From a virus (taxonomy: Duplodnaviria > Caudoviricetes), in IMG/VR virus record IMGVR_UViG_3300027833_000050, positions 1-61,681 of that record: DNA of 61,681 nucleotides. One strand, written 5' to 3'. The translations under genes and the position numbers were made by a program. The notes below the pieces were generated by a model. It was not told where the DNA came from, made no database searches, and worked only from the letters and a program-made list of their open reading frames with translations. Shown piece after piece: positions 1-61,681 of this stretch. Every line of letters starts with the position of its first letter. Position 1 is the stretch's first letter.

Positions 1-7
1 TAAACAC

Positions 8-36
8 TTGACAACTAGCTAGAATACTGTTATAAT
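8..36 (+). promoter_or_regulatory. sigma70-type (early) promoter for the tmRNA/ncRNA locus
   Basis: TTGACA (8-13), 17-nt spacer, TATAAT (31-36), preceded by TGn (extended -10). Confidence 0.9.
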
Positions 37-42
37 AGCTAC

Positions 43-370
43 TTGCAACAACATTCGTAGAAGCATAAAGTAGATTTGTTTGGACAGGGGTTCGACTCCC
101 CTCGTCTCCACCATAAGAGTATTGTAACGTCCTTAATCGGAACGAGCGTCTAACTCGTGTACAGTACTCTTATGATGGGGACGCTCTGGATTCGACAGGC
201 GAATTGAGGTTATGTGGAGAATCAGTCAATGCTAAAGACTGTAAGGGTTGGGAGTTCCCGACTAAAGAAGCTAATAAAATAATCGCAAACGATAATAATT
301 TTGCACATGGTGATTACGCCTTAGCGGCTTAATCTACCGGGGTCGGGCTCGCCTAGCAACAGAATGAGCC
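43..370 (+). ncRNA. ssrA: circularly permuted (two-piece) tmRNA: acceptor piece ~43-113, intervening segment 114-176, coding piece 177-~370
   Basis: T-arm AGGGG-TTCGACT-CCCCT (86-102) then CGTCTCC-A-CCA (103-113) lies UPSTREAM of the tmRNA 5' end GGGGACGCTCTGGATTCGAC (177-196). GGGGACG/CGTCTCC form a 7-bp acceptor stem with the G3:U70 alanine determinant. Tag frame 285-332 reads ANDNNFAHGDYALAA*. Outer ends are approximate. Confidence 0.93.
285..332 (+). other. tmRNA proteolysis tag reading frame (A)ANDNNFAHGDYALAA
   Basis: Resume codon GCA after an A/T-rich stretch (AAATAATC-GCA); AND- start and YALAA* end are typical of SsrA tags. Confidence 0.93.
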
Positions 371-380
371 ATTTTATTTT

Positions 381-520
381 AGGGTATGGTATCACCCTGA
401 CAGGATGTCAAAGCTACTTGGTACGACATACCAGACACAGGATGTGCGAAAATGTCATAACTAAAAGGAGGTGGTCTGGTTCACCACGAGCAGGATGCTT
501 AAAACGAACCACTTCTTCTA
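381..520 (+). ncRNA. putative CsrB/RsmY-like CsrA(RsmA)-binding RNA
   Basis: Three CAGGATG motifs, each in a short hairpin: TGACAGGATGTCA (398-410), CACAGGATGTG (436-446), AGCAGGATGCT (489-499). Further hairpins and AAGGA motifs lie between them; no listed ORF covers the segment. Confidence 0.6.
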
Positions 521-540
521 ATTGACGTAAGGACTATATA

Positions 541-801
541 ATGACAAATTCAATCATCATTCCATCATCTGATAAAGATGTACAACGCATCAAAGGCGCT
601 ATGAACGAAATTAGTGCATCCTATACTCGCATCGATGCCGAGCGTGATTTCATTAAAGACGCTGTTGAGTCTTTGTCTGAAGATGTTGGAATCCCCAAGA
701 AGTACCTCTCTAAGATGGCTAAAATCTTTCATAAAGAAAATGTATCCGAGTTGATCTCTGAGATCGAAGACATAGAAGCATTAATCGAAACTATTAGCTA
801 G
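541..801 (+). CDS. dsbA: T4 DsbA-like double-stranded DNA-binding protein
   Basis: 86 aa helical protein (EISASYTRIDAERDFIKDAV...IPKKYLSKMAKIFHK); T4 synteny dsbA-33-59-32. Confidence 0.7.
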   Translation: MTNSIIIPSSDKDVQRIKGAMNEISASYTRIDAERDFIKDAVESLSEDVGIPKKYLSKMAKIFHKENVSELISEIEDIEALIETIS

Positions 802-810
802 GAGACAACA

Positions 811-1020
811 ATGTCTAAATTAGTTAGCACTACATTTAAGTTGCAGGAAGACGGTAAAGCTCAAGCAATGATCTATGAAACTGACGGCGGTTGGTTGATC
901 GAGTACTATGATCCAAGAGGTAGTATGATTGCTTCGGAGAAGCATATTGGTAAGTCATTACAATGGGTTGAAGATGCTGCCGAGAACTGGGCACAAGGAA
1001 TAAAGGTGCTAAATGGGTGA
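811..1020 (+). CDS. hypothetical phage protein
   Basis: AGGAG SD, tight packing with neighbours, 69 aa. Confidence 0.75.
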   Translation: MSKLVSTTFKLQEDGKAQAMIYETDGGWLIEYYDPRGSMIASEKHIGKSLQWVEDAAENWAQGIKVLNG

Positions 1021-1267
1021 TAAAAACATTGAAGGCCTAAGAGTGATCAACCGCCTTAACTCTGAGCGCATCATGCTAGAGATAAAGAGGCACATTGATG
1101 CAGGTGTTCCATACATTGATGCAGTAGTTGAGTATGCTGAGAAAAATAGCCTTGAGATAGAAGTCTTAGGAGAGATCATTCGTAAGTCGCCTCTATTGAA
1201 AGCAAACATCTATCGTGAAGCAGAAGACTTAAATATGGTCGAGAAACTTGTGAGATTGCCTGTATGA
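1013..1267 (+). CDS. gp33: late-transcription co-activator gp33
   Basis: YIDAVVEYAEKNSLEIE..I..SPLLKANIYREAEDLN pattern; lies before gp59. Confidence 0.85.
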   Translation: MGDKNIEGLRVINRLNSERIMLEIKRHIDAGVPYIDAVVEYAEKNSLEIEVLGEIIRKSPLLKANIYREAEDLNMVEKLVRLPV

Positions 1268-1863
1268 GTTCTATGTATTCTACTAGAGATGCTTTTGAAC
1301 TCTATAGTTACTACATGGCAATCAAGAAGCATTTCACATCAACTTATGACTTTGTGAAGTATGGCGGTAAGATGAGACTTACCGTCGATGGCTTCGAAAA
1401 TAGAAAAGATAAGTTCTTTTTCTATAAACTATCTAAGAGAAAAGATGCTAAAGATTTTATTCTAGCGAATATATTGAAGAAGCCTGATCTCTGGATTGGC
1501 AACTTGATAGACAGTCACGAAGCAGATGAAGTCTATACTGAGTGGTCAAAAAGGCAACAGTCATTGACTTACACATTTAAGAATGATTTAGATGAGTTAG
1601 ACGATGACTTCAATGCCAACATTGTTGTCGAAGATGGAGAATATCCAAAACTCCTATCTCTGTTCAACAGAAGAAGGGTATGCATTGAGACATTGATTAT
1701 CATTGATGAACTCACTGGATGCTTTAAGTATTGGGAGAAGACTATTCGTGACACCATAGTTTTCCCTGATATAAATAAGACTGTTAACAACTATAAACCT
1801 TTTTTAGATTATGATAAAGTGAAAATGAAGAAAATAGTTCTTGACAAATACAGCAACACCTAG
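1264..1863 (+). CDS. gp59: helicase loader gp59
   Basis: Y..YMAIKKHFT..YDFVKYGGK, FENRKDKFFFYKL, IETLII, YKPFL motifs; synteny with gp32. Confidence 0.92.
   Translation: MSSMYSTRDAFELYSYYMAIKKHFTSTYDFVKYGGKMRLTVDGFENRKDKFFFYKLSKRKDAKDFILANILKKPDLWIGNLIDSHEADEVYTEWSKRQQSLTYTFKNDLDELDDDFNANIVVEDGEYPKLLSLFNRRRVCIETLIIIDELTGCFKYWEKTIRDTIVFPDINKTVNNYKPFLDYDKVKMKKIVLDKYSNT
1770..1777 (+). promoter_or_regulatory. T4-type late promoter inside gp59, upstream of gp32
   Basis: TATAAATA exact match about 160 nt before the gp32 start. Confidence 0.5.
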
Positions 1864-1869
1864 TATAAT
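1841..1869 (+). promoter_or_regulatory. sigma70-type promoter for gp32
   Basis: TTGACA (1841-1846), 17 nt, TATAAT (1864-1869), overlapping the gp59 stop. Confidence 0.88.
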
Positions 1870-1933
1870 ACAACGCATACGAGAAGTACTAAAATCGTAA
1901 AAACTATATAACGCATACAACGGAGAAACACCT

Positions 1934-2863
1934 ATGAGTTTTGCATCATTAAAGAAAAACCGAACATCCTCTTTTGACAAACTGAACAATCAGCTTCAGT
2001 CAATGTCTAATCAAAAAATGTCCAAAGGTGACGACAACTACTGGAAACCAGAAGTCGATAAAGCTGGCAATGGCTATGCTGTACTTCGATTCCTGCCTGC
2101 ATCTGAGAACGAAGATATGCCTTTCGTTCGCTATTGGGATCATGGCTTTCAAGGGCCAGGTGGTTGGTACATCGAGAAGTCTCTAACAACTCTAAGTCAA
2201 GAAGATCCAGTATCTGAGTATAACTCTCAGTTGTGGAACTCTGGTCATGATGAAGACAAAGAGATTGCTCGTAAGCAGAAACGCCGTCTTAGCTATGTAG
2301 CTAATGTAATGGTCGTATCTGACCCATCAAATCCTTCTCGTGAAGGTCAAGTTTATTTGTATAAATTTGGTAAGAAAATCTTCGACAAACTGAACGATGC
2401 TATGAATCCTCAGTTCGCTGATGAAGATCCAATCAACCCATTCGACTTTTGGGAAGGTGCTGACTTCAAACTAAAGATTCGTCAAGTAGAAGGCTATCGC
2501 AACTATGACAAGTCTGAGTTTGCATCACCTGCTCCTATCTCTAATTCTGAAGGTGCGCTATCTGATGAAGATATGGAAGCAACGTCGTGGAATAAACAGC
2601 ACTCCCTAGCCGAGATTGTTGATCCTAAAAACTTCAAGTCTTATGGAGAACTTAAAGCTAAACTGCACAAAGTTCTACAACTTGATGGCGGTTCACACGC
2701 ACCCAGCCCGACCGCTGAGGACAGCAATGCGGGGATGGCGTTTCAGCCTAACTTTAAAGAGCGAACTGCACCAGCAGCCGCTCAGGCTGAAGCCCCATCT
2801 CCAACCTCTTCAGAGTCAACGGATGACTCTCTTGATTTTTTCAAGAGTCTAGCTGAAGACTAG
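1934..2863 (+). CDS. gp32: single-stranded DNA-binding protein gp32
   Basis: WKPEVDKAGNGYAVLRFLP, HGFQGPGGWYIEKSLTT, YKFGKKIFDK, YRNYDKSEF; acidic C-terminal tail. Confidence 0.97.
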   Translation: MSFASLKKNRTSSFDKLNNQLQSMSNQKMSKGDDNYWKPEVDKAGNGYAVLRFLPASENEDMPFVRYWDHGFQGPGGWYIEKSLTTLSQEDPVSEYNSQLWNSGHDEDKEIARKQKRRLSYVANVMVVSDPSNPSREGQVYLYKFGKKIFDKLNDAMNPQFADEDPINPFDFWEGADFKLKIRQVEGYRNYDKSEFASPAPISNSEGALSDEDMEATSWNKQHSLAEIVDPKNFKSYGELKAKLHKVLQLDGGSHAPSPTAEDSNAGMAFQPNFKERTAPAAAQAEAPSPTSSESTDDSLDFFKSLAED

Positions 2864-2893
2864 AAGAGACAAAACTCAATATAGCGAGTTTAT

Positions 2894-2931
2894 GGGGAGA
2901 TGGAAGCCAAAAGCTGAAGTCTCCCCTTTTT
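2894..2931 (+). terminator. rho-independent terminator after gp32
   Basis: GGGGAGA (2894-2900)...TCTCCCC (2920-2926) followed by TTTTT. Confidence 0.8.
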
Positions 2932-2957
2932 ATTACACAAAGTTAATGTTAAAGGGG

Positions 2958-2985
2958 TTGACTTTCTTTCTAGCCATGATATAAT
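2958..2985 (+). promoter_or_regulatory. sigma70-type early promoter
   Basis: TTGACT, 16 nt, TGa-TATAAT; shares TATAATAGCTAC with the promoter at 8-42. Confidence 0.8.
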
Positions 2986-3035
2986 AGCTACATAAATTGA
3001 GATGAGAGAGAAAAATATGAAATGGAGGCTATAAA

Positions 3036-3203
3036 ATGAAAATATACGGAGTGTATGATGTTTACGGTGGCCAATACGGCGAGACTTCAGAAATAGACCG
3101 ATACTATCTATTAAGAGAAAAAGCTATAGAGTTTATACTTGATGAAGGCGGTCATGAAGCACACCTCGATGATTGGTTAGTTGAGATAGAGGTTATAGAA
3201 TGA
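3036..3203 (+). CDS. small acidic hypothetical early protein (55 aa, MKIYGVYDVYGG...EIEVIE; not in ORF track)
   Basis: GGAGG SD at 3024-3028, open frame read by hand, directly behind an early promoter. Confidence 0.75.
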   Translation: MKIYGVYDVYGGQYGETSEIDRYYLLREKAIEFILDEGGHEAHLDDWLVEIEVIE

Positions 3204-3225
3204 TACACAACAAATGGAGAACAAT

Positions 3226-3435
3226 ATGAGTAAAGTTTTTAAAGTTTTGAACAGAGACGTTAGCATTCGAATCAATCGAGATAACACTCCACCTGAGCGT
3301 TTCGAAGTTACTATCAATAACGAAATCTTTACTTACGGTTACTTACCAGATGCTGTTGATAGAGTTAGAGAAGCCGCACCAGAGTTGATTGCTTTAAACT
3401 TAAAAGACATTATCAAAGAAAAAATCTGGTTCTAA
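3226..3435 (+). CDS. hypothetical early protein
   Basis: GGAG SD at 3216-3219 favours the ATG at 3226 (MSKVFKV...) over 3214. Confidence 0.7.
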   Translation: MSKVFKVLNRDVSIRINRDNTPPERFEVTINNEIFTYGYLPDAVDRVREAAPELIALNLKDIIKEKIWF

Positions 3436-3507
3436 AGTTGAGGAACTTGAAGAACTTCTCAAGCAAGACAACATAGAAACTACATTGCCTCGCAAGAAGA
3501 AGGATGA

Positions 3508-5148
3508 TTATTGAGGAACAGGTAAGTGACTGTTCATAAGTGAATTATTACCACCATTGACTATATTGAATATAGTGCTAGAGCCACCAACGCTCGTGTT
3601 ATTCGTATTATTACCGCCAGCATTTACCATCAAGTCAGGTCTCATAGGTGCACCGCCTCCGAATGCTCCACCACCTTGTGCAATTGTTTGTATATTAGCC
3701 ACTTTGGCATCCACTACTGAAGCAGGGATAGTTGTTGCTGAATCAGGGCCTTTTAGTTGTTGAGCCCTCTTTTTAGCATTCGCTCTTTGCTGTTTTCTTT
3801 TATACCCAGCCATTCCTGCTTTCCCTCGGAATACATCTTCACTAGGTTCGGGACCCTCACCCGATAGATAATCAGCTAACTCTTCTGATAATCTTTCGCC
3901 CGCAACAGAGCCAATTAATGCTCCTGCTAAACCACCAAGAATACCACCAGGTACGGCACCAACAACTGCGAAACCTGAACCAAGTGCGGCACCTGCGGAA
4001 GTACCCGCAAAACCGCCAAGTGTAGCACCACTAACAGAACCTAACGCACCCGCAATTTGCTTATTAACTTCATCGGGTGGCGCATCATTATAGATTGCCA
4101 TAAGTGGATCGATTAATGCAGGTATTACTGCCAATGCAGGCCCCGCAAACTTAAAGAACTTAGCATACTTAGCGAGAGTTGACAGTCTACCTTCTGCTTT
4201 CAACGCATCTGCTACTTGACCAGCACTTTGGAATCGACCAGTACCTGCATCAATTACTCTACCTGCTGAGTTGACTCTCATACTGCTTGGAATGTTAGCA
4301 GGTCTTGGTGTATTGCGACCACCGCCTGTCGTAGGTCTTGGTGTGCTACTTGCCGGCGAAGTCGTAGGTCTTGGTGGTCCTGACGGTGTAGGAGTCGTTG
4401 GTGGAGTCACAGTCGGTATTGACGATGGCTTGAATGCTTTCACGACTTTATTAGCTATTGCTTTAGCACCTTTTGCAATTAACATTGGAATTGCAATTCC
4501 TAATGCCCCGCCAACTGCTAAACCAATATTACTTGCCGCTTCATCACTAATAGGCAAATCTAAATCTTTCATTTTTTCAGAAAGGGCACCTGCTAAGAAG
4601 CCAGGCAATATGAGTCTTTTACTGATCAATCCACCAAGGATTGCCCAAAGTGATCCCTTGCCAGTATCATCAAACTTTAACGCAGAAGCGAATGAGTTTG
4701 AAATTACATCACCGTTCTCGTCTAGTTTTTGTTCTACTCCACCTTTAACATTTAGTGCAAATTCTTTAATCGCTGGTGCCGCTAATGCTAATCCTAAACC
4801 TTTAGCGATGGTCATAGCAAGACCACCTTTATCTTTTACGAACTGATCACCACCTTTCTTGACATTCTTAGCTGTTTCAACTGCTTTTTTACCGGCAGCC
4901 GCACCCTTTTCAGCGACTTGTTGCAGTCTAGTCTTTCTTGCGGCATCAGCGGCCGCATCAGAGGCAGCCTGAGCAGCCTCTTCTTCTGCTCTCGCCGAGT
5001 CTTCTTGAACCTTTAACTGATCTTCTTCTATACTAAGAAGTTTTGCTAAGGCACCAAATGTCTTTTCTTGGCCGTCATTGATCTGTGTCAGCAACTTGAT
5101 CATCGGATCATCTGCTGGGTTTGATGCGGGTCTGCTAGGTGGTAACAT
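3508..5148 (-). CDS. gp29-like baseplate hub / tape-measure protein
   Basis: 546 aa, Ala/Gly-rich helical with hydrophobic GxxxG segments and a Pro/Thr linker; downstream of 54-26-51; size similar to T4 gp29. Confidence 0.6.
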   Translation of the reverse strand: MLPPSRPASNPADDPMIKLLTQINDGQEKTFGALAKLLSIEEDQLKVQEDSARAEEEAAQAASDAAADAARKTRLQQVAEKGAAAGKKAVETAKNVKKGGDQFVKDKGGLAMTIAKGLGLALAAPAIKEFALNVKGGVEQKLDENGDVISNSFASALKFDDTGKGSLWAILGGLISKRLILPGFLAGALSEKMKDLDLPISDEAASNIGLAVGGALGIAIPMLIAKGAKAIANKVVKAFKPSSIPTVTPPTTPTPSGPPRPTTSPASSTPRPTTGGGRNTPRPANIPSSMRVNSAGRVIDAGTGRFQSAGQVADALKAEGRLSTLAKYAKFFKFAGPALAVIPALIDPLMAIYNDAPPDEVNKQIAGALGSVSGATLGGFAGTSAGAALGSGFAVVGAVPGGILGGLAGALIGSVAGERLSEELADYLSGEGPEPSEDVFRGKAGMAGYKRKQQRANAKKRAQQLKGPDSATTIPASVVDAKVANIQTIAQGGGAFGGGAPMRPDLMVNAGGNNTNNTSVGGSSTIFNIVNGGNNSLMNSHLPVPQ

Positions 5149-5152
5149 TTAA

Positions 5153-5269
5153 TTAATCCTTGAATTTACTATCGATGTAACATTTGCCATAGTAAAGAAT
5201 ACCTAACCAAACAGTGAATAATACACCGTCAAGATATGATAATGAATTCCATGCTTCTACGGGATCCAT
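5153..5269 (-). CDS. small single-TM membrane protein (38 aa, MDPVEAWNSLSYLDGVLFTVWLGILYYGKCYIDSKFKD; not in ORF track)
   Basis: Fills the gap between 5271 and 5148 almost exactly; hydrophobic core. Confidence 0.65.
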   Translation of the reverse strand: MDPVEAWNSLSYLDGVLFTVWLGILYYGKCYIDSKFKD

Positions 5270-5270
5270 C

Positions 5271-5591
5271 TTATTTCTTCTTCATTGCTTGTGTGCCAAA
5301 GAATGCCGCAACGATACCAGCAACAGCGACAAAATATGTCGGTGCCATGCTTCCCAATGTCTTTTGTGCTTCGTCTAATCCTGCGAGAGATGCTAGAACA
5401 ACAGCAAATGGGTACAACAATAGACCACCAAGAGCAAACCATGTCATGTTACGCTGTGCGTCACGCATAGCATCAGCATCTTCTAGTTCTTTTCGTCTAA
5501 ACTCAAGATACAATGCTTCTTCTTGCTTGCTTACTTGACCATCACCATTTGTATCAGCAGGGTGAAATACGTCTTTTGTTTCTTCTGACAT
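5271..5591 (-). CDS. two-TM membrane protein with N-terminal EF-hand-like loop (holin-like topology)
   Basis: DTNGDGQVSKQE loop, two hydrophobic helices, basic KKK C-terminus, GAGG SD. Confidence 0.7.
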   Translation of the reverse strand: MSEETKDVFHPADTNGDGQVSKQEEALYLEFRRKELEDADAMRDAQRNMTWFALGGLLLYPFAVVLASLAGLDEAQKTLGSMAPTYFVAVAGIVAAFFGTQAMKKK

Positions 5592-5606
5592 AACTACCTC
5601 ATTTTA

Positions 5607-5771
5607 TTATTCTTTTGATTTTAATTCTTCCATATATTCTACTAACATTTCAACATACAAATCTCTTTCGTATGGCAGAATGTTTTCAATATCAGCTATA
5701 CTGTATTTATGATGTTGAGCCAATGAGAACAATGTTTTATAGTAAATTCCCAGACTGGTATGACTCAACAT
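5607..5771 (-). CDS. short gp51-like baseplate/tail assembly ORF (54 aa, MLSHTSLGIYYKTLFSLAQHHKYSIADIENILPYERDLYVEML...; not in ORF track)
   Basis: FSLAQHHKYS..DIEN..PYER.LY pattern typical of the ORF after gp26 in marine T4-likes; TAATG overlap with the gp26 stop. Confidence 0.75.
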   Translation of the reverse strand: MLSHTSLGIYYKTLFSLAQHHKYSIADIENILPYERDLYVEMLVEYMEELKSKE

Positions 5772-6472
5772 TAGAGAAAAAAAGTTTCTGTTCCATCTAA
5801 TACAAGATTTTTCTCATTACCCTTACTATTGATGTATGTTGTCTCAAATCTTAGAGAAGGTATTGTTTCGAAAAAGCTTTTAAGTTCTTCTACCGTGCCG
5901 CCAGGAAAGGTATCAACAAAATCTCTTATTTCTTCTATGCTATATTCGCTTAAACTTGCGACTTCATCACCATTTACTACACAATCAATACACGATATCA
6001 TTACATCAAATGCAGTGTTTGTAGGATCTTCTTCATAATTCAAAAAGATGCCCACTTGATCCAGTGTAGGGTACTTCATCATCAAGCGCATATCGTCATT
6101 AACTTTTATTTCTTTGCTATGACTTTCGTCAGTATGCAATACAATTTCATCAATATCCATTTCTAGTTCAACATCTTCGCCAGTTTCTTCATCTTTGACA
6201 TTAAATGTGATTACATTATTGACCGACTTTGATCTAATCTGCATCATCAAATATTCTAACTCAAACATCGGAAGTTCATCTACATTTACATCTTCACAGC
6301 AGTTTGTTACTATCTGTCTCATGGATAATATTACTTGATTTGGCTCTTGAGCCTCTTGAGCCATTAGAAGAATCTTCTCTTCTTTAACTGTAAACGGTCT
6401 ATACTTTACAGTCTTACCAGTTGATAATAGCTTAGTCTCAAATAACGGAAGATCGATCTTCGGTAATCCCAT
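5771..6472 (-). CDS. gp26: baseplate hub assembly protein gp26
   Basis: MGLPKIDLP, VKYRPFTVKEEKILLMA, FELEYL..QIRSKSV, MKYPT, FFETIP motifs. Confidence 0.88.
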   Translation of the reverse strand: MGLPKIDLPLFETKLLSTGKTVKYRPFTVKEEKILLMAQEAQEPNQVILSMRQIVTNCCEDVNVDELPMFELEYLMMQIRSKSVNNVITFNVKDEETGEDVELEMDIDEIVLHTDESHSKEIKVNDDMRLMMKYPTLDQVGIFLNYEEDPTNTAFDVMISCIDCVVNGDEVASLSEYSIEEIRDFVDTFPGGTVEELKSFFETIPSLRFETTYINSKGNEKNLVLDGTETFFL

Positions 6473-6505
6473 TGCACTTCTCCTATAATATAGAAATTAT
6501 TTAAA

Positions 6506-7267
6506 TTATTTAAACGAATTATAAATTGTATTAACATTAATCAAATTATTGATTGCGTCTTGAACTCCTTGAGGCTTACTAATAGACTCTAATGCATTCA
6601 CTGTGTTATTTATTGAAGAGAACCATCTCAACAATCTACCCGTATTAGATCCTGGTAAATCAGATTGAACTCTACCAGCCTCAGAACCAGTTACTTTAAG
6701 TTGATCATATGTAAATCCAATAGGTAATGTTAACACTTCTGCCGCATTTTCCCAAGCGACAGCGACATTTCCAACATTAACTGGATATAAGCCAGAGAAC
6801 TCATAAACATATTCAACCTTTCTACTGTTTTGAGAGAATACTGCTACTTGCATAGTAGTGGCATATTCGTCTTTATATCCCATCTCAAAAGGCATTGCAT
6901 TATCTACTGAGCCGTAATTACCACCGCTTCTATCATAGTTAATGATTGCTTGTGTCCATCTATGAAATAGCTTCATCACTCCAAAGTTTGAGTCTACCAT
7001 AAATGATGTAGGCATAACAGGAAAACTCATTGTCTGGGGTCTTCGAGTGATGGGTCCAAAGCCCTGCTGTTGAACATCTGCTGTAGTAACATCAAACTCT
7101 GGTAACTGTACAGATTTACAGAAAAATTCTAGGTCCTTACTGATAGGAATACTTCCTAGTTCATTCTGTAATGCCCTAGGCATCTGTATTCTAGCAAAGA
7201 ATAGATTACTCTTAGCCACCCCATGCTCATGCAGTTTTGAATTAAAGTCTGCTATATTGAACGACAT
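6506..7267 (-). CDS. gp54: baseplate-tail tube initiator gp54 (gp19-like fold)
   Basis: FFCKSVQLP, F..W...I, YKDEY, GLYPVNVG..W..L.L.F.Y tube-family pattern; adjacent to gene 2. Confidence 0.75.
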   Translation of the reverse strand: MSFNIADFNSKLHEHGVAKSNLFFARIQMPRALQNELGSIPISKDLEFFCKSVQLPEFDVTTADVQQQGFGPITRRPQTMSFPVMPTSFMVDSNFGVMKLFHRWTQAIINYDRSGGNYGSVDNAMPFEMGYKDEYATTMQVAVFSQNSRKVEYVYEFSGLYPVNVGNVAVAWENAAEVLTLPIGFTYDQLKVTGSEAGRVQSDLPGSNTGRLLRWFSSINNTVNALESISKPQGVQDAINNLINVNTIYNSFK

Positions 7268-7861
7268 CTATATCTTCCCTCTGGATTCTGACCAAACCTT
7301 TGTTTTCGATGCACCAACAAATCTCTCTGTCGGTAAGAATAGTGCTATATCCCATTCTGAAGGATATACATACATAAATTTACTTGTTACCTGTGATGTC
7401 AAATATCTCTTAACACAGGGTCTGAACTCTTTAAACTTAGCCGCTTTATCTAGTATCTTGTAACTAATTTTTATCTTAGTTGTCTCATCATATGCAGTAT
7501 TATTTGCTGTCTCATATAAAGCGTCCATCAACTTAGCACGAAGAGGTAGAGGCAAATAGTGCATATTCAGTCCGTAGAAGCCACCCTTAACTGTCTTATA
7601 TGGGAATATTAGAGGTAGTCTATCATAGTACGGCAATGTTGCTTTATGCTTTGCCGAGTACTCATACATATACATACCGCCTAGAATAGGTCGAGATGAC
7701 ATTCTTTCTCTATCACCTTTCTTACCAAAGAAATCATTCTCTTTGACATTCTTATACTCTTTAGCCTGACTACGATACCAATCACGAGCAGTAGCCGTCT
7801 TCGCAGGTATTTTACCCTGTCTGACCCCTTTGGTCAATAACTCATCAAATAGTACTGCCAT
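7268..7861 (-). CDS. gp2: DNA end protector protein gp2
   Basis: K..LPYYDRLPLIF, GFYGLNMHYLP..LRAKL, PCVKRYL, EWDIALFLPTERF. Confidence 0.92.
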   Translation of the reverse strand: MAVLFDELLTKGVRQGKIPAKTATARDWYRSQAKEYKNVKENDFFGKKGDRERMSSRPILGGMYMYEYSAKHKATLPYYDRLPLIFPYKTVKGGFYGLNMHYLPLPLRAKLMDALYETANNTAYDETTKIKISYKILDKAAKFKEFRPCVKRYLTSQVTSKFMYVYPSEWDIALFLPTERFVGASKTKVWSESRGKI

Positions 7862-7891
7862 TACGGACCTCTTTTTTGCTGGCTTTAGCCA

Positions 7892-8335
7892 TTATAGTGT
7901 TACGATACCTTCAGCGATTAATCGGTCTCTATTCGCTAAATGTTGTGCATCAACTTCATCTTTTGACCCACCAAAATATGGTACAGCATGACCCTCTTCT
8001 ACTAATATCTGAGTAGCTGGTCGCCATGCGTCAGTTGTAGCACAATATACATCAAAGTCTCCGAGTACACGACCGAACTTGCCACGCATATCTTCGCCTT
8101 TCTTGCTGATCTGTGTCTTCAATACTGGGTTCTTACCGAGTAGAGACTTCAATCGTGCTTTAGCGGCTAGACCAAACTTCTTCTCAACTTTATCACGAGT
8201 TCTTGATTCTGGAGTATCAATACCCATAATGCGTACACGCTCATTATATAACCATATACCAAAACCTAGATCGATATCCACATCTACTGTATCACCGTCA
8301 ACTATCTTTACCACTTTTGTTTTATATTCGTACAT
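7892..8335 (-). CDS. staphylococcal nuclease (SNase/thermonuclease)-like protein
   Basis: KIVDGDTVDV, RIMGIDTPE, GKFGRVLG, EEGHA motifs. Confidence 0.88.
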   Translation of the reverse strand: MYEYKTKVVKIVDGDTVDVDIDLGFGIWLYNERVRIMGIDTPESRTRDKVEKKFGLAAKARLKSLLGKNPVLKTQISKKGEDMRGKFGRVLGDFDVYCATTDAWRPATQILVEEGHAVPYFGGSKDEVDAQHLANRDRLIAEGIVTL

Positions 8336-8361
8336 TATTTAAATTCCTTGTGTTTATAGAC

Positions 8362-8369
8362 TATTTATA
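8362..8369 (-). promoter_or_regulatory. T4-type late promoter
   Basis: TATTTATA on + (TATAAATA on -) just upstream of the nuclease-2-54 block. Confidence 0.75.
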
Positions 8370-8378
8370 CGTTAGATA

Positions 8379-8831
8379 TTATTTTATTCCTAACTCTCGT
8401 TCTGTTATGATAGAGAACTTCCAACCTCGATCTTTGCAATATTCTTCAGCCGCATTCCATTTAGCTGAGTTCGTGCCCCAAGTCTTCACTTCATTTATAT
8501 ATCTCTTAGTGGGCTTGTTACGCTTAGTGTTCTGTACCTTAGGTGGCTGAGTCTGCGCCCATGGCTTTACTTCAATTAATATCTTTTCTTTTTTGCCATG
8601 AAATACTTTCTCGACATAGAAGTCTGGAAAATATCTATGCATCTTTCCGTCAATTGGTGAGCGATACGGCACAATTATTTCCTCACTATTCCATCGAGTG
8701 ACATGAGGATGCTTATCCAAATATCTCATTAAGCGAAGCTCCCATCCACTTCTATAAATAATATTAGAAGAATCTCCTTTATACTTTTGAGGGTTATCTG
8801 GTTTAAATCTCCCTTGATAAAACTTTGCCAC
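8379..8831 (-). CDS. gp4: head completion nuclease gp4 (TnsA-like PD-(D/E)xK)
   Basis: F.P.NPQKYKGD, YRSGWE, HRYFPDFY, IEVKP, N.AKW.AA; GTG start. Confidence 0.93.
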   Translation of the reverse strand: MAKFYQGRFKPDNPQKYKGDSSNIIYRSGWELRLMRYLDKHPHVTRWNSEEIIVPYRSPIDGKMHRYFPDFYVEKVFHGKKEKILIEVKPWAQTQPPKVQNTKRNKPTKRYINEVKTWGTNSAKWNAAEEYCKDRGWKFSIITERELGIK

Positions 8832-8846
8832 AATATCTCCAATACA

Positions 8847-8882
8847 TATAAATAATTACCATAGACTAACTTATTATTTATA
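8847..8882. promoter_or_regulatory. pair of opposed late promoters between genes 4 and 48
   Basis: TATAAATA on + at 8847-8854; TATAAATA on - at 8875-8882. Confidence 0.75.
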
Positions 8883-8899
8883 TAAAGGTCCAGAGAAAA

Positions 8900-10129
8900 A
8901 TGACTCAACTACTTAAAACAAGTCCACTAGAAGCGATGGCCAGAAGAAAGGTCGAGCAAAAAGGTCCTTCAGCAGTAATGACTTTTCCTAAGAATATAGG
9001 TGCTCACGGCACTCTTATGCGATTCTTTAAATATTCTTATGGTGGCTCTAAAGGTTCTGAAGAGACTCGTCTAGCAGAAATAATGTTACCGCTGCCAAAA
9101 ACGATTCAGGATAACTTTAAGATTAATGTTGGGGGTGACGAACTTGGACTGTTGGGATCTGCAGGCGCTCAAGTAGCAGGTGACCCTAAAGCATTAGGGG
9201 AAATGGTATCAAATCTATCTGGACAATTAAAAAAGGTTGCTGGAGATGCAGGCAATGTGATCGCTGGCGCAATCAGTGGTAAAGTAGATGGCGATCAAGT
9301 AGGAATGGCAGTTAAATCAACTCTGGAGACAACGGGGTATATTGCAAAAGCTGGTCTGGCTAAAGTAGCTCCTGATATCGCAAACGGTATTGGAGCAGGG
9401 ACAGGTACAGCGGTAAATCCTTTTGCTACTCTTGTATTTAAAGGTGTTGATCTCAAAGTACATTCACTAGAGTGGTTATTATCACCAGAAAGTGAAGAAG
9501 AATCAAGAGAATTAAAGAAAATTATTCGTACTCTTCAACGCATGGTACTTCCCGAAACATCAAGTCCTATAGGTGGTAATGAAACTGGAGTATCAGCAGT
9601 AGATCGTGGTATATTAAGATATCCTGCGATGTGTAATATATATTTAATGGGTGTAGATCAGTCATATTACTTTAGATTTAAGACTTCTATGATCTCACAA
9701 TTAGGAGTAGATTATACACCAAACGGAATTGCAATACAAAAAGGTGGTAAACCTTCTGCGATTCGTATTACAATGACATTAAATGAAGCATATATTCACA
9801 CAGCAGAAGATAATCAACCATCTGAATTGATTGAAGAAGCAATTGCTGAAAGAATTGATGACCGCATTAGCGATAGACTTTCTTCAGATGACGGAGAATC
9901 TCCTACATATGATTCAAATGTGGTAAGAACCGATGACGGCAGTATCGTGGCACAGAATAATGCAGTTTCATCTGATGAGGTTACTATAACAAAGTCTTTA
10001 CCAGGCGGTGAAACTGATACAAAAGTAATGACAAAGGCGCAATTAAAGGCTCAGGGCTTTAATGATGCTCAAATTGCTGGCACTGTAGCAACAGGCATTG
10101 ATGGCGTAACATTCACACCAGGAACATAA
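8900..10129 (+). CDS. gp48: baseplate tail-tube cap gp48
   Basis: I.LPLP..IQD, AVNP...LVFKGVDLK.H...W.LSPES.EES, YPA, VDYTPNG, P..I..TL.E pattern. Confidence 0.85.
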   Translation: MTQLLKTSPLEAMARRKVEQKGPSAVMTFPKNIGAHGTLMRFFKYSYGGSKGSEETRLAEIMLPLPKTIQDNFKINVGGDELGLLGSAGAQVAGDPKALGEMVSNLSGQLKKVAGDAGNVIAGAISGKVDGDQVGMAVKSTLETTGYIAKAGLAKVAPDIANGIGAGTGTAVNPFATLVFKGVDLKVHSLEWLLSPESEEESRELKKIIRTLQRMVLPETSSPIGGNETGVSAVDRGILRYPAMCNIYLMGVDQSYYFRFKTSMISQLGVDYTPNGIAIQKGGKPSAIRITMTLNEAYIHTAEDNQPSELIEEAIAERIDDRISDRLSSDDGESPTYDSNVVRTDDGSIVAQNNAVSSDEVTITKSLPGGETDTKVMTKAQLKAQGFNDAQIAGTVATGIDGVTFTPGT

Positions 10130-10131
10130 TT

Positions 10132-10920
10132 ATGTATTTTTCTCAGTTTCCAACAACAAAATTTAAAGATGTTACTCTATTAGACATCACTCGTAAGGTT
10201 CAACTCGATAAATTAGTTGAATCAAATGCCCTTGCGTATATGAATTATACGGTCCAAGAGGGAGAAAAGCCTGAAGATGTTGCGTTTTATTATTATGATG
10301 ATCCATCTTATGCTTGGTTAGTACTATCTTCAAATAATATTGTTGACCCATACACACATTGGCCAAAAGATGAAGCATCATTTCAAGAATATTTAAAGGT
10401 TCAGTACGCTGATCAAGCAGGTACAACAGGTGATGCGGTAATAGAATGGACAAAGAATGCCACAATAGGCGCTAATATTGTTGAATATCAGAGCAGATTA
10501 GATCCTAATATTAAGATAAATCGATCATCATATATTAATTTATTCTCTAATGCTGGATTCGAAGTCGATAAAGTGAAACAAGGTGAGGCATATCAGATTG
10601 TAAATACTGGTGGATATCCCGAGAACACAACAATATGGTCTCAATTAACAGGTTATAGCACCGCAGGTGAATTAAATAGTGTGGTACAAGTAGGCAATAC
10701 ATTTCAAGCGGGAGTTGACGGTGATACAATTCAAGGCACACAAGGCTCAGATATTAGATTATCAACAGGAAATAACGAAGCTGTCGCAGAATTTTATCCA
10801 GTTCGTATATATGATTATGAAGTACAATTAAATGAGCAACGAAGAGAGATACAGCTTGTGAATAAATCATTGCTACCGTCAATACAAAATCAATTAAAAA
10901 GAGTATTAAATGACTCGTAA
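10132..10920 (+). CDS. gp53: baseplate wedge gp53 (LysM-like) with inserted module
   Basis: MYFSQFP, YTVQEGEKPEDVA..YY.DP.YAWLVL..NNIVDPY..WP, YDYE...NE.RR.I. Confidence 0.92.
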   Translation: MYFSQFPTTKFKDVTLLDITRKVQLDKLVESNALAYMNYTVQEGEKPEDVAFYYYDDPSYAWLVLSSNNIVDPYTHWPKDEASFQEYLKVQYADQAGTTGDAVIEWTKNATIGANIVEYQSRLDPNIKINRSSYINLFSNAGFEVDKVKQGEAYQIVNTGGYPENTTIWSQLTGYSTAGELNSVVQVGNTFQAGVDGDTIQGTQGSDIRLSTGNNEAVAEFYPVRIYDYEVQLNEQRREIQLVNKSLLPSIQNQLKRVLNDS

Positions 10921-12244
10921 ACAATCACAAGCAGGATTTTACACACTTCGCTCGATGAAGATTAGGCCCCTGCTTCCGAGCCAGAGAAAGGGCGAGGGAA
11001 GCGCCGACCATGTAGATATAACAAAGGTCGTAACAGACTGGAGCTTACAAGAAAGCATTGATAGCCCATTTATATCAGGTTCAGCAATCATTCAAGAGAG
11101 TGATGATCTTCTTAGTAAGGTACCTTTAATAGGTGAAGAAGAAATAGAGATAACTTATCAAGATTTCTATGGAGATATACAAACCCATATCATGTTTATC
11201 TACTCTATAGAAGATATAAAGCCACTATCAAGCATCAATGATCGCATGGTAAAGTATACCGTAAGATTCTGTACAAAACAAAAGCTATTAACAGATACAA
11301 AAGAGATAAGCAGATCCTTTAGTAAGCAGAAGATAAGCGATATAGCATCTATTCTCTATGAAGAATACTTTAAACCACATACAGATAAAGAGATAGAGAT
11401 AGAAGAAACAGATGGAGAACAAGTCGTAGTCGTTCCATGTCTATACCCTGATGCCGCAATGCAATTTTTATCTAGAAGAGCCTATAGTAGTAATAATAAA
11501 ACATCTTTATATAGATTCTTTGAGACAAGAGAGAAGTATTATTTCTGCACGAGTGAGTACCTGACCAATAAATACAGTGGTTTTGAGGGTCTGGATGAAG
11601 AATCCAGGAATCGCTTATTTTTTATATACAACACTGTAGATGATAACACAGGAACAGGCCAGACCATAGCACAACAGAGCGTGAACACAGTGAACTACGG
11701 TACCAAGGTCGATACAATGAACGATATGAAGCTTGGTGGATACCGCAGGACCGTGAACGAACTTGACATCAACTATAGGTCCAGAATCAAAAGGACCTAT
11801 GATTACTCTGATGAATACAAAGACTATAAGGCACCAGAGGACTTAAAGCTAACTCACTCGCAAGAGTTCCTTGATTCCTTTATGGCAGATGAGAATTCGC
11901 CTACTACTACACTGGTTACAGACTTTCCTCAGATAGGTATGGGGAAGGGCAAGAACAATATGCTGAAGCCGTATCAACACTTCTATGAGAACTATACTAC
12001 TAAGCCTATAGTGGACTACCATATGAATAGGAATGCGTTTGATATAGAGATAAATGGTAGAGAGAAGTTATATGCGGGAATGATTATTAACCTAGAACTG
12101 ATTAAATTTAGTAATACTCTAGCAGGTACCAGAGAGATTGATACTGAGAGAAGTGGTAAGTATCTTATCATGAATGTGGGATCTAACTTTAGTGGTGATG
12201 AGTTTAAACAGACTCTACGAATTACCAAGGGTGGCTTATCATGA
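10910..12244 (+). CDS. baseplate hub protein (gp27-like position)
   Basis: ESIDSPFISG...PLIGEE.IEI, YRFFET, SGKYLI..V pattern; lies between 53 and 5. Confidence 0.65.
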   Translation: MTRKQSQAGFYTLRSMKIRPLLPSQRKGEGSADHVDITKVVTDWSLQESIDSPFISGSAIIQESDDLLSKVPLIGEEEIEITYQDFYGDIQTHIMFIYSIEDIKPLSSINDRMVKYTVRFCTKQKLLTDTKEISRSFSKQKISDIASILYEEYFKPHTDKEIEIEETDGEQVVVVPCLYPDAAMQFLSRRAYSSNNKTSLYRFFETREKYYFCTSEYLTNKYSGFEGLDEESRNRLFFIYNTVDDNTGTGQTIAQQSVNTVNYGTKVDTMNDMKLGGYRRTVNELDINYRSRIKRTYDYSDEYKDYKAPEDLKLTHSQEFLDSFMADENSPTTTLVTDFPQIGMGKGKNNMLKPYQHFYENYTTKPIVDYHMNRNAFDIEINGREKLYAGMIINLELIKFSNTLAGTREIDTERSGKYLIMNVGSNFSGDEFKQTLRITKGGLS

Positions 12245-12321
12245 GTGGTGATGCAGTAGCCATTTTGTTAGTAATATCAATCACTTACACACTGTATTTG
12301 AAATATAAGGATTCAGAATGA
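12241..12321 (+). CDS. 26-aa hydrophobic micro-ORF (MSGDAVAILLVISITYTLYLKYKDSE)
   Basis: ATGA overlaps with both the upstream stop and the gp5 start. Confidence 0.5.
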   Translation: MSGDAVAILLVISITYTLYLKYKDSE

Positions 12322-13904
12322 GCGAAGGGTTTAACAATATGCTCCACTTTGTTGGAGTAGTTGAAGATATTCATGATAGAACGAATAGTGGTCGTGTTCG
12401 TGTAAGAGCGTTTGGTATTCATCCTCCTCGTGCTGATGAGGGTCAAGAGAATAGTGTTCCTACTGCTCACTTACCATGGGCAACTGTATTAGACGGCACT
12501 TATGGTGTTGCACCAGTCATTCCTAGTGTGGGTGAATGGGTATTTGGTTTCTTTATAGACGGGCGAGAAGCACAACAGCCTATCATTACTGGTAGACTTC
12601 CTGGTATGCATCTACAAATGCCTGCAGGTAGTGGTGAGCCAGGAGAAGATGGCTATCTACCACCAGAATCAGTGAATGAGTTTGGTGCACCCCCACTTCA
12701 TAGATATCAAGGTGGTGAAGATGCTCAGAAAGGACAAACATTAAGTCAGCGAGTGTTCCAGAATAGTAACGTCATGCAAGCAAATGGTGAGACATTTGAT
12801 GAGCCACCTGTAATGATGCCTGAGAACAACTATGACAATCGATTAGTTAAGTCAAAAGATGGAGATAACTTTATCGTACTAGGATCAGGCCAAGATGGTA
12901 ACTCTAGTGATTATATTATGATCTCCCACTCCTCTGGCTCTGTATTCCAGATAGATGCTAACGGTACTATGCTAGTTAAATCTTTCTCTGATAAGTATAA
13001 CACAACTGATGGTGTAGAGTCAAACTTTATTACGGGATCACAGCATACTAACATTCAAGACGATTATACACTTAAGGTAGAGAATGGATGTGGTAAGATA
13101 CAGATTGCTGGTAACTTTGATATCGAATGTACAGACTTTAATGTAAGAGCCTCTCGAAACATCAATCTCAACGCAGGAGCAAAGATAAATGCTTCTGGAT
13201 TAGGTGTTGGTATCTATGCTAGTGGCGATGACATCAATATGATAGCGCATCAGCACTTCAAAGCATCAACAAGCGTGGGCGGTATGTACTTCAAGTGTCT
13301 TTCACCAGGAACTCCAGTACCAGGCATGACATCGAATGGTGGTGATTTTCATGTTGACTCGTATAAGATGAATCTACATAGTCTGTCATATACTAAGCTA
13401 CATAGCACAGGATTACCTGCAGTATCAGCAGGACTATTACCTTATCCAGATGTTGGCCATAATGGTATCGATATCTATAGCACAACATCATTAAGAATGA
13501 ACTCACTTGCGACAATGAATCTAAGCACAGTAGGTGTCATGGGAATCAATGCCGGGGGTGCGATGGGTATTAAGAGTATTGGTACATTAGATATTCATTC
13601 AACAGCACAGCTTGGAATTGGTGCTACTCTCTTACTCAATATGGATGGTCAGCTAGTCAATATCGGTAACGGCACAGCATCTGCAACAGCGGGATTTGCT
13701 GGTGGTTCAATTACGTCATCTATAGCACCACAGTTAGTTCAGTCAACAGTTGGAGCAGTGCCTAACATAAGTGTAACAGAAATAGCATCGTGTGTCAAGC
13801 CACCGAGCATAGAACATCCAGTCGTGCCCTTATTTACTCCGCTAGTGAAGAGAGTTAAAGCAGTGTTCACGAGTATGTTTGGCTCTGGTGATAACTTAGA
13901 CTAG
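12318..13904 (+). CDS. gp5: baseplate central spike gp5-like (OB-fold + beta-helix, no recognisable lysozyme domain)
   Basis: FVGVVED.HD...GRVRVRAFGIHP, LPWA, GEWVFGFFIDG..AQQP, HSSGS, followed by Gly/Ser-rich beta repeats. Confidence 0.88.
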   Translation: MSEGFNNMLHFVGVVEDIHDRTNSGRVRVRAFGIHPPRADEGQENSVPTAHLPWATVLDGTYGVAPVIPSVGEWVFGFFIDGREAQQPIITGRLPGMHLQMPAGSGEPGEDGYLPPESVNEFGAPPLHRYQGGEDAQKGQTLSQRVFQNSNVMQANGETFDEPPVMMPENNYDNRLVKSKDGDNFIVLGSGQDGNSSDYIMISHSSGSVFQIDANGTMLVKSFSDKYNTTDGVESNFITGSQHTNIQDDYTLKVENGCGKIQIAGNFDIECTDFNVRASRNINLNAGAKINASGLGVGIYASGDDINMIAHQHFKASTSVGGMYFKCLSPGTPVPGMTSNGGDFHVDSYKMNLHSLSYTKLHSTGLPAVSAGLLPYPDVGHNGIDIYSTTSLRMNSLATMNLSTVGVMGINAGGAMGIKSIGTLDIHSTAQLGIGATLLLNMDGQLVNIGNGTASATAGFAGGSITSSIAPQLVQSTVGAVPNISVTEIASCVKPPSIEHPVVPLFTPLVKRVKAVFTSMFGSGDNLD

Positions 13905-13938
13905 GTGGGATGGACTAAATACTTAGGTTGCCACTTTT

Positions 13939-13966
13939 ATTATAACACATTTTTGCCCGTTGTCAA
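13939..13966 (-). promoter_or_regulatory. antisense sigma70-type promoter pointing into gene 5
   Basis: On the - strand: TTGACA (13966-13961), 16 nt, TGt-TATAAT (13944-13939). Confidence 0.72.
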
Positions 13967-13994
13967 CCATTAATTTAAAGAAAAGAGAGAATAA

Positions 13995-15989
13995 ATGTCA
14001 ATACAATGCGATAACACAACACCAATAGCCAGTAAAGCAGGTTCGCTAACTGTTGGTGATGCTGTGTTCGATAGTATCTTTGATCTGTCGAGTTTGATAA
14101 CAAATGATCCATTAAGTCAATTAGATCGTGGTTCTGTTGTCTCGATTACAGATGCGCTGAATAATGTATTAGGAAGTGAAGACCTTCAGGCATATCCCAC
14201 ATTAAGTGAGAGATATAGCCAGTTTCCTCTTACCTATACAGAGATAGCTGATTATATGTTGACAAACAATGTAACAGTTGATATACTTGGTGAACTTCAG
14301 GCATATTCTGTGCCAGTTGGAGCTTCTTCTAGTATAACAGGTCTTCTTGACGATCTAGACTTCCATTACAATCAGAATTTTGGTAAGACTATCAGTGAGG
14401 GTCTATGTGGACAGTTTGCGAATGCTCTTCTTGATCTAGCGGCAGCCTTCTCTCTTCTTAACTCAGTTGTTGATAAACTAAACGGCTTGAATCTAAATGA
14501 TCTTGATATACAAGCAAAGCTACAAGCATTAGCCGCTAAGTTAAAGATAGATGCGATTGCAGCCTCTATAAAAGAGATTATAACAAAGTTAGTAGAGAAA
14601 GTCAAGCGAAAGGTGTTACAGGCCGTTAATTCTATCATACCACAACTCAAGAACATGGGCTGTGCTAGTAAAGCATTATATAGAAAAGTAAGAAGACAGA
14701 TTGATCAAGTCAACGAGTTCTTCTCTGATGCCAACATCAAACAGATTAAAGATAATGTTGAGACATTCATCTCAGAGATGGTCGCTAACTTCCAGCGTAT
14801 GACGTTCAATAACATTGGTGCTATGCTTCATTCATTATGCTTATTTGCTGAACGACTACAAGACATATTAAGTGGTCCTGGTGATAAACTAAACAAGATA
14901 GTAGAAGCAACTGCTGTAGAACTTAAAGCACTTCAGAATGTTGGCCTTATCAATACAAAAGATGCAGTAGATAATGGGGGTGCTAGAGTATCTGATGCAC
15001 AAAGAAAAGAGAAGATTGAATCAGCAAGAGAGAAGTTAGATGTCACGGACCCTTGTCCAACAGCAGACGAGATAGAAGCGATTAGTAAGATCAGTGAAGA
15101 TGGTCTTGGCCAGTATATAACCTTCTCTAAGTCAGTGATTGATAATAAAGAATGGCAAGATATCGATAACTCTGTATGGAGTAAGCTACTTAGAATTACT
15201 TCTCAAGTGAATAAGGGATATGAAGATGTTAAGCAACAAGAGAGTGATGAACTAGCACAGTTTGATACAGATGGTGATGGTGTTATTAGTGACAAAGAGA
15301 ATCCTAATATAGTTACATCATCTACTAGATCAGGGCGATCAACAGGTCTCGTGAAGACAAGACTACAGCCAGGCGATGCGGGTTATGTTGATCTCACGAC
15401 AGTAACTGATCCTACTCTACCAGATCCTAATGTAGTGAAAGTAAAAGCAAAAGATCGATGGGATTTCGTGAAGAAGGCTGGTGGATCTCTTCTGAATACC
15501 TTTTTAGAGAATACCATAGAGAAAGTCACAGATATAGAAATAACTGACTTTGATGGCCTTACAAGAACATTAAAGCCAGGTGATGAAGGATATACTGAAC
15601 TCAAGAAGGAGATACAACCTGATAACTATCAAGTTATAAATGGTGTCAAGAAGAAGACTGATGTTACTTCTAAGCTAGGTGGTGTATCGAATCACATACA
15701 TCTTACGGGCTTTGCTGTAGACATCAAAGTGAATGACGAGAACAGAACATCTACTATCATTGCGGCAAGTAAAGCAGGCTTCTCTGGTATTGGTGTGTAT
15801 AAGACATTCCTTCATCTAGACGTAGGTAATAGAAGATCATGGATAGCTGGACAAGACAGTGTTGATATTAAACAGCCCGAGAAGTTTGCCGGTACAGAAC
15901 TCTCGAACTATGTTGATATCATGAGTAAGCACGACATAGACGAATATAGAAAACCTAGAGGCGATGACGAAGATTCATCTTCATACTAG
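13995..15989 (+). CDS. virion-associated protein with C-terminal peptidase M15-like (Zn, peptidoglycan) domain
   Basis: SNHIHLTGFAVD...AGFSGIGVYKTFLHLDVG..RSW; long helical N-terminus; EF-hand-like DTDGDGVISDKE. Confidence 0.75.
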   Translation: MSIQCDNTTPIASKAGSLTVGDAVFDSIFDLSSLITNDPLSQLDRGSVVSITDALNNVLGSEDLQAYPTLSERYSQFPLTYTEIADYMLTNNVTVDILGELQAYSVPVGASSSITGLLDDLDFHYNQNFGKTISEGLCGQFANALLDLAAAFSLLNSVVDKLNGLNLNDLDIQAKLQALAAKLKIDAIAASIKEIITKLVEKVKRKVLQAVNSIIPQLKNMGCASKALYRKVRRQIDQVNEFFSDANIKQIKDNVETFISEMVANFQRMTFNNIGAMLHSLCLFAERLQDILSGPGDKLNKIVEATAVELKALQNVGLINTKDAVDNGGARVSDAQRKEKIESAREKLDVTDPCPTADEIEAISKISEDGLGQYITFSKSVIDNKEWQDIDNSVWSKLLRITSQVNKGYEDVKQQESDELAQFDTDGDGVISDKENPNIVTSSTRSGRSTGLVKTRLQPGDAGYVDLTTVTDPTLPDPNVVKVKAKDRWDFVKKAGGSLLNTFLENTIEKVTDIEITDFDGLTRTLKPGDEGYTELKKEIQPDNYQVINGVKKKTDVTSKLGGVSNHIHLTGFAVDIKVNDENRTSTIIAASKAGFSGIGVYKTFLHLDVGNRRSWIAGQDSVDIKQPEKFAGTELSNYVDIMSKHDIDEYRKPRGDDEDSSSY

Positions 15990-15997
15990 TATAAATA
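15990..15997 (+). promoter_or_regulatory. T4-type late promoter for the gp25 operon
   Basis: TATAAATA 20 nt before the gp25 ATG. Confidence 0.85.
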
Positions 15998-16017
15998 AAC
16001 TATAAAGGGTAAACAAA

Positions 16018-16425
16018 ATGGCATTAACACCTCGCACACGATCACAAGAGTTCTTCTCTGATTTCACACGAAATCTAGAGCAGATACCTGGTAGAACAGA
16101 TTTGTCTCGTGTAGTCAACGAGAGTGCTGTGAAACAAAGTATATTTAATCTAGTCATGACTGATCGTGGCGAAAGATTGTTTCAACCTAATATAGGCTGT
16201 GACATTCGTGGCTCTCTATTCGAGAACATTGATGCTAACTCAATGCTCATACTAAAAGAAAACATTAAGTCTACAATCAATACCTATGAACCTCGATGTA
16301 ATCTTCGAGATGTAGAAGTAAGTGGTAATGTAGACAACAACGAACTAAGGGTGAAGATTGTATTCAGTGTCATAAATACCACTACTACATCATCACTAAC
16401 AATTGATCTCAATAGGGTAAGATAG
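16018..16425 (+). CDS. gp25: baseplate wedge gp25
   Basis: AVKQSIFNLVMT.RGERLFQP.IGC....LFE, YEPR. Confidence 0.93.
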   Translation: MALTPRTRSQEFFSDFTRNLEQIPGRTDLSRVVNESAVKQSIFNLVMTDRGERLFQPNIGCDIRGSLFENIDANSMLILKENIKSTINTYEPRCNLRDVEVSGNVDNNELRVKIVFSVINTTTTSSLTIDLNRVR

Positions 16426-16427
16426 AC

Positions 16428-18188
16428 ATGGCAGATTTGTCACCAGTAACAAACTTAGACTTCAATGAAACTAAGGAAGCACTCAAGACTTTTCTAAAGA
16501 ATCAAGGTCGATTCAAAGACTTTGATTACGAAGGGTCGAATATGAATGTGCTTCTTGATGTTCTATCGTATAACACATTCTATAATAACTATTACTATAA
16601 CATGGCCATCTCAGAGATGTTCCTTGATAGTGCTAGCCAGAGAAACAGTGTATTGAGTCATGCTAAGGAATTAAACTACCTACCTACAAGTAGAAGAAGT
16701 TCAGCAACGAAAGCAACGATTAGTATTACAGCCGCTAATCTAGATAGTAACTATTTCACAATACCTGCTAATCGTGCATTCATTGGTCGCTGTGGTAACA
16801 AGACATATAACTTCCTTACTGATAAAGCATACAATGCTGTACGATCTGTCACAGACGATACCTTATACACTATAACAGATGTTGATCTGTACGAAGGCCG
16901 TATGATCGAAGAAACATTATCGACTGCTGATACTACACTATCAAATGAAGGTATTGATACACGAAGCCTAACATTAACTGTCAACGGTATTACCTATACA
17001 TATCGTGCCGATATCTTTGGTGTAACAGAGACTGATAAAGTATTCTATCTACAGCCCGAGAATGACGGAAAGTACTCTATACAGTTTGGACAGAATAAGT
17101 TTGGTGTACAACCCACGATCACTGATTCAATCGTAGCGAAGTATAGAGTAAGTAATGGCCCTTCAGCAAATGGTGTGTCCTCTTTAACGAGTGGCAACTT
17201 TGGCGGCTCTTCATCGATCACAGTGAGTGTAACAACAAATACAAGTGGCGGCTCGCTGGCGGAAGACATTGAGTCGATTCGAACTTTTGCTCCGAAAGCA
17301 CTTCAGGTCCAAGAAAGAGCAGTCACGAAACGAGATTACGAGACTCTGCTTCGTGCTAGATTCCCGAACATTCAAGCGATATCTGTATATGGTGGTGATG
17401 AAGTTTCACCCCCACAATTTGGTAAAGTCATTATCTCAGTTGATGTGACTGGTGGTGAAGGTGCGGCTGATTACGAGATTGCTAACTTCAGATCATATCT
17501 ACGAGATAAGACTCCGCTTACAATTGAGCCAGTGTTTGTTGTTGCGAAGTTCTTGTTTGTTGATACAGTGGTTAGAGTAGTTTATGATTCTACTGCTACA
17601 AGCAAGAGCGCATCTCAGATTCAGAGCGAGGTTGTTGCTGGTATTGATAGTTATCAGACCACGAACTTAAACGACTTTAATAAGACACTTCGCCAATCAC
17701 GACTAGCGGCATTCTTAGATTCAATTGATGGATCGATTGTGTCTTCTGATATTGTAGCCAAGCCTATCATTGAGTATGTCCCTACACTAAACTTTGCGAC
17801 TAGTCCATCGTTCTCATTTGAGTCTCAGCTAGTACAGCCATATCCGTTTGATGTCACATTAGGATTCACGGCATTCAAGCCTGCTGTAGAGTCTACTAAG
17901 TTTACTGTAGAGAATACACTTGTAACAGCAAAAGATGACGGTAATGGTAATATCATGCTTGTGACTGCAAACACAGATCAAGAAAGTGTGTTTAAGCCTT
18001 CGGTAGGTACTATTAATTATACTACAGGTGCTGTTAAGTTGTCAAATCTTAGCGTAAGTTCTTTCTTGAATAAAGCAATTAAGTTTACTGCTAACACAGT
18101 GAATAAAGATATTAAGCCACCTAAGGATCGTATTCTTATGATTCGTGGTGAAGATGTAACAGTAACTGTAAGTCCATTGGAATCATAA
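16428..18188 (+). CDS. gp6: baseplate wedge gp6
   Basis: LDFN..K..LK.FL, FKDFDYEGSNMNVLLDVLSYNT, EMFLDSA..RNSVLSHAKELNY.P, QERAVT..DYE. Confidence 0.95.
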   Translation: MADLSPVTNLDFNETKEALKTFLKNQGRFKDFDYEGSNMNVLLDVLSYNTFYNNYYYNMAISEMFLDSASQRNSVLSHAKELNYLPTSRRSSATKATISITAANLDSNYFTIPANRAFIGRCGNKTYNFLTDKAYNAVRSVTDDTLYTITDVDLYEGRMIEETLSTADTTLSNEGIDTRSLTLTVNGITYTYRADIFGVTETDKVFYLQPENDGKYSIQFGQNKFGVQPTITDSIVAKYRVSNGPSANGVSSLTSGNFGGSSSITVSVTTNTSGGSLAEDIESIRTFAPKALQVQERAVTKRDYETLLRARFPNIQAISVYGGDEVSPPQFGKVIISVDVTGGEGAADYEIANFRSYLRDKTPLTIEPVFVVAKFLFVDTVVRVVYDSTATSKSASQIQSEVVAGIDSYQTTNLNDFNKTLRQSRLAAFLDSIDGSIVSSDIVAKPIIEYVPTLNFATSPSFSFESQLVQPYPFDVTLGFTAFKPAVESTKFTVENTLVTAKDDGNGNIMLVTANTDQESVFKPSVGTINYTTGAVKLSNLSVSSFLNKAIKFTANTVNKDIKPPKDRILMIRGEDVTVTVSPLES

Positions 18189-18189
18189 T

Positions 18190-21100
18190 ATGCCCGTTAC
18201 GATACGAGATAGCATCTACTCAGGAATAGCAGAACAGTTTCCTGACATCTACAAGGAACAAGGAGATTTTCTTGTAGAGTTTATTCAGGCTTATTATCAG
18301 CATAATGATGAGAAGATGGATCGTGACATACCAAAACTCAAGGATATCGATACCACACTTACTACATTCCTTGTCTACTATAAGAAGAAGTATCTAGCTG
18401 ATCTCCCTCTTGACACTGCACTTGATATTCGATTTATCATTAAGCATATTCAAGATATGTACAAGAGAAAAGGTACACAAGAGAGTCTTGAGTTGCTATT
18501 CAGATTATTCTTTGATCAAGATATTGAAGTGTTCTATCCGAGTACTGCTATACTAAGACCATCTGATTCTGTTTGGGGCGGTGATGTTTATCTAGAGATG
18601 TTACCTGTCTATTCAGTAGATGAGTATCCTATATCAAGAGGAGATAGAATACGAGGCGATATATCTCTTTCTTCTGCATTTGTCGATGAAGTGTTGTTTG
18701 TAAACTTTAATGGAGCATTATCTCCTATTCTCTATCTATCAAATATAGCTGGCTCTTTCTCTTCTGACGATTCGATTGAGATTGTGACAACAAACAGTAG
18801 TGGGATTGAGACTGCTACCAATGTGGGTAAGTTGATATCAGGATCGATTAATGAAGTAAATGTTAATACAATTAATAGAATTGCTAATCAGAAAGTTGGT
18901 GATAAGGTCAAGATAAAGTCTAGCATCAGTGGTCTTGATGGCGAAGGTAGAGTGTCTAAAACTTCTCAGACAGAGACTGGTGAAATTAACTTCACTATTA
19001 GAGATGGCGGGTTTGGCTATGTTGATCCAGCATCTGTCACAGCTTCGAATGATATTGGCATCAGTAATCAAGTACTGATTATCGATTCAGCAAATGTGCC
19101 TGGTGCGTCTGGCTATGTTGATATTCGGAAAGGCGATGTATTAGTAACATCGGGTGTACCTATTACATATGATGGCTCGACCTCTACAACAAATGTTACA
19201 ACTCAATTAGTTTCAGGTCAAAGGTATAGAATAGTATCAAAAGGTAATACGAGTGATGCTGAGTGGACTAATCTAGGTGCTGATGCTTCTCCTGTAGAGG
19301 GTGAGGTGTTTGTCGCTTCTGGCGCTCAATTTATGGTAGACGGTTCATCACCATTATCTGGAGTGGGAAATGGTACAGTAGGACCAGAGCAATTCACAAT
19401 GAATGGATCTGTAAGAGTTATCGAATATAGGCATCCACTCATATTTGTTCAATCTAATACCGCTAAAGAAGTATATGACTTCGGCACTATTGTAATTCCT
19501 GGTGTAGCTAATGCGTTAGGTGCGGCCATTACCAATATAATATCTCCTGGCACTTTTGCTATTCCAGAAGCATTTTCACATTACACTAGAAATTTAACTA
19601 GACCCAACAATTTCTCTTCCTCTGACGACTTTGTTGCTAATTTCGATTCAAGCGTTCCCGTACCAAGAGTTAGTAGCGTAGACAGTGAAATACTTGCTGA
19701 TTATTTAACCGCCGTTGCGTCAAATGTTTACACTGATGTTGGACAAAATCAAAAGCTACCTGGTATTGCTCCTAATTTGCCATCTGGGCCTCAGTCTTAC
19801 GCAACAGCTTTGTACGGAATATATTCTATGTATAGTAAGTTTGGAATATATCCAGGATTTCAAGCCACTGCTAGACCTATACTGTCACAGTTAAATCTCA
19901 GTAGCAACTCTATTGGAAATCAAGCTGGTACCGCTATCGACTTTCCTTCTGTGACTAATCCTTCATTCTCTGTTTGGCGAATAAGAGATGATATCTTGGT
20001 GACCACACTGGGAAACTATGAATTTTCTATTAAGTCTCTTGGTGCAATTAACGCTTCTGCCAAATTCGATATAGGAACATTGACGAATGTAGAGACAGTG
20101 AGTTTGGTTACAGATCAGATTGGTGACTTTTTAACTACTGTGATCGATCCTAACAATAACAATCAAGGAGATGTGGGAGAAGATTATCAGATGTCTGGCC
20201 CAGGAGCTGAGAACTACGATACTTCTCTTGCAGATGCTTTCTCAGCAATTACCTTGAAAATAGGCACCATCGATTCTTTGAATATATCTTCAACCGGTAC
20301 TGCTTATCAGAACGATGTTAAGACTCTATTAGTTCATGATAACATAGCTAAGTTCAATAAGAAAGATATCATCATCACATTTGACAGCGTAGATTTCTTT
20401 TTGGATGCTGGAGATACTATAACTCAAGCGAGAACTATACCTGATATCGATATAAATCAAGCAGGCAATATAAGTGAATCAGCACTAGAAGCTTTAGGAA
20501 CAAGTACTGTAGGCGCAGGATATGCAGAGAGTTCTACATCATTTGCATTTACGCCTGGCGGCACAATAGAATACACATCTAAAGCTAAATTCTTAAAGAG
20601 GTCTGGAAACGATTTATATTTCAGACCAATAAGCTTCCATGGATTTGACACATCTCTTCCCATTAAGGTATCTAATTTAGATAGATCAGTCACAACTATC
20701 ATAGACGATGTAGACTCTTTGCCTATGGGATCAAATGCGGAAATTGACGGCGTAGCTTCTTTTCAAACTGGACAAATAGATGAAGTGTCTATTATTAAGA
20801 CTGGTTATAGATACACAGATAACGAGTCTGTTGAGATAGTAAACCTAGAAACCGATAGTGCTTATTATAACCAGACTGTTGCGACTGCTAATCTCAGAGT
20901 ATTAGGACAAGGTAAGACTGAAGGTAAATGGAAATCAAAGACTTCTTTTATAAGTGATAGCGGCATGAAGATACATGATAATGACTACTATCAGGAATAC
21001 TCCTATGATGTATCTTCTATTGTTGATCCTGCTGTCTATACACCATTGATTGATGAGACAGTGGGCGTAGCAGGGACAAAGTTGTTCAGCACGCCCTTGA

Positions 21101-21255
21101 TAAATAGTATTAATAATTTAGAGTCTTCTCTGAATATAGAGTTCTCATTCTTCGAGACTACTATACAGCAGTATATCACAACAGACGGAGAGGACTATAC
21201 AGCAGAGTCTGGCGATAAACTTGTCGCACAAGTATCAGGAGTTTATACAGCATAA
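18190..21255 (+). CDS. gp7: baseplate wedge gp7-like protein
   Basis: QFP....F.EFI.AYY, YKRKGT.ESLELLFRLFF, C-terminal KIHDNDYYQEYSY; follows gp6. Confidence 0.75.
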   Translation: MPVTIRDSIYSGIAEQFPDIYKEQGDFLVEFIQAYYQHNDEKMDRDIPKLKDIDTTLTTFLVYYKKKYLADLPLDTALDIRFIIKHIQDMYKRKGTQESLELLFRLFFDQDIEVFYPSTAILRPSDSVWGGDVYLEMLPVYSVDEYPISRGDRIRGDISLSSAFVDEVLFVNFNGALSPILYLSNIAGSFSSDDSIEIVTTNSSGIETATNVGKLISGSINEVNVNTINRIANQKVGDKVKIKSSISGLDGEGRVSKTSQTETGEINFTIRDGGFGYVDPASVTASNDIGISNQVLIIDSANVPGASGYVDIRKGDVLVTSGVPITYDGSTSTTNVTTQLVSGQRYRIVSKGNTSDAEWTNLGADASPVEGEVFVASGAQFMVDGSSPLSGVGNGTVGPEQFTMNGSVRVIEYRHPLIFVQSNTAKEVYDFGTIVIPGVANALGAAITNIISPGTFAIPEAFSHYTRNLTRPNNFSSSDDFVANFDSSVPVPRVSSVDSEILADYLTAVASNVYTDVGQNQKLPGIAPNLPSGPQSYATALYGIYSMYSKFGIYPGFQATARPILSQLNLSSNSIGNQAGTAIDFPSVTNPSFSVWRIRDDILVTTLGNYEFSIKSLGAINASAKFDIGTLTNVETVSLVTDQIGDFLTTVIDPNNNNQGDVGEDYQMSGPGAENYDTSLADAFSAITLKIGTIDSLNISSTGTAYQNDVKTLLVHDNIAKFNKKDIIITFDSVDFFLDAGDTITQARTIPDIDINQAGNISESALEALGTSTVGAGYAESSTSFAFTPGGTIEYTSKAKFLKRSGNDLYFRPISFHGFDTSLPIKVSNLDRSVTTIIDDVDSLPMGSNAEIDGVASFQTGQIDEVSIIKTGYRYTDNESVEIVNLETDSAYYNQTVATANLRVLGQGKTEGKWKSKTSFISDSGMKIHDNDYYQEYSYDVSSIVDPAVYTPLIDETVGVAGTKLFSTPLINSINNLESSLNIEFSFFETTIQQYITTDGEDYTAESGDKLVAQVSGVYTA

Positions 21256-22115
21256 TGGCTACATTGAGAATTACAAGTGATGGAGATCCTTATCCTGCGA
21301 AAGCTGGAGGAGATACTAGCGGTTTAAATCCACCAACCAATGTTGGTGTTCGAACCTTTTTAGATGGAATCACGATACAGGATCAGAGTCATGACTTCAC
21401 TATAAAATATAGGGCTGGAAGTAATACCAGTGATCCGCAGGATGTGACATTAACTGGTCCTATAGGAATCACCACAAATGGTGTGGTCATTTACTCTGCA
21501 GGCTCAAGTAGTAGTACTTTACCATTGTCGGCTGTTGGAGCGCCCAATAACTTTACATGGAATGAAGCGCAAATAGTGAATGAATATAGACCAGACTTGT
21601 GTGGCGGTAGACCAGAAACTGGAGGAGAATATAGATATAGAAGTGGTGCATTCTATACGAATGGAATGGTAGGTAACACTGTGTTTACAGCCTCTAATGA
21701 CTATTATAATCTTAATAGCTTTGGCAGTGAGAAGATGAGACACGCTGATGGACACTCGAAGCTTATAGGATTTGCGTTTGATGGATATCCCATATATGGT
21801 CCATACGGATACACAAGTGCTACTGACACATCTTCTGGTGTAGTGCAGATGACTAGTTCATATAGAACTAAACTTACAGAAGCAAGTGGAAGAGGCTTTA
21901 CGTACGGACAAATAATTGAAGGATCGTTCATAGAGGACTTTGAGTATATTGCTACTCTCGGCACTTTAGATGAGCATAACGGAAGATATTGTAAAACTCC
22001 TGACTACGCTACGGGAACATACGCATATTTTTTAACATTCTCAGATCAACAATTTAATAACCCTGCATATCCATATATCATAGGTCCTAAAACTAGAGAG
22101 CAACGCTCAGTTTAA
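21255..22115 (+). CDS. YHYH-domain-like protein
   Basis: GPIGITTNGV, D.CGG.P..GEYRY, HSKLIGFAFDGYPIYGPYG, LDEHNGR...TPDY..GTYAYF. Confidence 0.8.
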   Translation: MATLRITSDGDPYPAKAGGDTSGLNPPTNVGVRTFLDGITIQDQSHDFTIKYRAGSNTSDPQDVTLTGPIGITTNGVVIYSAGSSSSTLPLSAVGAPNNFTWNEAQIVNEYRPDLCGGRPETGGEYRYRSGAFYTNGMVGNTVFTASNDYYNLNSFGSEKMRHADGHSKLIGFAFDGYPIYGPYGYTSATDTSSGVVQMTSSYRTKLTEASGRGFTYGQIIEGSFIEDFEYIATLGTLDEHNGRYCKTPDYATGTYAYFLTFSDQQFNNPAYPYIIGPKTREQRSV

Positions 22116-22133
22116 TAACTACGGAAAAGAATA

Positions 22134-24152
22134 ATGGCAAAGATTATAACAGAAAATTTTAAAATTGAGACGACTAATGAGTTGTTCAGTTCTTTCGAGA
22201 ATAAGAATGCCACGCTTGGCGCTAATTTCTTGACTCAACTTCAATCATACGATACTGACAATTCCAGTATAGATTTGTCTTTGACAAACTCCAGTGGCGC
22301 TAGACATGATAGCGCAATAAAGACTCTAGTAGATAATCAACTTTCTATATCGAGACCAGAAGCAAACTATTATATAGTTGCCTCTACATCATTGGCTTCT
22401 ATTTCCGGAGTTCCATCTATATCTAATACGCAGAAATCTAAACGAGAATTTCAAAGAAAAGTTATTTTCGGTAACAAGATAGGTGATACATCTGCAAGAT
22501 ATATGTTCTATCAAAACTCTTGGATATCAGGCACAGTTTACGATGCTTTTGATGACACAAAAGATGTTGAAGATATGAATATGTTTGTAACAATACAAAA
22601 TGATGAAAACGATTATATAGTGTTCAAGTGCATAGAGAACAATAATGGTGCGCCATCGACAGTTAGTCCTCAAACAGTGATCGAATCATTTGCCACAGTC
22701 GATTACCAATCAATCGAAACTAGTGACAAGTATATATGGCATTATATGTTTACGGTCAGTTCTGGTGAAGCTGACATATATAAAACATCTGATAGTTTGC
22801 CTTTACCTTCAGAGTATGGAGATGCAGATGTAATAGCAAACGCAAAAGAAAGCATCTCACAGATTGCCGTTGAAACTACGCCTACTGGACAGTTTAATCA
22901 GTATTTGTTTGGTGAAGCAACTACGATAGCAAATTCCTCTGATGTTCTTATTAAGTCTACATCTGTTGTTGGAGACAAATTAAACATAATACTGGGCGTT
23001 ACTAACAAAGTGGGCAGAACCCTATACAATGATTCGGATGCTTACAAATATATGTACTTTAGGTCTGCTAGTGGAGCAACTCAAGGAAAGCTTTATGATG
23101 TTATAGCCTCTACATCTAATAATGCAGATAAGGAAATAACTATTACACTAAAAACTAGTGACACTATATCAGGCTCTTCTGGTCAGCTAGTTCCCAAGAT
23201 AGCTGTTACCTCTAGCACCCTAGAAGGAACTAGAGCCAAGGCTTACGGAATTATAGATCAGTTCGGAACACTAAAAAGAATTGCGTTTGAAACTAAGGGT
23301 ACTCAGTATAAGTTCGCTACCGCTCAAGTAGTCTATCCTAAGAGTCTGACTGCTCCTGGAATAACAACATTAAGAGTTATAGTTTCTTCAAAAGGCGGTC
23401 ATGGATCTAGTCCTATTAACGAGATGGCAATGAGTAGATTGGCTATCGTGACTAACTTCACAGGAGAATCGGTTACTATTCCTGATAGTAACACATACAC
23501 TCAAGTTGGACTAATTAAGAATCCGACATTTACAGATTCTGCAACTGGCAACTCATCTATTCCCGCATCATTCGATAATAGAGTTGTCGTGAGCGTACCA
23601 GGAAATGTAACATCTGATGCTGTAGCGAATAAATATATTGAACAGTATCTCAGAGTTGTAGATGTCAAAGATATGGTAGACGGAGAGAAGTATGTGATAA
23701 ACAGCCTAGGTAATACTTCTAATACTGAGTGGACTGACTTAGGAGTTTCTTCTGGAAATGTAAAGCCAGGACAAGCTTTCACTTCACAAAACACTTCTGC
23801 TGTAGGATCAACTAAAACTGGAACAGTTACTGTCGTAGTAGACAATTTATCTGATGATCACGATGAAGAGATTGTGACAGCTAAGATACATGAGTCTAAG
23901 GTAAATGGTGCAAATACAGATATTTATCTAGTAGATTATTATGGAGATTTTGAGAGTAAGCTACAAGAAGGAAATATTAGAATAAAAAATTCGCCGAACG
24001 CTACCACTGCCACTACAGTAAGTATAAATAGTACTATCACTTATGGATCATATGATCCGTATACTGGAGAACTTCTTCACTTTATAGACTTTTCTCCTAT
24101 TACTAGAGTAGAGAACAGACGAGAAAAAGTAAAGTTCACATTTGACTTTTAA
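22134..24152 (+). CDS. gp8: baseplate wedge gp8-like protein
   Basis: W.SGTVYD.FDD, VFKCIENNNG.PST..P, D.YIWHYMFTV, GGHG, GLIKNP, TGELL..D..PI.R...R.EK. Confidence 0.78.
   Translation: MAKIITENFKIETTNELFSSFENKNATLGANFLTQLQSYDTDNSSIDLSLTNSSGARHDSAIKTLVDNQLSISRPEANYYIVASTSLASISGVPSISNTQKSKREFQRKVIFGNKIGDTSARYMFYQNSWISGTVYDAFDDTKDVEDMNMFVTIQNDENDYIVFKCIENNNGAPSTVSPQTVIESFATVDYQSIETSDKYIWHYMFTVSSGEADIYKTSDSLPLPSEYGDADVIANAKESISQIAVETTPTGQFNQYLFGEATTIANSSDVLIKSTSVVGDKLNIILGVTNKVGRTLYNDSDAYKYMYFRSASGATQGKLYDVIASTSNNADKEITITLKTSDTISGSSGQLVPKIAVTSSTLEGTRAKAYGIIDQFGTLKRIAFETKGTQYKFATAQVVYPKSLTAPGITTLRVIVSSKGGHGSSPINEMAMSRLAIVTNFTGESVTIPDSNTYTQVGLIKNPTFTDSATGNSSIPASFDNRVVVSVPGNVTSDAVANKYIEQYLRVVDVKDMVDGEKYVINSLGNTSNTEWTDLGVSSGNVKPGQAFTSQNTSAVGSTKTGTVTVVVDNLSDDHDEEIVTAKIHESKVNGANTDIYLVDYYGDFESKLQEGNIRIKNSPNATTATTVSINSTITYGSYDPYTGELLHFIDFSPITRVENRREKVKFTFDF
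24023..24030 (+). promoter_or_regulatory. T4-type late promoter upstream of the 1813-aa gene
   Basis: TATAAATA about 140 nt before the ATG at 24171. Confidence 0.6.
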
Positions 24153-24170
24153 GGAAAGAGTATATAGCCC

Positions 24171-27100
24171 ATGGGTATTAACACCGATTTAAATGTAGAT
24201 CCGTATTACGATGATTTCGATGAAGCGAAACAGTTCAACCGTGTTTTGTTCAAGCCGGCAAAGGCTGTTCAAGCAAGAGAACTGACTCAACTTCAATCGA
24301 TTTTGCAAAAGCAAGTTGAGAGATTTGGCTCTAATATATACAAAGAGGGCACAATCATTAGCGGTATTAACTTAACCGCCAGGCAAGACCTGAACTATGT
24401 GAAGTTGAATGATCAGGCAGGATTTAATGATCCGTCAATCTATGATCAAGTTGTTGGTTCTGATGGAACTACAACTACCTTCACAGTTACGGGTCAGACA
24501 TCTGGACTAAAGGCTGAGATAATTAAGGGTCAAGGTGGCTTTCAGACTCAAGATCCAGACCTAAAGACTTTCTTTGTTAAGTATTTGAATACTACACAAG
24601 ATAACGCTACTGATGTTAAAGAGTTTCTTCAAGGCGAAGTACTTCAGGTTAAGAACTCGACAGATACTCTAGTAGCTGATGTGACTGTAGCCACCACAAC
24701 CAATCACGCAGGCAAATCATTTGGTATTTCTTGCGAAGAGGGTGTTATCTATCAGAAAGGACACTTCATTTTCGTAGATAATCAATTCATTATTGTAACT
24801 AAATATCGTAACATCCCTGGTCAAGATGCAACTGACACTAGCGTTATTAATCCCGTTTCAGTCGGCTTCACTGTTAAAGAAAATCTAATTGATTCTGATT
24901 TAGACACAACTCTTCTAGACAATGCTTCAGGATTCAACAACGAGAATGCGCCAGGAGCTGATAGACTTCAGCTTGTTCCTACACTGGTATCTTATAGCAC
25001 ATCAGCAGAGCCTACAGAGTTCTTCGCTCTTATTAGATATTCTAATGGTAAGCCTGTTCGTATTCGTGATGTCACGCAATTCAACACAGTGACTACTGAA
25101 TTAGCTAGAAGAACTTATGAAGAGTCTGGAAACTATGTAACTAATGGACTTAGAGTTACCCTTGAAAAAGAAGGAAACACAGCATTCGCTATCGTTTCTC
25201 CAGGTAAAGCCTACGTTCGAGGTCAAGAAGTTACTAATGTATCAACTACGAAACTGCCCATTTCTCCTATATCTTCAACGCAAAGTAGAACAGCACAACA
25301 CACTGGTGTTAGCTATGGACAATACTTCACCTACAGTTCTGCTCAAGCGGCAGTTGTACAAGATTACAACCTAGACGGCACGAGATACACCCTCTTTCAA
25401 GATACAGGAGGCAGCACTGCAATAGGTAGCTGTTCAGTAGCGAATGTTACTCCAGGCAAAATATTTGTATATGCAATTCAAAAAAATACAGGCAAAGAAT
25501 CTACGCCTATATTGAGAATAGGCACTACTGTGCTTACAGGCAGTGGTATGCTTAATGAAGCTTCTGCGGGATCTATGATATTCGATTCTGGTAAATCTGG
25601 AATGAGTTCTATTGCGAATGTTAGTGTAGTCAAAAGAGTGAAAGATACTTCTATCAACACTGCTTCTTTTACATTGACAGCCACAGCAACAGAAAAGCCT
25701 CTAGCCACAGACATAGTTGCTCTTGACGCTTCTGATAAGACTATGACAGCTACAGCATCAGGTTCGAACAATATATCTGTCGTGTTAACCACAACTGGTG
25801 GGGTCGCCAGTGCTCCTACGACTGTCTACTACAATGTTTTACAGACTAATGTTTCTCATGATACATTAACAGAAGAGACTGGATATGTTAAGACTGTTTA
25901 TAATGCAACTAATGGCGCTCTATTAGGAATTCCTAATGCAATCGAAATCGTTAGTGTGCAAGATAAGTTTGGGGCAACCGGCACAACAGATGTTACCTCT
26001 AAGTTTAGACTTGTGCGAAATCAAAAAGATGGATTCTATGATAGATCATTTTTGACTTTGTATTCGGGCGAAAGTTTAACTGACAACGACTTGCTCATTA
26101 GATTTAAGTACTTAAAAAGAACTTCTACTGTTGGCGGTGGATATTTAATAGCCAACAGCTATGATAATGTTACCAGCAAATACTTAGTCCACGATTACAC
26201 GACAAAGGATTTGATCGAACACGATCTACTGAACTCATATGACTTTAGACCGTATGCCACAAGCAATGTCGATCCTAGTACGGGAGCTGGCGGTGCACCA
26301 ACAGTAAACTCTTCATCGCCTGCGTCATTAGATATTACTAGAGGACTTACTCCTGCAAACGGTGCAACAGTAAGCGGTGATCAGACTTACTATATGTCTA
26401 GAATAGATAGTGTGGCATTAGACGAATACTCTAACATATTCCTACTCAAGGGCGGTGAAGACGAGAATCCTAGCCTTCCTTTCATAGGAGATAATTATGC
26501 TATCAGCCATGTTAGTGTGCCCAACAATACGGCAGACATCACAGGCGAAAACAAAATTAGTGTTCGAAGTGTCGCAAATAAAAACTACACTATGGAAGAT
26601 ATAGGTGAGATAGAGCAGAAAGTGGACGGTCTAATAGATGTAGTTTCTTTGAGTCTACTAGAGCAAGATACAGCTAGTCTTGAGATTAGGGATGGCTCTG
26701 GTGCAAATCGATTCAAAAACGGCATTCTAGCTGACTCCATTAAAGACTTAAATATCGCAGATATTCGAGATCCTGAATTTAGAGCGGCAATCGATAAAGG
26801 TAGAACTGTTGTAACTCCTGCAGTCAAGCAGTTCCCAGTAGACTTAAAAGTTGGAAGTCAGACTGGAGCTAATGTGGCTTTTCCTGATGTTGCAACGATA
26901 GCAGATACTGGCACTAAAGTAAGTATTATCACTCAGCCTTACGCAACAAACTTTAGGAACTGCGTATCAAACTTTTATAGTTATGAAGGTAAAGCTATTA
27001 TCGATCCTCCTTTCAACTCTGGATACGATGTAACTCAAAATCCGGCTGTAAATCTTGAAATAGATATTTCTGGACCAATGCTTGACCTTGTAGATAATCT

Positions 27101-29612
27101 TCAAGAAATTATGCCTCTCACCACAGAAGAGTTTTTAGGTGAAGTTAGAACTGGAACAACAAGGCCTAGGCGTAGAGTTATAATGGGTCAGTTCAATCAA
27201 ACCTTTGAGCAGAGTTCTTTAACTAGTTCTATGAGTGAGTTCAACCAGCAAGTGGGTAACTTCATCACTGATATAAACATGAAGCCTTATCTAAGGAGAC
27301 AGGAAGTAAAAATTCTGGTAACTGGTTTAAGACCTAACACCAGACACTACTTCTTTTTCGACCAAAAGTCTGTTGATTCTCATGTCGCTCCAGGAACAAA
27401 TATATCATTTAGTACTAGTAATAGTTCCAGCTTAGATGTTAAGAATGTATCAGGTGCTTGGCATGAAGATAAAAATACTGCTGTTAGATCAGATGCTAAT
27501 GGTGTGCTGTCTGCGATATTTAACATTCCTGCAAGCACTTTCTTTGTCGGTGAAAATGTATTAGAAGTTGTCGATGTCGATACATACTCTTCTATAGATT
27601 CTGCATCAACATCTTATGGCAGAGCGAGCTACAGAGGGTATAACTTTGACATAAATAAGACTGATTTAAGCACTACAACCAGAACCGTTGACTTTGACAC
27701 TTCTGTCAGTATTATACAGAGACAAGTTGAAAGACAGGTTGGAGATCCAATTGCTCAAACATTTAAAGTGAAATCTTCTAGTACCGCTGGCGCTAATATC
27801 GCTATGCTTAGTGAAGTAGAAGTGTTCTTTAAGAAAAAGAGTAGCACTTTAGGCGTAACATTACAAATAAGAGAAGTTGAGAATGGATATCCATCTAAGA
27901 AGGTTTTACCATTCGCATCTAAACATCTGAATTCATCTCAAGTAGTTGTAGATTCTGTTGACGGAACTGAAAAGACTTCATTCGTCTTTGATAATCCTGT
28001 TAGATTGAATGCTAATAAAGAGTATGCGTTTGTAGTTATACCTGATGCGAACTCTCCAGATTATTTGATATGGACCTCTAAAGTTGGAGCAACATCTAAA
28101 TCAACAGGAAGCGTAGCTAGTACTGTTGCGGTAACTAATGATTGGGGTGATGGAGTATTGTTCACATCGACTAATGATAGTGCTTGGAAATCTTATCAAG
28201 ATGAAGACATTAAGTTTGTATTAAAGAGATATGACTTCAACTCAACCGGTAGCATAGACTTAGTTCCAAATGATATGGAATTTCTAACGATACGAGATAC
28301 AGCAAATTCATTCTTCGATGACGAATTAGCTTACATTAAGAAATCTACTTCTTACACAGCTACTATCTCTGGCACACAGCTAAATGTGATGACTATATCT
28401 GGCTCTACAATATTCGCTAATGGCGATTATGTATATCTCACAAATAATGCAGAAACAAAAGATATTGTTGCGAAGATTTTAAACTTAACCACAGACGCTA
28501 CCAGCACTATAGTAACATTAGACACTCCTTTCTTTGAAGCCACATCTTCAGCAAAGGCTCATGTATGTGTAGCTGGCAAAGTATCTTACTTTAATTCTAG
28601 TAAGGCTACTGAATTGCATCTGAAAGAAAGTTCTGCTACATCAACAAACTTCATCGATGATAATCCAGTCGATACTTTAGGAGGACTAACTGCTCAAGAG
28701 ACATACACTATTGTTAGTCAAGGTAATAATTCTAGTGCATTCACTGCTATTGGTGCATCTTCGTCAACACCTGGCACACAATTCGTAGCAACAGGTGCTG
28801 GTGCAGTAGCAACAGGTACAGCAAGACCAAACAGTCAAGTGATTAAAGGAATTGAGAGTGGAGCTAGTGCTAAAATTAGTAAAGTAAATAATGAGAAGAT
28901 ATCGTACTTTCAGCCTCAAATATACACAAGCAATACTATTAACACGGCAAGCGAGTTAAGTTTGTTTGATGGAAATTCTTTAGATAAGAATATTTCTAAA
29001 AACACTAATGTATATACTGTGAATAATATTAGAGATATTATAAGTAAGAGTCGAATAGTAGACTCTAGTGATTCGAGTAGCGAAGACTTCAAGATCAGAG
29101 TTTCTATGAGTAATAATAGCTACAGTGCTTCTACTCCAATTATAGATAAGTCTCTATCTGAAATCAACGCATATCAGTATAGAATCACAGACACACTTTC
29201 AACGACATCTTCTTGGATAGCGAAAGAAGTTGTACTTAAAGAGGGCCTCGAAGCGGATGGACTGAGAGTTATCTTATCAGCGTATAGACCTCCAGGCACA
29301 TTCGTAGATGTATATGCTAGATTTGTATATCCAGAAAATATAGAGACTAAGAGCGATTGGATAAAGTTAGCTATTGCTGATAATGATCTATACTCTAACA
29401 CCAGCAACACTAAAGACTATAGAGATTTTGAATACAATTTAGATGAGACAGTTTATCCTGATAACTATAGGACTTTTCAGATCAAGTTTGTTTTGAGACA
29501 CGGAACAACAGGAACAAGTGGTGAGTTAGATACTGCTGAGTTAAGTTCTATTACTCCAGATATCAATCTGTTCCCGCATATATTCGACTACAGAGCAATT
29601 GCGCTAACATGA
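24171..29612 (+). CDS. large virion structural protein (DUF4815/VrlC-like)
   Basis: NVDPYYDDFD..K.F.RVLFKP..AVQARELTQLQSILQ.Q, APGADR, LARRTYEESGNY, RFKNGIL.D, DPIAQTF, EDIKF, DYRAIAL. Confidence 0.85.
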   Translation: MGINTDLNVDPYYDDFDEAKQFNRVLFKPAKAVQARELTQLQSILQKQVERFGSNIYKEGTIISGINLTARQDLNYVKLNDQAGFNDPSIYDQVVGSDGTTTTFTVTGQTSGLKAEIIKGQGGFQTQDPDLKTFFVKYLNTTQDNATDVKEFLQGEVLQVKNSTDTLVADVTVATTTNHAGKSFGISCEEGVIYQKGHFIFVDNQFIIVTKYRNIPGQDATDTSVINPVSVGFTVKENLIDSDLDTTLLDNASGFNNENAPGADRLQLVPTLVSYSTSAEPTEFFALIRYSNGKPVRIRDVTQFNTVTTELARRTYEESGNYVTNGLRVTLEKEGNTAFAIVSPGKAYVRGQEVTNVSTTKLPISPISSTQSRTAQHTGVSYGQYFTYSSAQAAVVQDYNLDGTRYTLFQDTGGSTAIGSCSVANVTPGKIFVYAIQKNTGKESTPILRIGTTVLTGSGMLNEASAGSMIFDSGKSGMSSIANVSVVKRVKDTSINTASFTLTATATEKPLATDIVALDASDKTMTATASGSNNISVVLTTTGGVASAPTTVYYNVLQTNVSHDTLTEETGYVKTVYNATNGALLGIPNAIEIVSVQDKFGATGTTDVTSKFRLVRNQKDGFYDRSFLTLYSGESLTDNDLLIRFKYLKRTSTVGGGYLIANSYDNVTSKYLVHDYTTKDLIEHDLLNSYDFRPYATSNVDPSTGAGGAPTVNSSSPASLDITRGLTPANGATVSGDQTYYMSRIDSVALDEYSNIFLLKGGEDENPSLPFIGDNYAISHVSVPNNTADITGENKISVRSVANKNYTMEDIGEIEQKVDGLIDVVSLSLLEQDTASLEIRDGSGANRFKNGILADSIKDLNIADIRDPEFRAAIDKGRTVVTPAVKQFPVDLKVGSQTGANVAFPDVATIADTGTKVSIITQPYATNFRNCVSNFYSYEGKAIIDPPFNSGYDVTQNPAVNLEIDISGPMLDLVDNLQEIMPLTTEEFLGEVRTGTTRPRRRVIMGQFNQTFEQSSLTSSMSEFNQQVGNFITDINMKPYLRRQEVKILVTGLRPNTRHYFFFDQKSVDSHVAPGTNISFSTSNSSSLDVKNVSGAWHEDKNTAVRSDANGVLSAIFNIPASTFFVGENVLEVVDVDTYSSIDSASTSYGRASYRGYNFDINKTDLSTTTRTVDFDTSVSIIQRQVERQVGDPIAQTFKVKSSSTAGANIAMLSEVEVFFKKKSSTLGVTLQIREVENGYPSKKVLPFASKHLNSSQVVVDSVDGTEKTSFVFDNPVRLNANKEYAFVVIPDANSPDYLIWTSKVGATSKSTGSVASTVAVTNDWGDGVLFTSTNDSAWKSYQDEDIKFVLKRYDFNSTGSIDLVPNDMEFLTIRDTANSFFDDELAYIKKSTSYTATISGTQLNVMTISGSTIFANGDYVYLTNNAETKDIVAKILNLTTDATSTIVTLDTPFFEATSSAKAHVCVAGKVSYFNSSKATELHLKESSATSTNFIDDNPVDTLGGLTAQETYTIVSQGNNSSAFTAIGASSSTPGTQFVATGAGAVATGTARPNSQVIKGIESGASAKISKVNNEKISYFQPQIYTSNTINTASELSLFDGNSLDKNISKNTNVYTVNNIRDIISKSRIVDSSDSSSEDFKIRVSMSNNSYSASTPIIDKSLSEINAYQYRITDTLSTTSSWIAKEVVLKEGLEADGLRVILSAYRPPGTFVDVYARFVYPENIETKSDWIKLAIADNDLYSNTSNTKDYRDFEYNLDETVYPDNYRTFQIKFVLRHGTTGTSGELDTAELSSITPDINLFPHIFDYRAIALT

Positions 29613-29800
29613 TAACTAGAGCATCTTTAATAAGAAATAATTCTGGCATAGGCGCAGTAAGCGAAGATGTTTCAGGATATAATGATGCTCTCATTAGGAA
29701 AAAACGAGATAAATATATACAAGGGTTAGAGCAGAGGATAGTTAAACTAGAATCTGCTATGAATTTACTAGAGAAAACAGTCAAAGAGATAACGAAATGA
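29609..29800 (+). CDS. small coiled-coil hypothetical protein
   Basis: ATGA overlaps at both ends; heptad C-terminus. Confidence 0.75.
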   Translation: MITRASLIRNNSGIGAVSEDVSGYNDALIRKKRDKYIQGLEQRIVKLESAMNLLEKTVKEITK

Positions 29801-31332
29801 GCGTAACGATTACTGCACTTTCAAACACAGATACCTTTGGTACTTGGAAAGGAAAAACTAACGAACTAATTACAGTAGCAGGCAAAGCTGTAACTATGGG
29901 TGATGCCAATGCTGGCAACATAGCATTGAATGGCGATATTACTCTAGAAAGTGGACACACAATTACTGTAGATAATATTACTAAGGCTTCAGGCTCAACG
30001 ATCAATTTACTTAATCCTACAGAGATCACTGGAGACTTAACATTAGACTCTGGCGCTAGTGCTGTAAAACTTCAGTTTGATAGAGCCGGTACTAATAAGT
30101 ATGCAATAGAGACTGATGCCAGTCACAGTTACTTACAGATAAAGGATGCTACTACTTCTAACTATTTGCGGATAAGCGGAACTGCAATCACTACATCTGG
30201 ATTGATTATAGATGATGGCGCTTTACCAGCGGTAATCACAAAACGAATTACACATAATGGCACTAATGCTCAAACGGCATCAACATTCGGCACAGTCGAT
30301 ATCGGTGGTGGTACAGGCAGTGAGATAGATAATACTGTAATCGGTGTTAATGCTCCTGCTGAAGCGGCATTCAATAAAGTAACAATTAATGGTGGTACAT
30401 CTAGTGTTATAAACAATACTGATATAGGTACTACAACTCCTAAAGCTGGTACATTTACATCTATTGCAACATCAAGCAATGGACACATCACGCTAAATGG
30501 AGCGGGACAACTTAGAGGTGATGTAGCAAATACTAGCGGAACTACTATTGTTGATGTTTCTGCGGCAGAGTTTAAAGGCGATGCAACGGGTCTAACTCTG
30601 GCTGGAGTAACAGCCGTATTAAAAGCCGTCTATCCTATAGGTTCATTATACACTTCAACTACTAATGTGAATCCAAATGTCACTAGAGCAACTGATAATA
30701 CTGGTGGTTTAGGATTTGGTGAGTGGGTAAGATATGCAGAAGGAAGAACTCTAGTTGGACTAGATACTGGCGTAAGTATCACTTCCGGAAGTGCTAATGG
30801 TCCAGCAGGCACTGCGACATTCGTGTATGTCGGACAATATATTTTTTCTGTAGGCGAAGCAGTTAAATTTAGTGATGTTGGAGGTGCACCTAGTGGATCA
30901 CAAATCAGCTCCGCTATTAATTATGTCGTAACTGATATTGGTCCTACAGGCCAGGTAGTTACCGTTAATCTTACAGGCGGAACTCCAACAACGGGCAGTT
31001 ATAGTAGTTTAGGTTCAGCTAAAGTTCGTAGGGCACATTGCGATACTTTAGATGAAAAGGGTGGAAATTCATTCACTACATTGACTGAAGCCCAAATGCC
31101 TGCTCACGACCATAAGATTGATTCTTCTGCACTCTTTAGTACTGACGATGAACCTCAAAATCAAAGTCCAAATCGTATAGTTGGTGATCTCACAACAGGA
31201 GCTGTCTTAAACGAACATACTGGTACTGCTGAAATGCTTACAGAGCAATACTTAGAGACAAGAGGATCAAGTGCAGGTCACTCGAATCTTAATCCATATG
31301 TAACTGTCACAATTTGGAAAAGGACTGGATAG
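29797..31332 (+). CDS. tail fibre/baseplate protein with gp10/collar-like C-terminus
   Basis: N-terminal DTFGTWKGKTNEL; C-terminal VYPIGSLY..NP..GFGEW...EGRTLVG, LTEAQMPAH.H, H.NL.PY.TV.IWKR. Confidence 0.75.
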   Translation: MSVTITALSNTDTFGTWKGKTNELITVAGKAVTMGDANAGNIALNGDITLESGHTITVDNITKASGSTINLLNPTEITGDLTLDSGASAVKLQFDRAGTNKYAIETDASHSYLQIKDATTSNYLRISGTAITTSGLIIDDGALPAVITKRITHNGTNAQTASTFGTVDIGGGTGSEIDNTVIGVNAPAEAAFNKVTINGGTSSVINNTDIGTTTPKAGTFTSIATSSNGHITLNGAGQLRGDVANTSGTTIVDVSAAEFKGDATGLTLAGVTAVLKAVYPIGSLYTSTTNVNPNVTRATDNTGGLGFGEWVRYAEGRTLVGLDTGVSITSGSANGPAGTATFVYVGQYIFSVGEAVKFSDVGGAPSGSQISSAINYVVTDIGPTGQVVTVNLTGGTPTTGSYSSLGSAKVRRAHCDTLDEKGGNSFTTLTEAQMPAHDHKIDSSALFSTDDEPQNQSPNRIVGDLTTGAVLNEHTGTAEMLTEQYLETRGSSAGHSNLNPYVTVTIWKRTG

Positions 31333-31345
31333 TGCTACAAGCAAA

Positions 31346-31353
31346 TATAAATA
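31346..31353 (+). promoter_or_regulatory. T4-type late promoter
   Basis: TATAAATA 30 nt before the ATG at 31384. Confidence 0.8.
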
Positions 31354-31383
31354 CAAGTATAATAATATTTAAGGAAAGCTAGA

Positions 31384-34300
31384 ATGGCTAACAAGAAATT
31401 TTCAGACTTACCAGTATTAACTGCACTGGCCGATGGCGACATATTTGCTACCACTGCTTCCGCTGATTCCACATCTAAAAAGGTACTGGCCTCAAAAATA
31501 ACGGATTATGTACTTAGCGACACAAATATTGCTAGTAAATCAGCCACAATAATAACAAAGCTTAATGGCAGTAATGATGCTGTATCTAATGGACTAAAGG
31601 CACAGAAGCTTTACTATTTAAACGAGCATCGAGACGCAAGCTACTTTTTGACATATGCTAACCTAAACGGAAAGCCAACGATACCTACAGATACGGCTAC
31701 TTTCGGCACTGTCGCTGGATTCAACAACTCTGGCAACTTCGTATCTTTTGATAGCACTATCGTAAAAATGGCAGTGTCTGGCACAGGCGCTACTGCTCAA
31801 ACAATGACATCTGATTATGTGACTGAAGGCACGACTAACTTATTTTATACTAATACTAGAGTTGATGCAAGACAAGAACTAAATTTCGGTAACTTATTTA
31901 ACACATACAGTAGCTCTTTTGATAGCGGCACAGTGACGGAAAGTCTTCAAGATGTTGCTGGAACATTTCAAGCAGTAAGTAATGAACAGTCGAATATAAT
32001 TCGTATAAGCGACAAGACTTTAGAAGCTAACTTCTCAGCAGGACAACTACTGAGAGTATATGGCGCATCAGCTACTAGTTCTAATATAAGTGCTACACCT
32101 AGTATTGGCGGAAGTATCGGTCTTGTAGGATTCTCTTCTGGAACCACTTCGGGATATAAACAGTTTCAATACAAAGCCGCACTTTTTGATTTGCTCACTG
32201 GAGAAATAGGACCTTCATCTGCCGCTTTATCTGCAAATGTCGATCTTGCGGGATCAACTGATGATGTACTTACTAAATTTAACAGAGACACATTCTTATC
32301 TCTTACTATAACAGGAGCAGATGCTACACAGGGAGTACTAGTTTATAGACAAGTTGGTGGATCAGGTGGATATAAGTTAGTTGCTGTTCTAGGTCCAAAA
32401 GACTTGGCAGCAACATGGAAAGATTACTACACCTTTGATTATACTTCTTGGTCTGGTAAAAACGCTACAGATAACTCATACTCATCGATCACGCATTTTC
32501 CTCTGACTGCACCGTCTACAGCGCAGAGAGGATGGGTAGATGTTACTGTTGATTCCATACAAACCGGTGGCGCACACTTCGACTTGAATTTGGGAACAAC
32601 TTTTGTGTATGTTAATAGTGCGCCCAATGTTGAGATAGCGCACAATGACACTAACAAGATTAATGATGCTATCGTAACTAAATCTAGCCAAGGAAGAAAG
32701 GATGTTCAATTAAACGCTAAGACTTATAATGCATCTAACATCTCTGTGCCTAGTAACTTCGGACTAACTGGCACTTCAAACATAACTAAAATTAAAAAAT
32801 TGCCTTGGTCTAGCTATATATCTAGTACTCCAGATAACTCTCTGATACGCTCTGATTCACCAACTAATGCAACTTCTATATCTCTTGTAGGCATAGATTT
32901 AGACGGCAATCTTACTTCTCAGTTCTTGTTACTTGACTCAACAGATGCTACAGCAAACTATTTTGTAGATTTCGGAACAAATCCAAGTGCTATATTGATA
33001 GACAGGTGTAGAATTAAAAATGTTATTGGTGGAGGAGTATACGCAACAAGCCCGAACGAGTTCAAGATGACCACGAGCGAAATTGTTAATAGCGGCGTAA
33101 CTGACAGATATACATTCTCACCTCTAATTGCTGACAACGGCACGACTACTATCGTCACTAGTAATAGATTTGAAAATTATACTGACTCAGTTGATGTCTC
33201 AGTTACGTCAGAGGGTGTTATAGCAAATAATATCGTTAAGTCTTGTGGATCAGGAATATTCACATACGGATCAACATTCTTCTTGTCTTCTCCTAATGTC
33301 TTAATGGGTGCCGCAAACGAATTCTTGCCTAGTCCAGACATCTTAAACAGTGAATATGATTCAATTAATATAAATAGATCGCAGTTTGGAAGCACATCTC
33401 CATATAGTAGTGATCCGTTCACATATCAAGAAAACGGAGCTGACTTCAATATAAGTCGAACTAGCATATCGTCTCAGGCTGGTCAAATAGTTTATAGAAC
33501 TAATTTGATAAGAAAGCTTTCTAATGGAGCAGAAGAGATATATGGAAATGAAGTTGGACCTGGGGCAAAAGGAATCAATGGATTCCTATTTTCAACAGTT
33601 ACAGACGATGGTTTCGTAGATAATAATAGTGAAAGCTATCGAAGATATAGAATTACCGAAGTTGGTGATGTAAACTGGACTGCTATTGGTGCCGCTACAG
33701 CTACAGTCGGCACATCATTTGAATATAATGGCGTAAATGTTACAGGTACATCAGGTAAAGCGACTCCAGACGAGTTTGTTGGATATCCAAATCAAAATAC
33801 TGGCACTACTGGTACAGCTACGAAGATGATATTCATAAAAGATTTAGCTTCAGGAATGGACAGAACTAAAGGCCAATTCTCGTTTGAAATAAACGACACT
33901 AGTCCTACATCTGATCCTGCAGGAAGTTATAGTAATCTGAAGAGTGGTATTTACTCTCAAGGTAATCTTACAACTCTTTATGCCGCTCAATTAACTGCTG
34001 GAAATCATCCTGCTGGATCCCAGCATGTTGGTGTAGCATGGTCTGCTAGTTACAGATATTATGCCAGTGCAGGTGAAATCGCTGTAGCAGGCACTTGGAA
34101 TGTAAGTGGTGGAGACAGAGCAACAAATCCAGAGTATACTGTTAGAATCACTCCTGCGGTTTTAAGAGTGCCCTTAGCGACAGGTCATGTCGTTAGACTT
34201 GATGGCCATACTAGCTGGACTTCAGGAGGCACCAATCCTGTGGAAGGAGTTATAATAAATATTAATGCATCGAATGATGTTACTATCAAGTACTATGGCG

Positions 34301-34389
34301 CCACTAATAGTGGTAATACTAATGGTACAGCGACAGGAACAATAAATATAATTGATGACTTTGTGATGGCACAAGGCCTCATTAAATAG
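31384..34389 (+). CDS. tail fibre/spike-like protein with right-handed beta-helix (pectin-lyase-like) region
   Basis: MANKKFSDLP N-terminus, EGTTNLFYTNTRVD fibre motif, HNDT..IN.AI followed by DGN / IDRC.IKN..GGG / NNIV..CGSG beta-helix-like repeats. Confidence 0.65.
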   Translation: MANKKFSDLPVLTALADGDIFATTASADSTSKKVLASKITDYVLSDTNIASKSATIITKLNGSNDAVSNGLKAQKLYYLNEHRDASYFLTYANLNGKPTIPTDTATFGTVAGFNNSGNFVSFDSTIVKMAVSGTGATAQTMTSDYVTEGTTNLFYTNTRVDARQELNFGNLFNTYSSSFDSGTVTESLQDVAGTFQAVSNEQSNIIRISDKTLEANFSAGQLLRVYGASATSSNISATPSIGGSIGLVGFSSGTTSGYKQFQYKAALFDLLTGEIGPSSAALSANVDLAGSTDDVLTKFNRDTFLSLTITGADATQGVLVYRQVGGSGGYKLVAVLGPKDLAATWKDYYTFDYTSWSGKNATDNSYSSITHFPLTAPSTAQRGWVDVTVDSIQTGGAHFDLNLGTTFVYVNSAPNVEIAHNDTNKINDAIVTKSSQGRKDVQLNAKTYNASNISVPSNFGLTGTSNITKIKKLPWSSYISSTPDNSLIRSDSPTNATSISLVGIDLDGNLTSQFLLLDSTDATANYFVDFGTNPSAILIDRCRIKNVIGGGVYATSPNEFKMTTSEIVNSGVTDRYTFSPLIADNGTTTIVTSNRFENYTDSVDVSVTSEGVIANNIVKSCGSGIFTYGSTFFLSSPNVLMGAANEFLPSPDILNSEYDSININRSQFGSTSPYSSDPFTYQENGADFNISRTSISSQAGQIVYRTNLIRKLSNGAEEIYGNEVGPGAKGINGFLFSTVTDDGFVDNNSESYRRYRITEVGDVNWTAIGAATATVGTSFEYNGVNVTGTSGKATPDEFVGYPNQNTGTTGTATKMIFIKDLASGMDRTKGQFSFEINDTSPTSDPAGSYSNLKSGIYSQGNLTTLYAAQLTAGNHPAGSQHVGVAWSASYRYYASAGEIAVAGTWNVSGGDRATNPEYTVRITPAVLRVPLATGHVVRLDGHTSWTSGGTNPVEGVIININASNDVTIKYYGATNSGNTNGTATGTINIIDDFVMAQGLIK

Positions 34390-34398
34390 GGAAAACAA

Positions 34399-37300
34399 AT
34401 GTCAAGCATAACAAATGTAAATAGCAATTCAAGTGTAGTAAATGTAGGTAGAACTACTCCTGTATCGCCGGGACCACAGACTGCGGAAAAATCAATACCC
34501 GTTGTAATGGCATCTGATCAAACTGCAATTCCTGTAGTAGAGCAGAATAAGGTACAGTCAGAGGTAGCACTATCTCTTTTAGGTATTCCTAGAGCAGAAG
34601 TCGCTCTTGGTATTTTTGCTGATGTTAATACATATGATGTTAACCCCTCAGAATGGTCTATGAAGCCAGAATACCATATTGATGGTCATGGTGTAAAGCA
34701 TCTTCCTACAGAAGCTGGTGCTCTTGTAGAAGCTCCTAGAAATGAAACATCAGTATTGACTTCTAAGCGTTTCTTTAGATATCAGCCTGGTCGTGTATCA
34801 GCGGCTACATTTGGTATAAGAAGTTCAGTATCACTTGCAGACTTTGCTCAGAATCCAGCTATTCGTAAATATGGCATCTATGATAAGTACGATGGCTACT
34901 ATTGGGAAACTAGAAATAGTGGAGTCGATGATAACTTCTCTGTTGTTCGTAGAACTCAATCAGTTGCATATTCTCCAGTAACTCCATATGGCATAAAAGC
35001 TACTACTCTATTAAGAGGAAATAATAATACATCAAATACTACCGTTGCTACTACTCAAACAGACGACTACAGAGCAGTAGGCAATGGAGCAAGTGAGGCT
35101 TTGGTTAGTGAAGGCCTACTGTCTTCGGATAGACAGATCGTAATAGACAAGAAGTTTGATATTGTAGACAGTGCTTTAGCTGTTGCATATAAATCGTACT
35201 ATCAAGCTAGTTCTGCGAACTTCAACACTTATAACAATGGTGGAACAGGCACTGCAATTAGTCCTGTAGCGAATTCTGGTGATTTGGCAGCTACTGGCTT
35301 TGCCACTCAAAATGAATATAGATATTACACTGATCTGGCAGCCGCTATTAACGCTGACAATGGCGGAATTACTGATATTACAGCACTAGAAGTTAGGGCT
35401 AAGTGTAAGCGTGATTTAGATTACTGGATCGACAACTTCCTTCTTGACATGAAGCATGGCGGTAAAGCCCACACTGTTATCAACACATCTAACTTTGCCC
35501 TATCGAACGGTACTTCTGACTGGTACAGCATAAAGGTAGGCATATTTCCTAAGGTTAGTAGATTTGAAAAGCCTGTTCATCAGGCCCTTAAACTAATATT
35601 TAAAACCGGAAAACTTTTTCAAGACAGCGATACCACTGCGGGTACGGGCTCGGTAGGAGCTTTAGGAACACCTACTGGTACTGATCTTAACTTGTCTGCC
35701 GAAGCGATAGCGTTTGTTGGTGCTGACACTACTGGTCTGGCCGCAATAACACAGACTGCCTTCACAGATGACGATTTTTACGCTGGGCTCACTTCACCGA
35801 CTGCATTGGTCACGGCTGATTACGGTACTGGTGTAAATGCTAAAAGTAAGTTAGACACCTTTTTTGATGTCAAAATGAATTTCTGGGCATATTGGGTAAC
35901 AACCAAAACTGCGACAGGCGTAAGGGCATATGATGCCGCTACACAAATTCAATATTCTATTCCAGCTGGTGGTCTTAGTTCCTTAGCCGCATTAGGATAT
36001 ACTAACAATGCCGCAGGTCAAGCAAAACTAAAAGCTTATCTGAAATACAAGTGCCAGCGTGATGTCGGATACATCATCGATGGATATAAGAACGATATTT
36101 TGGGTGGCGGTAATGCAGAGACAATATATAACGCTTCAATGTTTTTAAGAGGAACAGGACTATCTGTATATTCTCAGCAAGGCGGTGGTAGTAATAATGA
36201 TGGAAACATAAGCGAACCAGAAAGACACGCACACTTAAAAACAAGAATACAAAACGATCTCAAGACATTTGGCTTTGCCGATTCAACTAGCGAATATGTT
36301 AAATTGACATCTCTTGCAGATCATGTTATAGCAAACTTTGATGTAGAAAAATCTACTGCAATGTCTGTCGGTGATCGAGGATTCGCTGGTAACCTAGTTG
36401 CTCTTCGTGATGGATTAATACACACTCATGCGGCTGTATATGATCCCTCTCTACTAAAACCAGCTAAGAAAATAATTGCTAGAGTGACTTCAGGTACCGT
36501 TGACGGCACAGATCCTTGTGTCTTTAAGCTAACAGAAGGTTATGTAACCTTTGGTCAACACATCAAGATTCACTGGACAGGTAATGGAACAGTGTTAGAC
36601 ACAGACACTAGAAATGGAGAAGTCTTGACTGTCACTAGTGTTTTTGGTCCTAAAGGATGTGAGTTTACAGCAAAAGATGCAGTGACAGGTGTGGCTGTAA
36701 CACCCACTCAGAATCAAATTAATTCAGCTAGTATCGGAACTATTAGTATAACTACGGTTGTTCCTTTTATATTCCCTAAAGATTATAATGTCGTTAGTAG
36801 TGATGCAACGACTCTCAATAACTTTGCATCAAAAATAGATGTTAAGCCTAGTAAAGTTAATAACAAGGGGGCTTTGGTAGACGGAACTGATGCGAGAGAG
36901 TTTAGAACATATTCGGCATCGTTTGATACTGGTTTAATACCTAAAGGTCCAGTATTCCCATATATGTATTCTGCTGGTGACGACTTAAATGCTACAGCAA
37001 ACTTCTATGAAGACGAGAAATATGTAGGATTCATCAATACAGCTTTAAACCCTTCAATTACTGGTGAGGGCGGCACAGCGGCTTCAAATGTAGACACTAT
37101 TAGGTCACAGATTGACAATGTAAACTTTTTCCCAGAATATATTAACTGGATTAAAAACAATGTTGATCCTAAATATTACGGAGTTTACGAGTATCGTGTA
37201 CCTCGCTCAAGATTTAGCCACGATGCCCTTGACGGCATTGCTGGATTAACTACAGACAATCCCAAGACTGCTATCAATCCTGGTAGAAGAAATAGAGTAT

Positions 37301-39075
37301 ATAGTGATCTAGCAACTGGATCTGGCGGTATTGCTAGACCAGGCGAAAACTACACAGTAACTGATAATACTCCTGAGTATCAGCAAAGTGCATATAAGTT
37401 TGACTTCACTAAAGTAACGATGCTTAAAGTAGAGTTCTCTTGGTATGGTGCTGTTGGCGCATTGTTCTTAGCATATGTTCCTGTTGGTAACGGTGAAGCA
37501 CGATGGGTACGTGTACACCATCTACGAGCATCGAATCAGTTGAAGATCGCATCTCTTGGTAACGCAACATTGCCTATTACTTACACTACTTACGGTGGTG
37601 GTTCGCAATATTGTCTAGGTGATGGAGAAGATGGCACTATCCAACAAGGGTACGGCACATTCTCACATAACATTGTTAAGTATGGTGCTTCATACTACAT
37701 CGATGGCGGAGATAGAGGTACTGTTCGTTTATATAGCTACAACAATGACGCTCAAGTAGATGCACTAGGTAAGCAATTCGCCCAAGGTGGAGCATATGTT
37801 GCTGCCGACACGGTGATAACAGGCTCTACTTTACCTTCTATTGTAGTTGATGCTGTAGATAAAACTACTAGTACTGATCTAATTGATCCTAGGTTCTACA
37901 TGGGTGCTACTGTGAAAACAAGTAGCAGACTAGATCAAAATATTAAAGTTGTTTGGGCTGATCCAGATTCAGGTAAAGTATTCTTGTCAGCACCATTGAG
38001 CAGTAGCACTTCAATGAAATTACTTCCTGATAGAGCAGAAACGGTATACGGACTAGAGACTAAGCAAGTTATTCTTAGTACACGAGAAGGCAATTCTGTA
38101 AGAAACAGAGTTCAGGTTTATCCAACTAAACTTTCTGCTTCTAACAGTAGTGGCGAAAACACTGTAAGATTGAGATTTAAGAAAACTCCTATCTTTCAAA
38201 GCAACATCATGTCAGCGGGTAAGTTAGACCTATCTGCTGATTATACAATAACTAGTGCTAAGACTGCACTAGCTGTGACTGAAACTGTGACTACGGGCAA
38301 CTTAGCTAACACAGCGTTTAATAATAATGTGGTCACTGCGGCTGCTCATCCATTCTCATCAGGCGAAGCAGTCAAATATAGTCATGGTGGAGGCACTACT
38401 GTCACTAATCTAGTTGATGGAACTACATACTTTGTTAGAAAAATAAGTGCAAATACTTTTGAACTTTATGGCACTGAGGCTCAAGCACTTGCTGATCTTA
38501 ATGTGACTACAGGTAGAGTAGCATTATCTACTAGCGGTAGTGGTAGTGCCCATACTCTAGTTTCTGCAACAGGTGGATTCTTAGCTAACGGACAGGATAT
38601 ATACGGTTGGTTTAGAGGCAGAGTAGAAGCAGAGAATGTTACAGTATTTGGTAGATTATATAAAGAGACTGATCTATATTACTTTGAGCCTCAAGAAACT
38701 TTTGAAGGAACTGTTGTTCTTACAAGCGGAGCAAAAGATTTCTTCTTACCAGATTTGAGATTCTCATCAGATGGAGATCAATATGGAAGTGCTGTTACCA
38801 AGAACACCAGTGACCTAGAAGGTCTTAGTTCTATTAAAATAGCAAATGATTTGACTGTTCCTATTCCAGATACCGGCTCTAATGTAGCGACTATATACTT
38901 ACAGCAAGGAACAGAACAATTCGATTTAAGCACCTATTTCGATTATAACAAGGAGTACTTATCGTTTCCTTTGACCGATGTCGCTGACAGCTTGTATTTT
39001 GCTGTTGATGCTGACACCGCTCATACGAGCAATGATGATCCTATAAGCTTGGGTGTAACATGGGAAGAGCAGTAA
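34399..39075 (+). CDS. large virion structural/appendage protein (paralog of 39079-42705)
   Basis: 1558 aa in the late operon; SKRFFRYQPG, KVEFSWYGAVG, KYGASYYIDGG; two KC.RD..Y.ID repeats. Confidence 0.7.
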   Translation: MSSITNVNSNSSVVNVGRTTPVSPGPQTAEKSIPVVMASDQTAIPVVEQNKVQSEVALSLLGIPRAEVALGIFADVNTYDVNPSEWSMKPEYHIDGHGVKHLPTEAGALVEAPRNETSVLTSKRFFRYQPGRVSAATFGIRSSVSLADFAQNPAIRKYGIYDKYDGYYWETRNSGVDDNFSVVRRTQSVAYSPVTPYGIKATTLLRGNNNTSNTTVATTQTDDYRAVGNGASEALVSEGLLSSDRQIVIDKKFDIVDSALAVAYKSYYQASSANFNTYNNGGTGTAISPVANSGDLAATGFATQNEYRYYTDLAAAINADNGGITDITALEVRAKCKRDLDYWIDNFLLDMKHGGKAHTVINTSNFALSNGTSDWYSIKVGIFPKVSRFEKPVHQALKLIFKTGKLFQDSDTTAGTGSVGALGTPTGTDLNLSAEAIAFVGADTTGLAAITQTAFTDDDFYAGLTSPTALVTADYGTGVNAKSKLDTFFDVKMNFWAYWVTTKTATGVRAYDAATQIQYSIPAGGLSSLAALGYTNNAAGQAKLKAYLKYKCQRDVGYIIDGYKNDILGGGNAETIYNASMFLRGTGLSVYSQQGGGSNNDGNISEPERHAHLKTRIQNDLKTFGFADSTSEYVKLTSLADHVIANFDVEKSTAMSVGDRGFAGNLVALRDGLIHTHAAVYDPSLLKPAKKIIARVTSGTVDGTDPCVFKLTEGYVTFGQHIKIHWTGNGTVLDTDTRNGEVLTVTSVFGPKGCEFTAKDAVTGVAVTPTQNQINSASIGTISITTVVPFIFPKDYNVVSSDATTLNNFASKIDVKPSKVNNKGALVDGTDAREFRTYSASFDTGLIPKGPVFPYMYSAGDDLNATANFYEDEKYVGFINTALNPSITGEGGTAASNVDTIRSQIDNVNFFPEYINWIKNNVDPKYYGVYEYRVPRSRFSHDALDGIAGLTTDNPKTAINPGRRNRVYSDLATGSGGIARPGENYTVTDNTPEYQQSAYKFDFTKVTMLKVEFSWYGAVGALFLAYVPVGNGEARWVRVHHLRASNQLKIASLGNATLPITYTTYGGGSQYCLGDGEDGTIQQGYGTFSHNIVKYGASYYIDGGDRGTVRLYSYNNDAQVDALGKQFAQGGAYVAADTVITGSTLPSIVVDAVDKTTSTDLIDPRFYMGATVKTSSRLDQNIKVVWADPDSGKVFLSAPLSSSTSMKLLPDRAETVYGLETKQVILSTREGNSVRNRVQVYPTKLSASNSSGENTVRLRFKKTPIFQSNIMSAGKLDLSADYTITSAKTALAVTETVTTGNLANTAFNNNVVTAAAHPFSSGEAVKYSHGGGTTVTNLVDGTTYFVRKISANTFELYGTEAQALADLNVTTGRVALSTSGSGSAHTLVSATGGFLANGQDIYGWFRGRVEAENVTVFGRLYKETDLYYFEPQETFEGTVVLTSGAKDFFLPDLRFSSDGDQYGSAVTKNTSDLEGLSSIKIANDLTVPIPDTGSNVATIYLQQGTEQFDLSTYFDYNKEYLSFPLTDVADSLYFAVDADTAHTSNDDPISLGVTWEEQ

Positions 39076-39078
39076 TTT

Positions 39079-42000
39079 ATGTCAAAACAGATAAAGATTG
39101 GGCTGGACAAAGTTCCAGCTCCAGTCACAAAACAGTTTACTCAACTGGTAGACATCGAGGGCACAAGGCTTTTTGATGCCGCAGGCAATCCTCTTGTAAC
39201 TGAGGAAGAAGCGGCACTAGTACAGTTTACCTCGACTGAAAATGCATTATCTGTATTTGTTAACAATGATAGTGTTAGGACAATACCAATTAAGGAGCAG
39301 TTTGCTCAGACTTCGCAAGTGAGTTCATCTTTGCTTGGCATTCCGAGAGCAGAAGAACAACTAGCACTATTTTCAGATGTTGCAACATATGGCCTAGACG
39401 AAGATCAGTGGAATGAGTATACATTTTCTGATCAACAGACTCCTAGTGCTTGGTATAGAAAGGAAAACCCTGAGTATGGAAGAAGAGAATTACCAAGTTT
39501 CAATGAAGGTTCTACTGAGCAAGCATTATATCTAAAAGCCTTTCCCAGTCAATATGGGTTTCCACAAGGTACGACAGAAGCGAGACTGACCGACCCTACC
39601 CCGAGTTTCGAAAGCTACATGAATTTCATCGCTTTAGGAAAATACCTGTACAGTTTTTTTCTAGGCACTTCTACATCCTTTGTAGAGAAGAATTTCTTAA
39701 ATAATGATGTTGCTAGTGTTGTTAATCAGGGATTGCAACCGATTACACCAGTTTTTCTACAAGATATTCTTCAATTTGATGGAAACGGAAGCTTTTTCGA
39801 TGTTGTATATGGCGGTACCACAGAACAAGAGTCCTTCGATGCTATAGAGAGATGGACATTTTTCTTTGATCAAATTGTAGCTGGAACAGCAAAGTTTCCA
39901 CCACTAGTAGGATCGGCTCAAACAGATTTTACTAAGACTGATCTGTATAGAGCCATACAGAACTTTGCTACTAAGTGCAAACCTGGTGGTAGCTCGACAA
40001 TAAGACAGATAGCAGTACTGGAAAGTAAACGAGCGTTTAGATATCAGCCAGGTAGAGCAAGCGGATTTACCTTTGGCGCAAGAATGGCATCAGAGCCTAC
40101 AAGCACAAGTGCTTTTCTTGAGTGGGGATGCGCTAACGACACAGACGAGTATATGTTTCAACTGAGAGGTAGTCAGTTTAATATCGTAAGAAGAAGTACG
40201 ATTAAGCTGTCTGACGAACTTCTTACTAGACAAGGCTTAGATTCTAGTAATCAAAGTGATACAGCTATTTTTCCTAAGGGAATAGGTAATAGTAATGCGC
40301 TTTGGGAAACAGTAATACCTAGATCAAAGTGGAATGGCGATGCTCTATTAGGCACTGGAGATTCTGGTTATATATTGTCATTCGAAGATGTTACGATGTA
40401 CAAGATTGAGTTCTCTTGGTACGGCGCAATCGGTGCAAGGTTCTATGCGTATATTCCTAGCGGGAATGGAGAAGCCCGATGGGTTAAGCTCCACACATTC
40501 GTAATCGAAAATGGATTAGGTCAACCAGTACTAGCAAATCCAGACTTCAAGTTTAAGTACTTGCTATACACTGATGATAATGCAAATATACGATCTCCAA
40601 TATATCTCTATAAGTACGGCAGTAGCTACTATGTAGATGGTGGAGATGAAGGTACAATCAGACTATCTACAACTACAGCAGACACTAAAGCTTTTAGTAC
40701 TCGGACACCTGTGATAGGCATATTACCTAAAAATTATATTCTGAACAGTAAAGGCGAATCTATACGAAACTATAAGAAGTCATATCCTTCTAAAATCTCT
40801 GTAAGCACTAGTAAGAGGTGTAGAATAGATGTGGAGGAAGTTACTGGATCTCCTGAAGGTGTACACTTTAATTTTTCTCCTTCTATTTTTATGAACGGAA
40901 GACATCCTAAAAGCAGAACATTAGACTTCAAGTATGCAGCCTCCAACATAATCGATATAGAACAGCCGAGTAATCCTGCTGTAACGGGAACAATTACTGC
41001 AACAATTGCTTCGGCTACTATTGTAGGCGTGAATACACAATTTAACACATTAGCTTCTGGATCTGGTGGCGTAGATCCAGGCGATAATATAATTATAGAT
41101 GGCAACGAATATGAAGTCGAAAGTGTAACTGATAATTTGAATCTAGTGTTAGCTACAGTATCTACTTCAGCGGTAAGCGGTGTATCGACTACTATCGTTA
41201 AAAAGCTTAATCCCTCCGACAACTACGCACATATAATCGCAGATGGAGTATATGGAGTCTATGTTAATAATTCATACTCAAGTAACAGTAGATCAACAAA
41301 CACTCTAAGAAGAAATTCAGCATATAGTTTAACTGTGCAAGATGTCAGAGATAGTAGCAAGGTTGATGGCTCGATTCTTTCTCCTGAAAACAAAGAATCA
41401 TTCACTGGAGTTTTGACTAATTATAATACTATCGTTTCATCAACAGTTCCAATAAGTTCAAACAACTTTAAAATACATTTTTTAAATCCTAAGGCATACG
41501 ATTCTGGATCAGGTGCTAGTAGACACTTTGCAGAATTTTCTGTAGGAGTAACTCCACATACTCCTATTGCTCCAGGTGGAGATGCAGATGCAAACAAAGT
41601 TCAATTTGAGTTTGCGACTGGACAATATAAAGATTTTGATATAACAGAGTTTCCTCAGATAGAGTATTCTCATAACGCAACTAACTATAATCAACTGGCA
41701 AGAGCAGAGCAGTATGAGTGGGATCCCAGCTTTGGAGATAGAATGTCTGTTGATCCCAGAATACCTAATCCGAAAGGACCTGACAGTGGATTTTTATCTA
41801 CAGTAGTAGGTAAGATTAATGTTAACAGCCACCAAGTAACACTGATTGAAGATGGTGGTGTTGATCCTAGTAACGGAGTAAATTATACTGGCCTCAAAAA
41901 GTTAACATTCGCATCTGGCGTACCTGGACCCAGCGACTCGCTTATAAAGTTTGATTCGGCCGGTAATCCATTATCAGAAGTGGGCGCAGGCTTTAGAGGA

Positions 42001-42705
42001 ACAACATTCTTTTTCAGAACAACTGTTTTCAGACCTAATGGTGCAAATGCATACATATACGTTGATGGTGGCGATGATGCTGATGGTAATAATGTTGGCC
42101 AGTTAGTTACTAATGCGGCTGTAGGTGGACAATTCTTTATACAGACTAAAATCTTAACTTTAACCCATGACTGGCAAGCAGTAAGCTTTGATGAAAATGG
42201 AAGTGAGTTATTCACTGACAATAAGTTTGTAAAATCTCAAGCAATTAAGTTCAATGATCAGCCATTTTATCCTACATTTGCTCTAGCAGACAATGCTAGA
42301 ATTAATGGAGTGGTGATTGAGGAGATTAGTGAAGATGGTCTTGTTAAAGTGCATACTCCGTCTTTCGTTACGGAAGATTCATCGTATAATACAGGTATTA
42401 CAATAGTTAACAGCGGATCATCTAACAGCACAGAACCACCGGCTTCATTCAACTCAGACGAGAGACTGGCTAGCTGTAGATATGATACTAGTGCATTAAA
42501 CCCGTTGAGACCAGGTAACACGCTATATTCTTTTTATGTTGACGCAGGTAAGCCTGTTTCGGTGGACTTAGAGAGCGTATTTGCTGTCGATAGAAAAGGT
42601 GTATCGAGGGGTTTATATAATAATAAGTCTATATACTTTACTGCTACCAGTTTAGATGGTAATCAAGGTAATATTGAAGCGACAATAACAGTCAAGGAAC
42701 AGTAA
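39079..42705 (+). CDS. large virion structural/appendage protein (paralog of 34399-39075)
   Basis: 1208 aa; SKRAFRYQPG, KIEFSWYGAIG, KYGSSYYVDGG. Confidence 0.7.
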   Translation: MSKQIKIGLDKVPAPVTKQFTQLVDIEGTRLFDAAGNPLVTEEEAALVQFTSTENALSVFVNNDSVRTIPIKEQFAQTSQVSSSLLGIPRAEEQLALFSDVATYGLDEDQWNEYTFSDQQTPSAWYRKENPEYGRRELPSFNEGSTEQALYLKAFPSQYGFPQGTTEARLTDPTPSFESYMNFIALGKYLYSFFLGTSTSFVEKNFLNNDVASVVNQGLQPITPVFLQDILQFDGNGSFFDVVYGGTTEQESFDAIERWTFFFDQIVAGTAKFPPLVGSAQTDFTKTDLYRAIQNFATKCKPGGSSTIRQIAVLESKRAFRYQPGRASGFTFGARMASEPTSTSAFLEWGCANDTDEYMFQLRGSQFNIVRRSTIKLSDELLTRQGLDSSNQSDTAIFPKGIGNSNALWETVIPRSKWNGDALLGTGDSGYILSFEDVTMYKIEFSWYGAIGARFYAYIPSGNGEARWVKLHTFVIENGLGQPVLANPDFKFKYLLYTDDNANIRSPIYLYKYGSSYYVDGGDEGTIRLSTTTADTKAFSTRTPVIGILPKNYILNSKGESIRNYKKSYPSKISVSTSKRCRIDVEEVTGSPEGVHFNFSPSIFMNGRHPKSRTLDFKYAASNIIDIEQPSNPAVTGTITATIASATIVGVNTQFNTLASGSGGVDPGDNIIIDGNEYEVESVTDNLNLVLATVSTSAVSGVSTTIVKKLNPSDNYAHIIADGVYGVYVNNSYSSNSRSTNTLRRNSAYSLTVQDVRDSSKVDGSILSPENKESFTGVLTNYNTIVSSTVPISSNNFKIHFLNPKAYDSGSGASRHFAEFSVGVTPHTPIAPGGDADANKVQFEFATGQYKDFDITEFPQIEYSHNATNYNQLARAEQYEWDPSFGDRMSVDPRIPNPKGPDSGFLSTVVGKINVNSHQVTLIEDGGVDPSNGVNYTGLKKLTFASGVPGPSDSLIKFDSAGNPLSEVGAGFRGTTFFFRTTVFRPNGANAYIYVDGGDDADGNNVGQLVTNAAVGGQFFIQTKILTLTHDWQAVSFDENGSELFTDNKFVKSQAIKFNDQPFYPTFALADNARINGVVIEEISEDGLVKVHTPSFVTEDSSYNTGITIVNSGSSNSTEPPASFNSDERLASCRYDTSALNPLRPGNTLYSFYVDAGKPVSVDLESVFAVDRKGVSRGLYNNKSIYFTATSLDGNQGNIEATITVKEQ

Positions 42706-45700
42706 TGACAATTTTCAGAGGTATTAATGTTGCAAAGGGCATGGTTGATGTTGATGACCCTAAGGTTGCTCTGGGCAACTTAGGCCTAAATAGAGATGAC
42801 TTTGACCTTATTGCAGGACTAACAGAAGCCGGAAATGATGTAGGAATATCTGACTTTCATTCACTATCTGGACTTGTTGTTCCTCAACAAACTACACTCC
42901 AATCGCTAACATCTTGTGCTGAACAGACCGAAAGAGTTCTAGACACTATGGCAGATATAAGAGTTCCACTCGACTTTAACGCTAATATTGATAATAACAA
43001 GTTAGTGGGTGGAGCGATTAAGTTCTCATATCTAGACTTTAATAGCACTATTAGTGATAGTGGTACATTTTGGAGTACAAAGAAAGCTGATATATCTACC
43101 TCAAGAATATCTTCTTGGTCTCCAGTGGGGCCACCTGGCAGCGAAGATGATTACATTCTTTATGGCGGTGAAGTTAAAGTTACAGGCGACTATCTATCAT
43201 ACACCGACTTAGAGACTACAGAAGCTCCTATAGCTAAAAAGTTTAGAGGAGAAGTCGCAACTCACACACTATCAGTAAAGGTTGCAGATTCTGGTGGTAC
43301 TGCTAATACACATCAACTTCTAGTCATGAAGGGCATACCTCTTACTTGGAGCGCATACTTTAGAGACGCCGATCTAGGTGCAAGTATCGTCTCTGGAGGA
43401 GTCACAGACTCTAGTGGAGCAGTAATACCTATAACATGGCAAATAACTAACCAAGATGACGGCCTATCATACAATTCTGGTGACGGATCGAGTACATATC
43501 CAGGAAACTTGGGCATAGGCACATCTACTGTTCCTGCTCTATATCCTTTTAGAGATACTGCATCTAAACCACGAACTCTTGAGTTTTTCTATGATCCGGG
43601 TAAGATAGAAAGATTAGATATAAAATACATAAATCTTTTAGATTGGACTAATGTCACTTTACCAGCACTTAAAATTTTAAATCTGGAGGGCAACGATTTC
43701 TCTGTTATTCCACAGTTCAGGTCTGATGCTCAAACATCAATGGCTGGATATTCGGGAGGTAAAGGACTTGCTACTTCTCTAGAAGAAATTGTACTTACAG
43801 GCAACAACCTTAGTCGTGCTCCTAACTACTTAACGGGAAGGAATGGGTTTACAGAAACAACAGCCGCAACTGCAGGAACAGCTTCAGCACAGCTTAATAG
43901 ACTTCCTGCTACTATGAAGAAAATCACGGTTAATGGCTGCTTTAAAGATAATACGACTGTTGATTTGAGAGATTATTTAGATTTAACACATTTTACATTT
44001 AAAGCTGAATATCAGAGAGAATTGAGAAGACAGATGTTTTCACATGGTCCTTCTCCATTAACATATGATGGTCTTGAAGCAACTACTGGACTAAAACTTA
44101 AAGCTGGTCTATTCAGTAGTGATGTGAATGCTCCAATAACTCTAAGCGATTCTCATGCGGCTGATAGCGATTATATAGCCAACACTTGGTTTAACACTAG
44201 CTATGCTATGGCGTCAGGCAGTGATAAAATTTATGTCAGAATTGACTTCAAAGTTGGCAGCGACTCTAAAATGGGTAGTATAACAAGTATTACCGACGGT
44301 GCTGTATATATTTTATATAAGAATGTAAATTCAGCTTCAACCCATAAATATGTTCTCAGAACTCAAAACGATTCCGGTCCTGTGACTGTTTCCAACACGC
44401 ACGTTGGGAATGCTGAGGGTGGATTCGTTATGACTAGGTGCGACTCGTCTGGAAACGATATAATATTTAATCCAACGAAAGGAATAGACACATACAATAT
44501 TCATGATCAGAACTACACTCAGCTTTCTCCGGGAACATATAGAAGTCCTAATCTGACATATCTTGATATTAGGTCAAATAATGCATTATTCACAAATTCC
44601 GAGTTTCCTTATTACGACTCAACAAGCAATGCCACTAAGATTGCTAGTTCTGCTGATATGGCTATACCCACGCCCGTAAGCGATAATCTAGTTAGATTTT
44701 ACACAGAGTATGGAACGCACAATATAATCAATTTTTCTGATAAGCCTAACTTAAAAACAATTAGAGCGGCACATATGAATATGTCCACTAAGTGGCAAAC
44801 TGCCGAGAAAACACTTGATGGCAAGTTTGACAATTTGCCCGAATTAGAATATCTCAGTTTATACAACACGAAAAGAAGTGCAGGCAACTATAAGACTAAT
44901 GGGATGTTTCAAAATAAGCCCAAGATGACTTGGGCAGATATCAGGTGGGGCTGGGGACACTATGGATCTTTGAGAGACGACACATTCTCGGGCTCCGATT
45001 CTTTAGATCATTGGCTCGAAGCTGGAACTAAAGGTCGATTCACTAACGATAAGTTTGGAACGAGTGGCAGTGCGGGGCACACAGGACAAGTATTTGCTAA
45101 CTCCACTAAATTGAAGAGAATTTATATCTATGGCGACTGGACTGGATCAGGCGCATTTATATCCGAAGCGGGCAGTGCAAACGACTTAAACCTTGCTAAT
45201 TGCACTATATTAAATAGAATCTATGCGCCAAGTAATGACCTACGAGGCGCATTGCCTAATTTTAGTGCGAACACAAAACTTCAACATTTATATGTTCACA
45301 ATTGTAGTATCACAAAGAATATGGAATGGGGTCAACCAGGACAAACATATACTATCTTAACTAAGAGAACTGACGGCAATAACGGAGCGACAACTAACCA
45401 ATGGACACAAGCTGGTTGGGTATCGGAGGGAACTGATCCAGTAACAGGTGCGGCTCACACTACGACTCCTACAGTAGGAGACTCTTTTGTATATGCGGCA
45501 CCTATAGATGTGACAACCACTCAACTTGAAGCTGGTAAAAGATATAAGATTCGTGATGTAGGAACCACATCAAATGCTAATTGGGGCGCTTTAGGTGCAT
45601 CTACTAGTCCGTATCAAGGAAGAAACTTTACAGCAACTGGCAACGCAACTGTCGCTGGTAATGGTAAAGTTCTCGTAAGAACTTTTGACAGGATTAAAGG

Positions 45701-46205
45701 TAGAGGACTTACCGGTAATTTTCCAGAATTCAACCAATCGGGTTTATCGGGAATATGGGCATATAATAATAGCTTTTCAGGACAAATGCCCAAACAAGAT
45801 TTGACAAAAATATATCTTATATATCTGCAACGCAACGAGTTTACGGGCTCCATTCCAGACCTGAGTTCGTGTCCCAATTTACATAAATTTAAGATGCATG
45901 ATAATAAACTGTCAACATACACAGCTGGGTTCCTTAAAGATAATCTCAGAATGACAAAATTTGACTTCAGTAATAATAGACTTCGAGCCAGTATTGCTAC
46001 TGATTTGATATATGATCTTTATGAGAACTATTTAGCTAGACCTAGGGGTGGAGTAACACTAGACTTTTTGGGACAAAGTGATCCTGATGGTCAAAACACT
46101 CTATCGCAATCGGCCGTCGAGACCGATGGTACGACTGGTCCAGAATCTTCTGCAAATAAACTGTCTGCCCTTAGAAATAATGGCTGGACAATACTCTTAG
46201 ACTAA
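42705..46205 (+). CDS. leucine-rich-repeat-containing tail appendage protein
   Basis: LPALKILNLEGNDFS, LEEIVLTGNNLS, LPELEYLSLYN, YNNSFSGQMP, LQRNEFTGSIPDLSSCPNLHKFKMHDNKLS, FDFSNNRL. Confidence 0.75.
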   Translation: MTIFRGINVAKGMVDVDDPKVALGNLGLNRDDFDLIAGLTEAGNDVGISDFHSLSGLVVPQQTTLQSLTSCAEQTERVLDTMADIRVPLDFNANIDNNKLVGGAIKFSYLDFNSTISDSGTFWSTKKADISTSRISSWSPVGPPGSEDDYILYGGEVKVTGDYLSYTDLETTEAPIAKKFRGEVATHTLSVKVADSGGTANTHQLLVMKGIPLTWSAYFRDADLGASIVSGGVTDSSGAVIPITWQITNQDDGLSYNSGDGSSTYPGNLGIGTSTVPALYPFRDTASKPRTLEFFYDPGKIERLDIKYINLLDWTNVTLPALKILNLEGNDFSVIPQFRSDAQTSMAGYSGGKGLATSLEEIVLTGNNLSRAPNYLTGRNGFTETTAATAGTASAQLNRLPATMKKITVNGCFKDNTTVDLRDYLDLTHFTFKAEYQRELRRQMFSHGPSPLTYDGLEATTGLKLKAGLFSSDVNAPITLSDSHAADSDYIANTWFNTSYAMASGSDKIYVRIDFKVGSDSKMGSITSITDGAVYILYKNVNSASTHKYVLRTQNDSGPVTVSNTHVGNAEGGFVMTRCDSSGNDIIFNPTKGIDTYNIHDQNYTQLSPGTYRSPNLTYLDIRSNNALFTNSEFPYYDSTSNATKIASSADMAIPTPVSDNLVRFYTEYGTHNIINFSDKPNLKTIRAAHMNMSTKWQTAEKTLDGKFDNLPELEYLSLYNTKRSAGNYKTNGMFQNKPKMTWADIRWGWGHYGSLRDDTFSGSDSLDHWLEAGTKGRFTNDKFGTSGSAGHTGQVFANSTKLKRIYIYGDWTGSGAFISEAGSANDLNLANCTILNRIYAPSNDLRGALPNFSANTKLQHLYVHNCSITKNMEWGQPGQTYTILTKRTDGNNGATTNQWTQAGWVSEGTDPVTGAAHTTTPTVGDSFVYAAPIDVTTTQLEAGKRYKIRDVGTTSNANWGALGASTSPYQGRNFTATGNATVAGNGKVLVRTFDRIKGRGLTGNFPEFNQSGLSGIWAYNNSFSGQMPKQDLTKIYLIYLQRNEFTGSIPDLSSCPNLHKFKMHDNKLSTYTAGFLKDNLRMTKFDFSNNRLRASIATDLIYDLYENYLARPRGGVTLDFLGQSDPDGQNTLSQSAVETDGTTGPESSANKLSALRNNGWTILLD

Positions 46206-46215
46206 GGAATAAGAT

Positions 46216-47676
46216 ATGGCACAAGGGTTTGTTAGAAACTTGAATCTAGTAGAGAGTAATACTCAGTCTTCAGACAGAAATATTCTCGATAATCTTGGTG
46301 GACAAAGCATAACATCAGATATACTTTTGTTTGACGGAAACACAAAGTATAAAAGTAGATTGCAAAACAACAGCACTGCTACGGTAGTGGAAATTACCGC
46401 ATTCGGCAGCTTTGTTGTAGGTAAGCAATATAAGATCGAAGACCTTGGCACAGATAGAGCTTCTGGCTGGGATGCTATTGGGGCAGACAATTCGCCTGCA
46501 GTGGGCGAAATATTTACAGTAAACTCAACAGATCAATCTGCACAATCTGGCACAGGTGGAACAGCTAAAGAAGTTCAAGCTAGAGTAGACTTTAACAATG
46601 TCAATGATTTGACTGACGGATATACTATAGTTGTTATTGGAGAGAATAAGGTAGCATACTCGAATAATACTGAAATATCTATTAATAACGGAACAACTTA
46701 TCCTTATAAAGTTTTCAACTCGAACACAGAAGATAGATTTCAACTAGTTCCGGTTGCGACAGTTGATCCAGATAGTAGTGATGTAATAAATCTTTCTGGA
46801 GTTGCAACAATAGCTGATGTTGCATTAGTCAGAAGCGATACAATTACTGTTCAGAATTTTGAAAACCTTAGTCCAGCTACTGTATTGCTGACCAATGATG
46901 AAGTCAATGAGACTGGTGCTGGCGGTGATCCAGAGTCTATAGTTGACGATGCATCAGATGGAGGAGCAGGTGGAGGATACGACACATTCTCACAAACTTC
47001 ATATATTGGTAACATAGTAGCCAAAGTTAAATTTAAAAAGAGTCGTATTCCTCTGACATATCAAGATAGCTCCTTTAATGAAAAGGTTCGAGTGGGCGGA
47101 GAAGTTAGGGTAACAAACAGTAGTAATATTGAAATAGGCTATTCGAGACTTATTACAACACCACTAATTGTAGGAGTAAGCTACAAAATAATAGATGTAG
47201 GATCAACAACTACTACTGACTGGGTACATTTGGGATCTGATGCATCTCCGGCAAATGGTGAAGTGTTTATCGCAACAGGAGCAACTGTTCGAAGTGCTAC
47301 TGATGGTGGTGGAGCTTTATCTGGTATAGGAAATGGTCAAGTAAAAGCATCAGCTCCTCCAGGACTATTCATACTTAATACAGCTACTAACACAGAGGTT
47401 AGAGCATTCTCTGGTACAGATAATCCTTGGGATAAAGATGAAAGCACTCCATCTTTCATATCAGGAAACGCAATAAAAACAACAGCGAACAAATCTCAAG
47501 TAAGTGATCTAGTGTTTGATCCAGTTAGCAACAATACTCCTATACTAGTTAAGACTAATCTTGCACAAAGTAGTGCTTTAGATGCTGTGACAAATTCCTC
47601 GCCAGGTAACACATTTACACACAAATCTCCAATACTTGTTAACGGAGAGCAATTTTTCTTATTGCTTACAACCTAG
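46216..47676 (+). CDS. tail appendage-associated structural protein
   Basis: 486 aa; GF.RNLNL.E...ILDNL N-terminal motif; two copies of the shared G..Y.I..G...W..G module. Confidence 0.65.
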   Translation: MAQGFVRNLNLVESNTQSSDRNILDNLGGQSITSDILLFDGNTKYKSRLQNNSTATVVEITAFGSFVVGKQYKIEDLGTDRASGWDAIGADNSPAVGEIFTVNSTDQSAQSGTGGTAKEVQARVDFNNVNDLTDGYTIVVIGENKVAYSNNTEISINNGTTYPYKVFNSNTEDRFQLVPVATVDPDSSDVINLSGVATIADVALVRSDTITVQNFENLSPATVLLTNDEVNETGAGGDPESIVDDASDGGAGGGYDTFSQTSYIGNIVAKVKFKKSRIPLTYQDSSFNEKVRVGGEVRVTNSSNIEIGYSRLITTPLIVGVSYKIIDVGSTTTTDWVHLGSDASPANGEVFIATGATVRSATDGGGALSGIGNGQVKASAPPGLFILNTATNTEVRAFSGTDNPWDKDESTPSFISGNAIKTTANKSQVSDLVFDPVSNNTPILVKTNLAQSSALDAVTNSSPGNTFTHKSPILVNGEQFFLLLTT

Positions 47677-50462
47677 ATAGTAGTAAGAGTATTGTCATTG
47701 ATTAAGACTTTGTAAGTAGTTGTTGCTCCACCCGGCACGGTATGCTTCAAGTCTAGGTACTTATTTGGAGTATTATTAGCATTGTTAGAACCAAATTCAA
47801 ATACAGAAAGGCTTTTCAGATTAGCTGGTGGCACACTAACCGATAAAGTTTTATAGACTAGTTTTTCTGTCATAAGATTTTTATGAGTTGATGGAGTAGC
47901 TAGTCCCAAATCAGTACTTTCAAATGGGGGAGCAGTATTTAGAGGTATTACACAGTATTCTCTATTTTTGTTTCTTCCAGGTGCACCATAGCCGTCAGGC
48001 ACAAGAACAATTGTTGCACCTGCAGGTATTGTCGATTGTATCTGTCTACTTATTTCTATAAAACTACCAGTAGCATCTGTACCAGAGGTAGTGACAAGAG
48101 AAGCGTTAGTGCCGTTAGCGATATCTGTTGCTTCGTCTATAATTGGCGTGCCACTTGTGCTTCCTTTGTAATATACTACATCATTAACCATCGCACTACC
48201 TCTAGATATATCTGTCACATATATTTTTTGAGGACTGGCAGCCGGAGAGTTTACAGAAACTTCAAGACCGTATACCCCTTGACACTCTGCTTGACCTGAA
48301 AGGTCGTTAAGACCCTTGCTCGCATACACTAACGACAATCCTAAAGCTGGAAGTATTGTGCCACTGTCAGCATCTGCACTATTATTGGGATGGGCTACAG
48401 CTATGATCTCAGTTGCACCGCCACTTATTACTGAGGAATTGATTTTTAATGGATGGTCATGACTGGCAGATGTTCCTGCTTCACTTCCTCCAGTAAAAGT
48501 TATATTGTGTATTAAATCATCTCTAGAAATAAGGGACAAATCTTTATTCATAGAGTCTGTGCCGGTATCTAGTTTTCTAAAATCTGTAACTAATGGTAGA
48601 CTTCTAGCATCTCTCTTATATATTCCAACTAATCCTTTATTTTTAACTATGAGTATATCATGTGCGGCACCTTCTGCAAGCCCGGTCACTGTCCTATAGC
48701 TTGACGAGACATACACTTTATCAGCACTTACAAATTCTTCTATTTGAAAGGCATATGCTTTCGAACCAGCATTGGCCCAGTCCGTATTGAAGGCAGGAAC
48801 AGTTATAACCCAGTCTCCCACTGATGTCCCACTAAACACATTGTCAGCAAGATCATTTGAAACTAGTGTGCCGGTTTGTTCTAGTCTTACATTTTTTTGA
48901 GCAACTGTGTTATTACTATCGTTATATCCATAAGTTATCCCAGCCGTCTCTTGCTTAGGAACATACTCCAGACTAACTGTATCTGCTACAGTCAACTTTG
49001 CAGTAGAAGTCTGCTTTAGTGTGTAAAATCTATTTGCATCAAAAAACGGAAAAGTATATTTTCCAAAAGAGTCAGTTACTCCACTAGTCTTATAGAAGTA
49101 AAAGAAATTGAGTTTTGCATTTGATTCTACATCTTCTTCGAAGTGTTTAACCCTATACTTTTGATTTTGAGTCAATGTGGGCCAGTAAGCAGTATATCTA
49201 ACTCGCCTTCTACTCCCTCTCGCTGCCTCAGTGATGTAAATGTATCCCGAATCTAGTTCATCGTTTATAGAGTCAAATTCGAATGTCTGGATCGATCCAC
49301 TACTTTCAGTACTGCCGACATCAATGTCTAGTGTAGCATAATATTTGAATGAACTAGATCCTAAATCATAAGACCTGCCTATGTTCTCAACCGTAGCAAC
49401 ATTACCATTTAGGGTGATCGTCATTCCAATAGCGACTCTTTTATAGTCCTCTTCTTGTAATTCTATCCTAGTAACATCTGAAACAGGTTCCCACACTATA
49501 TTGTAGAAAGTTTTTGTGCTTTCGCTAGTGATGGCTTTAAGCATAGTCCAGTTATTATCACTTCCATCAACAACTGTATCTTCTTCTATTATGTAGAAGC
49601 CTGTGTTAAACCAGATCTGAGCATATCTTCCAGTTAAGTATCCTTCCCACTGAATTCCTCCATAACTATCAGTGAATGTTGGATGAATTCTTCCGTTTAG
49701 CTTGAACTGTCCGTTTGACCAAAAATCAGCTGGTCCTACAGTAGAGGTTAGAGATGCATCTACTTTAGTGGTGAATACTTCACCTGCTTTAAGAGCGTTT
49801 GCGTTTGCTGTACCCGATGCACCGTTAGGCAATGTGACATTTCTAACATCCATATTGTTGTATGGAGTCATATTACCAGGTAATGGATCTATGGCCACAA
49901 ATATATCGCCTACAGCAGGTGCTGACCCTTTATTTGTAACTGAAATAGCATCCATTTGCGTCTCATTGACAAGATTGCCTTCTAGTCTATATCTATTCCC
50001 AGAAGTAATTAGATGTGCTTTCAACTCTGTGTTTAGATTATCAGTAGTATTTGCATTTAATCTATCTGATGGAATAAATGTCGCATTAGGACCAGTACCG
50101 CCTTGCGTCCAAGGTGGATCACCAAGAACCGCTTTATAGTTGTCGATATAGTCCTGAATAGTTATACGAGGCTCAACATTAATCAAAGTATTACTTGTTG
50201 ATGTTGATTGTATCGTGCTTCCTGCTAGACCGATAAGCTGAGTGGATTGTCCAGCTTCATTCACAATATTAGATAAGTTAGTCTCTGCAATACCTACTAA
50301 CGGAAGAATATCAGAGGATGTAAAGCTAAGAGGAACTCCTTCAGGATCTAACTCAGTAGATAGATCATCCAGTATATTATCTAGTGCTTCTGTAGGATTT
50401 GTAAGATCAGATAAGTTTCTATCTGCTCTTAAACCGAATGTTAAATACTTTGTTCTTGACAT
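47673..50462 (-). CDS. structural protein in inverted orientation (possible PA14-like segment)
   Basis: 929 aa; FGLRADRNLSDLTNP.EALDNIL N-terminus, GGIQWEGYL motif; has its own late promoter. Confidence 0.7.
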   Translation of the reverse strand: MSRTKYLTFGLRADRNLSDLTNPTEALDNILDDLSTELDPEGVPLSFTSSDILPLVGIAETNLSNIVNEAGQSTQLIGLAGSTIQSTSTSNTLINVEPRITIQDYIDNYKAVLGDPPWTQGGTGPNATFIPSDRLNANTTDNLNTELKAHLITSGNRYRLEGNLVNETQMDAISVTNKGSAPAVGDIFVAIDPLPGNMTPYNNMDVRNVTLPNGASGTANANALKAGEVFTTKVDASLTSTVGPADFWSNGQFKLNGRIHPTFTDSYGGIQWEGYLTGRYAQIWFNTGFYIIEEDTVVDGSDNNWTMLKAITSESTKTFYNIVWEPVSDVTRIELQEEDYKRVAIGMTITLNGNVATVENIGRSYDLGSSSFKYYATLDIDVGSTESSGSIQTFEFDSINDELDSGYIYITEAARGSRRRVRYTAYWPTLTQNQKYRVKHFEEDVESNAKLNFFYFYKTSGVTDSFGKYTFPFFDANRFYTLKQTSTAKLTVADTVSLEYVPKQETAGITYGYNDSNNTVAQKNVRLEQTGTLVSNDLADNVFSGTSVGDWVITVPAFNTDWANAGSKAYAFQIEEFVSADKVYVSSSYRTVTGLAEGAAHDILIVKNKGLVGIYKRDARSLPLVTDFRKLDTGTDSMNKDLSLISRDDLIHNITFTGGSEAGTSASHDHPLKINSSVISGGATEIIAVAHPNNSADADSGTILPALGLSLVYASKGLNDLSGQAECQGVYGLEVSVNSPAASPQKIYVTDISRGSAMVNDVVYYKGSTSGTPIIDEATDIANGTNASLVTTSGTDATGSFIEISRQIQSTIPAGATIVLVPDGYGAPGRNKNREYCVIPLNTAPPFESTDLGLATPSTHKNLMTEKLVYKTLSVSVPPANLKSLSVFEFGSNNANNTPNKYLDLKHTVPGGATTTYKVLINDNTLTTI

Positions 50463-50495
50463 AGTTCTTCCAATTAGTTCTTATAGGGTTATTCT

Positions 50496-50511
50496 GTTAT
50501 TTATAAATAAC
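50496..50511. promoter_or_regulatory. bidirectional palindromic late promoter
   Basis: Perfect palindrome GTTATTTATAAATAAC with TATAAATA on both strands, between divergent genes. Confidence 0.85.
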
Positions 50512-50535
50512 TGTAGTATCTATTGGAGAAAAAAG

Positions 50536-50946
50536 ATGGCAATTAAAGCAAACTTAACAGTCGATCAAGGTGCAGACTTTACCGCTACTATTGATCTAAA
50601 AGCGGCAGATGGGCAGGCATATAACCTTACGAATCATCTCGTTCACGCACAGATGAGAAAGAATCCTAGTCAATCAACTGCAAGTGCAGACTTTAAATGC
50701 ACACATAACGATAACTTGGGACAAATTGTTCTAACTTTGAGTAGTGGAGCTAAAGTTGCAACAGCAGAATCCGGCACTAGAGGTCAAGCTGGCTTTACTC
50801 AAGCACAACCAGCACAAGTAGGAACAGCAAATATAGAAGCAGGCAGATATCTATATGATGTAGAAATAGCTGATAATAGCACTCCTAATGTTATTACTCG
50901 TGTTGTACAAGGAACAGTAACTGTTACAGCAGGGATAACGAAGTAA
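50536..50946 (+). CDS. BppU-N-like adaptor/structural protein (136 aa)
   Basis: GGAG SD at 50525; NLTVDQGADF...AQMRK...GRYLYDVEI...TRVVQG.VTV..GIT. The start is 50536, not 50242. Confidence 0.8.
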   Translation: MAIKANLTVDQGADFTATIDLKAADGQAYNLTNHLVHAQMRKNPSQSTASADFKCTHNDNLGQIVLTLSSGAKVATAESGTRGQAGFTQAQPAQVGTANIEAGRYLYDVEIADNSTPNVITRVVQGTVTVTAGITK

Positions 50947-52064
50947 TGAGTGATGAAGAGATTAGCGGATCAGTATCTACTAGTCAAAATCTTGTGGCAC
51001 AGGTTAGTCAAGCACAGTCATTAGATGCAAAATTGGATGTAGACGGAAACTTAGTAGTAGAAAGCTTTCGAATAGACCCCACTAATCTGACATTAGATTC
51101 GCTATCAAATACGGATATAACGAATCCAGAAAATGGTGCATATTTGTACTATGACGGGTCTGCTCAAAAGTGGAAAGATGGTGGAAGTCTTACAACTTTG
51201 ATTAATAGCGTAAAGACCGAGTCATATCCATTTGTGAAAAGATTTAGTATACGAAGAAATGATTATTTTACTGGAGTCACTTCTTCGGGTCAGGCCCAGT
51301 CGTTTAGTGAAGTTTCAGGTACTGTTAATCGTCACTTTGGTGGCGCAACTAGTGGCTCTGACCCTTTAGGTATACCTGCACCATATGCCGGAACAACAAA
51401 AAGACAAAGAATTAATATCAATTTCGATTACCACATAACGGCTAGCGGGATTGCCTCTGATGCAGAGTTTGATATAGAGCATATAGTAAGAGTTAAATCC
51501 AAAGGTGTTGATGCAATTTCTTTGGGCACTGTTAAGTTTCCGACTACAACCGTGGATTTGGCAGAACTAGGGGTGGGCAGTGGCGGTGGAAGAAAACTGC
51601 GAATACAAGGTAATGTTACTGACAAGCTTACTGTTTTTGGTAAAATAGCGGCTACATCAGGCGGGTTTGATGATCTAGACATAGAAACATTTTTCTATAA
51701 CTCTTATATGGATGAAACTGAGATTAAATATAACATAGGCTTTTCTGATTCAAGTAATTTTGATTTTAGTGCGGGAGACACAGTGTATTTTAGTGCTGAA
51801 AGATTTACGCCTTCTGGTGATTATTACGAAGTAGTACATGAGTCTAAATCTTACACGGTTGATCTGTATGCTGGTGGTGCAAACCTAGGCCCCTTTGCAG
51901 TTAACGGTAATAGCAATTTTTCAGAAAATTTCGATATAATATTACCAGAAACAACTACAAAAACTGAGATAACTGTGGATTCTAGACCTCACAATGAAGA
52001 TATAGGGCAAGGCCATACATTAAAACTACGAAAAATTTACGGGTCAGTAGAGAACTTAGCTTAA
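50946..52064 (+). CDS. fibre-like structural protein
   Basis: LDSLSNTDITNPENGAYLYYDGSAQKW fibre motif; TAATG coupling to the upstream gene. Confidence 0.6.
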   Translation: MSDEEISGSVSTSQNLVAQVSQAQSLDAKLDVDGNLVVESFRIDPTNLTLDSLSNTDITNPENGAYLYYDGSAQKWKDGGSLTTLINSVKTESYPFVKRFSIRRNDYFTGVTSSGQAQSFSEVSGTVNRHFGGATSGSDPLGIPAPYAGTTKRQRININFDYHITASGIASDAEFDIEHIVRVKSKGVDAISLGTVKFPTTTVDLAELGVGSGGGRKLRIQGNVTDKLTVFGKIAATSGGFDDLDIETFFYNSYMDETEIKYNIGFSDSSNFDFSAGDTVYFSAERFTPSGDYYEVVHESKSYTVDLYAGGANLGPFAVNGNSNFSENFDIILPETTTKTEITVDSRPHNEDIGQGHTLKLRKIYGSVENLA

Positions 52065-52074
52065 CTTTATAGTG

Positions 52075-52082
52075 TATAAATA
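52075..52082 (+). promoter_or_regulatory. T4-type late promoter for the neck/terminase operon
   Basis: TATAAATA 32 nt before gp13. Confidence 0.8.
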
Positions 52083-52114
52083 CTATAATTACTAATATAA
52101 TTTAGGGTACAAAC

Positions 52115-53131
52115 ATGGCACAGCCTACAAGTAAAGCAGAATTTAAAGAATATTGTTTGAGAAAACTGGGTAAACCAGTAATTGAAATCAATGTCGATCA
52201 AGATCAAGTTGATGATCGTGTTGACGAGGCACTGTCATACTACGCAGACTATCATTTTGATGGTGTTGAAAAGACTTATGTTAAGCATCAGGTATCTAAC
52301 TCTTACATACAGTTCACTGCTTTAGAGATGGGCGATAATCCAGACTTTGCAGTAGGTGAAGTTATCTCTGAATATGCTGATAATACGACTGCGGACGCTA
52401 CTGCAACCGCAACAGCAACTATCATTTCAATTGATGCAACACTAAAGAGAGTATACTTTAAGAAGCCCACTACTGGTGCTTTCACTGTAGGATCATATGT
52501 CGCAAGTACCACATTTTCAGCAAAACATGGTGCGGCAGCCGATAACCGAAGAGTGATATCTGTTAGCTATCAAGGCACATTCGAGCTTGAGTATATTCCT
52601 GTACCAGAAAATATTATTGGTGCGATTAACGTGTTTAGTCCAGAGTCTAACGTATCTTTGGGTAGCGGTATCTTTAGCGCAAAATATCAGTATGTACTGC
52701 ACAATCTACATGATATTAATATGGGTCCTTTGGTAAGCTTTCAGATGTCGATGCAACATCTACAACTCATAGAGGAGTTACTTGTTGGTGCAGTGCCTCT
52801 AAGATACAACCGCCATTTAGATCGAATCAAGCTAGACATGGACTGGGATAATCTAACAGTAGGAAACTACATCGTAGTAGAAGCATATCAAGTTATAGAT
52901 CCAGACACATTCACTGATGTGTGGAAAGATCGTTTCTTGCAAAATTACGCAACAGCAAAAATCAAATATCAGTGGGGCTCAAATCTCACTAAGTTCAATG
53001 GCATGACATTGCCCGGTGGTGTTCAGTTCAATGGAGAACAAATTTTAAGCGATGCACGAGAAGAGATACAGAGGCTAGAAGAAGAAATGTCTAATAGCTA
53101 TTCTCTACCGTCTGTCGATATGATAGGATAA
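52115..53131 (+). CDS. gp13: neck protein gp13
   Basis: FKEYCLRKLGKPVIEINVD.DQV.DRVDEAL.YY..YHFDG, K.QWGSNLTKF.G..LPGGV.FNG. Confidence 0.95.
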   Translation: MAQPTSKAEFKEYCLRKLGKPVIEINVDQDQVDDRVDEALSYYADYHFDGVEKTYVKHQVSNSYIQFTALEMGDNPDFAVGEVISEYADNTTADATATATATIISIDATLKRVYFKKPTTGAFTVGSYVASTTFSAKHGAAADNRRVISVSYQGTFELEYIPVPENIIGAINVFSPESNVSLGSGIFSAKYQYVLHNLHDINMGPLVSFQMSMQHLQLIEELLVGAVPLRYNRHLDRIKLDMDWDNLTVGNYIVVEAYQVIDPDTFTDVWKDRFLQNYATAKIKYQWGSNLTKFNGMTLPGGVQFNGEQILSDAREEIQRLEEEMSNSYSLPSVDMIG

Positions 53132-53135
53132 AAAA

Positions 53136-54176
53136 GTGGCTAAAAACTATTATTTTGAAAACTTCGAGAACTCGATGGAGCAGACTCTCATCGAAGACTT
53201 GGTTATTGAGTCGATAAAAGTCTACGGCATGGATGTGTGGTATATTCCTAGAACACTATCTACGCTACAGAGTGGAGTTAGGGTTATTAGAGATGATATA
53301 TTGAACGAAGACGACTTATCAACATTTGATGATGCATATATGGCAGAAATGTATGTGAAAAGTGTTGATGGCTTCGAAGGAGAAGGCGACTTCTTATCTA
53401 AATTTGGTCTTGAGATTCGTGACTCCATTACCATGACAATAGCTAAAAGAACATATGAATCTGAAATTGGAACAAACGAGTCTAACACTAGACCTAGAGA
53501 AGGCGATTTAATTTATCTTCCATTGAATAATAAGATATTTGAAATCCAGCATGTGGAACACGAATCAATCTTCTATCAAATGGGCTCCATTCAAATGTAT
53601 GATCTTAGAGCGGAACTTTTTGAGTATAGTGGAGAGAGGTTTGAAACGGGTCAGAAATTTATCGATGAGAAGTTTGATAATGTCGATCTATTTGTTTCAT
53701 CTGATTCTGTAACATACGGAGTCAAGCACGATAATGGATTCTTATTGTTGGATTCCACTAAAGCTCCATTTGCAAGTCATGTTAGAAATCTTTCTATAGA
53801 ACTTGAGATAGGTAGAACTTACATATTTGATCAACAAGATGTGACAAACGCTGGTCAGAGATTACAGATATACACGACATCAGATCCTTCTACAGATGTT
53901 CTAGTTGCAGGACAAGTTACAGCAGGCACGCTAGGAAGTTCTGGTGCGAAAACGACCTTTACTCCAACTACTACGGGAAGTAATGCTGTTTCTCCAGGCG
54001 AATATTATTACAGAACTGCTGACGGTACAGCGTATGGAACGATAACATTAGTTGCCTCTAGAATTGATAATGTAGAAGCATATGACGCATTAGCAGATAA
54101 CACCACAGTGGGAACTTTTGCTGATAATTTAATAGACTTTACTGAAACTAATCCATTCGGAGACTTAGACCTCTAA
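53136..54176 (+). CDS. gp14: neck protein gp14
   Basis: EQ.LIEDLVIESIK.YG.DV.YIPR, GFEGEGDFLSKFGLEIRD, PREGDLIYLP, FYQMG, DFTETNPFG; GTG start. Confidence 0.95.
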   Translation: MAKNYYFENFENSMEQTLIEDLVIESIKVYGMDVWYIPRTLSTLQSGVRVIRDDILNEDDLSTFDDAYMAEMYVKSVDGFEGEGDFLSKFGLEIRDSITMTIAKRTYESEIGTNESNTRPREGDLIYLPLNNKIFEIQHVEHESIFYQMGSIQMYDLRAELFEYSGERFETGQKFIDEKFDNVDLFVSSDSVTYGVKHDNGFLLLDSTKAPFASHVRNLSIELEIGRTYIFDQQDVTNAGQRLQIYTTSDPSTDVLVAGQVTAGTLGSSGAKTTFTPTTTGSNAVSPGEYYYRTADGTAYGTITLVASRIDNVEAYDALADNTTVGTFADNLIDFTETNPFGDLDL

Positions 54177-55135
54177 TGTACGGTACTCATTTTTACAACG
54201 AATCAACGAGAAGATATGTAGCCGTATTCGGCACGATGTTTAACAATCTTCAAATCGAAAGAAAAAGCGGATCAACTTCAGTTCAAAAGATGAAGGTGCC
54301 CATCAACTACGCACCCATGCAGAAGATTCTTGCTAAACTAGAACAAGATCCGAATCTCAATGCTCCTGCGATTACTCTACCTAGGATGTCTTTTGAGATT
54401 ACTGGTATGAACTACAGTTCTGAGCGAAAACTAACCAGTATGACTAAGCAGGTTAAAGGATCACCGGCTTCTGATGGAAGAGTAAGTACGATGTTTGCTC
54501 CTGCCCCGTATGATATAGAATTTCAACTAAACATCATGACAAAATACAATGAAGATGGAATGAAAATTCTTGAGCAAATATTACCGTACTTTAAACCAGA
54601 CTGTACAGTAAGTGTTAAGATGATAGACGAATTAAATACTTATGTAGATATTCCAGTTGTGTTGAGTAGCGTGTCACAAGAAGATTCATATGAAGCAGAC
54701 TTTCAAACGAGAAGAGCATTGATTTGGACACTTAACTTTACAATGAAAGCATTCTTCTTCGGTCCAACCACACCCAAGAAACAAATTAAGTTTGTTGATG
54801 TCGATCTATACCCATCGTTTGAAGATTGGAACGGTGGAGAGCAAATAGCAGTAACTCCTGCTGTCCCTCAGGCACTATCTGCATTAACTGCGGGCACTAG
54901 CTACATAATATACGATCTAGGTAGCGGCACAAGTAGTGCGAATCAAACAGCTTGGAACACATATCTTAGTAGCACCTCAGTAGTTTACAAGGTAGGCGGT
55001 ACATTTACAGCACCAGCAAACCCAGCGACTAATGCTCCTGCTGGAGCAACAGCAACTTCTGTCCCTGCTGATATAAAAGAGAATGATAGCTGGCAAGCAA
55101 TGACAATTATAACAGATATTGACGAACACACATAA
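54176..55135 (+). CDS. gp15: tail sheath stabiliser/terminator gp15
   Basis: HFYN...RRYVAVFGTMFN, KVPI.YAP.QK, LPRMSFE, EQILPYFKP, R.LIWTL.FT.K..FFGP. Confidence 0.95.
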   Translation: MYGTHFYNESTRRYVAVFGTMFNNLQIERKSGSTSVQKMKVPINYAPMQKILAKLEQDPNLNAPAITLPRMSFEITGMNYSSERKLTSMTKQVKGSPASDGRVSTMFAPAPYDIEFQLNIMTKYNEDGMKILEQILPYFKPDCTVSVKMIDELNTYVDIPVVLSSVSQEDSYEADFQTRRALIWTLNFTMKAFFFGPTTPKKQIKFVDVDLYPSFEDWNGGEQIAVTPAVPQALSALTAGTSYIIYDLGSGTSSANQTAWNTYLSSTSVVYKVGGTFTAPANPATNAPAGATATSVPADIKENDSWQAMTIITDIDEHT

Positions 55136-55144
55136 AGGCATATC

Positions 55145-55558
55145 ATGAATGATGAAATAGGTAAAAGTCTAGGACTTGAGCCTCTGGATGATGTAGTCGA
55201 AGGGAAGGTAATTGAGAGAACAGAAGTTCCCACTGACGACAAAATGAACAAAGATTATGAGTACGCTAGAAGTAACTTCTATAATGTAATCGAATCTGGA
55301 ACAGAGGCGTTAGAGCAAATGCTCGATGTAGCAAAAGCATCAGAGCATCCGAGAGCATATGAAGTCGTATCGACTATCATGAAGACACTTGTAGATGCCA
55401 ATAAAGACTTGGTCAAAATGTCTACTGATAAGATTAAAGTAGAATCAGAGAATGCTGAGACAGCACCAAAAGGACTAACTACTAATAACAATCTTTTTGT
55501 AGGTTCTACAAATGAACTACAGCAATTGATAAAGGACATGAAAACTAAAGATGTCTAA
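55145..55558 (+). CDS. gp16: terminase small subunit gp16
   Basis: DYEYAR.N, A..SEHPRAYEV, NNLFVGST.EL. Confidence 0.95.
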   Translation: MNDEIGKSLGLEPLDDVVEGKVIERTEVPTDDKMNKDYEYARSNFYNVIESGTEALEQMLDVAKASEHPRAYEVVSTIMKTLVDANKDLVKMSTDKIKVESENAETAPKGLTTNNNLFVGSTNELQQLIKDMKTKDV

Positions 55559-57179
55559 GTTGCTAGACAGAGGCTATAACGGTAACGCCAACCTAAAGCG
55601 CAAGGGTACTCCGATTGAGTTTACTCAGGATATGGTTGGCGAGTTTATCAAGTGCGCTCAAGATCCAACATACTTCTCTGAAAAGTATATTCAGATTGTA
55701 CACGTTGATAAGGGTCTCATTCCAATCAAGATGTACGATTATCAGAAAGAGATTGTCGAAAAGATAACAAACAATCGAAGAGTGGCAGTGGTAACTTCAC
55801 GACAAGCAGGTAAGACAACTACTGCCGTTGCCGTTATTCTACACTATGTATTATTCAACGACCACAAGACCTGTGCTTTACTCGCTAACAAAGGCGATGC
55901 GGCTCGTGAGATTCTAGATCGAATCAAGATTGCATATGAAGCATTACCCAAGTGGCTACAACAAGGCGTTATCGAATGGAACAAAGGCTCTGTCGAGTTT
56001 GAGAACGGATGTAAGATCATTGCAGGTGCGACATCATCGAGTGCTATTCGTGGTAAATCTATATCGTTTCTATACATAGATGAAACCGCATTCGTAGAAA
56101 ATTGGGATGAGTTCTTTGCTTCTGTATTCCCAACGATATCTTCTGGTAAGACTACAAAGATGCTGTACACATCTACGCCAAATGGACTCAATCACTTCTA
56201 CAAGACTTGTGAGGGAGCGAAAGCAGATACTAATGGCTTCGAGTATGTTGAAGTGCCGTGGCAAAGAGTGCCAGGACGAGACGAGAAGTGGAGAAAAGAG
56301 ACTCTTGCGGCTATGGACCAAGATACTCAGAAGTTCTCACAGGAGTTTGAGTGTGGATTCTTAGGATCGTCTGGAACTCTGATCGAGGGTGGTAAGCTAA
56401 AGAGTCTTGTGCCCAGAACTCCAGTTGGTCAAACACAGCACATGAAAGTGTATGAAAAGCCTCAGAAAGATCACACATACTGCTGTATCGTAGATGTCGC
56501 CAGAGGTAAAGGATTAGATTACTCAGCATTTCAGATTATCGATGTTACAGAGATGCCTTATCGACAAGTTTGTATGTTTAAAGATAACATGATAACACCC
56601 ATCGACTACGCTGAAATCATATATAGAAGTATAAAGAGTTATAATGAGGCTTACACATTAGTGGAAGTCAATGATATAGGTGAGCAAGTCTCAGAGACAT
56701 TGCATTACGAATTTGAAGTGGAAACACTCATGTTCACAGAATCCGCAGGTAGATCAGGCAAAAGAATATCTACTGGATTCTCAAAGAAAGCAGATAAAGG
56801 CATTCGAACAACAAAAGCAGTTAAATCCGTTGGATGTAATATGCTCAAGATGTTGGTTGAACAAGACCAACTAATATTGAATGACTTTGATACGATTAAC
56901 GAACTTTCGACATTTTCTAGAAAAGGCAACTCTTACGAAGCAGAATCAGGATGTCATGATGACCTAGTCATGGGTCTAGTTCTATTTGCTTGGATGACTG
57001 ATCAGATGTTCTTTAAAGAGATCACTAATATAAACACAGTCAACGAACTAAGACAGAGAAATGAAGAAGAATTAGCAGAGAGTTTATTGCCTATAGGCTT
57101 TAACGACTACGATTCTAATAGCGACTCTAATCCTGTTCCAGTTTCAGTAGGAGACGATGATAATTCCTGGCTACACTAA
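55551..57179 (+). CDS. gp17: terminase large subunit gp17
   Basis: Walker A SRQAGKTT, Walker B LYIDETAF, TSTPNG, nuclease VDVARG.GLDYSA and HDDLVM. Confidence 0.98.
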   Translation: MSKLLDRGYNGNANLKRKGTPIEFTQDMVGEFIKCAQDPTYFSEKYIQIVHVDKGLIPIKMYDYQKEIVEKITNNRRVAVVTSRQAGKTTTAVAVILHYVLFNDHKTCALLANKGDAAREILDRIKIAYEALPKWLQQGVIEWNKGSVEFENGCKIIAGATSSSAIRGKSISFLYIDETAFVENWDEFFASVFPTISSGKTTKMLYTSTPNGLNHFYKTCEGAKADTNGFEYVEVPWQRVPGRDEKWRKETLAAMDQDTQKFSQEFECGFLGSSGTLIEGGKLKSLVPRTPVGQTQHMKVYEKPQKDHTYCCIVDVARGKGLDYSAFQIIDVTEMPYRQVCMFKDNMITPIDYAEIIYRSIKSYNEAYTLVEVNDIGEQVSETLHYEFEVETLMFTESAGRSGKRISTGFSKKADKGIRTTKAVKSVGCNMLKMLVEQDQLILNDFDTINELSTFSRKGNSYEAESGCHDDLVMGLVLFAWMTDQMFFKEITNINTVNELRQRNEEELAESLLPIGFNDYDSNSDSNPVPVSVGDDDNSWLH

Positions 57180-57190
57180 GTTCAGATTAT

Positions 57191-57198
57191 TATAAATA
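57191..57198 (+). promoter_or_regulatory. T4-type late promoter for gp18
   Basis: TATAAATA in the gp17-gp18 intergenic region. Confidence 0.85.
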
Positions 57199-57256
57199 TA
57201 GAAATAACGAATAAAAGAAGTTTGTAACTTACAAAATAAACAAGGAGAAATCGACA

Positions 57257-59593
57257 ATGGCCTTTCAACTAAGTCCAGGAATTAACATCAGCGAAGTGGA
57301 TCTCACTAATTCTACTCCAGCTGTAGGAACAACAGAGGGTGCAATTGCAGGTGTATTCCGTTGGGGTCCAACTAACGAAAGAGTTTTAATCACTTCAGAG
57401 CAAGAATTAGTCAATCGTTTTGGTGCACCATCAACTAGATATACTAATGCGCCAACCAACACTCAGACATGGCAAAACCACGAAACATTTTTAACTGCCG
57501 CTAATTTTTTAGCATATAGCGATGCATTATATGTTGCTCGTGCAGATACTGGTGGTGCCGCGGCAACTGAAGCTGGTGAAAACTTTTCAGCAAAATATAC
57601 AGGTGAACTAGGTAACTCTATCGGTGTATCTCACTGTGTTACCGATGCTAATGGCGTCAGTTCATTTGGGGCTTCTAGCACTGTCGCAGGTGGGGCAATA
57701 GGAACATTAGCAATCAATGCCAGTTCCACATCGGGAACGATCAACGGTATAACCAAAGCACAAGCAGATGCAATCGTAATAGGAGATATCATTACTCCTA
57801 CTCATGTAGACTCAAACAAAGAAAGCTTAACTATTGCTACAAGAACAGTAGGTGGCGGTGACGGAACAGAGACAACACTTACAGTTAATGCTGATGATAA
57901 TCTTGACGCTGCCGCTGCCGTTGCTTCTGGTGGTTTAGTTGCTGAAGGCATTATCACAGAACTAGAAGATAGTGTGACAACAGTTCAATCTAGCATCATA
58001 TCTCTTGACGCTGACGATACTATTGAAACAGGTGATGCTGTACGCTTTGATGCTAATGGCTTTGCGGCACTGACAGTAACATTTGCAGATGGAACTACAG
58101 GATCACTAGTAGATGAGCAAACTTACTTTGCAATCAGAGTAAATGATGGCACAGATACTTCGGCCAACTTAGGTAAACTATTATCTGGTGGAGCTACACG
58201 AGCAATCAAACTAGCATTGACTTATGATGATGCAATCAACCACCTCGATGGCACGCCTAAGAATATTAAGTTTACTACTAAGCCTTCTGATGCTTCTGCT
58301 ATATTCAACTTCATCAAATCTTCAAAAGTGTTCTTAAATGTCACTTTCACTAGCAGATATACAGGTCACACCAATCTAACTGTTGCCGCTGGTAACGGTA
58401 GCATCACCAGACAGTGGGGAGATGCTGACTTGTTTGATGCACAACCTAGTACTAGTCATGCTCATGTTGTAGTTAAAGATATTGATGGTAAAATTACTGG
58501 TACAGCTGGCTCTATCGTAGAAATGTTCGAGAATGTGTCTATGATAGCTGGCGCTAAGAGTTTTGACGGCACATCTAATTACATCAGTGATGTTCTGACA
58601 GCCTCTTCTAATTGGATCGCTTTAACACCGGCTAATTCAGTACTAGCTACTTTTAAATCTCAAGTTGCTCTGACTGGCGGTACTGACGGAAGCGATGAAC
58701 AGGCTGCTACTCTTGCTCAAATTGCTCCAGCATACGACTTATTCAAAGATGCCGCAGACGTAGACATCTCACTTGTGTTACAAGGTAAAGCAAGTAGCTT
58801 CTCTGGTGCTACTGGTACAGAGCTATCTAACTACATTATCGATAATATTTGTGAAGTTAGAAGAGATTGTGTAGCATTCATCTCTCCAAAATATGAAGCG
58901 TCAATGACTGCTTCAAGCATTGTCGCCTCTATTGCAACACTCTCAGCTAGTAGCTATGCAGTTGTCGATAGTGGTTATAAGTATCAATATGATAAGTATT
59001 CTGATGTATATCGTTGGATACCTCTAAATGGAGACATAGCAGGACTTTGTGCTAGAACAGACGATCAAAGAGATCCTTGGTTCTCACCAGCAGGATATAA
59101 CAGAGGTAATGTTAAGAATGTTGTTAAGTTAAAGGTTAATCCTAATAAAGCACAGAGAGATTTGCTATATAAGAATAACATAAACCCTGTTATCACTCAG
59201 CCTGGTCAAGGAACAGTACTATTTGGCGATAAGACTTATTCAGGAACAACCAGTGCATTCGATAGAATTAATGTTCGTAGATTGTTCATTGTTCTTGAGA
59301 AAACTATCGGTAGTGCCGCTAAGTCAACTCTATTCGAATTTAACGATGAGTTCACTAGAGCATCGTTCGTAAACTTAGTTGAACCGTTCTTGAGAGATGT
59401 ACAAGGTAGACGAGGCATTTTTGACTTTAAAGTAGTTTGTGATGCAACAAACAATACTCCAGGAGTTATCGATGCTAATCAATTTGTTGGCGACATCTAT
59501 ATCAAGCCAGCACGATCTATTAACTTTATTCAGTTGAATTTTGTAGCCGTTAGATCAGGCGTAGAGTTCTCTGAGATCGTTGGTGCGGCTTAA
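57257..59593 (+). CDS. gp18: tail sheath protein gp18 (with inserted domain)
   Basis: LSPG....EVD, F.WGP, W.PLNGDIAGLCARTD...PWFSPAG.NRG, FDRINVRRLF, YIKPARSINFI.LNF. Confidence 0.97.
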   Translation: MAFQLSPGINISEVDLTNSTPAVGTTEGAIAGVFRWGPTNERVLITSEQELVNRFGAPSTRYTNAPTNTQTWQNHETFLTAANFLAYSDALYVARADTGGAAATEAGENFSAKYTGELGNSIGVSHCVTDANGVSSFGASSTVAGGAIGTLAINASSTSGTINGITKAQADAIVIGDIITPTHVDSNKESLTIATRTVGGGDGTETTLTVNADDNLDAAAAVASGGLVAEGIITELEDSVTTVQSSIISLDADDTIETGDAVRFDANGFAALTVTFADGTTGSLVDEQTYFAIRVNDGTDTSANLGKLLSGGATRAIKLALTYDDAINHLDGTPKNIKFTTKPSDASAIFNFIKSSKVFLNVTFTSRYTGHTNLTVAAGNGSITRQWGDADLFDAQPSTSHAHVVVKDIDGKITGTAGSIVEMFENVSMIAGAKSFDGTSNYISDVLTASSNWIALTPANSVLATFKSQVALTGGTDGSDEQAATLAQIAPAYDLFKDAADVDISLVLQGKASSFSGATGTELSNYIIDNICEVRRDCVAFISPKYEASMTASSIVASIATLSASSYAVVDSGYKYQYDKYSDVYRWIPLNGDIAGLCARTDDQRDPWFSPAGYNRGNVKNVVKLKVNPNKAQRDLLYKNNINPVITQPGQGTVLFGDKTYSGTTSAFDRINVRRLFIVLEKTIGSAAKSTLFEFNDEFTRASFVNLVEPFLRDVQGRRGIFDFKVVCDATNNTPGVIDANQFVGDIYIKPARSINFIQLNFVAVRSGVEFSEIVGAA

Positions 59594-59629
59594 TAAATAA
59601 TTAGACAACAAACAAGGAGATAAAATACA

Positions 59630-60184
59630 ATGGCTTTCAACATCAATGAAATTAAAAGCCAACTGACCTTCGGGGGTGCCAAGGCATCATTGTTTCAAGT
59701 GGGGATAACAAATCCTATCAATGGAGCAGGTGATCTAAAGACACCGTTTATGGTACAAGCGGCACAGATCCCAGAAGCGACTATTGGAACAATAGAAATC
59801 CCATACTTTGGTCGTAAGGTCAAAGTAGCGGGAGACAGAACATTCGCTGAATGGACTGTGACTATCATCAATGATGAAGACTTTCTGATTCGCAATGCTA
59901 TGGAAAACTGGATGGCTTCAATCAATTCACATGAAGGAAATGTTACTCAAGCAGGCACTGCAAGTGCTTCTGAGTATAAGGCTCAAGCACAGATTACACA
60001 GTATTCAAAAACTGGTGCACCATTAAGAGTTTATAACTTTAACGGTTTATTCCCAACAAACATCGCCGCTATCGGCATGGACTGGAACACAACTGATGAT
60101 ATTGAAAGATTCGATGTTACCTTCCAGTACGACTGGTGGAATGTTTCTGGTGGAGTCACCGGAGACGGTGGCACAAACGAGTAA
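59630..60184 (+). CDS. gp19: tail tube protein gp19
   Basis: A.IP...IG.IEIPYFGR.VK.AGDRTFAEWTVTIINDEDF.IR...E.W, FP..I..I..DW, F.VTFQYDWW. Confidence 0.97.
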   Translation: MAFNINEIKSQLTFGGAKASLFQVGITNPINGAGDLKTPFMVQAAQIPEATIGTIEIPYFGRKVKVAGDRTFAEWTVTIINDEDFLIRNAMENWMASINSHEGNVTQAGTASASEYKAQAQITQYSKTGAPLRVYNFNGLFPTNIAAIGMDWNTTDDIERFDVTFQYDWWNVSGGVTGDGGTNE

Positions 60185-60204
60185 AATTGATAACGATAAT
60201 TTAA

Positions 60205-60226
60205 GGGGAGAGAATAAACTCTCCCT
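60205..60226 (+). terminator. stem-loop between gp19 and gp20 (mRNA-stabilising or weak terminator)
   Basis: GGGAGAG-AATAAA-CTCTCCC hairpin without a strong U-tract. Confidence 0.5.
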
Positions 60227-60245
60227 GAGAATTAGAGGATAAAAT

Positions 60246-61681
60246 ATGGCTGAATTATTTGGATTTTCAATTAAGCGTAAGAGTGCAGAAGAAGATACGA
60301 ACATACCTTCTTTCGTTAGACCGGACGCAGACGATGGCTCTATTGATATTGCGGCAACAGGTACTGCCGCTAGTAGCTATCTCGACTTAGCAGGAAGTGC
60401 AAGATCGGAAGCAGAACTTGTACAGAAGTATAGAGGAATGCTACAGCAACCAGAAGTTGCTCAAGCAGTAGATGATATTGTTAATGAAGCAGTTAGCATT
60501 TCATCAGACCAAAAAGTTGTGGAATGCGTTACTGATGAAGTCGATCAACCCGACAACATCAAAAAGAAAATCAGAGAAGAGTTTGACACAGTACTTAGAC
60601 TGTTAGACTTTTCTTCTACTGGTTACGACACTTTCCAAAAGTGGTATGTTGATGGAAGAATCAACTATCATGTTATGATTGACGTAAAGCAACCTCGAAA
60701 AGGTATTCAAGAGTTGCGTTATATCGATCCAAGAAAGATTCGTAAAGTTAGAGAGTTTGATGATAAGTCAAAAGGCTCTAATAACGGACAAGATAATAAA
60801 TTCTTAACTAAAAAAGTAAAGAATGAGTACTATATCTACAGTGAAAAAGGATTCTTAGGTCAAGCAGGGAATCAAATTACACAATCGGGTATGGGCAATG
60901 ATTTGCAAGGACTGAAGATAGCGACAGATTCTATTGTCCACGCTAACTCCGGATTACTGAATGAAAGTAATTCGTTGATCATATCTCACTTACAGAAGGC
61001 ACATAAGCCTCTGAATCAGTTGAGAATGATGGAAGACGCTGTAGTTATTTACAGAATATCTAGAGCACCAGAACGAAGAATTTTCTATATCGATGTGGGT
61101 AATCTGCCTAAGATGAAAGCAGAACAGTATCTACGAGATATGATGACTAAGCACAAAAATCGCTTAGTGTATGATGCAAGTACGGGTGACGTTAAAGATG
61201 ATCGCAGACATATGAGTATGACTGACGATTTCTGGTTACCTAGAAGAGAGGGTGGAAAGGGCACTGAGATCACTACTTTGCCTGGTGGTCAGAATCTAGG
61301 TGAACTAGATGACGTACTATACTTTCAGAAGAGACTATTTAAGTCTTTGAATGTACCAATATCTCGCATGGACACTGAAGCAGGATTCTCCCTAGGCAGA
61401 GCATCGGAGATATCAAGAGATGAGATTAAGTTTAGTAAGTTTATCAGCAGATTGAGATCAAAATTCTCTACACTGTTCGATAAAGTTCTTGAGAAGCAGT
61501 TGATACTCAAGGGAATCATAAGACCTGAAGAGTGGCCAGAAATTCAAGCCTCTGTCAGATATGATTTCATGCAAGATAACTACTTCGAAGAGTTAAAAGA
61601 GAGTGAAGTCTTGAGAGAAAGATTAAATCTTCTACGAGACATTGACGATTATGTTGGTAAGTACTACTCAGCAGAATGGGT
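60246..61681 (+). CDS. gp20: portal vertex protein gp20 (runs off the window end; not in ORF track)
   Basis: Read by hand: MAELFGFSIKRK..., AVDDIVNEA, WYVDGR, ELRYIDPRKI, KPLNQLRMMEDA.VIYRISRAPERRIFYIDVGNLPK, DFWLPRREGGKGTEITTLPGGQNLG. Confidence 0.97.
   Translation, partial: MAELFGFSIKRKSAEEDTNIPSFVRPDADDGSIDIAATGTAASSYLDLAGSARSEAELVQKYRGMLQQPEVAQAVDDIVNEAVSISSDQKVVECVTDEVDQPDNIKKKIREEFDTVLRLLDFSSTGYDTFQKWYVDGRINYHVMIDVKQPRKGIQELRYIDPRKIRKVREFDDKSKGSNNGQDNKFLTKKVKNEYYIYSEKGFLGQAGNQITQSGMGNDLQGLKIATDSIVHANSGLLNESNSLIISHLQKAHKPLNQLRMMEDAVVIYRISRAPERRIFYIDVGNLPKMKAEQYLRDMMTKHKNRLVYDASTGDVKDDRRHMSMTDDFWLPRREGGKGTEITTLPGGQNLGELDDVLYFQKRLFKSLNVPISRMDTEAGFSLGRASEISRDEIKFSKFISRLRSKFSTLFDKVLEKQLILKGIIRPEEWPEIQASVRYDFMQDNYFEELKESEVLRERLNLLRDIDDYVGKYYSAEW

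Follow-up and report, generated by a model that had tools for sequence, protein, structure and literature searches.

Messenger leaders repressed by CsrA, of the glgC, hag, and hcnA type, and sponge small RNAs, namely CsrB together with CsrC and RsmX/Y/Z, are the closest described counterparts of the RNA element considered here. In CsrA-repressed leaders, the two GGA sites that are bridged lie about 10–63 nt apart. To our knowledge, no phage-encoded RNA antagonist of CsrA has been described. The in vivo CsrA motif has been given as AUGGA in apical loops, or '[A/C]UGGA', in one report (PMC5207318), and the protein is described as less prevalent in non-gammaproteobacterial Pseudomonadota in another (PMC13443453). 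For the TwoAYGGAY RNAs (RF01731), a preprint (bioRxiv 10.64898/2026.09.22.753630) proposes the loops as Csr/Rsm sites and the RNAs as multivalent sponges, with some variants adding hairpins and a 3' pseudoknot. Interference of a mobile element with the Csr/Rsm network has been reported for RsmQ, a plasmid-borne CsrA homologue (PMC9928087). Finally, a glutamine riboswitch has been described as the "3' domain" of the two-piece tmRNA in the T4-like OM43 phage Melnitz (PMC9004378), and one is reported behind the tmRNA of pelagiphage Mosig as well. In the Melnitz record, assigned to Kyanoviridae, we confirmed the glutamine riboswitch (glnA RNA, RF01739) behind the tmRNA at 52.8 bits.

The window, i.e., the whole stretch of 61,681 nucleotides of viral DNA that was analyzed, comes from a marine T4-like phage and opens with a comparable arrangement on the + strand. 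An early-type promoter lies at 8–36 (TTGACA-17-TATAAT, 12/12 matches, with TG ahead of the -10 box), and no other strong promoter precedes the tmRNA and the element. The tmRNA, which belongs to the alphaproteobacterial type, comprises an acceptor piece at 53–113 (called by ARAGORN, with a T-arm, a 3' acceptor strand, and CCA at 111–113), an intervening segment at 114–176 that forms a long imperfect hairpin, and a coding piece at 177–373 that includes the tag ANDNNFAHGDYALAA* at 285–332 and ends with a last helix pairing 346–351 with 365–370. The Rfam model RF04321 of permuted two-piece tmRNA matches 53–332 at 106.1 bits, and helix 1 exhibits both-side changes in 4/4 pairs in the alignment of variants. 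The first gene downstream is dsbA, identified by a PF11126 match (39.1 bits), with its Shine-Dalgarno sequence AAGGA at 529–533 and its ATG at 541 (start region 529–543). The preliminary description had placed a candidate RNA directly behind the tmRNA and co-transcribed with it, and both points are supported: the end of the Rfam alpha_tmRNA model (355/355) aligns at 373, and, because no promoter and no + strand terminator were called between 37 and 540, co-transcription of the element with the tmRNA from the sigma-70 promoter at 8–36 is likely.

The element itself is a structured RNA module occupying 374–514 of the + strand in the spacer between the tmRNA and the next ORF, and its 3' border is defined by a conserved ...GRRCCACTT. 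The heptamer CAGGATG occurs within it at 401–407, 438–444, and 491–497, with the GGA in a hairpin loop each time, as read from the sequence. GGA hairpin 1 (TGACA-GGA-TGTCA, 398–410, pairing 398–402 with 406–410) folds alone at -3.4 kcal/mol, GGA hairpin 2, or Hc (CACA-GGA-TGTG, 436–446, pairing 436–439 with 443–446), at -1.6 kcal/mol, and GGA hairpin 3, or Hd (AGCA-GGA-TGCT, 489–499, pairing 489–492 with 496–499), at -3.3 kcal/mol, so that all three are thermodynamically weak. The remaining hairpins and AAGGA motifs of the preliminary description are likewise present. The AGGGT/ACCCT hairpin at 381–398 (381–385 with 394–398) appears in the centroid fold and is specific to the window, a different hairpin occupying that position in relatives. 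Hairpin Hb, TGGTA/TACCA (419–433), pairs GGTA at 420–423 with TACC at 429–432, and its loop GACA (425–428) is able to pair with TGTC at 453–456. The AAGGA motifs lie at 465–469 and 529–533, the former within a Shine-Dalgarno-like AAGGAGG (465–471) that is followed by no usable start codon and that can pair with the CTTCT tail at 513–517, as it does in the minimum-energy fold of the window. Hairpin S1, GTGG/CCAC, spans 471–487 (471–474 with 484–487, or GTGGT/ACCAC as 471–475/483–487), and the long-range helix S2, TGGTTC/GAACCA, spans 477–511 (477–482 with 506–511). As the loop of S1 contains the 5' strand of S2, the two helices together would form a pseudoknot.

The three-heptamer observation is real, and its frequency was compared with chance. 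Over the whole window and both strands, CAGGATG occurs in 6 copies where 6.62 ± 2.40 are expected, and 68/100 shuffles reach 6; some 7-mer occurring three times within 100 nt was found at least once in 173/200 i.i.d. simulated windows. The setting of the copies weighs more than their number: each heptamer of the cluster is flanked by additional Watson-Crick pairs (3, 2, and 2), compared with 0, 0, and 0 for the other three copies of the window. Fold stability shows no excess over shuffles in the window (z = -0.09 for 333–545 and z = -0.62 for 374–520), while the element of one relative is more stable than its shuffles (z = -2.15, 5/200). Hairpins of the form CA-N-GGAT-N-G that occur elsewhere in the window all lie within ORFs, and they give no sign of a regulon in the window. 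At two of the three hairpin sites, a GGA-loop hairpin is present in 23/23 and 24/24 distinct variants from related loci, respectively, and the element is not a product of chance.

These relatives were obtained by pattern scans of the collections, which yielded 24 distinct full-length variants among 55 core-bearing loci on marine viral and metagenome contigs. At four loci (L020, L021, L024, and L126) the spacer also bears GGA but is of another type and of uncertain homology; these loci were kept outside the alignment and all counts. A looser pattern (GGAG..TGG..TGGYYCACCAC) returned mostly chance matches, of which only L141 was new after filtering among the matches listed, and the sole further match of a stricter core pattern (L280) falls within coding sequence, has no tmRNA, and was dismissed as chance. 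In the alignment, 96.2% of cells expected to pair do so, compared with 26.7%–41.6% when partners are slid, and both-side changes occur in 9/35 pairs, a number reached by 0/500 shuffles. The preliminary description had read compensatory variation from the three stems of the window; these stems do differ among the hairpins of one sequence, but not between orthologous positions. Genuine compensatory change is found in S2, where two pairs have changed from T-A to C-G (19/5 and 17/7 variants) and pairing is retained at both in 24/24. RNAalifold, run independently, recovers S2, Hb, and the GGA hairpin, along with part of an inserted hairpin. S1 is invariant in 24/24 and hence untestable by covariation. 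Hb is invariant in the 23/23 variants having that part, and TGTC at 453–456 is likewise invariant. Hd, of the form GCA-(N)GGA(U)-UGC, was counted by a script pattern as MAFFT misplaces the GGA hairpin in three short forms; it is kept in 24/24 variants, all of which have the GCA/TGC stem and the GGA unchanged, its loop being UGGAU in 15, UGGA in 6, AGGAU in 2, and GGA in 1, and AUGGA can be read across the stem top and loop in 21/24.

The rest of the element varies around this core. At the Hc site, relatives carry GAAT-AGGA-ATTC, GAA-GAGGAA-TTC, or CGAA-AAAGGAAA-TTCG, and at the AAGGAGG site they read AAAGAGGAG. None of the 23 other variants has an equivalent of GGA hairpin 1, and the exact heptamer CAGGATG is found in 0/48 related loci with a tmRNA. 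A second tandem hairpin occurs in 5 variants with the loop CGGAU, UGGAU, or AGGAU, and the tandem hairpins of these five relatives read AUGGAU, ACGGAU, or AAGGAU across the stem top and loop. Multivalency of the GGA hairpins thus evolved repeatedly. In L250, L271, and the window, the core measures 59–60 nt and combines invariant unpaired nucleotides with the covarying closing helix. In L247, CACUUCU/AGAAGUG segments are able to swap partners. Intramolecular kissing of the GGAU loops seems unlikely, because no complementary AUCC is present in the tmRNA or the element of the window and three relatives. A small ORF in the core (GTG/TTG start, WFTT-like peptides) was considered and rejected, as insertions in relatives shift its frame and the window has CTG in place of the candidate TTG.

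The surroundings of the element were also compared. In each of the 24 full-length distinct variants it follows immediately on the tmRNA, yet it is lacking in 32/48 distinct phage tmRNA contexts, where a gene or a terminator comes right after the last helix. Conversely, in L250 the core lies 70 nt ahead of dsbA with no tmRNA in 11,360 nt. An extra ORF separates the element from dsbA in 9/13 examined loci in which dsbA was found (677–914 nt); in these 9 loci the element remains upstream, the directly following gene is not dsbA, and the ribosome-binding site lacks a GGA in some types (e.g., GAGAG). By this comparison of loci, the element is shown to be independent of both its neighbours, tmRNA and dsbA. 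The distance from the core to the ATG is 69–70 nt in two distant relatives, the gp59 proteins of which are 52%–53% identical to that of the window. As a partner gene specific to the element, orf69 was considered and rejected, since it accompanies 54/55 loci with the element and also 53/118 without it.

Compared with CsrA-repressed leaders, the element is similar in that it lies within an mRNA leader without being a separate gene, and in that an upstream GGA hairpin is followed by a second GGA at or near the Shine-Dalgarno sequence: the loop GGA at 493–495 and the GGA of the dsbA Shine-Dalgarno sequence at 531–533 are 38 nt apart, a spacing that lies within the bridging range of such leaders as far as sequence can tell. 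Its loops, A(N)GGA or AUGGA, also resemble those of the in vivo study (PMC5207318). It differs in possessing an extra Shine-Dalgarno-like AGGAG with no ORF after it, a closing helix that is pseudoknot-like and covaries, and a position behind a phage tmRNA, and its regulator is putative. A plain CsrA site requires neither a pseudoknot-like core that is invariant nor the inserted hairpin that covaries in relatives; together they suggest a more specific fold. With the TwoAYGGAY RNAs, the element shares the two tandem AUGGAU/ACGGAU hairpins enclosed by a basal helix that are seen in relatives. However, the RF01731 model does not match the element or its relatives at E <= 10, the loops of the window read CAGGAU rather than AYGGAY, and TwoAYGGAY is a high-copy intergenic RNA of Pseudomonadota and Bacillota, whereas the element is single-copy behind a phage tmRNA. 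The Melnitz riboswitch, for its part, occupies the same place, following immediately on the last helix of a phage tmRNA of the alpha type, and in the same operon context upstream of late-transcription genes, although the sequence and fold of the element are unrelated; glutamine riboswitch models (RF01739/RF01704) have no match in the window or in 8 relatives. The preliminary claim that no tmRNA with an attached RNA had been described from T4-like phages was accordingly too wide, the Melnitz pair being published. As an analogy with the RsmQ report, the element could represent a mobile element seizing host translational control via Csr/Rsm, with a candidate RNA ligand in a lytic-type phage instead of a plasmid-encoded protein homologue.

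The sponge-like features of the element were examined further. The repeated GGA hairpins, the number of which varies by lineage, resemble those of CsrB/CsrC and RsmX/Y/Z, and in E. coli CsrB no repeat is commoner than CAGGATG (6 copies). Covariance models do not place the element among the sponges: neither window positions 1–3000 nor 333–545 match an Rfam sponge or other sRNA family at E <= 10, and CsrB/Rsm models have no match in 8 relatives at E <= 1 or E <= 10, while E. coli csrB, run as a positive control with the same tool, scores 380.4 bits with RF00018. GGA density is 4 in 145 nt (2.8/100 nt) in the window, where 3 of the 4 lie in hairpin loops, compared with 22 in 369 nt (6.0/100 nt) in CsrB; relatives carry 2–6 GGA per element, and the counts barely exceed composition in both the window and the relatives. 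No UvrY/GacA-type box (TGTRAG-N6-CTYACA) is found in 1–545 and no conserved terminator is present, the 3' tail being U-rich in some variants only and some variants passing directly into an ORF without a U-tract. csrA (PF02599) was found in 0/1 windows and 0/4 related viral records, four of these five being fragments that are 30%–54% complete.

Public RNA libraries and potential hosts provide some additional context. An RNA-library contig of a relative matches 383–418 with 3 mismatches, and one such contig bridges 383–418 to 530–867, which is weak evidence because DNA carry-over is possible. Within the tmRNA intervening segment, 36 nt (125–160) are identical to very deep RNA-library contigs. 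No cover of 441–528 was seen in four runs from four studies, which held contigs of relatives only, and contig ends cannot reveal RNA ends. A DNA search with positions 1–1300 for a close cultured relative returned only T-arm matches of 47–53 nt in 3 records. The nearest cultured phages infect Sinorhizobium (gp59 41%, portal 57%) or cyanobacteria (about 55%). Among bacterial species genomes, 48 pattern matches to gp59 were obtained and 0 were confirmed as relatives. The tmRNA last-helix motif occurs in 2 stretches of bacterial collections compared with 66 viral stretches; a csrA-bearing MAG with this motif was rejected as a host clue, as its portal-like gene shares only 34% identity with that of the window and is located on a separate contig, and we draw no host inference from the motif matches.

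Taken together, our tentative preference, held with somewhat less than even confidence, is that 374–514 is a protein-binding leader that belongs to an undescribed structured-RNA family and sets early expression of dsbA-33-59-32. The preliminary description had offered an operon leader as its alternative, and this fits the comparative data better than the sponge it had favored. The module lies in the untranslated spacer before the first ORF after the tmRNA and would be made as part of the early transcript from 8–36. Its conserved core consists of the Shine-Dalgarno-like AGGAG, the GTGG/CCAC hairpin, and the closing long-range helix TGGYYC/GRRCCA, inside which (N)GGA(U) is presented on the invariant GCA/UGC stem; further GGA hairpins are added by lineage, giving three with an identical CAGGAUG in the window. 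A GGA-specific RNA-binding protein, possibly a dimer of the CsrA/Rsm type in a host that encodes one, may bind the loops and also contact either AGGAG or the ribosome-binding site downstream through its GGA, and this binding would determine how well the early dsbA-33-59-32 message is translated or how stable it is. High early expression would then titrate the bound protein as a by-product. The structure, the conservation, and the match to the CsrA motif are shown by the sequence comparisons; that a protein binds, which protein it is, and how the downstream genes respond we infer.

Several other explanations deserve consideration. It is conceivable, if unlikely, that the leader is riboswitch-like, sensing a ligand, temperature, or the ribosome through a pseudoknotted core, with the GGA loops serving as tertiary contacts and an AGGAG/CUUCU switch freeing or masking the downstream ribosome-binding site. 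The presence of a glutamine riboswitch at exactly the same place in the related phage Melnitz, the compact core with its unpaired invariant positions, the alternative pairings in the window and L247, and the relative whose element outperforms shuffles are all in keeping with such a sensor. However, no known riboswitch model matches, the downstream ribosome-binding site is variable and outside the conserved part, nothing in the RNA is complementary to the GGA loops, and a loop motif that is duplicated and homogenised to a single heptamer is what protein-binding RNAs, rather than aptamers, typically show. We consider it decidedly doubtful that the element is an early, compact, and multivalent decoy of host CsrA/Rsm in a lytic marine T4-like phage, co-expressed with the tmRNA from one strong promoter and built from the three CAGGAUG hairpins and AGGAGG; if true, it would be a new RNA family absent from Rfam, and ribosome rescue would be combined with lifted CsrA control of host and phage messages within minutes of infection.

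The preliminary description had gone further, to a dedicated CsrA/RsmA sponge, a discrete sRNA cut from the early tmRNA transcript to titrate host CsrA, and this appears improbable. Its GGA loops and CsrA-like motif stand, as the loops are conserved in relatives and their loss there, which it had named as a refutation, was not observed, and the exact heptamer shared with CsrB, the expansion of hairpin number in two lineages, the perfect consensus promoter shared with a normally abundant RNA, and the sponge proposal for AYGGAY-loop RNAs (bioRxiv 10.64898/2026.09.22.753630) would suit it. What lacks support is membership of an Rfam sponge family and an independent transcription unit. The element offers only 3–4 sites against the 22 GGA of CsrB, at half the density, and its minimal members consist of one hairpin and AGGAG; it forms part of a polycistronic early transcript of the phage, with no promoter, terminator, or UvrY/GacA box of its own, and the constant spacing between core and start codon in distant members suits a leader better. 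One-piece tmRNAs have helices arranged as pseudoknots, much as predicted for the element, and the element might by analogy be a 3' domain or trailer of the tmRNA, its pseudoknots serving stability or processing of the coding piece or insulating the downstream mRNA. This would agree with its constant abutment to the tmRNA, its staying there despite the ORF insertions before dsbA, an ARAGORN call reaching as far as 423, and a ...CACTT tail that ends the element and, in minimal phage tmRNAs, comes behind the last helix, but the alpha_tmRNA model stops at 373, two thirds of the phage tmRNA contexts do without the element, and the L250 core exists with no tmRNA in 11.4 kb, so that we judge it a poor prospect. 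Least credible by far is a chance heptamer cluster in an ordinary intergenic spacer with no function. The unremarkable count of CAGGATG, the commonness of 7-mer triples, and the ordinary fold stability of the window would all allow it, but it is already contradicted at the sequence level: 24 variants preserve the module, showing compensatory changes and loops that do not vary, even where the flanking genes change.

More widely, the spacer behind phage tmRNA genes proves to be a slot for regulatory RNAs that holds the Melnitz riboswitch, the GGA-hairpin module, and other structured inserts. The element is a well-supported structured RNA with no Rfam family match and a small, testable core, and its loops match the best-known bacterial RNA-binding regulator, CsrA. 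If a CsrA-type protein binds, the phage would plug its early genes into a global host regulator, or disarm that regulator, by RNA alone. If a CsrA-type protein does not bind, the element would be a candidate new riboswitch or protein–RNA pair in abundant marine phages.

The RNA element lying between the two-piece tmRNA and dsbA (374-514, + strand) is a real feature and a member of an undescribed family of structured RNAs. The window that carries it is a 61.7-kb viral-record fragment, estimated to be 36% complete. The genes 3' of the element are, in order, dsbA (PF11126), an unnamed 69-aa ORF, gp33 (PF16805), gp59 (PF08993), and gp32 (PF08804), with baseplate, tail, and portal genes further downstream; gp33 is the late-transcription coactivator. 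The closest cultured phages are distant, as Sinorhizobium phiM12-like phages show 41% (gp59) and 57% (portal) identity, marine cyanophages show approximately 50%–62% (gp32) and 55% (portal), and a DNA search of 1-1300 against cultured phages found nothing in common beyond a tRNA-like arm. Thus, the phage represents an uncultured marine T4-like lineage. Near-perfect sigma-70 consensus promoters occur three times within 3 kb on the + strand, at 8-36 (12/12), 1841-1869 (12/12), and 2958-2985 (11/12), preceding the tmRNA, gene 32, and the next small ORFs, respectively. Between gene 32 and the baseplate genes lies a 546-aa ORF (3508-5148, - strand) that is rich in Ala, Gly, and Pro, has a long low-complexity middle, and gave no Pfam match. 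The ribosomal protein L20 leader model scored 34.9 bits on a related phage contig (L094:3415-3577; E = 0.003), below its gathering score of 58.7.

A permuted tmRNA with the tag ANDNNFAHGDYALAA was called by ARAGORN, and the Rfam permuted-tmRNA model scored 106 bits on 53-332. The acceptor piece (+ strand) ends at CCA 111-113 and is separated by an intervening hairpin from the coding piece (177-373), whose last helix pairs 346-351 with 365-370. When 333-545 was searched alone, the final position (355 of 355) of the alphaproteobacterial tmRNA model fell on 373, and the stretch singled out in the preliminary description does therefore lie directly 3' of the tmRNA. Permuted genes of this kind are common among these phages (48 of the 80 loci retrieved via gp59), and one is published for the T4-like phage Melnitz, host OM43 (PMC9004378). 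Both the type of tmRNA and the kinship with rhizobiophages hint that the host is alphaproteobacterial; the hint is weak because Melnitz has an alpha-type tmRNA but infects OM43. Between the tmRNA pieces, 36 nt (125-160) recur without mismatch in very deep metatranscriptome contigs (four contig records from three runs, depths 655, 195, and 1683) whose flanks are unlike the window; the segment is shared by an abundant environmental RNA of some kind, which could be other tmRNA precursors or something else. The last-helix motif CCGGGGT-N7-11-CCTAGCAACAGAA (337-364) was found in 66 stretches of viral contigs versus only 2 stretches in 185,579 bacterial species genomes, one of these 2 being a contig equal in length to one of the viral records; the phage tmRNAs seem to be a separate lineage. 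In the window only, the last helix is followed by ATTTTATTTT (371-380), relatives having no U-run there; this could be a weak terminator, which the terminator scan did not call because the loop is 13 nt.

The three CAGGATG copies reported in the preliminary description (401, 438, and 491) were confirmed in sequence and position, each forming a GGA triloop on a different stem. The cluster is unremarkable by count alone: the heptamer is no more frequent in the whole window than in shuffles, and some 7-mer occurred three times in 100 nt in 173 of 200 simulated windows. With -1.6 to -3.4 kcal/mol, the hairpins are also weak, and the fold of the stretch is no better than that of shuffled sequence. 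It is the context that argues for real hairpins, since the clustered copies extend by 3, 2, and 2 further Watson-Crick pairs, whereas the three other copies in the window extend by none. The exact heptamer is absent from all 48 related tmRNA loci and is thus a peculiarity of the window.

Relatives were gathered via gp59, via the tmRNA last-helix motif, and via a pattern of the core (the conserved 3' part of the element) written without the GGA hairpins, which returned 33 stretches from metagenome contigs. The core is present at 55 loci, and 24 distinct full-length variants were obtained, with the window counted. As the element occurs in 12 of 48 distinct contexts behind this type of phage tmRNA, it is an addition in one sub-clade; a gene or terminator sits right behind the last tmRNA helix in 32, and the four contexts with a different GGA-bearing spacer were excluded from all counts. 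Unrelated spacers of 60-190 nt occupy the same slot in L093/L118, L109/L121, L084/L098, and L020/L021/L024/L126, some with hairpin-like inverted repeats by eye.

All 24 variants share an A-rich stretch containing a Shine-Dalgarno-like AGGAG (465-471), the GTGG/CCAC hairpin S1 (471-474 with 484-487), the long-range TGGYYC/GRRCCA helix S2 (477-482 with 506-511), and, inside S2, the GCA-(N)GGA(U)-UGC hairpin Hd (489-499). S2 is the best-supported part of the structure, with two pairs that change from T-A to C-G (19/5 and 17/7) and stay paired in 24 of 24; the suggested covariation check across relatives thus came out positive, these pairs switching compensatorily and the GGA loops being conserved. 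Over the 35 proposed pairs, 96.2% of cells are paired, versus 27%–42% with partners slid by 1-3 columns, and nine pairs have changes on both sides; the observed values were reached in none of 500 shuffles, and chance as the source of the element is highly improbable. RNAalifold, run without the proposed structure, returned the same S2 helix, the GGA hairpin, hairpin Hb (419-433), and part of an inserted hairpin, a covarying three-part structure added in most relatives between the GGA hairpin and the 3' strand. Because GTGG/CCAC shows zero variation in the 24 variants, its modeled pseudoknot with S2 is only plausible, and an alternative model is an extended hairpin in which AGGAG would pair with a CUUCU tail. 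Most relatives also possess an upstream unit of Hb, a GGA hairpin, and AAAUGUCA (419-456 in the window); the shortest members, L250 and L271, and the core of the window measure 59-60 nt.

The stem top and GGA of Hd are invariant in the 24 variants, with the loops UGGAU (15), UGGA (6), AGGAU (2), and GGA (1, the window). AUGGA, comprising the stem A and the loop, is found in 21 of 24, the L250 equivalent being CACGGAUG. In the upstream hairpin, GGA persists in 23 of 23 variants while the stem and the loop size vary. Hd is tandemly duplicated in five variants, and a third hairpin has arisen in the window, all three loops now being identical. No complement to the GGA loops was found within the tmRNA or the element. 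Loops that are conserved, repeated, and unpaired, and that are closed by invariant pairs, suggest recognition by a protein. For Salmonella CsrA, the motif published from in vivo work is an apical loop with AUGGA or [A/C]UGGA (PMC5207318), and a preprint (bioRxiv 10.64898/2026.09.22.753630) proposes the TwoAYGGAY RNA motif, two hairpins with AYGGAY loops, as a Csr/Rsm ligand. Judging from sequence, we tentatively consider the element a protein-binding leader, with a probability somewhat short of even and with CsrA/Rsm as the lead candidate.

A dedicated CsrA-titrating sponge, as the preliminary description proposed, is a possible but less likely form of protein binding, and quite unlikely. The retention of GGA loops in relatives speaks for it, but the element has no promoter, UvrY/GacA-type box, or conserved terminator, and it has 2.8 GGA per 100 nt (about 2 in relatives) versus 6.0 in E. 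coli CsrB (369 nt; CAGGATG six times, GGA 22 times). Rfam searches of the stretch and relatives with lax filters (213 and 308 nt) returned only the tmRNA, save chance-level eukaryotic snoRNA/miRNA matches, and the CsrB/Rsm covariance models matched neither, with the E. coli CsrB control found at 380 bits. Also against a sponge, csrA is absent from the window and four related viral records (four of the five being fragments), and CsrA is reported to be less prevalent in Pseudomonadota outside Gammaproteobacteria (PMC13443453), although the alphaproteobacterial host hint is weak. A tmRNA trailer or insulator is improbable. L250 has a protein gene and a TATAAATA box ahead of the core, which stands 70 nt upstream of dsbA, and its 11,360-base locus gave no ARAGORN tmRNA call; thus, the element is not a tmRNA domain. 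In this relative (core at L250:2811-2882), the T4-late-promoter-like TATAAATA takes the place of the tmRNA, approximately 15 nt before AGGAG, and the element would then stand at the extreme 5' end of a late transcript of dsbA.

Among 14 loci examined, the element lies directly before dsbA (69-154 nt) in four, an ORF of approximately 0.7 kb intervenes in nine, with no second element copy ahead of dsbA, and dsbA was not found in one; the element therefore goes with whichever ORF comes first in the operon and is not tied to dsbA as such. This ORF starts MKVFEP..., MMKVSNP..., or similar and has at least two forms (L252, L249, L268, L272, L254, L260, L274, L262, and L263). Among assembled metatranscriptome contigs of relatives from four runs, one of 525 nt (depth 14) links dsbA to a segment closely matching 383-418 across 77 different letters where the window has 111; it is compatible with a common transcript, DNA in the library being possible. 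A riboswitch-like sensor is unlikely, if conceivable, for the present element. In Melnitz, a glutamine riboswitch occupies the same slot (L277:1937-1985; 52.8 bits), 8 nt past the tmRNA model end, and the spacer 3' of phage tmRNAs seems to accommodate regulatory RNAs of the leader type.
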